Positions 1 to 64,000 of a stretch of DNA of 64,000 nucleotides are shown piece after piece (within the stretch, counting starts at the first letter, position 1; each line of letters begins with the position of its first letter). The notes under the pieces are model-generated. The model was given only the letters and a program-made list of their open reading frames with translations, was not told the origin of the DNA and made no database searches. Origin of the DNA: Klebsormidium nitens (Eukaryota; Plantae; Klebsormidiophyceae); the NCBI GenBank assembly GCA_000708835.1, contig DF236959.1, forward strand, positions 230,183-294,182, given 5' to 3'. Position numbers and translations under genes: made by a program.

Positions 1-340
1 TCGCTTGTTCAGTTTCGTTCTTGGCTTTCGTACAAGAATGCAAGCAGTAATGAGCTCTTCCTGATCCTGCTAGCGGGTGAGCCTCACTCCTCAAAGCACT
101 TTGTTTCTGGCCCTCGGGCCAGCCCTCAATCGTAGATCTGGTTGTTGCCGCGCAAGCTAGACCCCCTTGGCCCAAGTCGGACCAGTCAACCCGCTGTTTA
201 GCGGGCAAAGTTTACAACGCATTCGACGCTTGCCTTCGCCTTCCATCGACTCCCTACTTTTCCATCAAAGCTCACAAAGCAATATTAGGACGGTGCTTTC
301 CTCTACTGCACCCTTCCCCATCTCAAATCGAACTCTAAAC

Positions 341-3300
341 CTAGCGCTTCTTGACCGACAGCTTGGACGAGATCTTGAAGCGCTTCTTCTCGCGCTTGTC
401 CTTCTCCCACTTGGTCGTGTGCGCCTCGCAGAATGCGAGCACGATGTCCCGCCCGTGCTTGTTTCGCCGGTACTCGATCGCAAACCCGCGCGCCTGCCCG
501 CACGTGACGTGGAACCACCTGAGTCGAGAGTGTTAGCAATGTGGATTAACTAGGTTGGTTATGGCAGTCGCAGTTACCATATCTCAGGTTGAGCAGATCT
601 GAAGTACAATAACGCGACCCTATTACCACGTCACCTTAGAATCTTTTTCGTGATGCAGCCAACGCCCGTGGGACAAGGGAACCGGTAAGAGTGATTACTT
701 TCTTGCACAGTAGTGGACGAAAGCAGTCTTCGATCGCAACTTACAATGGAAGTGAAAAACGACTGCGCCAGTCGTCAAGCTTAGGAGAATAACATCCTCC
801 TGTTGATTACTGCAGCCGGACAAACGGTTCAAGGTGGCTTTAGGCTTTGAGAAGCTTTGCAGCTCTGTAGATTCTTTGAATTCAGACATCTTCTGGAAGC
901 GTATTTCGCCTATACATCTCGTGCGTACACCGCGCTGACGAAGCATTGCCTGTCTCTCAGCTTCAACTAGGGAGACAAATCGGAATGGCACTGCTCTTCC
1001 CCAGCCGTTGCTTTTCAAGAATCTTCAAGGTTCGACCAATCTACGACTCGTTTCCCCCAGCCTTTTAAGCAGGTGTATAATTGATGCAAAGGTGGCCCGC
1101 ATGTTTTCCCGGCCCGACTAAGATGAAGAGCATTCACTGTCGATTCCGGCTAACTCAGAGAGCTCCCTCAATCAAGCGCTCCCTAACAGCCTGAGACGTT
1201 GCGGTCTGCAAGCCACAACCCTTCTGAAACTGAAGTCAGAAGCCCTTCTGGGAGATTCTGGGAGGCCCGAAGGCAAATCACTTCCAAAAGCGAAACCTAC
1301 AGTAATTTCTCAAACCGCATAAAGACTGAAACATCGAAAGACGTCGAGCGGCCGCCTACCTGTCGCACCCCGTCTCGGTGCAGTGCACGCACGCGCCGTG
1401 CCACTCCTCGCACACGTGGCACAGCATGCGGAACCGGACCCGGGGCACGTGCAACGTGTGCACGTAGTCGTTCCCGTTCGGACCGAGGAAGAAGACCTCC
1501 GGGATGAAGAAGCCGCAGCTCAGGTGGGCCCACTGCCAATCAGTGGTACGTTTCATGGCGCCCCCCGCGGAGGGACAGAGAGAGCAGCGGGGGGCCGAGG
1601 GGGAGGGGTGCTCGCACCGCTCACAGAGCCACGTGCCCTGTTGGAAAAGGGGACGGGGCAATGAGTTAGGCTTTTGTGCACTGGGGAGGAGGTATCAAGA
1701 CATCGTGTCTGCAGGCTTGGCTCTTGTCCGCTTCAGAGAGGGCGGGAAGGAGAAGGAAGAAGCCATGCGTTGGATGTGGAGGGGTCAGAGACGATGATTG
1801 TTTGTGGAAACGAAGCTTTCGAACACAGTGGGCTTAGATTTGCCCTGGGCGGGCCCAGAAGATGGTCAAAGGCGTAGGCGTTGCGCGGGTGCGAACGCCC
1901 AGTCAATGCAGCCATAATTGTGGAGTGTCAGTGATGGAAAGCAGGTTGGGTAGCGCAATCAGGGGTCCGGGAATGCTCGAGGGAAACCGCTTTCAAATGA
2001 GAGGTTGGTGGCGAGGGTGCTCAAAGAGATCTGTGTTCAAGCAGCGCTTACTTGAGCAGATGATATTTGGAAGTAAGGAGGTCGAACAGCTTTGCAGGTA
2101 AGAAAAAATGGATAGTGTCTTTGCTGAAAACCTGATGTTTTCAGACTTTGATTACAGCATACCGTACGGTAACACCGATATATGAGCAATACTCCTGCAA
2201 GCCCCACAGGACAGACGTATATACCAGCTTGTTCCAAAAAGGTTCAGACAATCAATCGCATCTTCCACAGAAATGAATCTCTGCAACGAAACATGCACCC
2301 TACTCACACCTTTGATTTGGAAGTGCGACATTTTGACTTCGGTTGCCAACAAGATCTGCTAGTGGTCCAGAAAAGGAGACAATGTGTGGAGTAATAGAAA
2401 ACTGTCAAAATTCTGACTTTGTAACGCTGAAAGTATATTAGAGACACCAAACTTACCTCAGGGACCTCCCTGCTGAGGGGGTAGCCGTAGCAGCTTGGGT
2501 GCACTGCGAGGTCGCACCCGTCGCAGAACACAATTAGGTTCTCTGCAAGTATGAATTAACAATCATGTGAGCGGGCGCTTTGGAGAGTTGACATTATATC
2601 TTGTGATTGTAACGGGCAACAGAAACATAGGGAACCTCAGGACTAAGGCACAGGAGCTGTGCATAGGCTGAGCGCTTGATTGCCTAGATGCATCATCATC
2701 AATGTGAGACTTTGTGGTCTCATGGCCGCCATGATTGATAGAAACTTCCGTGGTGGTCTTGTGACATCCTTTCATTGCAGCTCTTCCAACATGTGTCGTC
2801 CTTTTGTGCCCAACAAATATCTTTCTGACTACCGTATGCAACGCACCTGGCGGTAAGGTTGGAATAGGAACATATCCCTTTTTACAGCAACCTCAAGCTG
2901 TCAAAGAGCGGAGCCTTCAGCCGGTCCGGTAGAAGGCATCTCTGGTATGCGGTCTACGCCAATCTAGTTGAAGCAGCTTTGTTATGCGGACCCAGCAATT
3001 GCTCTTACCTCCTTCCTTATCATGACAGATGCAACACTCTGCCGCTTCCTCCTCGCCGGCCCCTGCCTCCTCCAACCGCAGTCCCACCGACGGCAGCACT
3101 CGCTGCGAAACCCCGTTGGTGGTGGTCGAAGGGCTCGGCAATGCAACATGCCCCTGGCACGGAGACGGCGTGTCCGGGAATGCGAGCTTCTCCTTTCGCG
3201 CCGTAGTTGGGGTGCTATTCTGACCCTGCTTCCGGATTGTTGTCGACGCACCGGGAGTCTGAGCGTGGGGTGTCCGAAACTGGTCCTGAAGCGTCCGAGT

Positions 3301-3672
3301 GTGGTTCTGGGGTGTCCGAAAGGAGTCTCGAGGCGTCAGAAAGGTTGAGTCACGCTGCCCTCCTGTGTCGTGGGAAGAGCTGAGCCTTTCGTGCTTCCTG
3401 CTTGGAGTCGAGATGGACTCCATGTGCGGAGTCCTGGGCACTTTGAAGAGGAACTGCTGAAGGAGAGGGTCAGGAGGGGAGCTCTGCGCATCAGAGGTTG
3501 GGGTTACTGGCAGAAGACTTTGGTCGTTCCGCATCTTCGGGGGCTTGGCTTTGGGAGTCTTGAAGACTGCATCACCAATGCTTTGAGCCGGCAGGCGGAA
3601 CTGTGTCGAGGAAGGAGTAGGATCCTGAGGTGCGGGCTGATTGACTGGCCTCTCAGCCAAGACTCCTTGCAT
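341..3672 (-). CDS. PHD finger + zinc knuckle/extended PHD (PZP, JADE/BRPF/AF10-like) chromatin reader; 4 exons (3672-3009, 2542-2457, 1637-1360, 518-341)
   Basis: GT-AG joined exons give [37 protein letters not shown] (PHD1), then CSLCP..GGAMKRT..WAHLSC..CHVC..GACVHC..C..WFHVTC..FCEAH (zinc knuckle + ePHD), and a K/R-rich tail ending at TAG 343-341. Long S/T/P-rich N-terminus. An in-frame TAA lies just upstream of the ATG at 3672. Confidence 0.85.
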
Positions 3673-4924
3673 GGTTTACGCCTGCGCGAGAACAAGCCAG
3701 CTGTCAACCCACTGTACCACTTAGCCTCCCCACCTTCTCACACTCCGTCTTACACTCCGTTGATCAGCTCAAGCAGCTTCATTGAGTCTCCTTCAAGTAG
3801 AATGAGCTTTTGAGGGTGTCTTTCAGAAGAGAATAGTATCTGCTGGTGTTGGCACCCGCACACTTCAATTATAACGTGCAATTATTCGCACTGCCACTTT
3901 GCGAAAATACCCTAGCGACGCCTGGCGGTAGTTTACTGGAGCTCTCTCTGGTAAGCCACAGTATTGTCCTCCCTCATCAGGCGCAATCACCAAACCACCT
4001 CTCAGGCTCTCACCAGGACTTTCCAATGTCAAATGCTGCTTCAATCTTCTCTTATTCGGTGCTTCGGTGCTTCCCGATCGGGACTCAAGAGTCAGAAACA
4101 GAGTCTGGACTCTGCAGACTGCACAGTGCAGAGTCGACGGAAAAGGCACTTTTGAAATTTTAAAACATGGCGCGAGATTCAAATGCCAGCTCCTTATGTC
4201 ATGCTGCCGTCCGATGAACCGTCTTCGACGTAGACGCTTCCAAGTAGGTATCGGCTACCCGCCAGAGTCAAGTCGCGGGTGAATCTGACAAGTTTCGGGA
4301 GGTGACCTATCGGTCACAAAAAAGGCGATGCCACCTCCGCTTTTTGACGGCCACAGGTCGCACGCGACACTGGCCTGTCCTGATTTATTACGAATTGGCC
4401 GGGCATCGCGGGTTCAAATCCTGGCCGCGCCGCCTTGCAGTGCATGAGTTGTTTCTTTTTCGTGTGTTACCCTCCGAGCCTTCCAGTGTTGGCTATTTCA
4501 TTGTATCATTGCAGGAATATGTGGATTGACTGGATTGAGGTTACTGCTTCACTGCTTTGACGATCTAACTAACTGGGATCCATCAGTTGAAAGGGCTCCA
4601 TTAAGTTCAAGTTGCACGCACGTTGCCCGATCTGGAGTCACATCAGTGAATTTAGTGATGATTCATGATGTCGGGTGCGAAAACGGCAGCCTCGAGCGGC
4701 ACACCATTGTTGCTCGTACCCCCCAGCTGGCAGTCCAAAAGCGTGCCACCTGGCGAGTTGCCAGCTGGCACCCCCAACGGAAGGGATCGCGCAGCGGAAA
4801 GAGGATTGCGTTCGCAATTTGCAGCGTGCTTTTTCAGAATTTCAGCATTGCCCACCTCTCGTCCTCCATGGCTCAGTCTGACTTCTCCAATCACTGGTAA
4901 GATCTAGGCATCCTTTGCTCTGCC

Positions 4925-7900
4925 ATGGGCCAATCTGGTGTAGCCGTCGCGGCTCCCTTTGGCGCCTCTCAGATGGCCACATTGTCAGCTCTCGAGAGCA
5001 GGGTTGACATTTCCATTGGCGCCGCCGCTTGCAGTCAAACCTTTCTGTGTCAGCAACGTTCTTCATCAAAATGCTGGACGGCTAAGAATGTAAGGATCTC
5101 AATTGCTGGCTTCTATGGGCAATTACAAACTCGTTCACTCAAAGGAAGAAAGGACGTTTGTAAGCAAACGTTGGTGCAATGTGGTGGTAGGGGCTACACA
5201 GACTATAAGCAACTGCCCAGTAGAGATCTGGGGAAAAGAAAGAGGTCAAGTAGACAATGCTTTGCTAGTGCTGAATCGGGGCTGATTGGAGCTGTTGCAA
5301 CCGCCCCAGCGCAGCAAGAGCAGCTGGAAGGGGGCGCAGCAATAGGCGAGCAGACTTTCACACTGACAAAAGAGCAGATCAATCAGGTGAGTTGAGCGGA
5401 AACTGGAAAGTTCTGAACAGAGGCAGCAGGATCTCAAATCTCTACATTGTCTGGAAGCAGGCTGAAGGGGCTTTCTGTGCTTTGCTGAAAATGAACAGTA
5501 AACATAAAGACGAGAGACGTTTTAGCAGAAGCTAGTGAGGTTCCCACAAGGCGGCGTCTGTTTCCCTCGAGCGGTTGATACTGTGAAGTCACTGGTCCAG
5601 CGGATAGCTGTGCTGGGTACCTGAGGTGGTATTCGACACAAGCTGCTGCCAATGTGCAACCCCTCTCAAATTGCCAACAACTTTGACAGAAGCCTGTTGA
5701 GGACCTTGGCGGCCAATCACCTTGATAAGCTTGAGTGCAGCTTGGCAGAGCTTCCTGGTCAAGTTCTTTGTCGACTTTGGACCCATGACTGGCTCGGAGC
5801 AAGTTCCTCGGCACGTGTGGTAGCTGTAGTCCATGGTACCAGGAGATCTGAAATGCTTGGGCCGCCAGAGTACGGTGTATCCAGAAGCTTCTCCCTTTGC
5901 CCTTGTTTGACCCCAAGCTTTTCGTTTCATCCACTTTACACCTAAATCTGCTACTGTGTTCAAGCCATTGCAGCTTCTCATGAGGCCTTTCTTTGTACTT
6001 GTTTTTGTGACGGAAGACCACATCAGTACCAACACTTGAACCAGGGACCAGCTCTAAACCTTCAAGCAGCTCATCGTTTCTTCAGCCGGCGAGCCTAATC
6101 ATGGTCAGGATTCACGAAACCAGCGACAAAACCGGACCAGAAAAAAACTTACCCCAACTGCCGTCCCTTGAGAGAACTTGTGAGCATGATAATCTGCTTC
6201 AACTGCATTAAATCGAAGGCTAGCCACTCCCGCTTGACCGAGTATTGCTCCTTCTACAGACCCGACTTGCAACCCGCCCTTACCTGGACTCTGTCTTGGC
6301 CAGCCCCGAGCGCCGGCCAGAATGCACCCCATACCTGCTACAGCATCCCCCCGGGGCGCAAGTCCGAGGGACCGTCCTCTTGTTTCATGGCTTTACTGGC
6401 ACTCCAAAGCAGGTGGGCTCTGATTGCTTCCGTTTTAGACCCTTGTTTTTCGGGCAGATTTCAGAACCAAGAAAAAACTGCACTGTGAGTCCGACTGAAA
6501 GGTGCACTGAGAGCAAGGGACTCAAAAAAGGTCGACATCGATCAAGATAGGCTTCGAGGTTGAAGCGATTCGAGTTTTGTGGAAGAGAACCACGAAACAA
6601 TTCTGAATATAAGTAATGCTTTTTCCAGGACATTAAAAAAGTTGACGCCACTACTGTTGACCGCATCTGGCAGTCCACAGATGAACTCTTTATCCTTCTT
6701 AAAGTGCGTTCAGAGGCGTGAAGTGTCTCCACATCTCGTTGCAGATGTCTGTGCTGGCACGGTACCTCTTTACCGCAGGCTACAACGTGTACAACCCTTC
6801 CCTTGCGGGCCAATGCTATGCGGACACGGACAGGTACTGGCCACGGGTGAGTCCTCGTTCAACCGTCAGTAATTGCTCACAGTCAGTCCTGTCAAGATTA
6901 ACACAGCGTCAGGAGCGCATCCGCGGTTTAATGACTACATGGCTCTCCAAGCAAAAGGGAGCAGTCAGAAATGTTATGACTCCTCCATACTGCTCCAAGA
7001 GGAAGTATCCGAGAGACTCAATCGAGGCCGAACGTCAGCTCCACGTCACTTGTTTGCCAAGAATCGGAAACCCTCGAAAGCTCAATCGCACAATCTGGCT
7101 TGGCTTCTCCAACCTGCTCGGACAGCGCTTTGCGCAACTTAACTCTGCGTGTCTCCAGTCGCCCTCCCGAAGCCCCCTTTCTCGCTTTCGTCGCGCTCAT
7201 TCCTCAATCTGATTCACGAGACCGGTTACCTGTGATGTATAAGACCGTCCGAAGGGCTTCTTCGATGCACTGAGATACGTTCATCATGCGCTCGAAGAGG
7301 ACAAGCACTGTTGCTTTGAATGTTGCTCCCCGCCACTACTCTTCAACGCTGTGGCCAGCTTCTGTGGTTGATCAAGTCTGCTTGTCTCTTTTGGACAAAT
7401 CGATGGTACCACGGAGCTCTAGCTGCCCTATCTGTCCAAAAACGGTCACCTTCACTTGGGTTTCATGACCACAGAACGGTCAAATCAAAAGCTACCACTG
7501 TTACCGTAGACGTCCAAATAATCTCGAATTCTGTTGCCCCCAACAGGATAGACTGACCGCCCCCCCAGCTTTGCCGCCACGTTCGCCAGGCTTTCTGTGT
7601 ACTTGAACCAAATGACGCCAACCAAATGACGCAAACCAAATGACGCAAATCTCGTCATCTCCCGCAAACAGGTCGACCTCCGGTCCGAGTTCTACGACCC
7701 CGTCGCGGCCGCGGCCGCGCGCGACCCCGCGCTCCGCAAGTTCTTCGCGGCGCTCGGCGCGGTGGGCGCGGCCGCGCCCGACGAGCGCCCGCCCGAAACC
7801 CCAAACCTCGTCGAGATGGCGGGCGTCGTCGCCGCGCTGCTGCGGCTCCGCCCGGATCTCGCGAGCATCGTCCAGTGCATCGTGCAGGATGATCATCCGG

Positions 7901-10900
7901 ACTTCGACAAGTATTTCGAGAGCAATCATATGAAGTATTTGGAGCATGCGGAAAAGCGGATGGCGGAGGTGGCGGAGCTGCCGGGGCCGCTGATTACGAT
8001 CGGGTGAGTGGGCGCTAATCTGGTTCTTCTTCTCTTCAAGCAGTGCAGATGTGGCTCCACCGAATGACACTTTCATAACCGCGATCTTAAGATTGATCAC
8101 CACCTGCCAGATGAGAACGACTGAAAGTGGAAAGCTCGAAGCTTGAAATAGCCGGATGCCCATTCTTGAAGCGATCAATCGCCTGTAGGTTTCTGCATTT
8201 GCTGCCTTTAGGGCGTTACTGAGATACGGGAAGAAAGGAGCTGGTAGTCGGAGCGTTACTGGAGTGAGCATCTGTCGATTGTATCACCCACCACAAATGG
8301 CAAATTGTGTGTCTTCCCTCCGATTGCGTCCGAGCTTCATTAGCGATGCTAAAAGGAGTTGTTTGCAGAGATTGGATAATGATTGGCAGCTTTTCAAATA
8401 CTGCTGCGCTTCAAGTAGGAGATCTTAGTCAAATACAACCCGGAGATACGATGCATGCGTGTCGGGGATTTGGACAGCGAATCGTTCCGTCGAACCCCCA
8501 GCCATAATTACTTTCTTACGTAGCAAAGCCACCCAAATAAACAAGCGTTCAAAATTTTCTTCGAGCGTGCTTTGGAGCCCAATATCTCGACTCTGTTCCG
8601 CGCAGGCTGAGCGTCGGAGGCGCCGTCGCCCTCGCGCTCGCGGCCGCGCACCCGACGCGCGTCGCCGCGGTTGTCGCATTCGCGCCCTTCCTGAAAGTCC
8701 ATGGCGAGGTGCGCGCGCAGTACGTCAACCTCGTGGGGCCGCTGCACCTGCGCGAGACGGGGTACGACCCCGCGCTGCAGTTCTCTGTGAGCCGTTGATC
8801 GTGCTTGCTTTGGTATGTCAGCCGTCCGATCTCATTTCGCGAGACGGGCTACAACCCGGAGCTGCAACTTTTTATGAGCCGTCAATCCTGCTTGCTTTGG
8901 AACGTCAGACCTTCCTTGTGACATCTGCGCAAGACGGGCTAAGACTCGCTGCAGTTCTCTTTGAGCCGCCAATCCTGTTTTGCTCAGGGATTATAGTCGT
9001 TAGATTTCGGTTCGCAAGACGGGCTATGAACCCGCGCTGCACTTCTCTGTGAGCCGTTGATCCTGCTCGCTTTAGGGTGTAAGCCGTCAGATCTTAGCTG
9101 AATCGTTTGTGCGAGACGACTTACGACTTGCGGTGCGTTTCTCGTCGAGCCGCCGATCCTGCTCGATTAAGCAGTATGGGTGCAGCCGTTATGCCTTGCT
9201 GTTCGTAAACGGTTGTGATTTTTGGATGCCCACTAGCATACAGGAAGTCTCCGTCAGGTCTGAGCTGCCTCGTGAAGCAGCATTCTGTCTTCCGTGCGCG
9301 TTCTTGGAATGCCTGGAGCTTTTACCATTTCTGTGTTCCTTTCGAGCGGGCTCGCGTACCTGCATGCACGTCCCTGCTTTTGAAGCGCCCAAGCTTTCTC
9401 ATCTTGAGGGGGCCGCTACTGAAACTTTGCTTTAGCTCTCCGCGTGCTAGGCTTTCCTTTTCGCTTGGACTCAAATGGTCCCTGAGATTGGAGCTTCTGG
9501 GTCAGAACTGCCAACACGCTTATGCAGGGCCGCAAAACCTCGAAGATTCATCACAAGATCCTACACTGTGAATACGGGCCACTTCCAGCAGGAGCTTCGA
9601 CGAGCATGCGACTCGAATAGGTTTTGCGTGTCTCTCTTGCTGCCTGTTGGTTGTTGCACAGCAATCAGCCCTTGTCGCACTAAGTTCCTTTCGTAAACAC
9701 AGCTAAATCAGCAAAGCTCACGTGACGCTTACAAGAAAGTCGCAGAAGAAGAGTGCAGAGTTGTCACCGAGCACCGAGTTTACATTCTATCTTTCGTCCA
9801 GGTCGGCTGTTACACGGCCAATCAGCGCTTTGGCCGCACTCTAGTTGCCGCCGAGAGCGTCGACGCGCTCGCGCGCGTGCCCACTTTGCTGGTGCTAACG
9901 GAGAACGAGGACGCTGCTGACGTTGCCGAGAACGAGGCGCTGAGCGCGCGCCTCGCGGCCGCGGACGCGGGAGGCGCGCGCGCGCCCCACTTGCTGCTCA
10001 AGTACGCGGAGGACGCGCGGGTGCCACACCCTATGGTAGGCTGCCACGTGGATCACGTCGTTTCTAGCAACGACACTCTGCCGTTGACTTTTGAAGGTGT
10101 TCGGTGTGTCCATATGTACTGAGTAGTATGGCGTACATCAATCGAGCTTCTCTTTCGATCCGGAAACGTTGTATTTGGTGCTATGAATGCTACTCACAAC
10201 CTCTGGTACTTCCCATCGTTGCTGACCGTTTCGGTCCGCTTCAAATGCGAACACAGAAGGATTGGACGCTCGGCTGGGTTTGCCGATCACGGCAACAAAT
10301 ACCTGCATAGAACTCCCTCCCCGTTGGACGTCAGGTTTAATTTGTTTGTGTTAAAATGGTCAGTTGAGGCTCAGAGAAAACACTTGACACTATATTTTCG
10401 CGCAGGTGGACCCACTGGAGGAGAGCCAGGGCATGAGCAACGCGTACTGGAGAACCATGTACCAGGTACGAAGCGAAAGAGAGCCAGAATTTGTAAAGAA
10501 TGGCGTTTCCGATAGAGATTGCATAAGTAATAGTTGAACAAACGACGGGCGCCATGCTCATCGTCGTCGGATTGCTGAACAGCGGTCTCGTACGAGTTCA
10601 AACACCTCGTTTAATCACAGGTTCCTGATAGCAACACCGAGGTAAGAGCTAAGACAGGATTGCTGTGGATGTTCGTCCCTTTTCGCCCTGATTATTTCAG
10701 GAGAAACAAAGGCGTCAAGTGAGCCCATTTTGTCGTTTAGATTCAAGTGCAGGCCACTGTTCCTGCTTCCCACGTTGTAGTTCTCGCCTCGCAGGCCGGC
10801 TTTCAACGCATTCTGACGAACTGTTCACAGAGATTCAGAGAGTGGATCGAAGTACGGCTCCCACCTTCCATTCAGAGCGTCGCGGTTTCCCTCCACACCT

Positions 10901-11246
10901 CCTCTTCATTCCACGCTAATTTGCCCTTTGCATATTTGATTGATCAATGTCTGTCCGAGAATCATCAAACTCTCCTCATCCGCAGGAGACTCTCCGTTTT
11001 CTTCTCCATCGCGAAATTGACGTCGAGAACTTCCGTTCCGCCGAGTCGTCCCCCGACCTCCCACGGCCACCGGAACCGGAAGCTGCAGTGGCAAACGGAA
11101 AGGAAGAAGTACCTCAAGGCACAGAAAGCGCCACGTCCCGATGGCCGTCAGTGGTATTAGCCCTTGCAATTTTGGCATTCGGCCTTACGATGATTGTGAA
11201 TAGAGAAAAGTGTCTGGTGTTCTTAAAACAGTTGGTGAGCACATGA
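4925..11246 (+). CDS. Alpha/beta-hydrolase (esterase/lipase-like) with probable N-terminal transit peptide and C-terminal TM anchor; 8 exons (4925-5386, 6260-6412, 6745-6846, 7672-8003, 8606-8786, 9802-10035, 10406-10465, 10986-11246)
   Basis: Oxyanion motif GTVLLFHGFTGTP, then LARYLFTAGYNVYNPSLAG, and nucleophile elbow GLSVGG (split by intron 8004-8605). Candidate catalytic Asp in TENEDAAD and His in VPHPM. Hydrophobic VVLALAILAFGLTMIV near the C-terminus. Exon phases are consistent. Confidence 0.8.
7606..7647. repeat. 3 x 14-bp tandem repeat AACCAAATGACGC(C/A) in intron, 24 bp upstream of an acceptor
   Basis: Read directly: 7606-7619, 7620-7633, 7634-7647. Confidence 0.9.
8751..9190 (+). 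repeat. Five degenerate ~85-97-bp tandem copies of exon-5 end + 5' splice site of the hydrolase gene
   Basis: Unit CGCGAGACGGG.TACGACCCCGCGCTGCAGTTCTCT|GTGAGCCGTTGATC recurs at about 8751, 8838, 8928, 9013 and 9110. Confidence 0.85.
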
Positions 11247-12596
11247 AACAAAATGGATCGACGTTCAACGGTTGATGTCCTGACTTGCGTTGACTCACTG
11301 ATTATGAATAGAGCTCGACTTCCCCTGTTATATCTTGCTTATGAAAAGTACCAGTAGAAGAGGACGGTCCCAGCCATCATTGACTGGCGATGACATTGCA
11401 ACACTAAAAGTCGAAATCTTAACTCCAATCTGCGTTAATACATGCAGAAGATAGGACTTGGAGACATTCTGAATTGACCGTCGTGCAAAAGTTGTTTTCA
11501 TAAGCGGATATCAACGTACGTATGCGATCGAATGCTTGAGCTTGTCCACCGTTGAATTTGAATCAGATCACTGTCGGCCCGCCGGCCGCGGCAGCCAACG
11601 TAGACAGGTCGAATCGCGTATCTCAAGCTAGGCGAGCCCGGGATCACATGTGTTATAAAGATTTTGGAGCTAGGTCAGAAACCATGCCGTCCCACTAGCA
11701 GTACTGAGTACGTACTAACTTAGCTTGTATATATGCATGTGAGATGCCGGATATCAACGTACCGTTGTACGTACATGATGGCAGTGGACTCTCGCGGGGC
11801 AAACTTATAAGATCAAGCTCGGCCGGAGCCAGGCCCGCATGGGAAAAGGTAGCTAGCCGCAACGTACCGTCATGAGTACTTACTGGCCATTGCAAGATCA
11901 TGGATACACGTACAATATATGTTGAACAATAATCATATCTTGATCCAAATAAGTAACGATCAATTTGACTTGCGAGCTGATTAATTTCAACGTACTAGCT
12001 GTCGGACCATGTGCATATCGGTGTCCGCGCGTCTCTTTGTGGCAACTCATTTTATCCAGGCTTGAAATGACCGGTTTCAATTGCACAAATGAAGACAATG
12101 ATACAGACGGGCCCCCTGGCAATTCGGCCGCGTCAAAATTGATACGAAGGTCGGACACAAAACAATGCATGCATGATCGTAAGGACACAGCTCAGGCAAT
12201 GAGCGTTCCTGCAGTCACTGCAGGGGCCTCAGCCCAGAGACTCTTGCACTGAGTTGACGTGCTCCTTAGCTCCCTGGCATTGAACTGTTTACCGTTCACT
12301 CGGTTGGGGCGAGATTTGGATCATAGTATGTGCATATGTGGCATTCAAGTTGCAAAGCCTTTCAGTCTGCAGCCGCGCTCGGCCCGGCCTTGCGCCATTC
12401 AGGCCGACTCGGATACTGACGTACGGCACTTCCCCTCTCAGTTACTGAACTTCTTACGTGTGCAGAGAGTGCGCGTCCCTGTTCAACGGTTATCAAAGCG
12501 CGCGGCCCGTTAGCCTGCTGAAGCCTGGTTGTTTCGTCGCAGAAGTATGCTTTTTGTATATGCGACGTCGAATGGGATTGATGCAAGCAGAGGCAT

Positions 12597-15500
12597 CTAG
12601 TCTGCAGCGTTCTTGCTCTCAGGTTCGTAGAGGACATTGATCACCGTGTGCCGTTTCAGCACGTCCTTGAGACCCTTCCGTTGCGGGCGTGCCCCGGCCT
12701 TGCCGCTCGTGATTGCGATCGCAACGTCGTTGCCGAACAGTTTACGTTGCCACGTCAGCAGGATCGTCATGCCCAGAATCAAAACAACAGCCACCGATGA
12801 AATGATAGACAACGCAAAGGCAAGGGCCTGCAACAAAGACGGAGTTCGTTAACTCCACTCTACGGATGGCGAGAGCCCTTTCCCTTCTTTCTAAGAGGGT
12901 TTGACGGAAGAGACTCTGCCAGTGACGGTCAAAAGGTGACCTAAGATTGGCGGCGTCCTAAGCTCAACTTACAAAGTGATTCTACGCATTAGAATCAAGC
13001 CGGTGCTGCGTGCTTTGTGAGACCTTCAGTTTCACGCGAAAAACTACGCGAGAAGAGCGGTAAGTTTGAATCTTCGAAAAACTCCGTAGCGCTTGGTAAC
13101 GAGTCGGACAAGCTTCGACTGAGTTCTGCGTGAACTCTGCTCTCGTTTGGCGACGCGCAGCGACATATCGTTTCTGGATTTTCATTAGGCACCGGATCGA
13201 CCCTCGTTATGCAGAGAAGCCTTTTCTGGAGCAAGACCGTGGGCACTTTCAAATGCGACGAGAGAACGAGCTTGCCCGCGGTTTCGTAACGCGACAAACT
13301 TGTCCGTCAGGAAAAGGTCGGTGATGTTTACTGCCTCTGGTGAATGTAAGCACAGAAAGCGCGCTCCAAGAGCAAAGAAGGACGGAAAGAAGTAGCGTAA
13401 GCAAAGAAGTCACCTGAGTGAATCCGGTTGTGACCCCGTTGGCATACCCGATGCTCGCGATGCCAGCCGCCGTCATAGGGAATGCTGCGGAAAGAGAACT
13501 TCTTTTGTTGATCAAGCACGTTCCCTCGACTTACTTATCGTCCCGTAACAAATGATGTGGATCGGCGCCGTCTGGCACTTCTGACTCTTTAAATGTTTTT
13601 AGCGGTAAGCAGATGCGCTGTTTCCTTGATTGACGTCGACGAAGGACGTACGGAGCGGCCCCTTCGCGATGGAAAACTGCCCTCCCAGTCACGGTTCTTT
13701 TTCTGAAATTGTTCAACAGATCGTCTTCATCAGATCGGGCACTCCAAATTGCGGCAGGGGACCGCTGAACCAGGCAATCATTTTCTGAGCAACTTCTTGC
13801 AGTATTTGAGAACGCGGCATCTGGTAACAAATAAAGTCCACAATCGTGACCTTATTCTGTACGCTACTCCATATCCGGAAGCATCCTTCAGTAAGTGATT
13901 GAGAATCTTCAGTCAGGTGGGCGTAGCAGACGGAGTGCAGACAGCCTCTTCGTCGTGTTTGGAAACAAATCCATACGCTCATTGCCTGTGCATAAAGCAT
14001 CTCGTCGGATAAAAGGCAACTCCCTGGCGCGGCGACTCGAGGGAAAGAGTGAACAACTTACTGTAAGCCCACCACGCTAGGGAGAACTTCACACCGATGA
14101 ACTTGCGTGCCATGGAGAGCTGCACGGAAGGGAAAGGGCCAAGACGTCACGGGTTAAGCACGTGCACTTATCAGATACCAGGCGTCAACCAGGTGCATTT
14201 AGCGGCAAAACGACTCTTTCTCTCGAAAGTCGGAGGAGGAACTGAGGGACTGTTATTGATAAGCTGCTCATCTTGGGGTTGCTAAAAACGCTCGTCAGCT
14301 GCCGGGCTTCCGGAACGTCTCAATTCCGTAACAGTAAACTAGACCTGAGGGAACCCCAGTTTTGCCGCTTTGTTATTTCCCCCAGAAGTGAGAGTCCCGT
14401 TATAGGGCTTGGAAAAACCATGTGTGTTCGGGCCGTGTCCCGGGGACCAATTGAAAACTCTGCCTACACTTGTACTGATGTGAACTTTTCAAGGTTCCAT
14501 GTAAACACAGGATAATTGTCGGAGCGATGGTTGGCAAGATTGGCTGCAAAAGCTGTGAGAAGGAGCTGTACCTTTAAGGAACGGCAAGCACAGCAGCTCC
14601 CCGAAGTCCCTTTACATCTTCGAATCAGAAAGCGTTGCGGAATTAGCAGCCCATACGCCTTTGGACGAAACAGACTTTCTGCAGGGTGATCACACTGGTG
14701 CGGTGTGATGACGTCACCTCACCAGAATAAGGTAAAGGAAGCAGCCGAGCCAGAAGAGCCCTTTCGAAAAGTCGTCCGGGACACCCCCTTGGATCAGCCG
14801 CCACGTGGTACTTCCCTGCAACAGTAAAAGTAGTGCTGACCCTCAAGACAGTGCTCGTCGAACTAGAGGTGCGAGATACGAAACTTGGAGCAACACATTG
14901 ACCAGGAGAGAAAAGGTGGGTCTCGGACAGACGCTTTTGCAAAAGCGAATGACAACCTGCACTTGCAAACGGCTGATCCTATTTGGCTGCAAAACCGTTC
15001 CAAGCGCGCTCGGCATAACGAACTTCTGGATTTAAGTATCAACCATAAGGTGGCCCTACTTGCACCTGTCATCCAGCTCATCACAATGATCGCGTGGCGG
15101 AGTTATGAATCCAAGCAGGTTGCACGAAACAATCTGACTCTGACACGGTTTGCAGCTAAGCGTAAGGAACAAAAAAGTGTATTGAGAAGTGAAAACCCTA
15201 ACTAAGGCGGCCAGATGAAGAACAACTTAGGCTGAAAGTTATATCTGGATTTGTTACTCGATCGGATTTGCCGTCTATTCTGGAGGATCATGACCGTTTG
15301 ATCAGCCGCTACACACGACGTCACCGACTGTAGTGCAGCGGAAACCCAAAACTCGCCTGGAACGGTATCGCCAGAAAGAGGAAGTAGACCGGGTGCAGTT
15401 CGTCAGTAAGTGACGTCATGGACGGCAGCTGCTGGTACAGGGTTATGAAGACCACGACCCAGTGAGTAAACCCGACCGCGAAGAAGGCGACCGCGGGTTC

Positions 15501-18500
15501 GCGCCAGCCGCAAGAGACGGCGAGGCTCGCCCCCACGAAGCTCGGGATGATGCTCAGAAAGCTGGTCGGGTTAGCGACCTGCGGTGGGTTAAGAGAGGGG
15601 TTGAGCTGTGTGAATGGGCTCAAATGTCAGTGGTGCGGTCCTGCGTTCTAACTTTTGATATAGCATGTCAGCGGATGGCATACGACGGAACTGGTCAGTT
15701 TACCGACATGCGGCGATGGTTTCAGCGGGAGAGATACGAAGTTGCAAACCTGGGTCTCAAGAACAGTTAGGGTTTGAGGCGTGTACTCTCGCTACAGGCA
15801 GCCTTGGAGAGGGAGGATGAAAGTTTAAGTTCAGCCAGAGCTGGCGCCGAAGACAGCTTGATTTGGCGCCAGGGTTGGCGTCGGAGAAGCAGGTAGATCT
15901 TGCTTTTACAAAGCCAAATACTAGGAGCTCAGTGTAAAGGAACATATCGCATATGCACGTCGCACAAGTCCTAAGCGGACGGATTCTTGACGAAGGGTCG
16001 AGGTCTGAAAGTCGCATCGACTTTGTGTTGCTTGGTTGTCCATGCGCCGAGGGCAGGCCCAAACAACCCGTCAACGGGCCTCGGTCTTTGAAGCTGGTGT
16101 TGGTTTTGAACGTCAATCCCTCCGACAAAGAGAAAGCTGCGTGTCTCACCTTGCTGAGGCGCTCGTTGGATCCGGTCATCCAGTTGCCGTACCGCCGGAT
16201 CATGAGGAGCGTCAGCGGAATCATGGGCACCAGGAAGAGCGCGTAGGGGGGCTTGTGGCTGAACTGCAAGGTCGAAGGGCCTGTTGGTGTCGCTTCAAAG
16301 TGTCAGTCGAAGAGCCGGAGGAGCCGGTGTTGAATCTTGCAAGGTCAGCACGGCTGGGTACGAACTTCCTAACTTCAATGACTGCCTGCTTTGAGAAAGC
16401 GGTGACGAGATCGTGAACAGAACGGGTGTCAATTTTACCAAGTTCACTTTTAATGATCAATACAATCGGAGCGCTAGTGTCACGGTATAGGTTGGCACTC
16501 TGGACGCCGTGAAAGAATGTTCCGATGGACGTCCGAATCCAAATGTGTATGAGGTCGCCGGAACCGGCTTAGGTAAGACGCCCGACTTCAGATGGACAAG
16601 AGGTGGTGATGCATGGTGATACTCCTCTTGTATGACACTAAATGCTAACCCATGTTAAGCGGAGCTGAACATTGCAAGTATAGAGCCAAGTTAAGCGAGC
16701 ACGTAAAGTTGCCTGAGAGGAACCAAAGCTTACTCGGGGTGGAAGCCCGATCCCCAGGAAGAGGCACGCGATGAACGGAGTGAAGAAGAAGTTGGTTCGA
16801 ACGGGGTGCTCGCTTTCCCTTCGGACGTAGGGCGTCCAGAGAAACGCCTTGAGCAGGTAGACGAGGGAGAGGGAAAACTGCAGCCACACCAAGGGGGCAG
16901 AATTTAAGAAATCGATCAGATTGATTGCCGGTTTCTCTACTGGCTGTTCACGCACTAGCATATGGCTAAAGTTCGCGAACGTTTTGCTTGACATATTTTC
17001 CTGTGGCTTCTTCTTTCCTCATACAGCTACCTGCGGACAGAAGAGTTGAAAACAGGATTGACTGATTGTGGTCGTCTTTTCTTCGGCTGCATTTGGCACT
17101 CAGAATGTGGAGTTACTAAATGGTCAGTTAGTGAAACCTCAAGGCTTTCTGAAACGATAGCAACGATACATACTGTAACCATACCGCACCTTGTTTAAAT
17201 CAAACGCCACCCTTGCAGCGATGTTGTGACCAATAGCCCCACCTTACTCAAGCTATGCCAGCAGCCATTTCTTCCACAGGAGGCGGATCAAAATTACACT
17301 AGGAGCCAGTTAGCACCACAATATATGAGGTCAAGTACCATGGAAAAGCAGGGTCAAGATAACGTGAGCGTGGGAGTGCGCTTTGCGCACAGACTAGGAC
17401 TAGAACCAGAACAGATGAAGCCAAATAACAGAATGCGCATGTCAGCTTCTCACCAAAGAAAGACTGATCTGAACAAACGCTTACCAGCACAGCCGCAGAG
17501 AAGTACCAGAGACCCTCGCTGATCTCGACGGGGATGTTGGCCCACTGCATGGAGTGCGCCTGCGCCAGGTTCTTCCAGAGCACCGTCTGGCTGCCCAACC
17601 CCATGCAGATACCAAAGGTCGTAACCGGGATCCGAAGCAGAAGTGGCCACCGCTCATCTTGTGCAAGAGCCGTCGTTTCTCCTTCCTGGACAATGGAGAT
17701 TAGTGTGAGTGATTGCTATCTGGTGAATCTATGGATATGAGGCGCTTTGTAAGAGCAATCAAGTAAGTTGACTGGCAATCTAGACTGTCCGATGGTAACA
17801 CTGATTATTGTCGGATCAGAGTCAACGCTTTCTATAGGGCCTGGCAGGTATGAGCGGATGAGAACCTCTCTTGTGAGTTGCGTTTTTGAAGAGAGAGGAA
17901 CATCAGCTCCCTATCCTGCTCCTAGATGCCGTTTTGCATTCTTCTGGGTGGGGAAAGAAACATAGACAGGGACTCTGCAACGAGAGGCAAACGAAACCAA
18001 GCACATGGACCTTGCTTCCCGCTTTGTTGGATGAAAAGTTGGAGCTTGTATGACAGAAGGGTCCACTTTCCCAGACCTCTCCTGAGCTGCAGGACAGTAC
18101 AAGATTTGGAGACCTTTCTGGGCGATGAAGCTTTCTCAGCCTTGACCCAAGCTCTTCAATCTATGGCTGCTACGAGTGCCTCCTTTCAGCGCTGCAGAAA
18201 CCAGATTGCTTACCTTGATTGAGCTCCCCTAGTCCCAGCCTCTGCGGTACCGCTTTGGCACAAGCTTTCCAAAATCTGAACCCTTTCCAAATCATACCAG
18301 AACCGAGAGGAACCATAGGCTTCTACGACAAGAGAACGTAGAGCAATGGAGGAGCACAGCACATGCTGAACCTCTGCACTTACAGTCCCTGCAGCGCTTC
18401 CTGTGCTGCTTCGACCCCAGCTTTGTTGGTCAAAGAAAGCCAAAGCCAACAAAAGCCAACAATGTGAACAACATTGTGGCTCAGGAAATAGAGGAGAAAC

Positions 18501-18867
18501 ATCAGAACACAAAGAGTGCGCCTCTTAAAGGTTCAAAGAACATCCTCACCTTGAGCTCTTCTAGCTCCGGCCCTTGCAGTGCCTCCTGATATCGCTGTGG
18601 CCCCAGCTTCTCCACTGCAAGTCGCACCAAACTGTGCAGCTCTTGCAGCATGATCGTGCTCGCCAGGCCCGGGCACAGCTTAGATCGGACTAAGCGCCAC
18701 CGCCGCCGCGCCTCTTCGCGCCGCCTCCATTCTCCCTGGTGGCCTGTAAGTAGCCTGGTGAGCTTGCTAAGGGTGCTGTCCCCTGCGTGTCGGATCTGCT
18801 CAAGAAGGGAGCCGGCGGAGGCAAGGCTTGCCATGGGAGAGTCTAAGAGGGGCTGGTCTATGCTCAT
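12597..18867 (-). CDS. SLAC1: SLAC1/SLAH-family S-type anion channel; about 9 exons
   Basis: Spliced product contains LQGPELEELK|EGE..WPLLLRIPVTTFGICMGLGSQTVLWK, VYLLKAFLWTPYVRRESEHPVRTNFFFTPF, NPTSFLSII, FITLYQQLP..LHPVYFLFLA, KFSLAWWAYTFPMT (gate Phe) and LFGNDVAIAIT. All are hallmark SLAC/SLAH motifs. Exact orthology (SLAC1 vs SLAH) is not resolved. Confidence 0.9.
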
Positions 18868-20656
18868 GTACCGTGTATCATGAGTCAAGGAACGTGCAAT
18901 CTGCGAGCCTTGGTTTCTAAAAAGGGCTATTGAAACCTGACAGGTGCTTTGATGGACCCAGTTGTTTGGTGGCAGCTGGTTGATCTCAAGGTGGGAAGAG
19001 TTGCGTGAGAGCTAAGCAATGAAGAAGGGGCACATCCGCTGCAAGACACTGCTGAGCTAAAATCTACAGCGTCTTAATTTGAGCAGCTTTGCTGTCAAAG
19101 GACAGCTCGAAGGTACTTATTTCTTTCTGGTTTTCCAAATCAATGCTCAGCATTCCTGAGCTCTCCAGATTCCAAAACGAAGATAGGTAATACAAGAAGG
19201 AACACGGCTTTGGAAGATGAATACGAGCGTTGGACTTGTGCCAAGACTCAGATTTAAAGTTAGAGTCGGAGCGTAGAGCAGCGCCGCGCAGAAAGCCATA
19301 TGGCACATGAAGGTACACACCACTCGAGCAACCATCGCATGATGGTCCTCGCGACGGCTCGCGTATTTAACTATTACACCGTACCAATGATTGTTCTGTT
19401 GGGAGGGGGCGACCGAGCAAGTGACCAGAAAATTCTGATTCAGTGCCATTCGAGTTGGAATGGTCGCCCTCTGCACCGTACCCTGTACGTTCGGTCAATT
19501 AATTTACGAATCCTTCATCGGCCCGTGAGTCGCCGTGACGCGCCTTGCACTTATTGCACGTACACGCGGCCTGCGACGCTCACTTTCAACAAGCAGCTTT
19601 GAAACTCTGAAAGGTCGGCCTTGTCCACTTACATTTTGCCGCGTGGCCGCCACCACAGCTCAACAGGCGGCCTACTTCATGCCTAGGATGAAGTATCCTA
19701 CTATTTAAAGGGTCTGCAATCCGACCAGCATATGACTTCCGTGTATCGAGATCAAGAGGTCGGGCAGCATACCGTAGACGTACAAATGTCATCCAAAGCG
19801 GTGCGATATCCCGGTTCTGAGAACGAGCGACTGTAGTACAGTAACGCACCACTGGTCTCTATCATGTATACCTACTTCAAGCTACTAAGCTTGCATGCCA
19901 ATTCCTGATAGAATTGTTTCATCTTAGCCCTGCGCGTCATTGCATGGTGCTGGCCGCATGTTAACTACACGTTAACTATTATACTTTGCACTGTCAAGTG
20001 CAGAGAAGCAAAATTCGTATAATTAAAGGTGCGTCGATCATGTATAAGTTTTCTGCAAGAAGGATGTATGCACACTTCATTCAAGTCGATCCGATCGCAA
20101 AGAAGTTCGCAATACAGTGGTTGTGACTAGGTTGGCTTGAGCGACATGTCGCCAGTGAATGGGACGTTCGTGAACATGGTCTGGCGGCAATATATACTGA
20201 TGACATATCGCTAGTCTCCCATGATGTGGTCGGATACAGTGTATACGTAGCATCGAGTCCAATGCAGAGGTTATTAGTGGCCCTGGATGCTCAGTAAAGC
20301 ACATTCTTCACCACGAGGCCGTTTTAGCCTAGCTTTAATTCCCTGGACAGATGCCACGCAGATGACTTGATAACAATCGCATCGTACCTTATTCCTACAG
20401 AGAACAAGACTAAGAGCTCGAAGGGCAGAACATAATTGGGCGGCATGGCAAGGCAAACTTCACCCTACTATTAATGCGTTGGGGATTCTGCAACCCTCAA
20501 ATCAAGGGCGCATGCAACCTGCATGGCAGGCTGGCTTGTTATTCAAAGAGGACGTCATCTGATCGGATGAGAAGGATAGAAGAATGGACTAAATGACCAA
20601 CAATGTTGACTTGATCTCTATCCGGTTGCGTCGTTAAAGCTTCAGCTTGCCTCCTC

Positions 20657-23600
20657 TCAGCGGCCCTCAAACTCGTTCTGCTTTCGGACAACTCGAGAAT
20701 GACGATACTCTGCCAGCATAACATTAGGTATGTGACTAGAATCCCTGATACACAAGTATCGACAAATGGGATGATCTTCAATGGTTCGAAAGGTGGGAAT
20801 GAAGACGCAAGCGGATATTACATACCACGCAAGGGCATTGCAGCACCCAATGGCTCCTCCAGCCCATACTTGACGCCACGTATGATATCCTAGATACGCT
20901 CTGCACACGAACAGCCGATCTCAAAATCTGGTAGATGGGCTCCACACTGCTTTGGTATCTACTGCAGTTGACCGGAAGTCGAAACTTCCGCTTCACATCA
21001 TGTAAAAAGTGAGGACTGAAGGGCCCAACTTGGCCAAAGTCCTGAAGGACTAGGACTATAGCATGAAAACTCGAAACAAGGAGGGCCAGGTTTGTGGTGC
21101 TAGGCACACAAGGAAAGCTCATGTCAAGCACATTTACCCCCGAATCGAAACGGCTGGGCCCTTGAAAAGTGGACTGCGATTATAACGCGAGATTCAACCA
21201 GAGGGGAGCTCCGCTTAAGAGAAGCAAGGACGACCTCGAATATTAGGTCTGCCGGCGGGGCCCGCCATCATCTGAGCGCCGTCGACAGAAATTTTGCCAT
21301 GCAACTTGGCAAGGATAATTCTGGCCATCCTTATTGAAACTGGACGTTGGGTGTTGACGACTCGTTAAAGGCGAAGCGAATAAGCCAGAATAATCCGACA
21401 AAGGCGAAGGCCGGAGGAGCAAGTTTTTGGGGACTCTACGGAAGGACGGCGATTAGAAAAGACGACCGAAGACGACAAGACGATGGCCATTTGTTCAGAC
21501 TGTTCATTAATATCCGCTGAAAAGCAGACCAAAGAGGAGTCGAGGAAGTGGCCGTTCATTCGGCAATTCGAACGCTCCAGTCGAACCACCAAAAGAAACT
21601 TCCCTGTTTAAACGAGGCTCCCGGACAAAAAAATCGATTTTCCGGGCAAACTTTTCCAAACCCGGCCAGGATCTTCATAGCAAGCACAAGCATTTATCCG
21701 GCCCTCTACGGCCGGGTTTAGAGGGGCCTACTGGAGAACGCATCCATTTTCGCCGCCTGACAGATATATCTCAAGCTTTAACGGGAGAACATATATGAAG
21801 AATAAGTCGGGCGAAGACAGACTGAAAACCTTATCTTGCCATCCACGCGCTCTGCACCCCAATCTGCCCTAAGCTCCGACCGAACCCCACCCGCACACAG
21901 GGCTTGACCATGTTATTTATAGAACTTGTTGTTTATAGAGTCGAGAGTTGTGCTCGATAGGGGTTAATTTTGGGGCACCCAACGGTACTTTTTAAAGTTC
22001 CTGGTGATAGCCCGATCGGCACACAGCGAACTTGGAATAAGGCGGCCAGCTTTGTACGGAACTGTGATACTTTCCTCCAATAATATTCAGGATTTTAGAA
22101 GCTGATAAGCGATTTCAATCGTGGGAAGCAACCAAAAAACAATCATGTAAAAGATAGGAGAACTTCGCAAACGCCCCTGAGAAATCGAGGCGCCAGTCAA
22201 GACCCCGTCGCCAAAGTCGGTTTTCACCCTGAGGTCAGCGACGGCTCACCGGGACCACATGACGGAGAATGCGACGGGCCAGGGAATGACGACAGCGGCC
22301 CACTTGCTCAACCAATCGGAGAAGGTCAATCTGCAGTGGATATTCGGAGTCTACTGAGCTGGGGCCAGCAAGTCGAGGGCCTCCCGAATTGAACGAGTAA
22401 CTGAGCATGGGGCATGCTTAGAGGGATGCACCTACGGCAGTCGTTGCGTACACAGAGGTGCAACCTTTCTTTGAAAGGAAGGTGTTTTCTTCCCTCGTGT
22501 CGAAACAACGGTCTGTAGGATGAAGAGACAGTCAAGACGCCTCAACGCCTGCTTACTCGCTGCTAAGCATGCAATGCTCGACTCAAAAATGGTCTCCTCC
22601 AGGGGCGTCTCCAGCAGTTGGGAGGTGCAGAAGCAAGCAAAGAGGGGACAAGAGGCTAAAGCCCAGGGACTGGAACGATTGAAGGAGTATATCTTGACAG
22701 ACAAACGCTGGAGGTTTAAGGGTCAAGTTGTATTCGATCGCCGCACCCTTACCGTCGAAGGCACAAGAGCGTGGAATAAGTTGCAAAGAAGGTGACCCAT
22801 GCGGAATGGCTGGAAGGCCTGCGTCGAGGAATGGAACGAGTCAGACAAAGCACAACGTTTGGCTGTCTCCAGTGAGATTCCAACGGGCACAAAAACACAG
22901 TCGTCGTCTCGTGTCACTGCTTCTGATCGAAGCTGGGAGGAGATGGCTGAACTTGACAGAGAAGCCGGTTTCCGTTTTCCGTTTCCGTCTCGTTCGAAAA
23001 CGCGAACTGAATGGCTACGTAGGAAGCCCGTTCAGGAAAGTCCGCTTCTAAGCTACGAAGTCCGTCACAGGCACTGAAACCGAGGAGGCTTGAAGAATGA
23101 GAGGGTAGGCGTGAGAGGGACTTGCTCACCATCCGAAGGAACTACAACACTCCAGGATCGCACCTGCAAGTGAAATACGGTCAGACTTCTTCGCGATCGT
23201 ACAATGAACTGATGTCCGAAAGTGCCACATGTGTTCCCCAAACAAATCACGGTGGCTAACCGAAACTCACCCTTCAAGGGCAAAGCCTGTGGCTAGTGCA
23301 GACTTCTTAGGGAAGGGCCACCGCAGACGGTTGGAGGACCAATCTGGCACAAAGTCCATCTAGAAACGGATCGGAAGCGCTTGGCAGCTCTCCATGAACA
23401 GTATGCCGTTTCTTGATGGGGCTGCCAGTCCATCTGCTGTGACGTGCCGTGACCAATTCAATCAAACGCCCTTGAATTCCCCTCAGGTTTTATTGAAGCT
23501 AAAACATTTCTTGTGCACTCCAGTTTCAGCCCTGAAAGCCGCGAATTCAGGGACAACAGGTTGTCACAGGATTGTCCAGGCACATAGCAGGGGATGAGTC

Positions 23601-24424
23601 TGACTTGCCAATGAAGGTTTCACCATGGGTCAACCGCAGTAACTCACATGATGGTGGTCTTGGCTCCATGAAGAAGCGCTTCAGCGACTGGCAGAGGGCC
23701 TCATTGACAATCAAGCCTAAGCAGAAGACCATGGTTTGCAGCTCCCGCCTGAATATGATAAGCGCAGGGAAGGCGCCAAAGGCTATGGTATAAGGGGCCA
23801 GGGAGGCCAGGGCCAGGAGCTTCCCAAGTCCATCGCCCTCAGGGTACCTTTAAGAAGAAAAACATTCGCTTTTCCTGTTCGGAGTCCTTCGTCGACGGAC
23901 GGCTTCCAGACTACTTGATTTCATTTCTCCTTCTTTGTTGAGGCCCATAAACCCTTCCAGATCAATCATGACTGAACATTACAGTGGCTCAGTAGAAATG
24001 TTAAATTCGTTTTGGAGTTCTCAAATTTTGTCAGGACATCCTAGGAAGTGCACCGGCAGTCGCAAACCAGGCGCAACAATGGAATCCTGAAGGGGACCTA
24101 TGAGATGCGAAAACCAAGACTTGAGCTGCAAGCTGTAGTGGTGGTGACACTGACACTGAGAGGCAGAACTTCGCAGAAGAAAGGAATTGAAGGGGCCATT
24201 ATGTACAAGGTTACAGTAATATCACCATGTACCATGTTGCTTCCGTGCCACCACCTATTCTTCTCAAAACCGATTTCAAGCTTTCTGATATCAGGTGCAG
24301 CGACCAGGTAGAGATGCAATGCCGACATTGACCATGATCTTTGTAGAGTTCACATAAGAGCACTTCAAAGTCCAACTTACCTGACATGCGTCAACTCAAC
24401 AGACTTGTATACTGGTGGCAACAT
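20657..24424 (-). CDS. DOLPP1: Dolichyl-diphosphatase / lipid phosphate phosphatase gamma (PAP2 family); 6 exons (24424-24381, 23847-23648, 23163-23130, 22818-22753, 22330-22250, 20900-20657)
   Basis: VELTHVRYPEGDGLG, RRELQ, KRFFMEPRP (C1), GWPSSHS (C2), SRAYLGYHTWRQV (C3), IRDSSHIPNVMLAEY. Matches DOLPP1 / plant LPPgamma along its whole length, and all phases fit. Confidence 0.9.
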
Positions 24425-25270
24425 GGCGGTCAGACCTCTCAAGCCCAACTTGCTTCTGCACAACAGATCTGCCACTCTGATCCAAAGACGGTGCTCTTAC
24501 TAATCCACTTGCTTAAGAGAGTAGTGACTTGGCATCAGCACCTCCGTTTTGCCCAAGTATAATGCCAAGTACGACAGAGGCGCACTGGACAATGCTGTGC
24601 CAGGAGATCTATCTCTCACCATGGGTGTACTTTCTGTGCTGCAGCACTCTTTTACCTGGGTCTGCCAAAGAGCACTCCTAGGTAAGATGCTGATAAAACT
24701 ACGTCTCCCAAGGGCGGAGCCAGCTGGTGCCGATCTGTTCACCCTCAACTGGACGCTGGCAGCCAGAGAAGTGAGCTGGTGTTTTCTCCCACTGCCCTTC
24801 CATCACTTACTGTATATTGCATCTTGGACCGCCCAAATCCTATCTATTTGTCAGCTCAATCGGAGCCCGTATGAAAGGCCATACGACATCCTTCCTGTTG
24901 CATGTAAAGTTTTAATGATGCCCTACGTAGAGGCGCATAGAGGTCACCTGGAAAGCTTACGTGGTATGTACTATATGTTGGCTAAAAAGACGGTATATCT
25001 GCGTCGCTTATATCAACCACTAGCGCCATACAAGGTTCAGTATAAAGTTTGGATTTAGGTAATCCATCAACTGATGTCATGACTGGGTGATTCAACAACT
25101 TCAACTTCAAGGAGAGAGGTGGGTGCAGGTACAACTTCAAGTTTCAAGCGTTCTGTCAGACGCAACTGGGGCGCAAATTGGAGGGTGCTGTTGATTCGGC
25201 CGCAAGAAGGAAAGACAGCATATTGTTGGAGTGTTCACCGAAGCGAAGGCAGCCCTCAAGGCTGACAAAG

Positions 25271-28757
<3,487 letters not shown>

Positions 28758-29888
28758 GGACCAGCTTTCGATTCGGGTTTGTCATTTTCATGGCCCATCT
28801 GGCTAAGGTAGGTATATAGGTGCCTCGCTCGAAGTCGCCCAACGTATGTATCCAGCGACATGTCCAGAGATTACAAAGCCCGCAAACATTACCAGACTTT
28901 CACGATGTCAGATGGATCTGCAAGGCTCAGGGGCTCATTCCCTGTGGAGTTGGGTATTCGGCAAGTCGATGATCAAGTCATGTTTTTAACGCAACCTTCT
29001 TAACATTGATTGGGGACATGCATGTAAGATGATCGCCACGCACCGACATGCCTGGCTCATGCATGCAACGCGTTTTGAATATGCACATGCTCATGGCTAT
29101 AGCTTTACTGATCCAATGCAATGGCCATTAACATCCAAACGTTCCAGCGAGCCCAACTACATATATTGGCCGGCCGGCATGCTCAGTTAATTTATCCGAT
29201 CATTGAGTCTGGCCCTATGTGTAGTAATTGACGCAGTGGTTCAATATCCCGCCCGCCCGCGCCGTGCTGCATTCTTGGGCGGGCGCAAATCAATTGTAAG
29301 ATTGTTTGTATGGAGAAATTTGCAAATTAATTAGGATTCTAATATTAACACATGTATCGATGTACATCATTGTGCGCGCGTTGTATCGATCAAAAAGTTT
29401 CGCGATCATTCGACGTACAGGGCCATTGCGTCACTCGGATATCTCGATCATTGAATTAAAACATGGCTGGTTTGCAAGGGTTCCTTGGCTTGTTATATAA
29501 GTTCGTGTCCATGGCCGCCATGCGGTAACTAAGGGCCTTCGTCGATTGTTTGTTAAGCACCCGTACATATGCATATCATGCCATCAAGTGATTCCTTTGT
29601 GCACCCGTATACCGTACATGCCCATATCATGCCATCGTTTCTGCACGTACCGTACATGCATGATGCGGCCGCCAAGTCATGTAGAAACTTCGTAAGTTCA
29701 CTCGCACTAAGCCAGGGCGGCCTTGCCAAAATCATTGGATATCCTACTCGCAAAACGTGCGCGCGCAGCGTTCACATGACGAGAACGTCGAGCTCTGCTG
29801 AAGTTTCCTACGTGCTTGAATACACGGACCTAGGTATGAGGATCTCAGCCCAGAACAAGAACTTCCTACCGTCAAGCGTTCACCCTTC

Positions 29889-32800
29889 TCATTTTTTGCT
29901 ACACGACTTTTTGTGCTCTGGCCAATCCTTCTTCTGACAAGTGACGCTGCAATAAGTCCGTGTATGGCACCGAGAGCACCGCTTGACATCGTGCAACAGA
30001 ATCGAGCAAGAAGAGCACCTCTCCCCGGGATGCTCCGCTATCATCGCCTCTTGCGCGGCCGCCTGATTCGTCCCGTTGTAAATGACCCGGTGCTTGTAGT
30101 AGAGACGCATCCGCTCAAACTCGTCGTTCTGCATGTCATCCACCCCTATCGCACCTCCCTTTTGCATGTCGCTAAGTAGCTGGGTTAACACATGCGGCTT
30201 CTCGACCAGTATCTCCTCGCTGAACTCCACACAGTTTCGGCCCCAGTTGTATCTCGCAGTCCCCCTCTTCCGGGCGATTTCCGGCGGAAATTCCACCCGA
30301 AAGGGCTGCATCCCCGGAACCAGACCGTTCGTGAGGTATCCCGGGAGGCCCGCCCGACCGATGCGCATGACGTCACCGTCTCCCGAACCGTCGAACATGT
30401 TACGAACCAGCACCGGGATGATCTGCTCGTTCAAGCGCTGCAGATCCGCCGCGCTTTGGCAGGCCGCCACGTGGGCCAGCCGCATGCACACGTGGATCGC
30501 GGAATGGTAGAACGCGGAGCGGGTCAGGGACGCCACGGCCGCCGCCGCGCGAGAGTCGATCATCAGGTTCAAGAATCGCGGGAGGTGTTTCGCCAATACC
30601 ACAATCCCCGCCTTCTTGTTCTTCATCTCGAGCGTCTTCTTCGGCTCGTCCGGCGGGTGCGAGTACCACAGACTCTCCGACAGCACGCTCAGCATACTCA
30701 TCAGGGGATCCAGCTCGGGCGTGAACACGCGGGCGGGCGCGCGGCGCTCGGCCTCCCCGCAAAACGCGGCGAGAAACCCGGGGAAGAAGTGGGAGAAGAG
30801 GAAGTCGATGGACACGTGTCCAGCGTGGAAGTGGTGCGCCATGAGGGCCTTGCAGTGCTCCCACGTGGGCTCCTCGGAGCGTCCGCACATGATGCGGACG
30901 GCGCTCTCGACCGTCGATTTGGGCAGCGGGCGCGGGTGCTCGAAGATGAGGAAGCACACGAGTCGGGCGAATGACTCTTTGCTGATCTGCAAGAGGCGCA
31001 CGAAACACTAACGATCAGTCACTGTTTCGCTGAAGAAGTGATCAAATCCGGAGGTAGGCCCCAGCTGGTCACTCAATCAGATTCGAGGGGATCCACTTTT
31101 TCGAGAAGCTGAAAATTGGGAAACAGTTTCGCAGCTTAGGACAACATGTAAATCTACGAGCATGGGTGCTCAAAGGGCTTTTCAAAAACTCGAGTTGCAA
31201 GGATTTATCTACGCTTTCTATTTGCTGCCGCAATCGGAAACCGCTGTGCGTCAGATGAGATAAGATACCTTGACCCGTCGAAGTCAGATTTTGCAAAGTC
31301 CTACAGGATGCTTAAAAATACACTTGTAGAACTGAAAACGCCCATGTGACAAAACTGCCAAGAGGGTGCAGCTATGGTCAGATAGTCAGATCGCAATGGA
31401 GAGCAAAGACAGGATCGGGTCTCGCTCACTAATTATCAACATAAAGCGCATGGTACGAACACTTCAACACGGAGGAAACAGGGAATGTTCGTTCGATTCA
31501 GTAGAAGTCTTGAAAAGAAAGAGACTGGTGAATTCTTCAGAACCTTCTCAACCACAAGCGGGGCACACCGCTAGCCAAATAGAGTACGCCGTTTGAGCTA
31601 ACTTCCTGACCTAGTAACAGAAGAAGACCCAAACCTTCTTGTTCTTGGGGGGATGACGTTGTTCTGTGGAATTGTCACTGGCATCACCTACCGAATCTTT
31701 TGACGTCTTTTGCCACATTGAAACTTCTACTGACCTCTCAATGTTCGAAAAACACCAACGTTTGTGCAAGGTGAGTAGATCCTTGTGTTCAATCGGTCCT
31801 GATTCAGGAGTTTGGGGTTCGCCGACAAACAAGATACGAGCGCCTTACCGCGGGAACCGGTTCGGACTGAGCCTCCGCGAGGGCTTGCAGGATCGTCACA
31901 ACCTTTACGATGTCGGCATGCTCAGCGATATCCCGCTTTCCCCCTCTGAGCGTCTCTGATCGTGCAGAGCTGGGACTGCAAACGAGAGATCTGATTGAAA
32001 GGGAAACCAAGATCCATAAATTGTTTCTACACGCTTCTAAGACTTCGAGGTGAAAATAGTCAGGCTAGTCACATGTGCGCTCCAGTAGGGGAGAAACAAG
32101 ACTTTCGGGCGAGTGGTTTTGGAAATCGTCCTTGGTTCTTCGTCATGTAGCAGACTGTCTCAAGATTGAGCCAGCACTGAATGCGGAAGTAGCCCTCCAC
32201 TCATCATGCCGGCCTATCAACAGTCAAGCTTCTGTCGCAATACAGGGTGTTGAGATGTCACCTTTCTGGTAGGCATAAGAGGTACAGTAAGTATACAGTC
32301 CCCAGGAAACGTTGCCACAAGCTTTTTCACCAACATGTTTGACCCCGTGATCGATATCAAGCGGTTGTCATTGGGATCATAGCCTTTCAATTGGGATCAT
32401 AGCCTTTCAATTAGGATCATAGCCTTTCCATTGGGAATCATAGCCTTTCAATTGGGATCATAGCCTTTCAATTGGGATCATAGCCTTTCATTTAGAGCAA
32501 AGCTGCAGGCATCAGGCCTCAAACAAGGGTGAGCCAAAACAGGGAAGAGTGCCTAGAAGGCAAGTATGCGCTCCTGTCAGGAAAGCGCCGGCCCGCACGA
32601 ATGCACATGTCATACGACAGAAGCGCCAACAATCATCCAATTTTCACTTACAGCAGCCACACGTTGAGCAGCAGGCAAATGGCAACCTCCACAGTCAAGT
32701 AACCGAAATCGGTAAGCTTCCTCTGATGCTCTAGTTGGAGGAACTGCAGCACCGCCCCAAGGAGTCCTGCGAAGAGGAAGCAGGTCCATAGAGAGTGAGA

Positions 32801-33916
32801 AAGGGGGGGGATGCCAGCCAGAAGCCGCTTTGAGCTGTGAGGAGGCTTTATCAGAACCTCTAGATCCAAAAAGGGCGTCAGGCCAACTACTGTAGTTTTA
32901 CTCTCTGCAGAGTCAGCGATTGTCCGCTTCTTCCAGATAAGAGGGTTCTACTAGGGTCTAGGAAACGTATTCATGGCTGTGAGCAGAAAGAGTGAATGTG
33001 CGCCACCTCTGTCTTCGACATCCTAGGTGCATGAAGAACTCTGTGTTACCAGGTTGCAAGTGACTAATTCCAGAGTGATTTGGTTGTAACACCTTTGGCA
33101 GAAAAGAAGCAAGAAATGCATCTTCCAAAGCCTTCCGTTTGGCCATGCCTCACCTGCCTGCTCTTCCAGCTTGACGGCCCTTCCTTTTGGAGCAAAACAG
33201 GTCCCAAACATCAGAACAGTGGCTCCGTGATACACCATCGGCATGAATCGAGGATCCCGATCCCGCACCTCGATGTCGGACAGCGCCACCCAGGTCACCG
33301 CCACCTTTTCGATCACGCCCTGCCTGATTGCCCAATGATAGAACTTTTTGGAGACTTTCTTTGCCTGCTCGGAGCATGGGACTCCCTTGAGTGGCCTCCC
33401 CATTGCTTCGAAAAAGTAGAGAGCTTGCTGAAGTGAAGAGTCTGCAGCTAGGGCCCGCTTCTTTGTCGCCTCCCTGACTTCCATAATAATGTTGGTCACC
33501 TCTCTGACTGCACCAAATTCCCAGGCTCTGACACACAGCTCAGGGACGAGTCTGATGCAGTGGCTCAGACATTCCACGGTGTGAGCTACGCTCTCGCGAG
33601 ACTGGGCCTTCAGATTTGCGCAAATCATCTTAAACAAGCCGCAATCCGCTAGTGCTTGGACTTCAGCGGGCGACGCAGACCCCAGCGCATCACAAAACTC
33701 GTCGACGTTGGACACCATTGCAAGCTTTTCCTTCTTCTTGAGCCTTTGCAAAGTCTGCCGTATGGCTGCCACCATGAAACCCCATCGTCCCCTCTCTATC
33801 TCCTCGAGCATCCGACCAAGGAGCACCTCCAGGGGATCGTCTATAGTTGTGAGTTGGGGCGGAGCCGCACCTTTCTCTGCTGCGTCACCACCACTACTGT
33901 TCTTTGGGGTCGTCAT
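29889..33916 (-). CDS. Helical-repeat-like protein with C-terminal MYND zinc finger; about 4 exons
   Basis: Terminal exon ends CSSC..CSRC..YCSVTCQKKDWPEHKKSC (MYND). Upstream exons (about 33916-33157, 32770-32650, 31945-31847, 30989-29889) join at GT-AG sites in compatible phases. Confidence 0.75.
32371..32491. repeat. Minisatellite, 6 x 20-bp TTGGGATCATAGCCTTTCAA, in an intron of the MYND gene
   Basis: Six near-identical contiguous copies with no spacers. Confidence 0.95.
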
Positions 33917-34151
33917 GGTGCTTAAGCTGGCTCAAGAAGGACAACAATTCTGGAGGTCCTCCTTCAATTGGACTTGATACCAGAGTGAGCGGATGCAGAA
34001 GGGTTGGAAACTGATCTACCTAGGTAGAAAGTCCAGCTGGAAGGAGTCAGCTGGAAGTCAGCTGGCAGTGGAACTGGAAGAAGCAAGTTGCATAATGCAA
34101 CTCAAAGCTCGGGTAATGGGGTTTACTTCATCTCGCTTCACCCGCTCAAGA

Positions 34152-34160
34152 AAACCCTAA
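34152..34160 (+). promoter_or_regulatory. Telo-box (AAACCCTAA) in the 374-bp divergent MYND/NUP85 promoter
   Basis: Exact motif between two head-to-head start codons. Telo-boxes are known plant promoter elements, but function here is unverified. Confidence 0.35.
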
Positions 34161-34290
34161 ACTTTCAAAACTAAGTAGGTGTAACTTGCAAGCGTTCAAA
34201 GTTCTAACTCAGAGTTTTCTGCCGTTCAAGTAGATGTTCAACTTCAAGCAGCACAGGCAAGGCGCATTGGAAGGGGTCCTGGAGTAAAGA

Positions 34291-37200
34291 ATGCCTGGAA
34301 GGCTTTCCTCACTGGCACTTGCTTCTGCACCACCCAGCATGAGGCCTTCTGGTCTGTTCCCTGGCGAAGGAGAAGCCAACGAAGTGGAACAGACAGGTAT
34401 TGAACGCTCTCCACGCCGCGATCGGCTTTGCTTGCCAGATGGTCTTCCATGTCTATCAAACGCTACAAGCTTTCCCGCCTCTCTACTCCTTGGGGCGTAC
34501 CACTTGTTAGTTTCTGTATGAGATACAGGGCATCAAACAACGGTATATTCTATTGGTCAGATTGATGAGCACCTGGTTTTAATGTCTCAAGAGAAACAAA
34601 TGTGGTGGGTATGTGGTGTATTCTGTGTTGGTCGGTATCTTTTCTCACCTTTCCTGGTTGTTGCCAGTGTGCATGTTGGAAATGCCTACGAACCAGCTCA
34701 TATCAATAAGAAATTCTTTTCCCCAGAGTTCTGATTCTGCCTTCATTTTCCACCACTTGGCATCGTGGCATTTAGTCTGGTGCCCAAGGAAAAGGACAGC
34801 ATCTGATTTCGCCACTTACTTGAAACCACACATATCTGTGAAGCATCAAACGAATTGCATCTTGTTGCTTCTCATCACCCCATGAGCCACTTCTTACTTG
34901 CTTCTTTAGAAGTCTCTCATAAGCATTCTTGCTTCCAAGCTTGATTGACTTTCATCTCGACGCCTGCAGTGGAGCTTTTTGTTGTAACAAGCATCGTCTT
35001 ACTGTTACAATGTGTAACTGGCTCGCAGAGGACCACACCGGGCAGAGATGGGGTTCACCATCACCGAAAGAAAGGCGCATTGCTTATGATTCTGTTGACC
35101 CATTCTGCCGGTTGCAAAAGAGGAAGGCTACGCTAGTCGATGATGCGGCGCCCTCTTCGGAATGGTGAGTGTTGTCAAAAAGCCCTTGGCCACTGAACCG
35201 GTGTCCTGAAGCAGTCGGACAGTCCGAAGATCTGATCGTAACCCCCATTAAAACGCCATGAGAGTTGTACGAATGTAACTTTAATATGAAAGTGGGGGGT
35301 TTTGTTGCATTTGAGGTGTCAATTGATCATGGTCATAGCCAATCGTTGCTGTAAATCAATAACGAAACCCACTTTCGGAGACCTTATTTGAGACATTGAG
35401 GTTACTCAAATAGGGCCTGCAAAGCTGATGGATGCACTTGAGACACAGCTTTATGTTTAGACAACAGGCGATGAAGCCCAAAATAAAATCTGGTGCTGAC
35501 TCTGAGATCCAGGTTCCATGATGGTTAGCTCGATTGACTTGCAACGCCAATCCGTGCTCTCTTGGCACACACGTCTCACTCGTTGGACAACCCTTCCGTG
35601 ACAATTCATGGACGGATGCTCAGAGTAAACTCAGAGTCCAAAGTTTCGCTTTTCATCACCTTCGTGCAATCTTTAAGAACAAAGAAACCACCCCTCAGGC
35701 AGCCAGTCAATACGCCGTATTCAATCGTTGACAACTAATCAAGTGCCTGCCCGCAGGATTTTGGAATACAGCCAGGAGATCCTGGCCCTTCTGGGGCCAC
35801 GGGACGAGCCCCATGGGCTTTCCAGCCGTTCAGACGACGACGACAACGACATGCACGATGACGACCAGGTGAGACTACTGTCTCTCACTAGTCTCTGATG
35901 GAAAGATACTGTGGACCCGCGATAAGTGTCTCAATAACACCCAAGGTTGTAATGCCGTTAGAACGTTCAGATGCATCGGCCAGAGAGGTTGTGGATACTA
36001 CGGGAGGCCTACAGGAGCGGAAAAGTTATAGGGGGTGAAGATGCCGTCAAAATGCTAAATAGTGCAACAGCCTGCAAGTGTTCACATTCACACCACTGTC
36101 GACTCACACTGATAATCAGAATGTGGAGACTGAAAAATGAACGTTCTCGGGTCAAACTTGTTTGGAATCGGCCGGACTCTTCAATCCGCTCCGCTGCGAA
36201 ACCTGATCTACAAAAAGCTACAAAGACACGGGTGTCAAACCTCTGACACCCTTTCCATTTCGGCACTCTTAGCCTTCGTAACCACTGTAGCATCAAGACG
36301 TTGTCGACGGTCTTAGTTCGAAGCATGATTTGGGCAACAACACAATCAAAAGCTCAATCAAGATCTTGACTGTTTCAGGAAGAGGAGCCGGGCCCGGCAC
36401 CCCCCCTGGCTGTCCGTCTCCCCCGAGCGGCTTGGGAGTTGATCGAGCTGTTCTACCTAGGCGGCCGGCCGTCGTCTTCAGTTGCGGAGGATCTGGTCGA
36501 GTGGCTCCGGGTAAGTGCGCTGGCCTGAAGTTCTCCGCTTTCCTTGAACGACGGGCGGTTATACCGGTGGTCTTGCATGTTTTAGTATCTGATCGAGTTG
36601 TGCAAATTGAGACATCATCATTCGGACAGGGCGTCTTCTGATCGGAAAGCTCTTGACCAAGGGAAGGGCAAGAGCTTCCATCTCTACAATGATGTGAAAG
36701 CCTGAAGATGGTCATGAACATTCTGGCATGATCGCCAAGTGTTGACGCAGACTTTTCAAACAAAAAGTCCACTTTTTAAATAAAGCGTTGGCAGCCTGCG
36801 TCACAATTCGGACTCATACAACCCGTTAATGAAGAAGAACTCTGGAAACCCTTTCGTGCCCCCTGCTCGTGGTCCCATCAACCTGCCCTCAACATGTTCT
36901 CTCGTCGGCAGGAGCTTGAAACTGTATCTTCACAGACAGCAGGGCAAGTATTGCAACCGAAGCGGGTTTTGTTTTCCTGCAGGGAAACCACAGCGTGCTC
37001 CCCGACCCTCCCCCCGGGCGCAAGAACGCGCACACCCGTATCCAGGAGCTGCGGACGAAACTAAAGACGAGACCAGCGGAGGACTTACCCGAGTACTGGG
37101 AGGCAATCGCGGCCATACTGGCCGTGGGATGGATCGATGCTGCCGTTTTTCTGCTGAAACAGCTGGCGTCGTTCAGCCCCGAGGATTCAAACCTGGAGGT

Positions 37201-40200
37201 GAGGAACACCGTTCGGGTCATTCAATCACATTGAATCAGGTTGAATCTTACCCGAGGAACCTGGGTTCGGCTCAACTACAATTAGGAATCGTCGAACTCG
37301 GCTACGCGATGCAAGCATCTTTCTTCTGAAATAGCTGGCGAAGTTCAGCCCCCAAGAATCTACTTTGGATCTTAGATGACGTCAGGTCTAGAGCATATGA
37401 TACAGCATAGACGGGTGCGGATTGCGATTGTGATCAGTTGGTAAAGGGCTTGAAGGGCTTGTTGGAAGATCATGGATTTCCTGCATGTATCAGAACAATC
37501 TGCTTTTCTCGACGTGCGGTCTCTTGAGCTAAGCTGCTACTCGAGGGTCGCTTTGCGCAAAAGTCTTGAAGTGGGCGGAGGGCACAAACTTCGTTTTGCC
37601 CTTGCACTAGCTTCTTGTATCTCTTGACCTGAGTTGTCCGCTGAAACCTAGAAGGCCTGCGAAACTCTTCGGACTCAGTAAATGACGATTTCAAAAAAAG
37701 TATATCAGTAGTGGGAGGTCAATGAGTCGGCAGTGCCCTCGAGCAGCCCGAAAGTCTATGCGCTGTACCTCGATCTGCTGTAGGGAGGCGGCATCTGCGG
37801 GTTTTCCTTTTGAGAGCACGCTCTGCATGATAGAAGATAAGTATCACTGCATGTGAAGCCGTCGTCGTCCGTGCAGCTGGAGCGCGGCCTGATCGAGGGG
37901 CTGGCGATCCTGGTCGAGCAGATTCCGAGGTTGCGAGCCGAGGGGGAACAAGACCACCCGAGCGTACCCACGTTTCTCAAGGTGTGGCGACGAGAATTTT
38001 GGCTCTCACTTGCATCAGAACAGAAGATGTTCGATAGTCTGTCGTGCTTCCAGCGCTTCTGCTTTGGAGGAGCAACTGGCATGGCTGCTTCGTGTCGTCA
38101 TAAGGACAATCTGGAGTTCCGCGTAACCTACGTTCCAACTCTATCCTCGGAGCTTGGCAGATCTATGCCACTCTGAGGTACAAGAAACAAACGCAATTTC
38201 TGAAAGGGCGGGCGAATTAAAAGTGCACGTTGGTTTTTAGGTTGGAAAGAGGAACGTTCGATGCCGGACCCTCAAACTTCAAATGACCATTCCTCACTAG
38301 AATAGGATAAAGAAATTTTGTCTGGTAACAAGAGGGCCCAGATACTCCCGCTCGCTGTGCGCCAGAGTGTGCTTCCCATAATTGATCAGCGAATTGAGGG
38401 TGTTCGTTTGCATGGATAACGCTTCCGAAAACTTTTCCAGAACCTCCTTTCTCGAGCTTCTTTACAGGCGCGCGAGAGCTGGAAGGGCAAAATCCAGAAG
38501 CTGCTGACGAGCCAGAACGTCTCAGGTGCAGGACGCTTTGCGCTTAAACCAGCATCGATCAGCGACTGATGGTTTCTGAAAAGGTTCTCTCCTTGATCTT
38601 CTTTCAGGCGCGCGAGAAATGGAAGGGCAAGATTCAGAAGCTGCTGACCAGCCAAAACGTCTCAGGTGCAGGACGCTTTGCGCTTAAATCAGCATCGATC
38701 AACGATTGATGGTTTCTGGAAAGCCTCTCTCAAAGTCTCCGTGATCTTCTTTCAGGCGCGTGAGAGCTGGAAGGGCAAGATCCAGAAGCTGCTGACGAGC
38801 CAGTACGTGGCCAAGTGCCGGACGGTGGCGCGCACGGGCCTGGAGCTGGTGCGGACGGTTCTGGCGGGCGAGAAGGACGGGCTCAAGCGGAGCACCGGAC
38901 ACTGGGCGGAACTGCTGGCGGCGCACCTGTTTCATCGACGGCCCAACATGAGGGTGAGGGGGATAAGTTTGCTTTAAAAGGATTGGAAGAGACCTTGTTT
39001 AAGAGTGGAGGAGACCCTTTTGATCGAAGGAGTTGGTGGTGGTATGTGAGGTGAATGGAAGACTCTGGGATCGGATTTCCGGGAAGGTGGAGCTAGCAGC
39101 TCCAACTGGTGATACCAGACTTGCGGGTGAGGAAGTTGTTCGAGGCTTTTGAGGCAACATGTGGTGTGATAATTCGTGGCGTTGAGCGTAGGAGTCGGGT
39201 AGTTAGTCGAAGAGGGGAATGAAAAACAAGGGAGAGTTCGCAAGCGAGGTGGATACAATGCGGCTGGGGGGTGAGAAAAGTTGGGGTGAAAAAAGTTGCT
39301 GCAAGGGCATTGCTGAACTTAAGGTTAGGCAGAAAGTTCCTAAGTGTGGCGTGAGAGTGGCGGAGGCACAGAGAAGAGACGTATGGATGCCACGAGCCAC
39401 CTAAGCGGCGACACGGATGTATGGGCTTGAAGCGGGTGAATGCAGCAAGAAGAAAAAGCTTGGACCCCGCGTGATAGATCTTGAGGCCCTTCGTATTCGA
39501 AGCGCCGTTACCATAGTCAGAGCGTCTCTACGGAAACGGGAGGAAAAGACGACGCGTTCGCATTTCAGAACCGCAGTGTTTGGGGCAATTCCGTAAACAT
39601 TGGGATAAGAAGGGGAAGGACAACTGGGCCGAAAGTAGATAGAAACAAGGTGACACGGCCGAAAACGAGGACACGCAAAATGGTAGGGAGAACGGTAAAT
39701 CAATCAAGAAATGCCATCGATTCCTACGCCTCACTCTTCCCCTTCTGCCCTTTTGTTCAGGCTCAGCTCGAGATTCAGCGGCTGGCCGAGGCGTGCATAG
39801 TGGAGGCGGGTCTGAGCGGTCGGGATGACGAGAGCATGACACCGTTCGACAAGATCACGCTGGCGATCCTTGGGGGAGAAACGGAGGTACGCATTTGCTC
39901 TCGTCTTGAATCCAAGCTGCACTTTCTTGCATTCTAACCTGTGCTTACAGCAACTGGGTCTCGTTTTAGAGAGACCTAGACCTGATTCGCAACTGGCGAA
40001 CATGCCTTCTGCGGCAGAGTGCCAACAATTTCCATTCCCACGAAGGCCTGACTTTTCCTATTAATTTAAGCAGCTCGGGCAGCTTGATCGCTTGTGCTGC
40101 GGCTGTTTTTCACTGCGTCCGTTACACTGTTTATGGAGAGGGTACTTCACGACGTTGTCGAGATTGAGAAAGCCAAAAGCTTCTTAAACAGGTCTCTGCA

Positions 40201-43200
40201 ATTGCCGTTGCTGGAATCCTTTGAACGGCCCGGAAAGAACTTTATCGTGCACCTGTTCTTTGCTGCCCTACGGAGTAGCGTCGACCGAGATGTGTGAGCT
40301 CTTTGCGGTTGCCCGGACCGATGGGGAAGCATCACTGAATCCCTTGAAGTAGAGATACGAGAATCGTACACCTTTTGCTGGATGCATACAGCTTCTTCCG
40401 AGCAACCTGCCAGTTTTAGTGAAAATTCTAAACCAATTTAGTCAGTCTGTTGTTGAGTGAAATCAGTCTAGATTAGATGACACTGAACTGGCAGGTTGAT
40501 CGGGAGAAGCTGTATCGACGTGCAACGAACTGGGAAGCTAGAAATTGACGCAATTTTCCGTTTATTGACAAGCTCAAGCCCCTCTTGCGTCTATGTGCAG
40601 GAGGTACTGAGTTTGAGTGCCAGAACGTTCCGCCCCTGGTGAGCTCTCCGCCCACCTTCTCTGGAAGCTGCTACGGAATCGGCTGGTTAGACTATCGTTC
40701 CTCCTTCAATCTCGTTCAGAGGCGTCCCGCTTATGTGTCGGTTCAGCAATTGTTGACTTAGAGCGTGGACCTTGCTTTCAACCCTACTTCGGAAGTGCCA
40801 AAGCTGCTGACAGTTCCACGCGTCGTTTCGGCAAGTTATATCCACCTTATAAAAGGCTTTTTGATGAACCCACACTCCAGCATTAGGAAAACGGTGCGAC
40901 GGAACCGTTCTTTAGAGCAAGTGATTGCATCAAAGAGGTACAGTCTCACCACTTTTGAGCAGACGGATTTCGTCCTTCTGTCGATCCTCAGGCGGATGCA
41001 ATCCAACATTGTGAGCGCATGCTTTCATGAAACCTTTCCACCTTTTAAGATTCTTATACACAGAGTGAGCCAGCCAAAATGAGCAAAGAAGGCGTCGCTT
41101 CCCCTCCAGGTTTCTGGCCCACGTGACCGAAGTCCTTGCGGCGTCCGGCGAGCGCGTTCACACCTTGCTCCAGGAGCCCCGGGAGGGCCTCGGGGGCTGC
41201 GGTTTGGAGGAGTCGTTCCGGCTGCAGTATGCCGAGGACGTGGCTGCAGAGGACGCCACGTGGCAGGTGGGGATTGGAAATTGCACGGTCCACAAGCGTC
41301 TCGGTTGCGGGCAATGATGCACATGGAAGACCACGGTTGAACAGACGGCGGTTGAGGGTCTGCTTGTTGTTGCGCTGCTCCGATTTTCGCTTTTGACTCG
41401 GTTTTTTGAAAGAAGATTTCTACGTTGCTTGCCACATTTACATGCACACGCGTCGGTGACAGAGGCCCGGGACGAGCGGGAAGAGGCGTTCCCATTGGAA
41501 GCAAAGTCCGCGAAGTTTTCGGCTTCGGTCAAGTATTACTCTGCCTCCCGGGCACAAGTACTTGATTCTATCGAGCGACCAAATAAAATTAGTCGGGTTG
41601 CTTCGTGCGGGACGGCGCAAGCCTGATTTCCCTTCCCTTAATCTTGTATTCCCGGCCTTCAGATCCTAATGAAGACTTCTGCGCAGATTGCACTTTCCTT
41701 TGCAGCGCCCTGTGCTGGGCCGCGAAACTTTGAGCACTCCACATCTTCGGACCTCCCTTTCCTTGTAATTTCAATCTCTTTTGTTCCTTCTGCGCAGAAC
41801 GCGCCCTTTTACCTCGCGCAGTGCCCCGTGCTGGGCCGCGGAACGCTAGAAACACTGCTCATCAGACGGTCCGCATCAGCGGCACGCGATCCGGACGTCC
41901 TGAAGCTGCTGGACATCTGCCGCCAGTACGGCCTAGACGAGGCCGCCGTCAAGATCTGCCGGGTTAGTGATCGTTAAATAACTTCCGCTGTCAGATGTTC
42001 GTATGAGATTCTGCAAAGCCTCTGCGAGAGTGGTGGGCCAGACCAATGAGGCCCCCATTGGAATTGCAGAGAGACCTGCCGTGAAGCCCCTTCGGTCCGC
42101 AGAAATATCCGGTGCTAGTTGCTGGTCTTGTGTGTGAAGCTTGGTTGTCACGACGATGGCTTTCGGTCTGCTGTGCTTCAAAGAAAGGTTTTGAGCCAAG
42201 AAGACCATTTGCTACGTCGATTGGGCTTTAAATTCCCGGACCGACTCGGAGCCCAGTGGTACGAGGAAAGCTTCGTCAAAGATCGAGGCAGTTTGACAGG
42301 ACTATGAATCTCCGCTGGCGATTACCACCATGGGCATGGACCGGAAGTTTTCGCATCACTCGAGGACGTAGCTAGTGCAAATTGGTGGCCCCAATCCAGA
42401 GCGTACTTTGCAGGGCACCGTAATCCTGCCGAAACTCTCCTTTTCTGCGGAGAAGCAGTCACCGAGGTATCTGATAGTCAGCGGTGCCGTCACATTGGTC
42501 GGGAACATAGCTGATGACCTACGGTTCACACCGATGGCATCTGGGAATGTGGAGTTCAAGCGACGCGAGTGCAGTCCACGGGGATTCGCAATCGCGTGGT
42601 TGCAACAGGGCACGACAACAGGCGTCGACAAGAGCAGAACAAAAAAAAGATTCGATCCTGAAACATTTACTAGGCAAAGCGCACACTGTGAAATCTGGAT
42701 CTCACACCAGAAGATGCGGGCGTCCAACGATGGGAGCACCAGCAAAGGGGACCCGCGGTTGATGGCTGCAGCATAGGCACGACGACAAATAACCAGACTA
42801 CCCAAAGATCTGGTGTGCAGGCACATCAATCAAAGCTCAAAACCCTAAACGTCAAAGCCTGTTCCGCAGAACGTGGGCGTCCAACGGTGGGAGCGCAAGC
42901 AGCGGGGATCGGCGATCGCGTGGCTGCAGCGGGGCCGCGACGACAAACGACTGAACGCGATCGCGCACGAGCTGATTGAAGAGGTGACGAACGCGGAGGG
43001 CGAGGGCCTGGATGCGATCGGGCTGCTGCTGGACAACGTCAGCACGGCCCTGCCTCTCTCGGGCTCGCTCGCGTTTCTGCAACGGTGAGCTGACAAGAAC
43101 TGTAATCTCATAGAGAGAAGCTGGTCTCTAGAAGGGGTATTGATTGTCAACCTCATTTCATGGAGGAGGACACGTAACTCTTTTGGGCTCTATGGCGTTC

Positions 43201-44532
43201 CTCAACGGTGGATAGGGGACTTGACGCTCCGCAATCAAGGGTGTGGGTAAGGTCGTCAGATGCAAACGTCAAAGGGGTGACCTGCCGCACTCAAGCTCGC
43301 TGCGGTTTCTGCAACATTCAGTCAGCGAAGTTCTGAGACACCTCTGGGGGAGTCTTCGTTTCGGGGTTCGTAAACCACCAGTGTGGGTTGGCGTGGATGC
43401 GAATGACGGCCGCTGATTGTGGCGGCGTTCTTGCAAAATACTAAAATCTGGAACCAGAAACAGCTGCCGAGCTTTTGCAGAACTCTGGCAGCGAAGTGAT
43501 TTTCGGGCACGCAGCGTGGAATGGGGCTTCCTGTGTTCAAACGCAGTTGACCCGCACCGTGGCACTCAAAGCGAAGATGTGGCACGACTTTAACGGTCAA
43601 GCTCAGCGTACGCTCTCTTCCCCAAGGACGAGTTCAATGTACGTCTCACTTCATGTTTTTATCTGAACACGAGTCGAAGTGCACACGTATCGCAAGGAAC
43701 AACTTGTGTGTCCTGCAGACGAATTTGAATTTTCTTTTTCGCCGGTGCAGGTACCGGAAATTGCAAGCGACGTTGGCCCTCTTGCGCTCGCCCCCGGCCG
43801 AGGGGCTGCCAGCGCAGTTACGGGCCGCAGGGGAAACGATTGTCGCCCTTCTGACGCCGGGCATGGCTCCCCGCCAGTTCTGGCTCACCATACTTTTTGA
43901 CGCGGTACGTTACTTTCTTGCCGGCTTTCAGGGATTCGGTGTGCAATACTAAATTCTTTCTGGAAATATGCGTTTCGTGCTAGAGGTTACGCCTTCCATC
44001 AACTCTGGCCGCCCACCTGGACCTTACGTTGGACCAATAGCAGAGCCAAGAATCGTCCTGCATGCAACGGACTACCTTTAGTGAAAGTCGCAGATGAGAT
44101 CCGGCCCAAGCGGCCAGTCTTGACAAAACCTGCTGTGAAAGTTCTGTGGGTACTCTTCTGAAGATGCCAATGCTTTGGGACTGAGCGGTGACGATGTTTA
44201 GGTGCATTGCGGTACTCGTCAGTCCTAGATCCACCTCTACCGAGAAGTATTGATACAAGAGAGCAGTGATTGCCAGCTTAGACGTGGGGAGTGAAACTCC
44301 AACGTTCTCTCTGCAGATCCCCCTTCTCGAGTGGCCGGGCTTCACAGTGTTTGACTCGCGGCAGACCTTCCATCTGATGGCTTGCTTAGAAGAACTGCGG
44401 ACTTCGCACTTGCATGACGAGTATTTGAAAAAGGGGGGTGAGGCGATTGATGAGCTGACACTGCAAAGGCTGGATCTAGCGCTTGCCACAAATCTAGGGC
44501 GGGCTTTCGTGAAGGATGCAAATCGGACATAA
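34291..44532 (+). CDS. NUP85: Nuclear pore complex protein NUP85; about 15 exons
   Basis: Collinear plant NUP85 motifs: RRIAYDSVDPF, AAWELIELFY..LVEWL, YWEAIAAILAVGW, WAELLAAHL, ILGGETE, LGGCGLEE..ATWQ, LLDICRQYGL, GSAIAWLQ, PRQFWLTIL, LDLALATNLGRAF. The start at 34291 (MPG..) is plausible but exon 2 is uncertain. Confidence 0.9.
38400..38810 (+). repeat. Three tandem ~140-148-bp copies of a NUP85 3' splice site + exon start
   Basis: TTCTTT(A/T)CAG|GCGCG(C/T)GAGA..TGGAAGGGCAA..CAGAAGCTGCTGAC..AGCCA begins at 38468, 38608 and 38756. Only the third continues in NUP85 frame. Confidence 0.9.
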
Positions 44533-46199
44533 GGCCCGTGTTGAACCAAGACTGATTCTTTCGATGGTCAGCGTCTGTATGCTTCAAATCGTTCGAGTCC
44601 TTCGTTTGTGACTGGTATGAAACTCTGCTTTCATGCATCAGGGAGTAAATCACTATATGGGCCTATAATCGAATCATTGAGTACGATCATGTTGAAATGA
44701 CTGCAGGGTCAGGTCGATCAATGCATGCCAGAGATGCACGTCTTTTCATGATTATAGCCTATATCGGATGTCACTGTGGTTATACGTGACTGCTGGCAAA
44801 TTCACATATGGGGAAAAAGGCCTATAGTACGTCGGCCGGACCGACATGCATATGATCAATTGCATGAACGATTTTTGCAACGATCGTCTGCATGCAGCGC
44901 ATGTCCGATCCACTGAGCTGATCGTAATTTGCATGCTTCGCCGGAAACCAATCCAATCGAACATATATCGCGTTCAAAATTCAGTGACATTCTGCCCATG
45001 GCTTCACCTTTACACATCCAACTATACATGTCACCCACGTCGTGCGCTGAAGCTTGGACGACAGTTAGGCCCGCACATGTGCATTCAATGATTGCAATTG
45101 CATTGACAACCCAGTATACTTCATCTCCTGTCGAAAGAAGAATTACGACAAACTCGACTTCGCCCTCCATTGATGCATCTATGATAAACCTACGGGAATG
45201 TTATCGAGACTCGAAGTTTCAACTTCTGCTCAACGAAGTTTTCTGCTAGCAACTCTTCACTGCTTCCTTGACTACCAGCTCTCAACCTGATGGCCGTGAA
45301 GTTCACCCAGTCTTCGCCCATCGCAATCTGCTGGCTAGTCGGGATGTTGCCTACAACGGTGAATCCTTGCCCTTGATCTTGCTCAACTCGAAGTTTGACG
45401 AACAATGGGTTTGAATTGTCAGGCTCAACAGCATTTGTGGGATGGTTGTCCGGCTCGGCTTCGCTAAGCCAAAAGGACGTGCTCAGCTTTGTGACTAGCA
45501 CAAACGTTGAAGCAGAACTTCGAGCAAGGTCGCACTCAAGCTTGTATCCAAAGAATCTCCTTCTATCAACGGAAAAGATATCGTCCTGGGCGAGTCCGCA
45601 TACTTTGGCTTTTTCAATGGCTAGCTCGAAGGTCTTGGTCAAGGGCGTCACTGCACCTGGTCGCGGCGGAAGAACGTCCTGGAAGGAAAGCCTGCTTTTG
45701 GTTTGACGAACAATCTCATGCTGCTCGTTTTGCAACCCCCGGAGTACAAGCGCTCTCCTGATGACCAATGCAACCTCCGCGGATTGCGTTTCAGGCAGCT
45801 GCTGGATTAGACTTAGGAAACTGCTCGTCATGTGGTGGTACCGGATGAATCTGCTCAGGTCCGGAAAGGCCCTCCCCCTGCCCTCCCCTCCTTTCAACCA
45901 TTTGTAGACGATAATGATGCCTACAAGAACCGTAATTTGTAGGCATCATCTAAATCCAGCATCTTAGATTTGATCAGCTTTTCGCTGAAAGCAAGAAGCC
46001 CCTTCATTGACCCCTGCTCCCGAATGCTCTCCGGCAAGTCTAGAATCCGACACGCATCTACCAGCTTTGCATCTTCCTGGAGCGCTTTTGCAATTGGCTC
46101 TACTGCCCTTGCCAACGGAGTACCGGTCAGCTAGGATGAGAAGCCGAATCAAGGCCTCTTTGTCTGAGCTCATGGCATCCGGGATTGACTTGGTGTAGC

Positions 46200-46861
46200 N
46201 NNNNNNNNNNNNNNNNNNNNNNNNNNNNNNNNNNNNNNNNNNNNNNNNNNNNNNNNNNNNNNNNNNNNNNNNNNNNNNNNNNNNNNNNNNNNNNNNNNNN
46301 NNNNNNNNNNNNNNNNNNNNNNNNNNNNNNNNNNNNNNNNNNNNNNNNNNNNNNNNNNNNNNNNNNNNNNNNNNNNNNNNNNNNNNNNNNNNNNNNNNNN
46401 NNNNNNNNNNNNNNNNNNNNNNNNNNNNNNNNNNNNNNNNNNNNNNNNNNNNNNNNNNNNNNNNNNNNNNNNNNNNNNNNNNNNNNNNNNNNNNNNNNNN
46501 NNNNNNNNNNNNNNNNNNNNNNNNNNNNNNNNNNNNNNNNNNNNNNNNNNNNNNNNNNNNNNNNNNNNNNNNNNNNNNNNNNNNNNNNNNNNNNNNNNNN
46601 NNNNNNNNNNNNNNNNNNNNNNNNNNNNNNNNNNNNNNNNNNNNNNNNNNNNNNNNNNNNNNNNNNNNNNNNNNNNNNNNNNNNNNNNNNNNNNNNNNNN
46701 NNNNNNNNNNNNNNNNNNNNNNNNNNNNNNNNNNNNNNNNNNNNNNNNNNNNNNNNNNNNNNNNNNNNNNNNNNNNNNNNNNNNNNNNNNNNNNNNNNNN
46801 NNNNNNNNNNNNNNNNNNNNNNNNNNNNNNNNNNNNNNNNNNNNNNNNNNNNNNNNNNNNN
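46200..46861. other. Assembly gap (662 N)
   Basis: Run of N. Confidence 1.
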
Positions 46862-46930
46862 TCTGAAAACTTGGGGCACAAGATTTACCTTGTTACTTGA
46901 TAGTTGCCAAGTATCGCCTTCAAATATTTA

Positions 46931-47277
46931 GGTTGGGTCGGACTTCTAGGGGTTGCTCCTTTCGTGCTCTAAAATGTGTAAATATCTACCGGGCACTCGC
47001 GATTCCAACCGGGTCCGGACCCAAATCTCAATTTTCTACCGGTTGGTCGTCGAAAGGTACTTGTAAGCAGCCCGTAGCAAAAAACCGACCTCGATTTGGC
47101 CATGTTTCGAGTGATTGGTGGTAGGAAACGTCCTACCGGGCCGAAAACGGGCAAAGTGCTGACATACTGTGGGCTCTACTTGACCTGTGCATGTGTACTT
47201 TTCGACCGTACGGGTGTACATTTTCAAAATCTCCGGGTCCACGGACCTACGGGAAGGTCTTGGGTTCGACCCCAACC
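46931..47277. mobile_element. Possible small non-autonomous DNA transposon remnant in the BTB intron
   Basis: Imperfect terminal inverted repeat GGTTGGGTCGGAC ... GTTCGACCCCAACC, with an interior rich in ACCGG/CGGACC words. No clear TSD. Confidence 0.3.
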
Positions 47278-48842
47278 AAGATCGCCAAAAACTTTTCTTT
47301 TTACCATGCCGCTAGGGAGCTAAAACTATGAGTGCCGGAATTGGCCCTACCTGATCCTGCGAACGCCCAGAAGCGCAGAAGCTCGACGAGTGCGTCCTTC
47401 TCTTGAATAGAGTCCACTGTCACAGACGGATGCTCAGAACCTTGGAGCTCGCTTGTGAAGAGCTTCTCAAAGACCTGCATTATGCAGGACCGAGACCGGA
47501 TTAGCTGATAGGCTTTGAGGATTCTCATCTTCTCTCATCTGAAATCATGGGGACAGTAAGGATGCTATCAATCCTCACCAGAGATGCGATGCTCTGCAAA
47601 TGGCAAGCTCTGAGCGATTCTTGTCAATGTTGGCATACATGGTGCTCCAAACTCGAGCGCATATTTTCAGAACTTGTACCTTCCAGCATATGTACCAGGC
47701 AACTCTCAAAATCTGACGTGCTCCTACCTTCAATGTCAAACCACGCAACCAAACGACATTCCTGAACCATACTGTTCCCTGTCTCAGACGGTGTGTCGTC
47801 ATCTTTTCCGGCTTCTCCAAAAAAAGGTGACAGAGACAGACAAAGGTGGTGCCTTGTGTATTGAATGGATGGGGCAGATCCACTCTGGTTGACACACAGG
47901 TCCATGCTGACAATACATGCTTGAAGCCCTACACCAGTATAAGGGTGACACTGTTCTTTTCATGAGTTGGACATTGTCCTTGAATGTTCAAAGAGGCAAC
48001 CCAGCAACTTTTGATTTCGTTCCAGTCCCCATCTCAAATTTGTCTTGTCGAGGTTTGCCTGTTATGACTGCTCACTGCCAACTCACCTCACTCTCTGTGG
48101 CCAACTCCAGAGCATTCAACGCAATCTCCAAGGCTCCAAAAACTGAGCTTCTGGTTGCTTCCTTTTCTCCCCAACCAATGCACCACTCGCGTCACTCTCC
48201 TCTTCCCCAGGCGGCGGATACCGGATGGTCAGCCGGTGAGGAGAGAAGATTCCTGGCACATTAAAGCAGGCTGCCCTTTCCAGGGCCATACCCACGACAG
48301 ACTGCAAGGCTTGGAAAAACGCCCTGCTCAAAGCTGGCGGTTTCAAAATGGAGCGGTACAGTTCTTCAAGATATTATGGGCCAAAATGCTGAAGAAATGC
48401 AGCCAAGGTTCGTCGACATTCAATGTCAACAAGCTGCACAGCCGGCCGACACAGCCTCAGTCAGGAACCGAGCTGAAGCAAGCTAGCGAACTGGATACAG
48501 AATTTACGCGCACGGGCTGCATGGGTTACTGGTTACAGGCTGCTTATGTAGCTCATGCCTGCGCTTATACGGTCCGTGCACCATTACGGGATGGGGTCAA
48601 TTTCTGATTCCAGGGCGATATGGGGTCAAATTCTCCTTAGGAATGGCAACCGCGAGCTGCCGGTCCCGCCGTTCGGTTAATTTGCGCAAGCAAGACTGGA
48701 CTGACCTTCGAAGCAACGGACGGCAAATCATTTAGCCGTCTCTCGACACGTGGACAGCGTTTCTAGTGGTGATGCGCGCTTATGTGTCTGGCAAGTGGCA
48801 ATACCTAGTACTGGTAAAAGTTTTCCCCCGGCCGGATATAGG

Positions 48843-49155
48843 TACCGTAGTGGAAAGGTATGAATCCGAAAAAATAAATAATTATTTACCATTCGGATTG
48901 CTACATTACCTGTTTTTCGTTCAGAAAGTGATTTTCCGGATTCATTTAATAATTGCTCAAATGCCGTCGGATTCTCAAAATATTAGCCGGGCAGTCTAGA
49001 AGCAGCAGATATGGAGCAAAAATGTGCTCGGGGAGCAGTTCCGAGCACATTCGGATTCAGGGTCGCATTCATTAAATAAATCGACAAAAGACGTCGTATT
49101 CAATCAAATAATTATCATTTTTGATTATTCGGATTCATACCTTTCCACTACGGTA
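48843..49155. mobile_element. MITE, Tc1/mariner-like (TA target duplication)
   Basis: Perfect 28-bp inverted repeat TACCGTAGTGGAAAGGTATGAATCCGAA (48843-48870) / TTCGGATTCATACCTTTCCACTACGGTA (49128-49155), including the terminal TA. AT-rich non-coding interior with repeated CGGATT words. Confidence 0.85.
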
Positions 49156-49623
49156 TACGTTCTACGAGATATGTATATGCGCTCCCCTTCTGGAAGAAAG
49201 GCCCATGTCACACAACCAGAGGGAGCGCCCACGAGCGCCTTGTCAGGGAGGACTTTTCTGCAGCCGCATTATTGTCCAGCCTTCAACGATTTGTTGAATT
49301 CTAGTCTCACATAGCCTTTCGAAGTAGCTTGTCAAAGCAGCGTGCTGCCTGGTGAGGGGCTTTCTTCTCTCTGCAAGGACATTTATTCAGCACATTGAAC
49401 CGTCCAAGAGCCCCTCTTTTTGGTAGTCTTTTCATCGACTTTCTTGTAATAGCAATCAGAGATGGTGCTTTCTTCTGGGTGTTCAAATCTGCATCACATT
49501 CAAAGAAAGTGTGGTGCGGCGGGCGGCGTTCCGTCGCAGTACGGTGCTTACAGTATGTCCCGACATTCTTTGGTGGATGTCAATAACGAGAGCTCTTCTG
49601 TGAGATAGCACCGTTTCATCAAA

Positions 49624-52600
49624 ATGGCGCCCACAGGTTTCAGAACGCACGCTGAAAGCCCGCTTCTTGACCAGCTGCCCACCTCTAGTTCCTCGCCCAG
49701 ATTCCGAAACAGCACCTCCCGCCCCAAGGCCTTCTCTAAGGCTCTCCCGCTGCCAATGCTGGTGAGAGAGAGGCCGCTGCGGGTAGCTTTTCTTGTCCTT
49801 TTAGCGCTCGTTCTCAGTTTCTTGGCGGTGGTGTCATGGGCGCATTTAAACCCCGACACGCGGCTCGGGAGAGAGATGCACTTCTTTGCGCCTGCAGAGG
49901 AGTGGCGGAAAGCGAGGGTGGCATTTGAAAAGGGGCAGTTTCGGCCGTTGCTAGGTGGGGACTCTCAGAGCGTATTGACAGCAGGGGGGAAGGAAGAGTT
50001 TGGAACGCAAGATGAGGGGCATCGAAATGAAGTTGTGGAGCTTGACAAACCCGAGTCGAGCAATGTTCATGAGAACAAAGTGCTAGGTGTTGCGCAAGAA
50101 GGCAATGTAAGAGAAAGTGAAGCAGACACTGAAAATACGGGCGCGTCAGTGGACATTGAAGAAGGCAAGACTACCTCTCAGGCCGACGTTCAAAATGAAC
50201 TGGGGGTTGCGAACAGCAGTAGCACTGCCCCCCCGGAGCCCCACCCAGTAGTTGCGTTTGTAATTAAAGCCTTGTCTCAGTTCGGCTTTGAGAAGGAGCC
50301 CACTTTAGAAGCGGCCCTCCTGTTGACCACGCCTCCTAAGTTCCCTGGCTCGTATTCTGAAAGTGGAGCGGGGAAAGATGATGACACCAGAAGGAAGGAA
50401 AGCGTCTCGGTACGCCAATCCTTGGAGCACAGCACTGACTTAGAAACAAGTCATGAAGTCCATTCGGAACCAGACTCTTCAGCAAACAAGGGTCAGAGCG
50501 AAGTCCCAATTACAACTCACGAACTGGGGGTGCCCAAGAACATGCGGAAGGGCACCCCCTTGGAACAGCTGAGGCGGGTTATGCCGGAGCGCCGGCCAAA
50601 CCCAATCCCTAACCCCGAGTTTTGGGCTAAGACTTACTATGGTAGCGGGAGTAGCATGAGTTGTGACCTGGGGGATGGGGCGTGGGTCGAGGACGCAGAA
50701 TTGGAGCCCCTGGAAACAGCGAATTGCAGGTATGATTTGGAATTGAATTCGTTGTCACATGATCGCATCGACGTCAAATGGTTTCGATGGCCCTATCTGT
50801 ATCTTTCTGGGTCATTGTATCTCAATTTTGGTCATGTACATCTCACTATCATTGTGAGGTGCGTGGGGGCCAGAGTCTTGCAACGGAGCGAACGGAAGCG
50901 ATTCGAGTGGCGAACTGGCACAGCAATCTTTTTGACTGTGTTCACGGCAAAAAACCGTTGACTCCCGTGCTCTTAAGATTGTGAATGTTAGCCCTCCAGT
51001 CATATTAGATTAGCACACCAGTCTCATCATTGCTCTCATCTTTTGACCATAGCCATCATTGAGTTGCACAAATATAATCAGGAGCTGTATGTCCTCATAA
51101 TTGCTCCGAGTCAACCACAGTGACCGTAGGTCAAGGACCCGCCAGAGTTGCAATTGGCCTTAAGCGCTTGAGGAGCCACATTATTGGGTACAGGTTGGCA
51201 TAAGGAGCCCCTTAAGCCAACCCTTACCAACTTCAAGAACGAGCGACCGGCGTCCCTGTTGAAAAGCGAGCAAATCCCACTGCTTGATCAGTAGCTCTCC
51301 ATTTCGCCGAGCAGGAAGTAATGAGAAAGAGACAGTCCAATCGATCCTGATTGCCTCGCTTCCAGATCGCCTTTGATGAAACAACAGCTTTTAACCGACA
51401 ACTCTGCTATGGACTCACCTTCTTTGGTCAGCAACCTCTGCTTCCATCGCATCCCAGAACTAACGTTCTGAGCCGCTGCTGACGTCACACCCTTTGGCTC
51501 CCCTCAGGTACACCGAGGGGGAGCAGTGCGCGTGGCGCAGGGAGTCGGTTCCTAACTACCGGTCGTTCCGGTGGCTCCCATACGATTGCGACCTGCCCTT
51601 CTTTGACGCAGAGTGAGTGCTTTGTGGCTTTGGTTCGCACGGGGCGTCTGATAAAATGCCATGTTCGTGGCGACTGTGAAGCCTTCAATGCACCTCTTTT
51701 GGTCGCCTGCTAAGTCCTTGATCGACACTCAGGCAGCGAGATCGAAAGCCGGCAACAAAGGTCTGGGAGGTCTGTCAAGCAACTATGGTGTGACGCTAGC
51801 GAACGCCGTTCTTAAAATGCGTTTGAGGATTCCATGTCGAGTCCTCTCAGGTCTTCTGATTTTTTGTATTGGAAGCTCCCTTGTAACTGCGAGTTACCGT
51901 CTTTCGTTTTGACACTGCCAGACAGGGATCGAGTTGCACTTGTCTGACCTTGGCTTTGACCAGGTCAGAAGCAGTCCTTCTTTCCAAGTGCCAGTCTGAC
52001 GGCTCAGGTCGAATACTGTTAAGGACGATTTGACTCGCCGAAGGCCCAGGCCCCTTATTTATCCTTTGACATCCTCCGACGAGATTGCTTTTGAAGGTTG
52101 GAACAGTTTCGAGTCTGGATGTACATGCTGTCAAAGCCTTCGTCGACCGCTTTCTCACTGTGGTATAGCCCACCCGTTCACTGAGGCTTTAGTTCCCGGC
52201 AACTTCTTATACCAGACTAAAGAGTCTGGAGCGGTCTTATCCGGAGCATTCTTCACCGCACTACAATGCTCCAAGTCGATCATCCGCAAGCCAGCTAAGT
52301 TTTGTTCTTTTCCTCTCCCCAGGTCGTTCCTCGAGCAGTGGCGCGACAAGACGGTGTTGGTAGTTGGGGACTCCCTCGGGCGAAATTTCTTCGAGGCGCT
52401 GCTCTGCCAGCTGTCAGCCGTTGGGCCGCTCGTTCCGTTGTCGGAAGCAAGCGACCGGGAAATAAGCGACCGGGAACAAAATGATCGGGACATGCGGGGC
52501 CAGGAAATGAGTGACGGGGTAGTGGACGAAAGGGAAGAGACTGACCGGGAGACGGGAGAAGGGGAAGCGAACAACCGGGAGAGGACGGATCGGGGGGCCA

Positions 52601-54973
52601 CGGAGCTGTTCTGGAGCGAGCGGTTCAACGTCACGGTGGGCCGGGTGACGTCAGAGTTCCTGGTGATGCGGGACACGAGCGCCGAGGAGCTCGAGAGGTT
52701 CGGCCAGGTGAGCGGTTACAAGACTTTATTATCAGAAACGTTTATGTTGGTCGGATTCATATCCTCGCAGAAACATCAAAAGACTCTCCGGGGAGCTATT
52801 CCTTGTTCTCCAACCACCCCCAATCCCTGGAAAGGCGGATTTCCCGTCGTTCGTCGCAACAACCCTCGTAGTGTGCTTGTAGTGTGATTCTGCTTTTCTG
52901 CTTTCTGCTAAATCGACGTCAACTCGCACAGTCGCCCCCCTTGGGCTGTAAGCAGACATTTAGCCAAATTGTTTCATCTACTGGGGGTCTATCAACAATA
53001 CGCCCAACCCCCTGTGCAGAAAGCGGGCAAGGACCGGTTCCTCTTGTCGCTCGACCGGTTGGATCCCGCGTGGGAAGCCCTCCTGCCGCGAATCGACCTA
53101 CTGATTCTCAACTCGGGGCACTGGTGGGTTTCGAAATCGAAGCGAAAAGCGTATCTGCTGGGGGGCGAGCTTCGACGAGAGCTAGATAGCTCGGAGGCGT
53201 ACAAGATGTGAGTGCCCCGCTTTCAGAGCTCGTGTGTTTTGAGGCCATTGTTTTGAAAAGCATCGATCGACATTCGAGGTCTTTTCCGTGTTGTGCAAGA
53301 GATTTTGATCAATAGGTAGCCGATGTGTTTGATCGACATTCGTGGGGGCTTAGGGTTTGGGTCACGGTGATCGGATAAAGACAAGGCGAGGAACTGTCCG
53401 AGAAAGAGAGGACTCTGGAAGGAACGGACAGGGAGTGGGCGTTCGTAAGCACTCAGACCGGCTCGTCCGCAAAGCCATCTGCGCCGCGGCTCCTTTTTGA
53501 ACCGTTCGAGCCTGAAGCTGATGTTGTCGAAAGTTTTTCAGCCATCTATCTTTGAGCTCGTTCGATTGGGCCTCTGAGCAGAGGACGCGTCTTTCCAGGC
53601 ACCAAAACGACGCGCGCTGATTGCATTGGGATACACAACGACGGACGCGAGAAGAAGCAGCCTCGACTATTCCGTTCTGAATCTCCTATTGCACACGCAC
53701 TTGGAGAAGAAACAACCGAAACCGTCGAAAAACTATCCGCTTCATCTTTACAAGACGCCCCGTTTCCTCCAATGTAAAGATGCAGACTTGTACGAATCGC
53801 TCTTACGCAGCGCCATGCGGCACGTGCGGGACGCCGTCGAGGGTTCGGGCTTCAAGGGCGTCGCCATGTTCCGGACGTTTTCGGACGCGCACTACCACAA
53901 GGGCGACTGGGACACTCCGGGGGCGAACTGCAAGAACGGACGGCCCGAGGAGACAATCAAGCTGTCTAGCAAGCTCTTGAGGTTCAATCTCAAAATCTCT
54001 GCTCCTATCTGTGTTTTAGGTGCGATGCTGGTAATTGTCTGTCTTCCATTCTAAGCAGAGAAAGGTGAAAGCTGTGTTTGAGCAACTTTGTTCCGTCTGA
54101 GAACGTTCGATGCCGAAGGAAGGTTGTTCACTGGCCGAAAGGGTTTCTAAGAGTTGCTCTATTTGCTTGATTGTCTTTTCCCACTTCTTATCTTCGTTTT
54201 CTACATTGCCTCGATCTTCTTCCTCTTTTCACTTGTGGTTGGGTACTTCTCTGCCTTTCATCCTTGTTTAAGGCTCGAGCCCACTCATAACATTTCGAAG
54301 TATTGCACGCAGATTCTGGCCGCGGTTCAGCCAAAAACGTTGTCACTTCGCGTTTGTCAGGCGCTTTCTGCTTGTCTCGTCTTCTCGTTTCTGTTCCGTA
54401 AGCAATCCGCACCGTCGTTGCCTTGCTTTCGATCTCCTCCGCTCGTATATGCGCTGTGTTGGGCTCAATCCGGCCTCCTCGCAAAATCGCGCAGCGATCG
54501 TAGAGGGACTTCTCTGCGAGGCAACGGAACGGCGCCATCGATTCGTTCTGTTTGATCGGACCTGTTGAGTGCGGCGCCAAGAGCCAAAGCGCAAAACTTC
54601 AACGGACTTGCCCAAGGAACTGCCCGACAAAAGCACCAACGTTGACATAACGCATTGATACTTTCGGCGCTTCTTCTGGGATAAGCTCTGTTCAGAACAG
54701 GATTTTGTGCACAGATTGGACTTTTCGGAGATGAGAGAAAGGGGTTCGATTCGGCGCTTTTTTGCCTCTCGCAGGTTTCTAAGCGTTCAGGAAGAGATCT
54801 TCAGCGGATCAGAGTTCCGCCTGATGGAGATAACGCGCCTGACCGAGTATCGGCACGACGGCCACGTCGGGCCGCGCAAGGACTTGGGCGGCAAGTGGGA
54901 CTGCACGCACTGGTGCGCGGGGGGAGTGCCCAACACGTGGCTTGACGTCATGCAGGCAATGCTGGACGCGTGA
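49624..54973 (+). CDS. TBL: Trichome birefringence-like (TBL/PC-esterase) cell-wall polysaccharide O-acetyltransferase; about 6 exons
   Basis: N-terminal TM anchor, long stem, SCDLGDGAWV, FRWLPYDCDLPFFDA, VLVVGDSLGRN (GDS), DLLILNSGHWW, FRTFSDAHYHKGDW and final DCTHWCAGGVPNTW (DxxH). Confidence 0.9.
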
Positions 54974-54975
54974 CG

Positions 54976-55196
54976 ACACGTGGCGCGTATTTATAGGGGG
55001 ATTTCACGGGTAGCGGTCACGTGATGCCACCTACCATGTCTCATACTGACTTCTGCTACCGCAAGGAGCAAATAAAACAAAACGCTGGAAGTCGGAGGTA
55101 CGTGTGGTCTCTAAGTGAGTTTTGAGAGGTGCCGCAACTATGATGGAGCGGGAAGGGATGCTGAGACACGTGGGGCGGGTTTCGTGTAGGCACGTC
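54976..55196. promoter_or_regulatory. Cluster of five ACGT/G-box cores, with an ABRE-like ACACGTGGC just before TATTTATA
   Basis: ACACGTGGC 54976-54984, TATTTATA 54988-54995, CACGTG 55018 and 55167, TACGTG 55099, CACGTC 55191. Function unverified. Confidence 0.3.
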
Positions 55197-57215
55197 ACAT
55201 GTTTTGGATCGAATAACGAACGGCTGGGTTGGATTGCTTCTATTCGAAAAACGAATCTGTAAAGAACTGAAAGTAGTCGGGAATGGAGTGAAAGCGAACA
55301 TGTCTTGGTCAAAAGGAGGTTGATGTGGTTTACAATTTGCACGTAGGGCGACTGCAGATTGCCGCCCAGATGAGCACCTGTATACATCGGACTAAGTCAG
55401 CAGCAGTCGTTAACGGACTGTCGTGTTAGGTATTTTGTCTCAGTCGAGCCGCTGCAGCTAGCGTCAAGCAAACCAGGTTCCGGGTTCTACCCATTTTGAC
55501 GTACTATTAGTCATATAGAGCCATGTAAATTAAGGTTGCAGAGTGACGTTGCCAGCTTTGTTAGGGTTTCCGGAAGCCCGCCGCGCATCGACAACACTTT
55601 CATGTACGCAATGATCTGGCAACAAACCTTGACTCTGATCGAAGCGCTTTGTTGTCCAACTTGGTAGGTGATAGCACTGTTTCCTCGCTGCCTATCAAGC
55701 ACGTAGTGAATATGATCAGTTCGTGCTCAGCAATTTTGCAATTTCTATCAGGGCCATATGCGGGTTGTGCACAAACCTTGCCTCTAGTGTACTTGCACAC
55801 TATCCCATGTCTTAATTTGGCACGCAAGGGCTTTCAGAGAAGCATCCGTCTTGTGTACGATCCGTACCGAACCAACGTACGGGGCCCCATATCTGCTCCA
55901 ATCAATGTCGTAATAGTTCAACCTTTTTGAACGTGCACCGTCAGCTGATAACTCGAGTTGCTAGCCCCTGGTGGACAAGCTCTTTTTTGGGCTGACGTAC
56001 TTTGGAACTTTCTAGGTCTGATCACCTCATGATTGCAGGCCAACCTAAAGCATGATCTCGCCGCGCACCTTCGCTGGCAGTTCTGCAGGCTAATTTGCGC
56101 GGACATTGAATCCGTCCGCGAAGTTGGTCAAGAAGCTGGACATCTTCGAGACATACTTGTTCAGACATCATCTGGACAAGTCGGACAGGTCTGTATTCTG
56201 TACGCAGACAGAGTGAATGCGCGTTCGGACAGGGTTTGGAACAGGTGCTAAACAGAAGGATCTCTACGGTGTGCGATACCATTCTTTCGTGCATTCAAAA
56301 GATGTTACTTTGCGGCTTAGAACCCCATACAGAAAGTCAGCGCGCGCATGCATGCAGGGGTCCCGCTGGAAACAGACCCTCCCGCGCCGCTGGATTTGTT
56401 GGCTCTCCGCTCTTGTTCCAACTTCCCAGAAACTTCTCAAGCCGAGACCGACGGAACTTCTGAGATGTTTGAACGACGAATCTGATTAGGAAAGAAAGAC
56501 GATTGAAAGCGCACTAGCCAATCTCGAGGTGTGTGTGTCTTTTCAGCGCTCTCGTCTTGCTGCTTTTTCCCCTGATTTAAGTTTCGACGCCAGTTGCCAC
56601 GTTGAGTGCGCCATCGAAGTTGCGCCAAACGCTCTTTCTACAATCCATCTGAGCCTTTTTAACGCAAGCAAGCTCTTTGCAGGAATCCAAGATTCGCAGA
56701 CCCATTTACCCGAGGAAACAAAATGGCGAAGGAACGGGAAGCACCGCGGGCGACTCGCGACCAGTGAGCTTCAGTTCTTCCTCGATGCTGGCTTGCAGTT
56801 TGCTCGAAGCGCGTCAACAATTGCCCCTGGAATCGCATCTTTCGCTAGGCACTCTAGCAGTCTTGGATGGCAAGGCAGATCCCTGGATGAGAAGGCTATT
56901 ATGATGCGATGAGACGGACAAGGACGCTTTCCTGGCTTCTTTCCTGCTGATAGAGTGACTACTCTGCAAGAAATTCCTTGCTTGAGCAAAAGAAACAAAT
57001 CTGTGCTGGACAGGTGTCCTATTGGAAGATACCTGGTGTGTCAGGAGAGGGAGCTTCCGCGTCCTATGCAGAAATCTTCAGATCTCGATAATCAGGTGCG
57101 ACCAGGTGTGTTAGGGCGATTGGGTGTCTCATAGCAAACTCCTGGCTTTAGTGATTGTCGCACTAGAAACTCAAAAATCTGTTTTGAAAGAAACCTCGAA
57201 GGTCTCGCTCCGCAG

Positions 57216-57923
57216 GTGCCATGTCGAAACTGATGTGCTGCTCCCTTTCACGGCCCCCTGCGAGTACGAGAAGAAGGAGCCGCTCATTCTCACGGAGCCT
57301 GAGGTGCGCCTCTCTCCTTTCGTCCCCGGAGACAAAGTGTCCCATTTTTGTCATGCAGGCTACGGGATCTCGGACTTTGGACACCAATTGCTAGACAACA
57401 AACCCCTTGATTAAGCTCTGCTGTCCCTACTCTTGAAGTATTTGAAACAATATAGTGGCCTTTAGCCTTCCGCTGTCAGGGACGTACTAGACGTTTTAAA
57501 ACGTTCTGTACCCAAATGACGTACCATACAACGTGGCAAATTCCGCGGCTTTGACGGTTCAACGTATACGTATGACACAGTCGAAGCCTGACTTCGGCTT
57601 TGTAGGAGGCCTCGAAACGCGCAACTCAAGGAGCTCCCCTTTCATACAAGCCTTTTCCAACCGGGCGCCAAAAACCCCTGTTAAAAAACGCGCTCTTACG
57701 AAAGTAATCTTTACCTTCTGACTTGCGCGCAGGCGGCCGCGAGCCGCGGCTGATCGCGGCCGCGACCAAGCAGCTGGAGAAGCTGCCTTTCTACATGTCC
57801 TTCTGGAACCGGACGTCCGAGCCCACGGTCGAGCTGGTGCGCGACCTCGTCCGGATGTTCACCGCCGCCCCAATCGGACGGGTCTTGTTCGCAAACAGCG
57901 GCTCTGAGTGCAACGACACGCAG
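57216..57923 (+). pseudogene. GABA-T: Truncated GABA transaminase (POP2-like, class III aminotransferase) fragment
   Basis: Exon 57216-57303 reads VLLPFTAP..PLILTEPE. Exon 57733-57923 reads GGREPRLIAAATKQLEKLPFYMSFWNRT..MFTA..FANSGSECNDTQ. The intervening GxYVYD..LDxLAGLW exon is not intact, the donor after NDTQ is AT rather than GT, and no PLP-binding or C-terminal exons follow. Confidence 0.75.
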
Positions 57924-60338
57924 ATGGGCTGTTCCCTCGGCCTGACATCCCATGGAATTTTTGTTCCAAAAGTCGGCACGTGACCTGTTTGAGAGAAAGG
58001 AATTCGTGCCGATCGACGGAAAAGTCTCGTAATGCCAAAGCCGAGCGGCTCGAAGCATGTTTGCTTTTATTTTCCTCTGTCTCGTTGCTTATGCACGTGA
58101 AGTTCGTCCTGATGTCGATTAGCAAAGAAATTCTGTGAGAAGGAGCGTGTTTCCTCTCAACCTTGTTGCTTTACCGTTCCTTTCCGGAGCTTTTAGAATG
58201 CTTCGGAGTCTTTACGGGATCAAAGGATGTAAGGAGCGCCGTCCTTTGTTGAACCCTAACCAGGCTCGGTTAACGTAACAGTCCAATTTGGCTACTTCGT
58301 GCGTCTATGCCATTCTTCGTTGATCGACTTTTAGAACACAGGAATAACCAGATCCCTGTAAAAAGAGGTTCGAAGCCCAATACCTAGAAACAGCATGGAA
58401 TTGAGTTTGTACAATAGAAAATTGCGGAAACCGTAGCTACGTGCCAAAGGCAGTCTACGAACCAGTCCAAAGAGTTGAAGGCTTGCGGCGACCGTATAGT
58501 GACGTGTTACATGCAATCTAGAAAGTTGGTCTTATAGTCGCAAGTATGCGCATACTAAGGCTTTTTGCGTACCATCATGGCAAAGAATATATCATTGCGT
58601 GTGCAACGTGGCGCCGTTCAATCTTGAAGTACGGTAGCGTCAGAACCGTGCTCGGGCAAGATTCTTCATGCGGTTCGGCTGTGGAGATCCTAAACTGCAC
58701 GCTTCTACCGTACTAACTGCGGCCATGTTTCATAGACGGTCATGAACCGTGACCGCATCAACAACTTGAATATACATCATGCGCCCTTGGATTTAGTATG
58801 AACTTTACGAACGTCTCCCTGTGTCAGAGCCAGGGAGATGTTCTCCTCGGTCAGGCTGCTCACAAGCTATAGTAGGGGACAGCTTTCCCCTTCACCAGAT
58901 TCATGATCTGGGTACGTGGGAGACCCTTTTCTCCCCCTTACTAATATATAGGTTATGGACCCGGAATTCTCCCCGGGCCTCTATAATGATACCCGGGAAA
59001 ATGTAGTCTCTCTGCCGTGCCAGTCCCGGGGGCCGGCTGGAGCCCGGCAGAGGTGGGAGTGGGGGAGGAACTTAAGCCATGGAAGGGAGCCAACCCTTGC
59101 GGTGTGAGCGGATATGCGCGCATGCATACATAGTCAATTCCATCAAAGTGCGTCCGACACAGCTGGCGCGCACGGATCGGATGCAGCCGCGCCGCGCCGG
59201 CTCTTGTACTAATTCGAACTTCTTTTCTATCAGTTGACATCGAGCATGTCGATCACCCGTCACTGCAACTGTCAGTGTCTGTGCGTGCGGGACTGAACGG
59301 TTCAACACATATGACCGTGATGAACAGGAAGAAGCTTAAGGTTCATACTAGGTTCATAAATAATAGCGGGACGGTCGTTATTCGGAAGCGGAAACGACAA
59401 TGCACACGTTCCAACTTGGCCCACTTCATTTGCCTCCTTTTGGTTTCACATACGCAAGAACTGCAAACAAATAGATGGATGCAATAGGACGGGCCTATCA
59501 CCTAGCTAGCTTGAAAATCAGAAGTACGTAGTAGCCATGCTCAAGCACGGTTATTTGGGATTTGACTGCCATCTCAACTAACTGAGTGTTCCAGCAACCA
59601 TCCTCATATCGCATAGTTGAGGAAAGTGCCACGTGACTGTCTGCAATGCAACTCAAAACTATCAAAGTGACTAGATCGGAAGTCTCATGTCGAAAAGCTC
59701 GTCGTCGGAGCTTTCAGTCCTGCGTACAGGCGCCATATATCGCGCTAGAGCTCAGGTTCAACGAATGGTTGATATTTTCCAGCGTTGAAGCCGTTGTAGC
59801 CGACCTGCGTGCAAGAATTGTAGCTTTCAGTCCGAGCACGATGCAAAGCACATCTTGACATCTTGATAGGCATCGAGAGCCGAGAAGAATCTCGAAGAAG
59901 CTAGTGGAGGGTACAAACCGCCTGCGGGTTGAGACTGGTCATGGGCAAGTTCTGGCGACTGGTAAAAGTGTTTTTGAAAATTGGATTCTCCAAATAGTGC
60001 ATCATCCAGGCGCAACACGTCAGGAACAGTGACCCCAATTTAGCTTTGGCGGAAGAGACTCTTGTAGCAACGCGCACCTGGAGTTTCGACAGTTCCTCGG
60101 AACCCCAGTCTTTCTCTCGATTTTCAGTCCAAGCTGTGACGAGTTCGTCGTTAAACGCACAAGGCCCTTTGTGACGACTCAGGCTCAATTCGAATCACTT
60201 GCTATTTGTTAACTGGCAATGCATAGACTTCTGTTTCGAACCCGGCCAAACGCATCTTGGAACGGGCCGTCAGTCAAGCACTCGGAAAAACAAATAACTG
60301 TGCGCATCAAAGAAGGTATGTCAAGCATCGGATCTCAC

Positions 60339-63300
60339 CAGCTCAAGGTCAGCGTTCGGCTTCGTCCGGTCGTGGTGTGAGGGGTCGCTCACGTGAATGG
60401 CCAACTTGTCGTCTGCAATTTGCGCGGATTGTGTCAGCCAATTAGCTCGAACGTGTGGAAATGCTGTCGCGAATCTCCCGGCTCTGGGTTCATTACGTCC
60501 CTGGACTTTCGAGGCCAACAGAAACATGAATGTATCATTCGCATCATTCCCCTAAAAGAGTCTTTGTCTACTGTAGTTTTCTCGTCCCCAGACTTTGTCG
60601 ATCAAAGTAGCCCTTCTCGGGGAGTTTTTCTTCCACGTCAGATCAGTTTGAGTCCGTGCTCATTCCTCACGCATATCTTCTCCGGGCTACACAGCAGGCC
60701 GAGCCGTAACATCGTCAAGGGGTACGGCACGTTCAAGGCGGCGCAACTGCCAATGTGACACATTAGGAGACGGCTGATCCGAACACTCACCTGAGATGAC
60801 GTCACCTTTGGGTGGACCTTGAGGCAGCAGTACAACCGTGGGGAAGCTGTGGGTGTTCAGGCGGTTCCAGAAGACGATCCACGGCTTCTCTGACGTCAGT
60901 ATGGAGTCCCAGAGCGTCATGCAGTAATGGACGACCACGCCAAGAAGCGAGCTCCCAATGGACTGGGCGAAGATCCGGCCATCGATGTAGATTCTCGTCG
61001 CCCGGGAGCTGCCCAACAGATACAGAGCAGTCTGGACGCCCGCCTGGGGGATCGACCGGAGCAACAAATCCCATAGCCCCCGCGAGGCGGCATAGCTCCC
61101 GAAACTCAGAATTGCACACTTGTCAATTAGCAGGCACACGCCGAGGTTCTCGAAGACCACCAGAACGTCGTAGAGCACCACCCCGAGCAAGCCCACCGGC
61201 CACAATAACACCATCAGTATCAAAATCAGTATCCTGGCACGAATCTCCCGTTGCGAGCGACCAGAATTGGCCGCCAAACGGTCGACAGGAACGAATCCCG
61301 GCCACACCCAGGCGAGTCGAACGGTAGAGACCCCCAATGGCTGCGAAACGACCCAGCTCTTGGCGAGGATAAGGGCCAAAACCACGGTTGGCGCGAGGAG
61401 CGATGGGAGAAGGAGCCACACGGGCCATGCGCCCCAGATCTCAATCAGCACCTGCGGGGAGTCAGTTACAGCGCGCCCATGAGACTTTGAAAGGTTTGTC
61501 AGCGCACGTGCAGGGAGTAAGTTACAGCGCGCCCATCGAACCTCAACGTGACTACTACTTGTATCTGTAGCTGCGGATAATACAGCTAAGATTGTTCGGA
61601 CTTTTGTCAACGTAGGCCAACCGCAAAGTCGTGCTGCATGCCTAGCTGCTTGACACCAACTTTTGCCCCGGTACGTGGACCACCCAGCATGATCCCCCGG
61701 CCTGAGCAAAGTTTGCGCTGGGCCAAAATCGCGAGCCTATGATCTAGCCAAAATTCTGGAACTGCATCATTCGGAAACGACACCTAGTGCCAATAAACGC
61801 AAATAGAACCCAACTCTTCTCTCACTGCAAGCTCCACACTCAAGGCAAATTGTCCGAGCTTCAAACCTGGCTCTGAACTATTGATTTTCAGAGATAAACG
61901 ACTTCTTTTCAAGCAGCGCAATTCTAACCAGATTCGAGGCAGGCTTACCTTGATGTCCGTATACAAGTCATAATAAGAAATGGCGGTCCGTACAACGCTC
62001 CATACGTATGCCACAAATTTCGCCCCCTTGGTCTTGCGACCCTCAAGCGGCACCTGTTGGGACTTCTGGCGGCGAAGTTGCCACGTGGCAACAGCCCAGA
62101 CACATAGCGTCAGGAGGGGCAGGAGGGCAGCAAACGTGACATAAGCTATGATGACCACCGTGCGCGCCTCCGGGTTGCCGCACAAATTGCCCGACTGAAC
62201 GCGGGTGAAGCCGACCCCCGTGTACGCCGAGCCCCTGGGGCCAAGATAAATTTGGTCCAGGAAATCGCTGGTGTTGAGGAGGTAACTTCCAAAGGTGTTA
62301 ACGATGTATGGGACCACATACGAAGGCCCGGATCCTATCGTGTTAGGGTGACCGTTTGCGTAAACGACAGTCGTTGGCTGGTGCATCTTTAAGACAATGG
62401 CCGGTTGATCACCGTCCAGGAAGAGACTGATTCGGCCTAGGCACACCTTTTTCTTTGTCTCCTGGGACAGTTTGGGGCTTGACCCAATCAGGTCGACTGC
62501 ACACCCGGCCCCCTTAACACACGAGTCCCAGAACTTGATATCCTCCAGCCCCTTTTCGCCGACCCACTGGACGTACTGGCAGGAGAGGGGAAGCTTAGAC
62601 CAATCGGCGTTCTTGTCTCGCCCGGATATGCGGACGGATGACAGACTGGAGGCGTTGCTCAACCAATCGGGAACCGAGCCGGACAAGCCAACGGATCCTA
62701 GTTTACCGCAATCAAGAATCGCCTTGGGTAGAGCACCGGAAAAGCTGTTGTCATTGACATGCAGTGCGCTGAAACAACAGGCCCCCGGCACGCCGCATGT
62801 CATCGGCCCCGAGAATCTGTTATCGGACAAATCCAGAGACGCACTGTCAATCACCGCCTTCGGAGTCCCGCCCACTAGAGAAACCGGCCCCCAAAACAGG
62901 TTGTGGGATAGGTTGAGGGTTGCATAAGGTCTCGCAGTAATAAGGGGGCCTGGTGAACCCGATAGGAAGTTTGCTGACAGATTGAGTGACGCGAGCGATG
63001 AAGGGCGGGTCCAACTTGAAGGGATCGCACCCGAAAGGTTGTTGTTGGCGAGAGAAAGCGACTGGAGGTTCGTCAAATTGCACAGAGCAAGGGGGATGCC
63101 CTGCGAGAGGGCGTTTCTGGATAGATCGAGGCGTTGGAGCCTGGCAAGGCGTCCTAGCTCCGGGGGAATGGGCCCGGAGAGCTGGTTACCAGAGAGGTCG
63201 AGCGAGGTTAATTGGGTCATCTTTCCCAGCTCCGGAGGAATCCGGCCAAACAGCCCAAAGTTGGAGAGGTCAAGCGACGTCAACTGGGTCAATTGGCCAA

Positions 63301-64000
63301 ACTCCGGGGGGATGGTGCCGGACCACATGTTCTTGGAGAGACCAAGCGAGGTCAACTTGGTTAGACGGCCAAGCTCAGGGGGAAGGGCGCCGGACAACCT
63401 GTTGTTGGAGAGATCAAGCTTAGTCAACTGGGATAATTGGCCAAGCTCCGGGGGGATGGTGCCAGACAGACTGTTGTTGGAGAGATCGAGAGAGGTCAGG
63501 TTGGTCAGCCGGCCCAGTGAGGGGGGGATGGGGCCTGAGAGTTTGTTCTTCGACAGATCAAGAGTCCACAGGGAGACCAAGTTACCCAGCTCCGAGGGGA
63601 TGAGTGTGTCAAGGCTGTTGCCGCTTAGGTCGAGCTTTTGCAAATGGGAGAGTTTGCCAAGTGTGGGCGGAATGGAGCCTGAAAGAATGTTCTGGGCAAG
63701 GTTCAGCGAAGTAAGCCTAACAAGGTTGCCCAATTGGGGGGGAATCCCGCCCGACAATTCATTGTGGTCCAACCACAGGGTTCCTACTTTGTCCACCAAG
63801 TTGCCCAACTCCCAGGGAATAGGTCCCGACAAACTATTATTACCAAGGATAAGGTCCGCTAATTTTGTGAGTTTTGCCAACGCCGTGGGTATGGGACCCG
63901 TCAAGTTGTTGCTTGACAGTTCAAGTTGGGTGAGGCTAGCTAGCTCGCCCAACTCAGAAGGGAGGGGACCCGCAATATCATTGGTTGTGGCCACTATTAG
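60339..64000 (-). CDS. Extracellular LRR protein fused to a multi-pass (about 6-7 TM) XK-like membrane domain; 5' end outside the window
   Basis: About 17 plant-type LxxLxxLDLSxNxLSGxIP repeats, a Cys-containing juxtamembrane region and a first TM (VVIIAYVTFAALLPLLTLCVWAV). Exon ends YYDLYTDIK at 61949 and joins in phase 0 to exon 61451-60791, which carries further hydrophobic helices. A probable small exon follows at 60412-60339. The true stop is uncertain (about 60190-60280). Confidence 0.75.

Follow-up and report, generated by a model that had tools for sequence, protein, structure and literature searches.

The XK-related proteins (Pfam accession number, PF09815; TC 2.A.112), among them XK, Xkr4, Xkr8, Xkr9 and CED-8, are built from two structurally related repeats, ND and CD, with a total of eight transmembrane (TM) helices in addition to half-inserted helices (PMC8298096, PMC12334663). 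The family has been described as conserved "from nematodes to humans" (PMC12334663). In Xkr8, the residues D26, D30 and E141 form the "stairway" (PMC12334663), and XKR proteins carry a "PQL" kink in TM3 together with an acidic cluster on TM1 and TM3 (PMC8298096). The Xkr4 counterparts of these residues are D125 and D129 on TM1 and E313 and P316 on TM3 (XKR motifs were taken from PMC8298096 and PMC12334663). Short single-repeat proteins of protists, labelled "XK-related domain-containing", form two ESM-Atlas clusters of 156 and 195 amino acids (aa), in which 42–54% of the members carry PF09815. These proteins stand alone, without a leucine-rich repeat (LRR) ectodomain or a preceding TM helix, and are evidence that an XK-like repeat can occur singly, as a unit. 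Streptophyte algae such as Klebsormidium serve to reconstruct the origin of plant surface receptors. In the literature we found neither an LRR–XK fusion nor any XK-related protein of a green alga described. Here we describe a Klebsormidium nitens gene that joins an LRR ectodomain to a membrane module resembling one XK repeat, hereafter the half-XK module.

Structure of the K. nitens gene

The gene lies on the minus strand of the window, that is, of the whole 64,000-nucleotide stretch of K. nitens DNA that was analysed, and all features given below are on that strand. The first-pass annotation had held that the long LRR open reading frame does not end at 61784 but is spliced in frame from 61949 to an exon at 61451–60791. 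This reading is borne out by the annotated K. nitens protein P0010 (972 aa), which has the identical junction (...YTDIK-VLIEIWGAW...), and by its relatives. The LRR exon (exon A) has the donor AAG/GTAAGC at 61949, after the K of ...YYDLYTDIK, and exon B opens at 61451 with GTG CTG ATT GAG (VLIE), so that the frame is kept. Intron 1 (61452–61948) is a GT..AG intron of 497 nt that runs from GTAAGC to the acceptor CCCCGCAG, ending at 61452. Were the donor left unspliced, 55 unconserved residues would follow before the stop at 61784. Exon B ends at 60791 with the donor G/GTGAGT, and is followed by intron 2 (60413–60790; GTGAGT...TTGCAG), exon C, which encodes part of the tail (60339–60412; DKLAIHVSDPSHHDRTKPNADLEL), intron 3 (59805–60338; GTGAGA...ACGCAG) and exon D (59745–59804), which holds the final 19 codons and the TAG stop (59747–59745) that closes the gene. 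P0010 also includes both of these short terminal exons (60412–60339 and 59804–59745). Exons were searched separately, and all whole-protein analyses were performed on the public record P0010.

RNA support for this K. nitens gene is minimal. The sole exact match on the gene was a 234-nt contig within the LRR exon (63128–63361), from a run whose RNA status was guessed. The remaining run matches were short pieces of paralogs, and within exon B the paralog contigs matched only at the motif GSSRATRIYID. Because the single exact contig lies in the LRR exon and the rest derive from paralogs, the runs provide no evidence on the junction; no read crossing 61949/61451 was present in the four sequencing runs at the locus, none of which is on record as RNA. 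The lack of crossing reads and the single contig would be compatible with LRR and hydrophobic exons that belong to separate transcripts, or with a decaying pseudogene, the annotated join being a prediction artefact. However, the splice sites are canonical, the frame is preserved over four exons and the conserved motifs are all intact. Moreover, P0003, P0004, P0005, P0012 and P0015 read unbroken through the equivalent point (...TD(I/V)xVLxxVWGAWP...), and the same continuous order occurs in eight named K. nitens paralogs and in the transcript-derived (Trinity) K. subtile protein P0027, which is collinear with residues 274–912 of P0010, junction included. An artefactual join is therefore hardly tenable, and the locus represents a genuine gene, intact and coding for a type-I membrane protein.

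The encoded protein almost certainly consists, in this order, of a signal peptide, approximately 14–17 plant-type LRRs, a juxtamembrane ectodomain, a single-pass helix (TM0), a basic loop, the half-XK module and a cytoplasmic tail of about 75 residues. The ectodomain is cut by the window end, with the 5′ exons and signal peptide located past 64000; in P0010, an N-terminal hydrophobic, signal-like segment occupies residues 12–30. The LRR ectodomain (62666–64000) matched Pfam LRR_1 (E 2.8e-53), LRR_8 and LRR_4. About 17 repeats had been claimed; the repeats are present, but only about 14 could be counted in the part of the gene inside the window. The juxtamembrane ectodomain (62162–62665; P0010 residues 470–637) contains Cys, is conserved in P0004, P0005, P0012, P0014, P0015 and P0027, and was predicted by AF2 model 2 as beta strands with a pLDDT mostly above 90. 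Its sole PDB match (Z 6.4) was the LRR-ID region of RPP1, and Foldseek with the 461-residue model gave no match at E ≤ 0.001, leaving this ectodomain without an assigned fold. TM0 (62081–62161; residues 638–664) was placed by hydropathy and corresponds to helix 167–202 of model 2. It is followed by a loop (62021–62080), predicted to be cytoplasmic, with six Lys or Arg in 20 residues. The end of exon A (61949–62020) encodes the first part of TM1, and exon B (60791–61451) the end of TM1, TM2, the half-inserted helix IH1, TM3, TM4 and the start of the cytoplasmic tail, as judged from relatives and AF2 helices. All hydrophobic segments listed in the first-pass annotation were found, and the fusion of an LRR ectodomain to a multi-pass membrane domain, which it had proposed, follows from the splice and P0010, with four TM helices and one half-inserted helix predicted after TM0 in both AF2 models. 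The N-terminus of TM1 is predicted to be cytoplasmic from the signal peptide, ectodomain, TM0 and basic loop, without a topology program or experiment; the predicted inner loops have 6 and 4 Lys or Arg residues, against 0 and 2 for the outer ones.

P0010 shares extracellular LRRs (LxxLxLxxNxLSGxIP), a signal peptide and type-I orientation with plant LRR receptor kinases (RLKs) and receptor-like proteins (RLPs), such as FLS2, but has a distinct conserved juxtamembrane ectodomain. As had been noted from the downstream sequence, no kinase is visible: Pfam lists only LRR families for P0010, and the C-terminal parts gave no kinase match. P0010 is therefore not an RLK, and because five further membrane helices follow TM0, in place of a short tail after a single pass, it is not an RLP either.

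Fold and probable kinship of the membrane module

The half-XK module occupies residues 685–895 of P0010. AF2 model 1, covering residues 683–925 of P0010 (pLDDT 87.3, pTM 0.82), has helices at positions 2–30, 36–61, 95–128, 144–171 and 184–212 of that segment; model 2 reached a pLDDT of 85.3 and a pTM of 0.80. Each model was searched against 48,161 PDB chains using VIA-align. With model 1, XKR9 (7p16_A) ranked first (Z 11.2, rmsd 3.2, 153 aligned residues, chain 4–190), followed by XKR4 (Z 9.4) and XKR8 (Z 8.7, 21% identity, chain 7–203), and the best non-XKR chain had a Z of 7.0. With model 2, XKR9, XKR4 and XKR8 again took ranks 1–3 (Z 12.1, 11.1 and 9.8), and the following chain had a Z of 8.6. 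In both models, the XKR alignments comprised 149–158 residues with an rmsd of 3.2–4.2, and always ran through the ND, XKR9 being covered at residues 2–190 only. The AlphaFold and Foldseek check suggested at the outset gave a concordant result, with XKR8 as the top two matches (probability 0.97 and 0.85) and unrelated rows at 0.1 or below. The best structural neighbors in the ESM-Atlas were the short PF09815-labelled clusters, which the algal module matches in size and fold (TM 0.76 and 0.65 by row; rmsd 2.8 over 152 residues).

On the basis of the fold ranks and the Atlas clusters, the module fulfills the criterion of an ND-repeat fold (TM1-TM2-IH1-TM3-TM4), including a kinked TM3, whereas the criterion of two repeats (ND plus CD) is not met. 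Since the match is restricted to the ND, the module is a single-repeat unit and not a full XKR; it lacks the CD, IH2, IH3 and the C-terminal regulatory helix. The XK-related domain originally envisaged is thus upheld in its fold, but with a single repeat in place of two it is incomplete, and no curated sequence threshold was reached by this protein.

The fold evidence has limits of its own: the tool warns that, for helical bundles, a Z below about 13 can mean merely a common arrangement, the values of 9–12 obtained here lie in that range, and Foldseek E-values for the module were at least 0.13, with none at E ≤ 0.001. The sequence searches with this protein were likewise without significant result. 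It did not reach the PF09815 gathering score (24.8 bits), and the Pfam check proposed for the spliced C-terminal part failed outright, because exon B and residues 640–972 and 683–925 of P0010 gave no Pfam match even at E ≤ 10. No XK-related match was obtained with exon B alone in Pfam and NCBIfam or with six C-terminal slices in Pfam, and a family profile searched against PDB sequences returned nothing at E ≤ 10. Among 65 distant relatives, Pfam at E ≤ 0.01 detected only LRRs and no PF09815, and a word search for Pfam-labelled XKR proteins with the 34-sequence alignment retrieved only unlabelled family members. One could accordingly suppose that the module has nothing to do with XKRs and is a four-helix membrane bundle of green algae, with a convergent likeness to the XKR ND and short motifs shared by chance. 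This supposition appears rather improbable to us, because all three XKRs ranked 1–3 of 48,161 with two models and were aligned by the ND, the PF09815-labelled clusters were the only good Atlas matches, and D-x3-D and (E/R)-x-x-P-Q fall on equivalent helices. In addition, PF09815 was the commonest weak Pfam match across the family, always through its first half. Three relatives match that half below threshold; the best was P0046 (20.9 bits, E 2e-4), and K. nitens P0038 scored 17.9 bits (E 1.7e-3), both over profile positions 3–190 of 337. The XK-related assignment, at first an inference, is thus backed by two fold searches, the Atlas neighbors and the sub-threshold PF09815 matches. We conclude that the module, although below the Pfam threshold and found in green algae, is probably related by distant homology to the N-terminal repeat (ND) of animal XK/Xkr proteins.

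The half-XK family is multi-gene. A word search with exon B retrieved nine relatives (E down to 1.9e-32), and in a profile search over 1.84 billion proteins, 124 matched at E ≤ 1e-3 and 33 of these at E ≤ 1e-30. These 124 representatives make up the family, in which every named member belongs to Klebsormidium or Trebouxia; LRRs were detected in 28 of 65 distant members. Some relatives seemed to hold two copies of the module ("2 stretches" in the profile search), but hmmsearch identified these as two pieces of one copy, each of the 164 family members having just one.

Conserved residues and possible output of the module

The motifs DxxTD, (E/R)SxPQxxxQ and SxxxSLLG occur in the order that had been described. 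The module has in common with XK-related proteins the Asp-x3-Asp of TM1, an acidic residue ahead of the stairway position and the Pro-Gln of TM3; a cytoplasmic N-terminus, as XKRs have, is a prediction from the sequence alone. D702 and D706 (within 61949–62020) form a buried i/i+4 acidic pair on TM1 that is retained in 22–23 of 34 family members; their equivalence to the Xkr Asp pair at the residue level rests on helix order and spacing only. In TM3 (R-S-I-P-Q, R840 to Q844; 61044–61058), the kink residues P843-Q844 are kept (in the family, Pro in 30/34 and Gln in 21/34), and the acidic D836 lies four positions ahead of R840. The replacement of the usual Glu of ESxPQ by Arg, pointed out earlier, is real: R840 stands where Xkr8 has its stairway Glu, and the module therefore fails the criterion of a stairway Glu. 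Across the family this position is Glu in 11, Arg in 10 and Gln in 8 of 34 members. The most conserved motif of the family, GSSRATRIYID (60981–61013), with invariant or near-invariant columns in alignments A1 and A2, is predicted to lie in the outer TM3–TM4 loop.

Unlike XK-related proteins, the module is fused to an LRR ectodomain and one additional TM helix, which precede it. Xkr8–basigin and XK–Kell offer no more than an analogy, in that a single-pass part with a large ectodomain stands beside an XK-type domain; there, the Ig-domain protein basigin and the protease-like type-II protein Kell are encoded by genes of their own and have no relation to LRRs, whereas here LRR-TM0 and half-XK are combined in one polypeptide. 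As the overall explanation, we lean toward an LRR receptor that uses its half-XK module for a lipid-directed output, in which ligand, dimerisation and lipid activity are all inferred. TM0 would place the N-terminus of the module in the cytoplasm, as in XKRs, and the ND of Xkr4 and Xkr8 holds an acidic vestibule that has been linked to scrambling and membrane thinning. From this inferred topology and the vestibule, we propose ligand-controlled pairing of half-XK modules. A ligand on the LRR ectodomain may change the pairing of modules, either in homodimers or between Glu-type and Arg-type paralogs, and pairing could rebuild a two-repeat XK-like unit, with effects on partner binding or on the local lipid arrangement (scrambling or thinning). 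The output of such a receptor would be a change in membrane lipids and not phosphorylation.

The same architecture allows a different interpretation, in which the half-XK module takes no action on lipids and serves as a membrane anchor or interaction platform, the protein signaling in an RLP-like manner through partner kinases or other membrane proteins, by analogy with XK–Kell and Xkr8–basigin. At the third acidic position of the stairway this protein has Arg, and 8/34 relatives have Gln, a pattern that speaks against conservation of an acidic mechanism; the position of GSSRATRIYID in an outer loop fits contact with another protein or with the ectodomain, a catalytic domain is absent, and the XKR fold is represented by one half only. 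Nevertheless, a five-helix module that Klebsormidium and Trebouxia have both kept, and whose buried polar residues lie at XKR positions, exceeds the needs of an anchor, and no partner is known; we thus regard a mere anchor as possible but not likely, and retain the lipid-directed receptor as the preferred explanation. That its output is lipid scrambling in particular is doubtful, the activity being inferred without assay data. More speculative still, and improbable as a whole, is a new receptor class in which an LRR ligand joins two single-repeat XK modules, perhaps of a Glu-type and an Arg-type paralog, into an active scramblase that signals through plasma-membrane lipid asymmetry in place of phosphorylation, and in which the two-repeat animal Xkr arose from a duplicated single-repeat ancestor surviving in algae and protists.

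The half-XK family joins an LRR ectodomain to a non-kinase module, and its fusion to a ligand-binding domain would be a possible case of ligand-controlled lipid scrambling. As a natural ND-only protein, it would also offer a minimal test object for the acidic vestibule implied in scrambling and thinning. P0010 has been named automatically as "LRR receptor-like serine/threonine-protein kinase FLS2". Only the LRRs support the FLS2 part of this name, and the public kinase designation is misleading and will propagate.

Gene structure and the joining of the LRR and membrane parts

A long ORF on the minus strand enters the window at position 64000 and codes for plant-type leucine-rich repeats (LRRs; Pfam LRR_1, E 2.8e-53), approximately 14 of which are countable within the window. 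In a word search, the translation of this LRR exon (exon A) was 100% identical across the 245 queried residues to P0010, a public K. nitens protein of 972 aa, which the public annotation names an FLS2-like kinase, although it is not one. After the LRRs come a conserved juxtamembrane region containing Cys residues, a hydrophobic helix (P0010 residues 638–664), a basic loop (6 K+R in 20 residues) and an amphipathic helix ending in ...YYDLYTDIK. Position 61949 is the last base of the final K codon, and the donor GTAAGC comes directly after it; reading through this donor adds 55 unconserved residues before a stop at 61784. Intron 1 ends at 61452 with the acceptor CCCCGCAG, and exon B (61451–60791, minus strand) starts in frame with VLIEIWGAW... 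and ends at the donor G/GTGAGT. P0010 goes on through two short final exons (60412–60339 and 59804–59745, minus strand), the second ending in the TAG stop codon (59747–59745). The first-pass annotation had proposed the 61949/61451 junction, and P0010 holds exactly the same join. The exons were searched separately, and all whole-protein analyses were performed on the public record P0010, not on a self-assembled spliced sequence.

Two features of the locus were observed alongside. Intron 1 closes with the 29 bases ATGGGCGCGCTGTAACTGACTCCCCGCAG (61452–61480, minus strand), and 56 nt upstream (61509–61536, minus strand) there is a near-duplicate without the AG, ATGGGCGCGCTGTAACTTACTCCCTGCA, a decoy of the branch-point/acceptor region. 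In the P0010 gene model, an upstream exon (...NLTHLCL) is joined to LSGPIPWELG at approximately 63832. Upstream of this point (63833–64000, minus strand), 56 further codons in the same frame are open and LRR-like up to the window edge (…NNLTGPIPTALAKLTKLADLILGNNS), so the public model may skip two LRRs, or alternative splicing may occur.

With exon B alone as the query, nine relatives were retrieved at E-values between 1.9e-32 and 5.7e-13, K. nitens KFL_000780015 among them. In relatives whose sequences also cover the preceding part (P0003, P0004, P0005, P0012 and P0015), an unbroken ...TD(I/V)xVLxxVWGAWP... was observed at the equivalent point. Another relative, P0027, is derived from a Klebsormidium subtile Trinity transcript and is collinear with P0010 274–912 at 32% identity, from the LRRs across the junction and through the end of the membrane module (P0010 685–895), thereby providing RNA-level support for the LRR–module architecture in this congener. 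Read evidence for the gene itself is thin: it consists of one exact 234-nt contig in the LRR exon (63128–63361), the other matches being short and from paralogs. No junction-spanning reads or contigs for this gene were found in the runs mapped to the locus, and no listed run was recorded as RNA.

Four sequencing runs (X1, X2, X4 and X8) each contained a 3.4–3.6-kb contig matching the conserved TM3–TM4 loop motif (60996–61024, 3 mismatches) and an LRR piece, the latter match being displayed at 63439–63457 for X1 and X2. Both matches have the same order and orientation as in the window and lie 2336 nt apart in the contig. These contigs look like a paralog with LRRs and the half-XK membrane module on one molecule, but the RNA status of the runs is only guessed.

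Identity of the membrane module

Searches of Pfam and NCBIfam with the P0010 module gave no match even at E ≤ 10, and the family profile matched no PDB sequence at E ≤ 10; judged by sequence alone, the module is an orphan. The commonest weak Pfam match among 34 module slices from the family was the XK-related entry PF09815, recorded for P0046 (E 2e-4, 20.9 bits against a cutoff of 24.8, profile positions 3–174 of 337), K. nitens P0038 (E 1.7e-3, positions 4–190) and P0036 (E 0.38). The Pfam threshold was not reached.

An AlphaFold2 model of P0010:683–925 (model 1), built from a 34-sequence alignment, was confident (pLDDT 87.3, pTM 0.82), with helices at 2–30, 36–61, 95–128, 144–171 and 184–212 of the modeled segment. 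Exhaustive structural alignment against 48,161 PDB representatives ranked XKR9 first (7p16_A; Z 11.2, rmsd 3.2 Å, 153 residues, chain positions 4–190), XKR4 second (Z 9.4) and XKR8 third (8xej_X; Z 8.7, 158 residues, 21% identity, chain positions 7–203), with the next best chain at 7.0. Model 2 (P0010:470–930; pLDDT 85.3, pTM 0.80), which adds the juxtamembrane ectodomain and the single helix preceding the module, gave XKR9, XKR4 and XKR8 at Z 12.1, 11.1 and 9.8, and the next chain at 8.6. With this tool, Z values below approximately 13 may arise by chance in helical bundles. The best two Foldseek matches were XKR8 (probability 0.97 and 0.85; unrelated rows ≤0.1), with non-significant E-values (≥0.13). 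In the ESM Atlas, the sole good structural neighbors were short clusters labeled XK-related, of 156 aa (TM 0.76 by row) and 195 aa (TM 0.65 by row, rmsd 2.8 over 152 residues).

Comparison with animal XK-related proteins

XKR9, XKR8 and Xkr4 are each built from an ND repeat and a related CD repeat, and in either repeat four TM helices are accompanied by one that is partly inserted. Their TM3 is hydrophilic, with a kink at a conserved P-Q-L motif, and the family is characterized by acidic residues buried as a cluster on TM1 and TM3 (PMC8298096). The cluster residues (Xkr8 D26, D30 and E141; Xkr4 D125, D129 and E313, where the kink falls at P316) reportedly play an important part in scrambling, and membrane thinning has been proposed as an effect of the ND vestibule (PMC12334663). 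Similarly, P0010 carries D702 and D706 on its first helix with the same i/i+4 spacing, and P843-Q844 as the kink motif. The long middle helix (P0010 777–810), broken at W-P-V-G in model 2 and lying inside the 153–158 aligned residues, fits a half-inserted IH1 in the predicted structure. Counts of K+R in the predicted inner (6 and 4) and outer (0 and 2) loops are consistent with an XKR-like orientation with the ectodomain outside, in which the module N-terminus would lie on the cytoplasmic side and the invariant G-S-S-R-A-T-R-I-Y-I-D loop on the outer side.

All XKR and PF09815 matches, whether by fold, Atlas or Pfam, fall on the XKR domain's first half, and the module is a half-XK, comprising the ND repeat only. 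Both the observation and the XK-related assignment of the first-pass annotation stand, except that this is not a full XK-related domain. Each line of evidence is modest by itself; because the fold ranking, the Atlas neighbors, the repeated sub-threshold PF09815 matches on the right half and the motifs on the right helices agree, we consider homology to the XKR ND likely. A full-text literature search found no paper on XK-related proteins in green algae or on an LRR–XK fusion; we read the protein as an LRR receptor whose membrane portion is a single-repeat XK-like module.

Family distribution and possible function

Among 1.84 billion representative proteins, the module profile detected 124 at E ≤ 1e-3, 52 at E ≤ 1e-10 and 33 at E ≤ 1e-30. 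Every family member has one copy of the module, and LRRs are present in 28 of 65 distant members. Named members comprise eight K. nitens proteins (P0003, P0010, P0018, P0020, P0026, P0036, P0038 and P0049) and others from K. subtile and Trebouxia spp. (chlorophytes), the remainder being from unnamed metagenomic or Logan assemblies; no land-plant protein was found among the members looked up.

The kink Pro is conserved in 30 of 34 members. Three residues before it, at the stairway position, XKRs have Glu, whereas P0010 has R840, with D836 four residues earlier; across the family this position is Glu (11/34), Arg (10/34) or Gln (8/34), a split that could reflect complementary pairing or functional divergence. 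In this column of the family alignment A4, K. nitens P0003, P0018 and P0038 are Glu-type, and P0010, P0020, P0026 and P0036 are Arg-type.

The most economical mechanism, inferred and in our estimation rather improbable, is that association driven by the LRRs would bring half-XK modules together in pairs, each pair forming a two-repeat unit that would perturb or scramble lipids. That the stairway residue is Arg speaks against this paralog, at least, working exactly like Xkr8. The main rival, in which the module serves non-enzymatically as an anchor or a platform for interactions, is a real possibility, though still a doubtful one.

The juxtamembrane ectodomain (62162–62665, minus strand; P0010 470–637) has conserved Cys and the motif GxAYTGVGFxRVQxGNLCGNPEA, common to the whole close family. 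It is predicted with high confidence to be beta-rich, and no convincing PDB match was obtained for it (best Z 6.4, the RPP1 LRR-ID region). Elsewhere in the window, an ORF on the plus strand (52030–52887) contains ...VLVVGDSLGRNFFEALLCQL..., which we take to resemble the GDS motif of plant TBL/PC-esterase (trichome-birefringence-like) proteins; this ORF is probably an exon of an unrelated neighboring gene.
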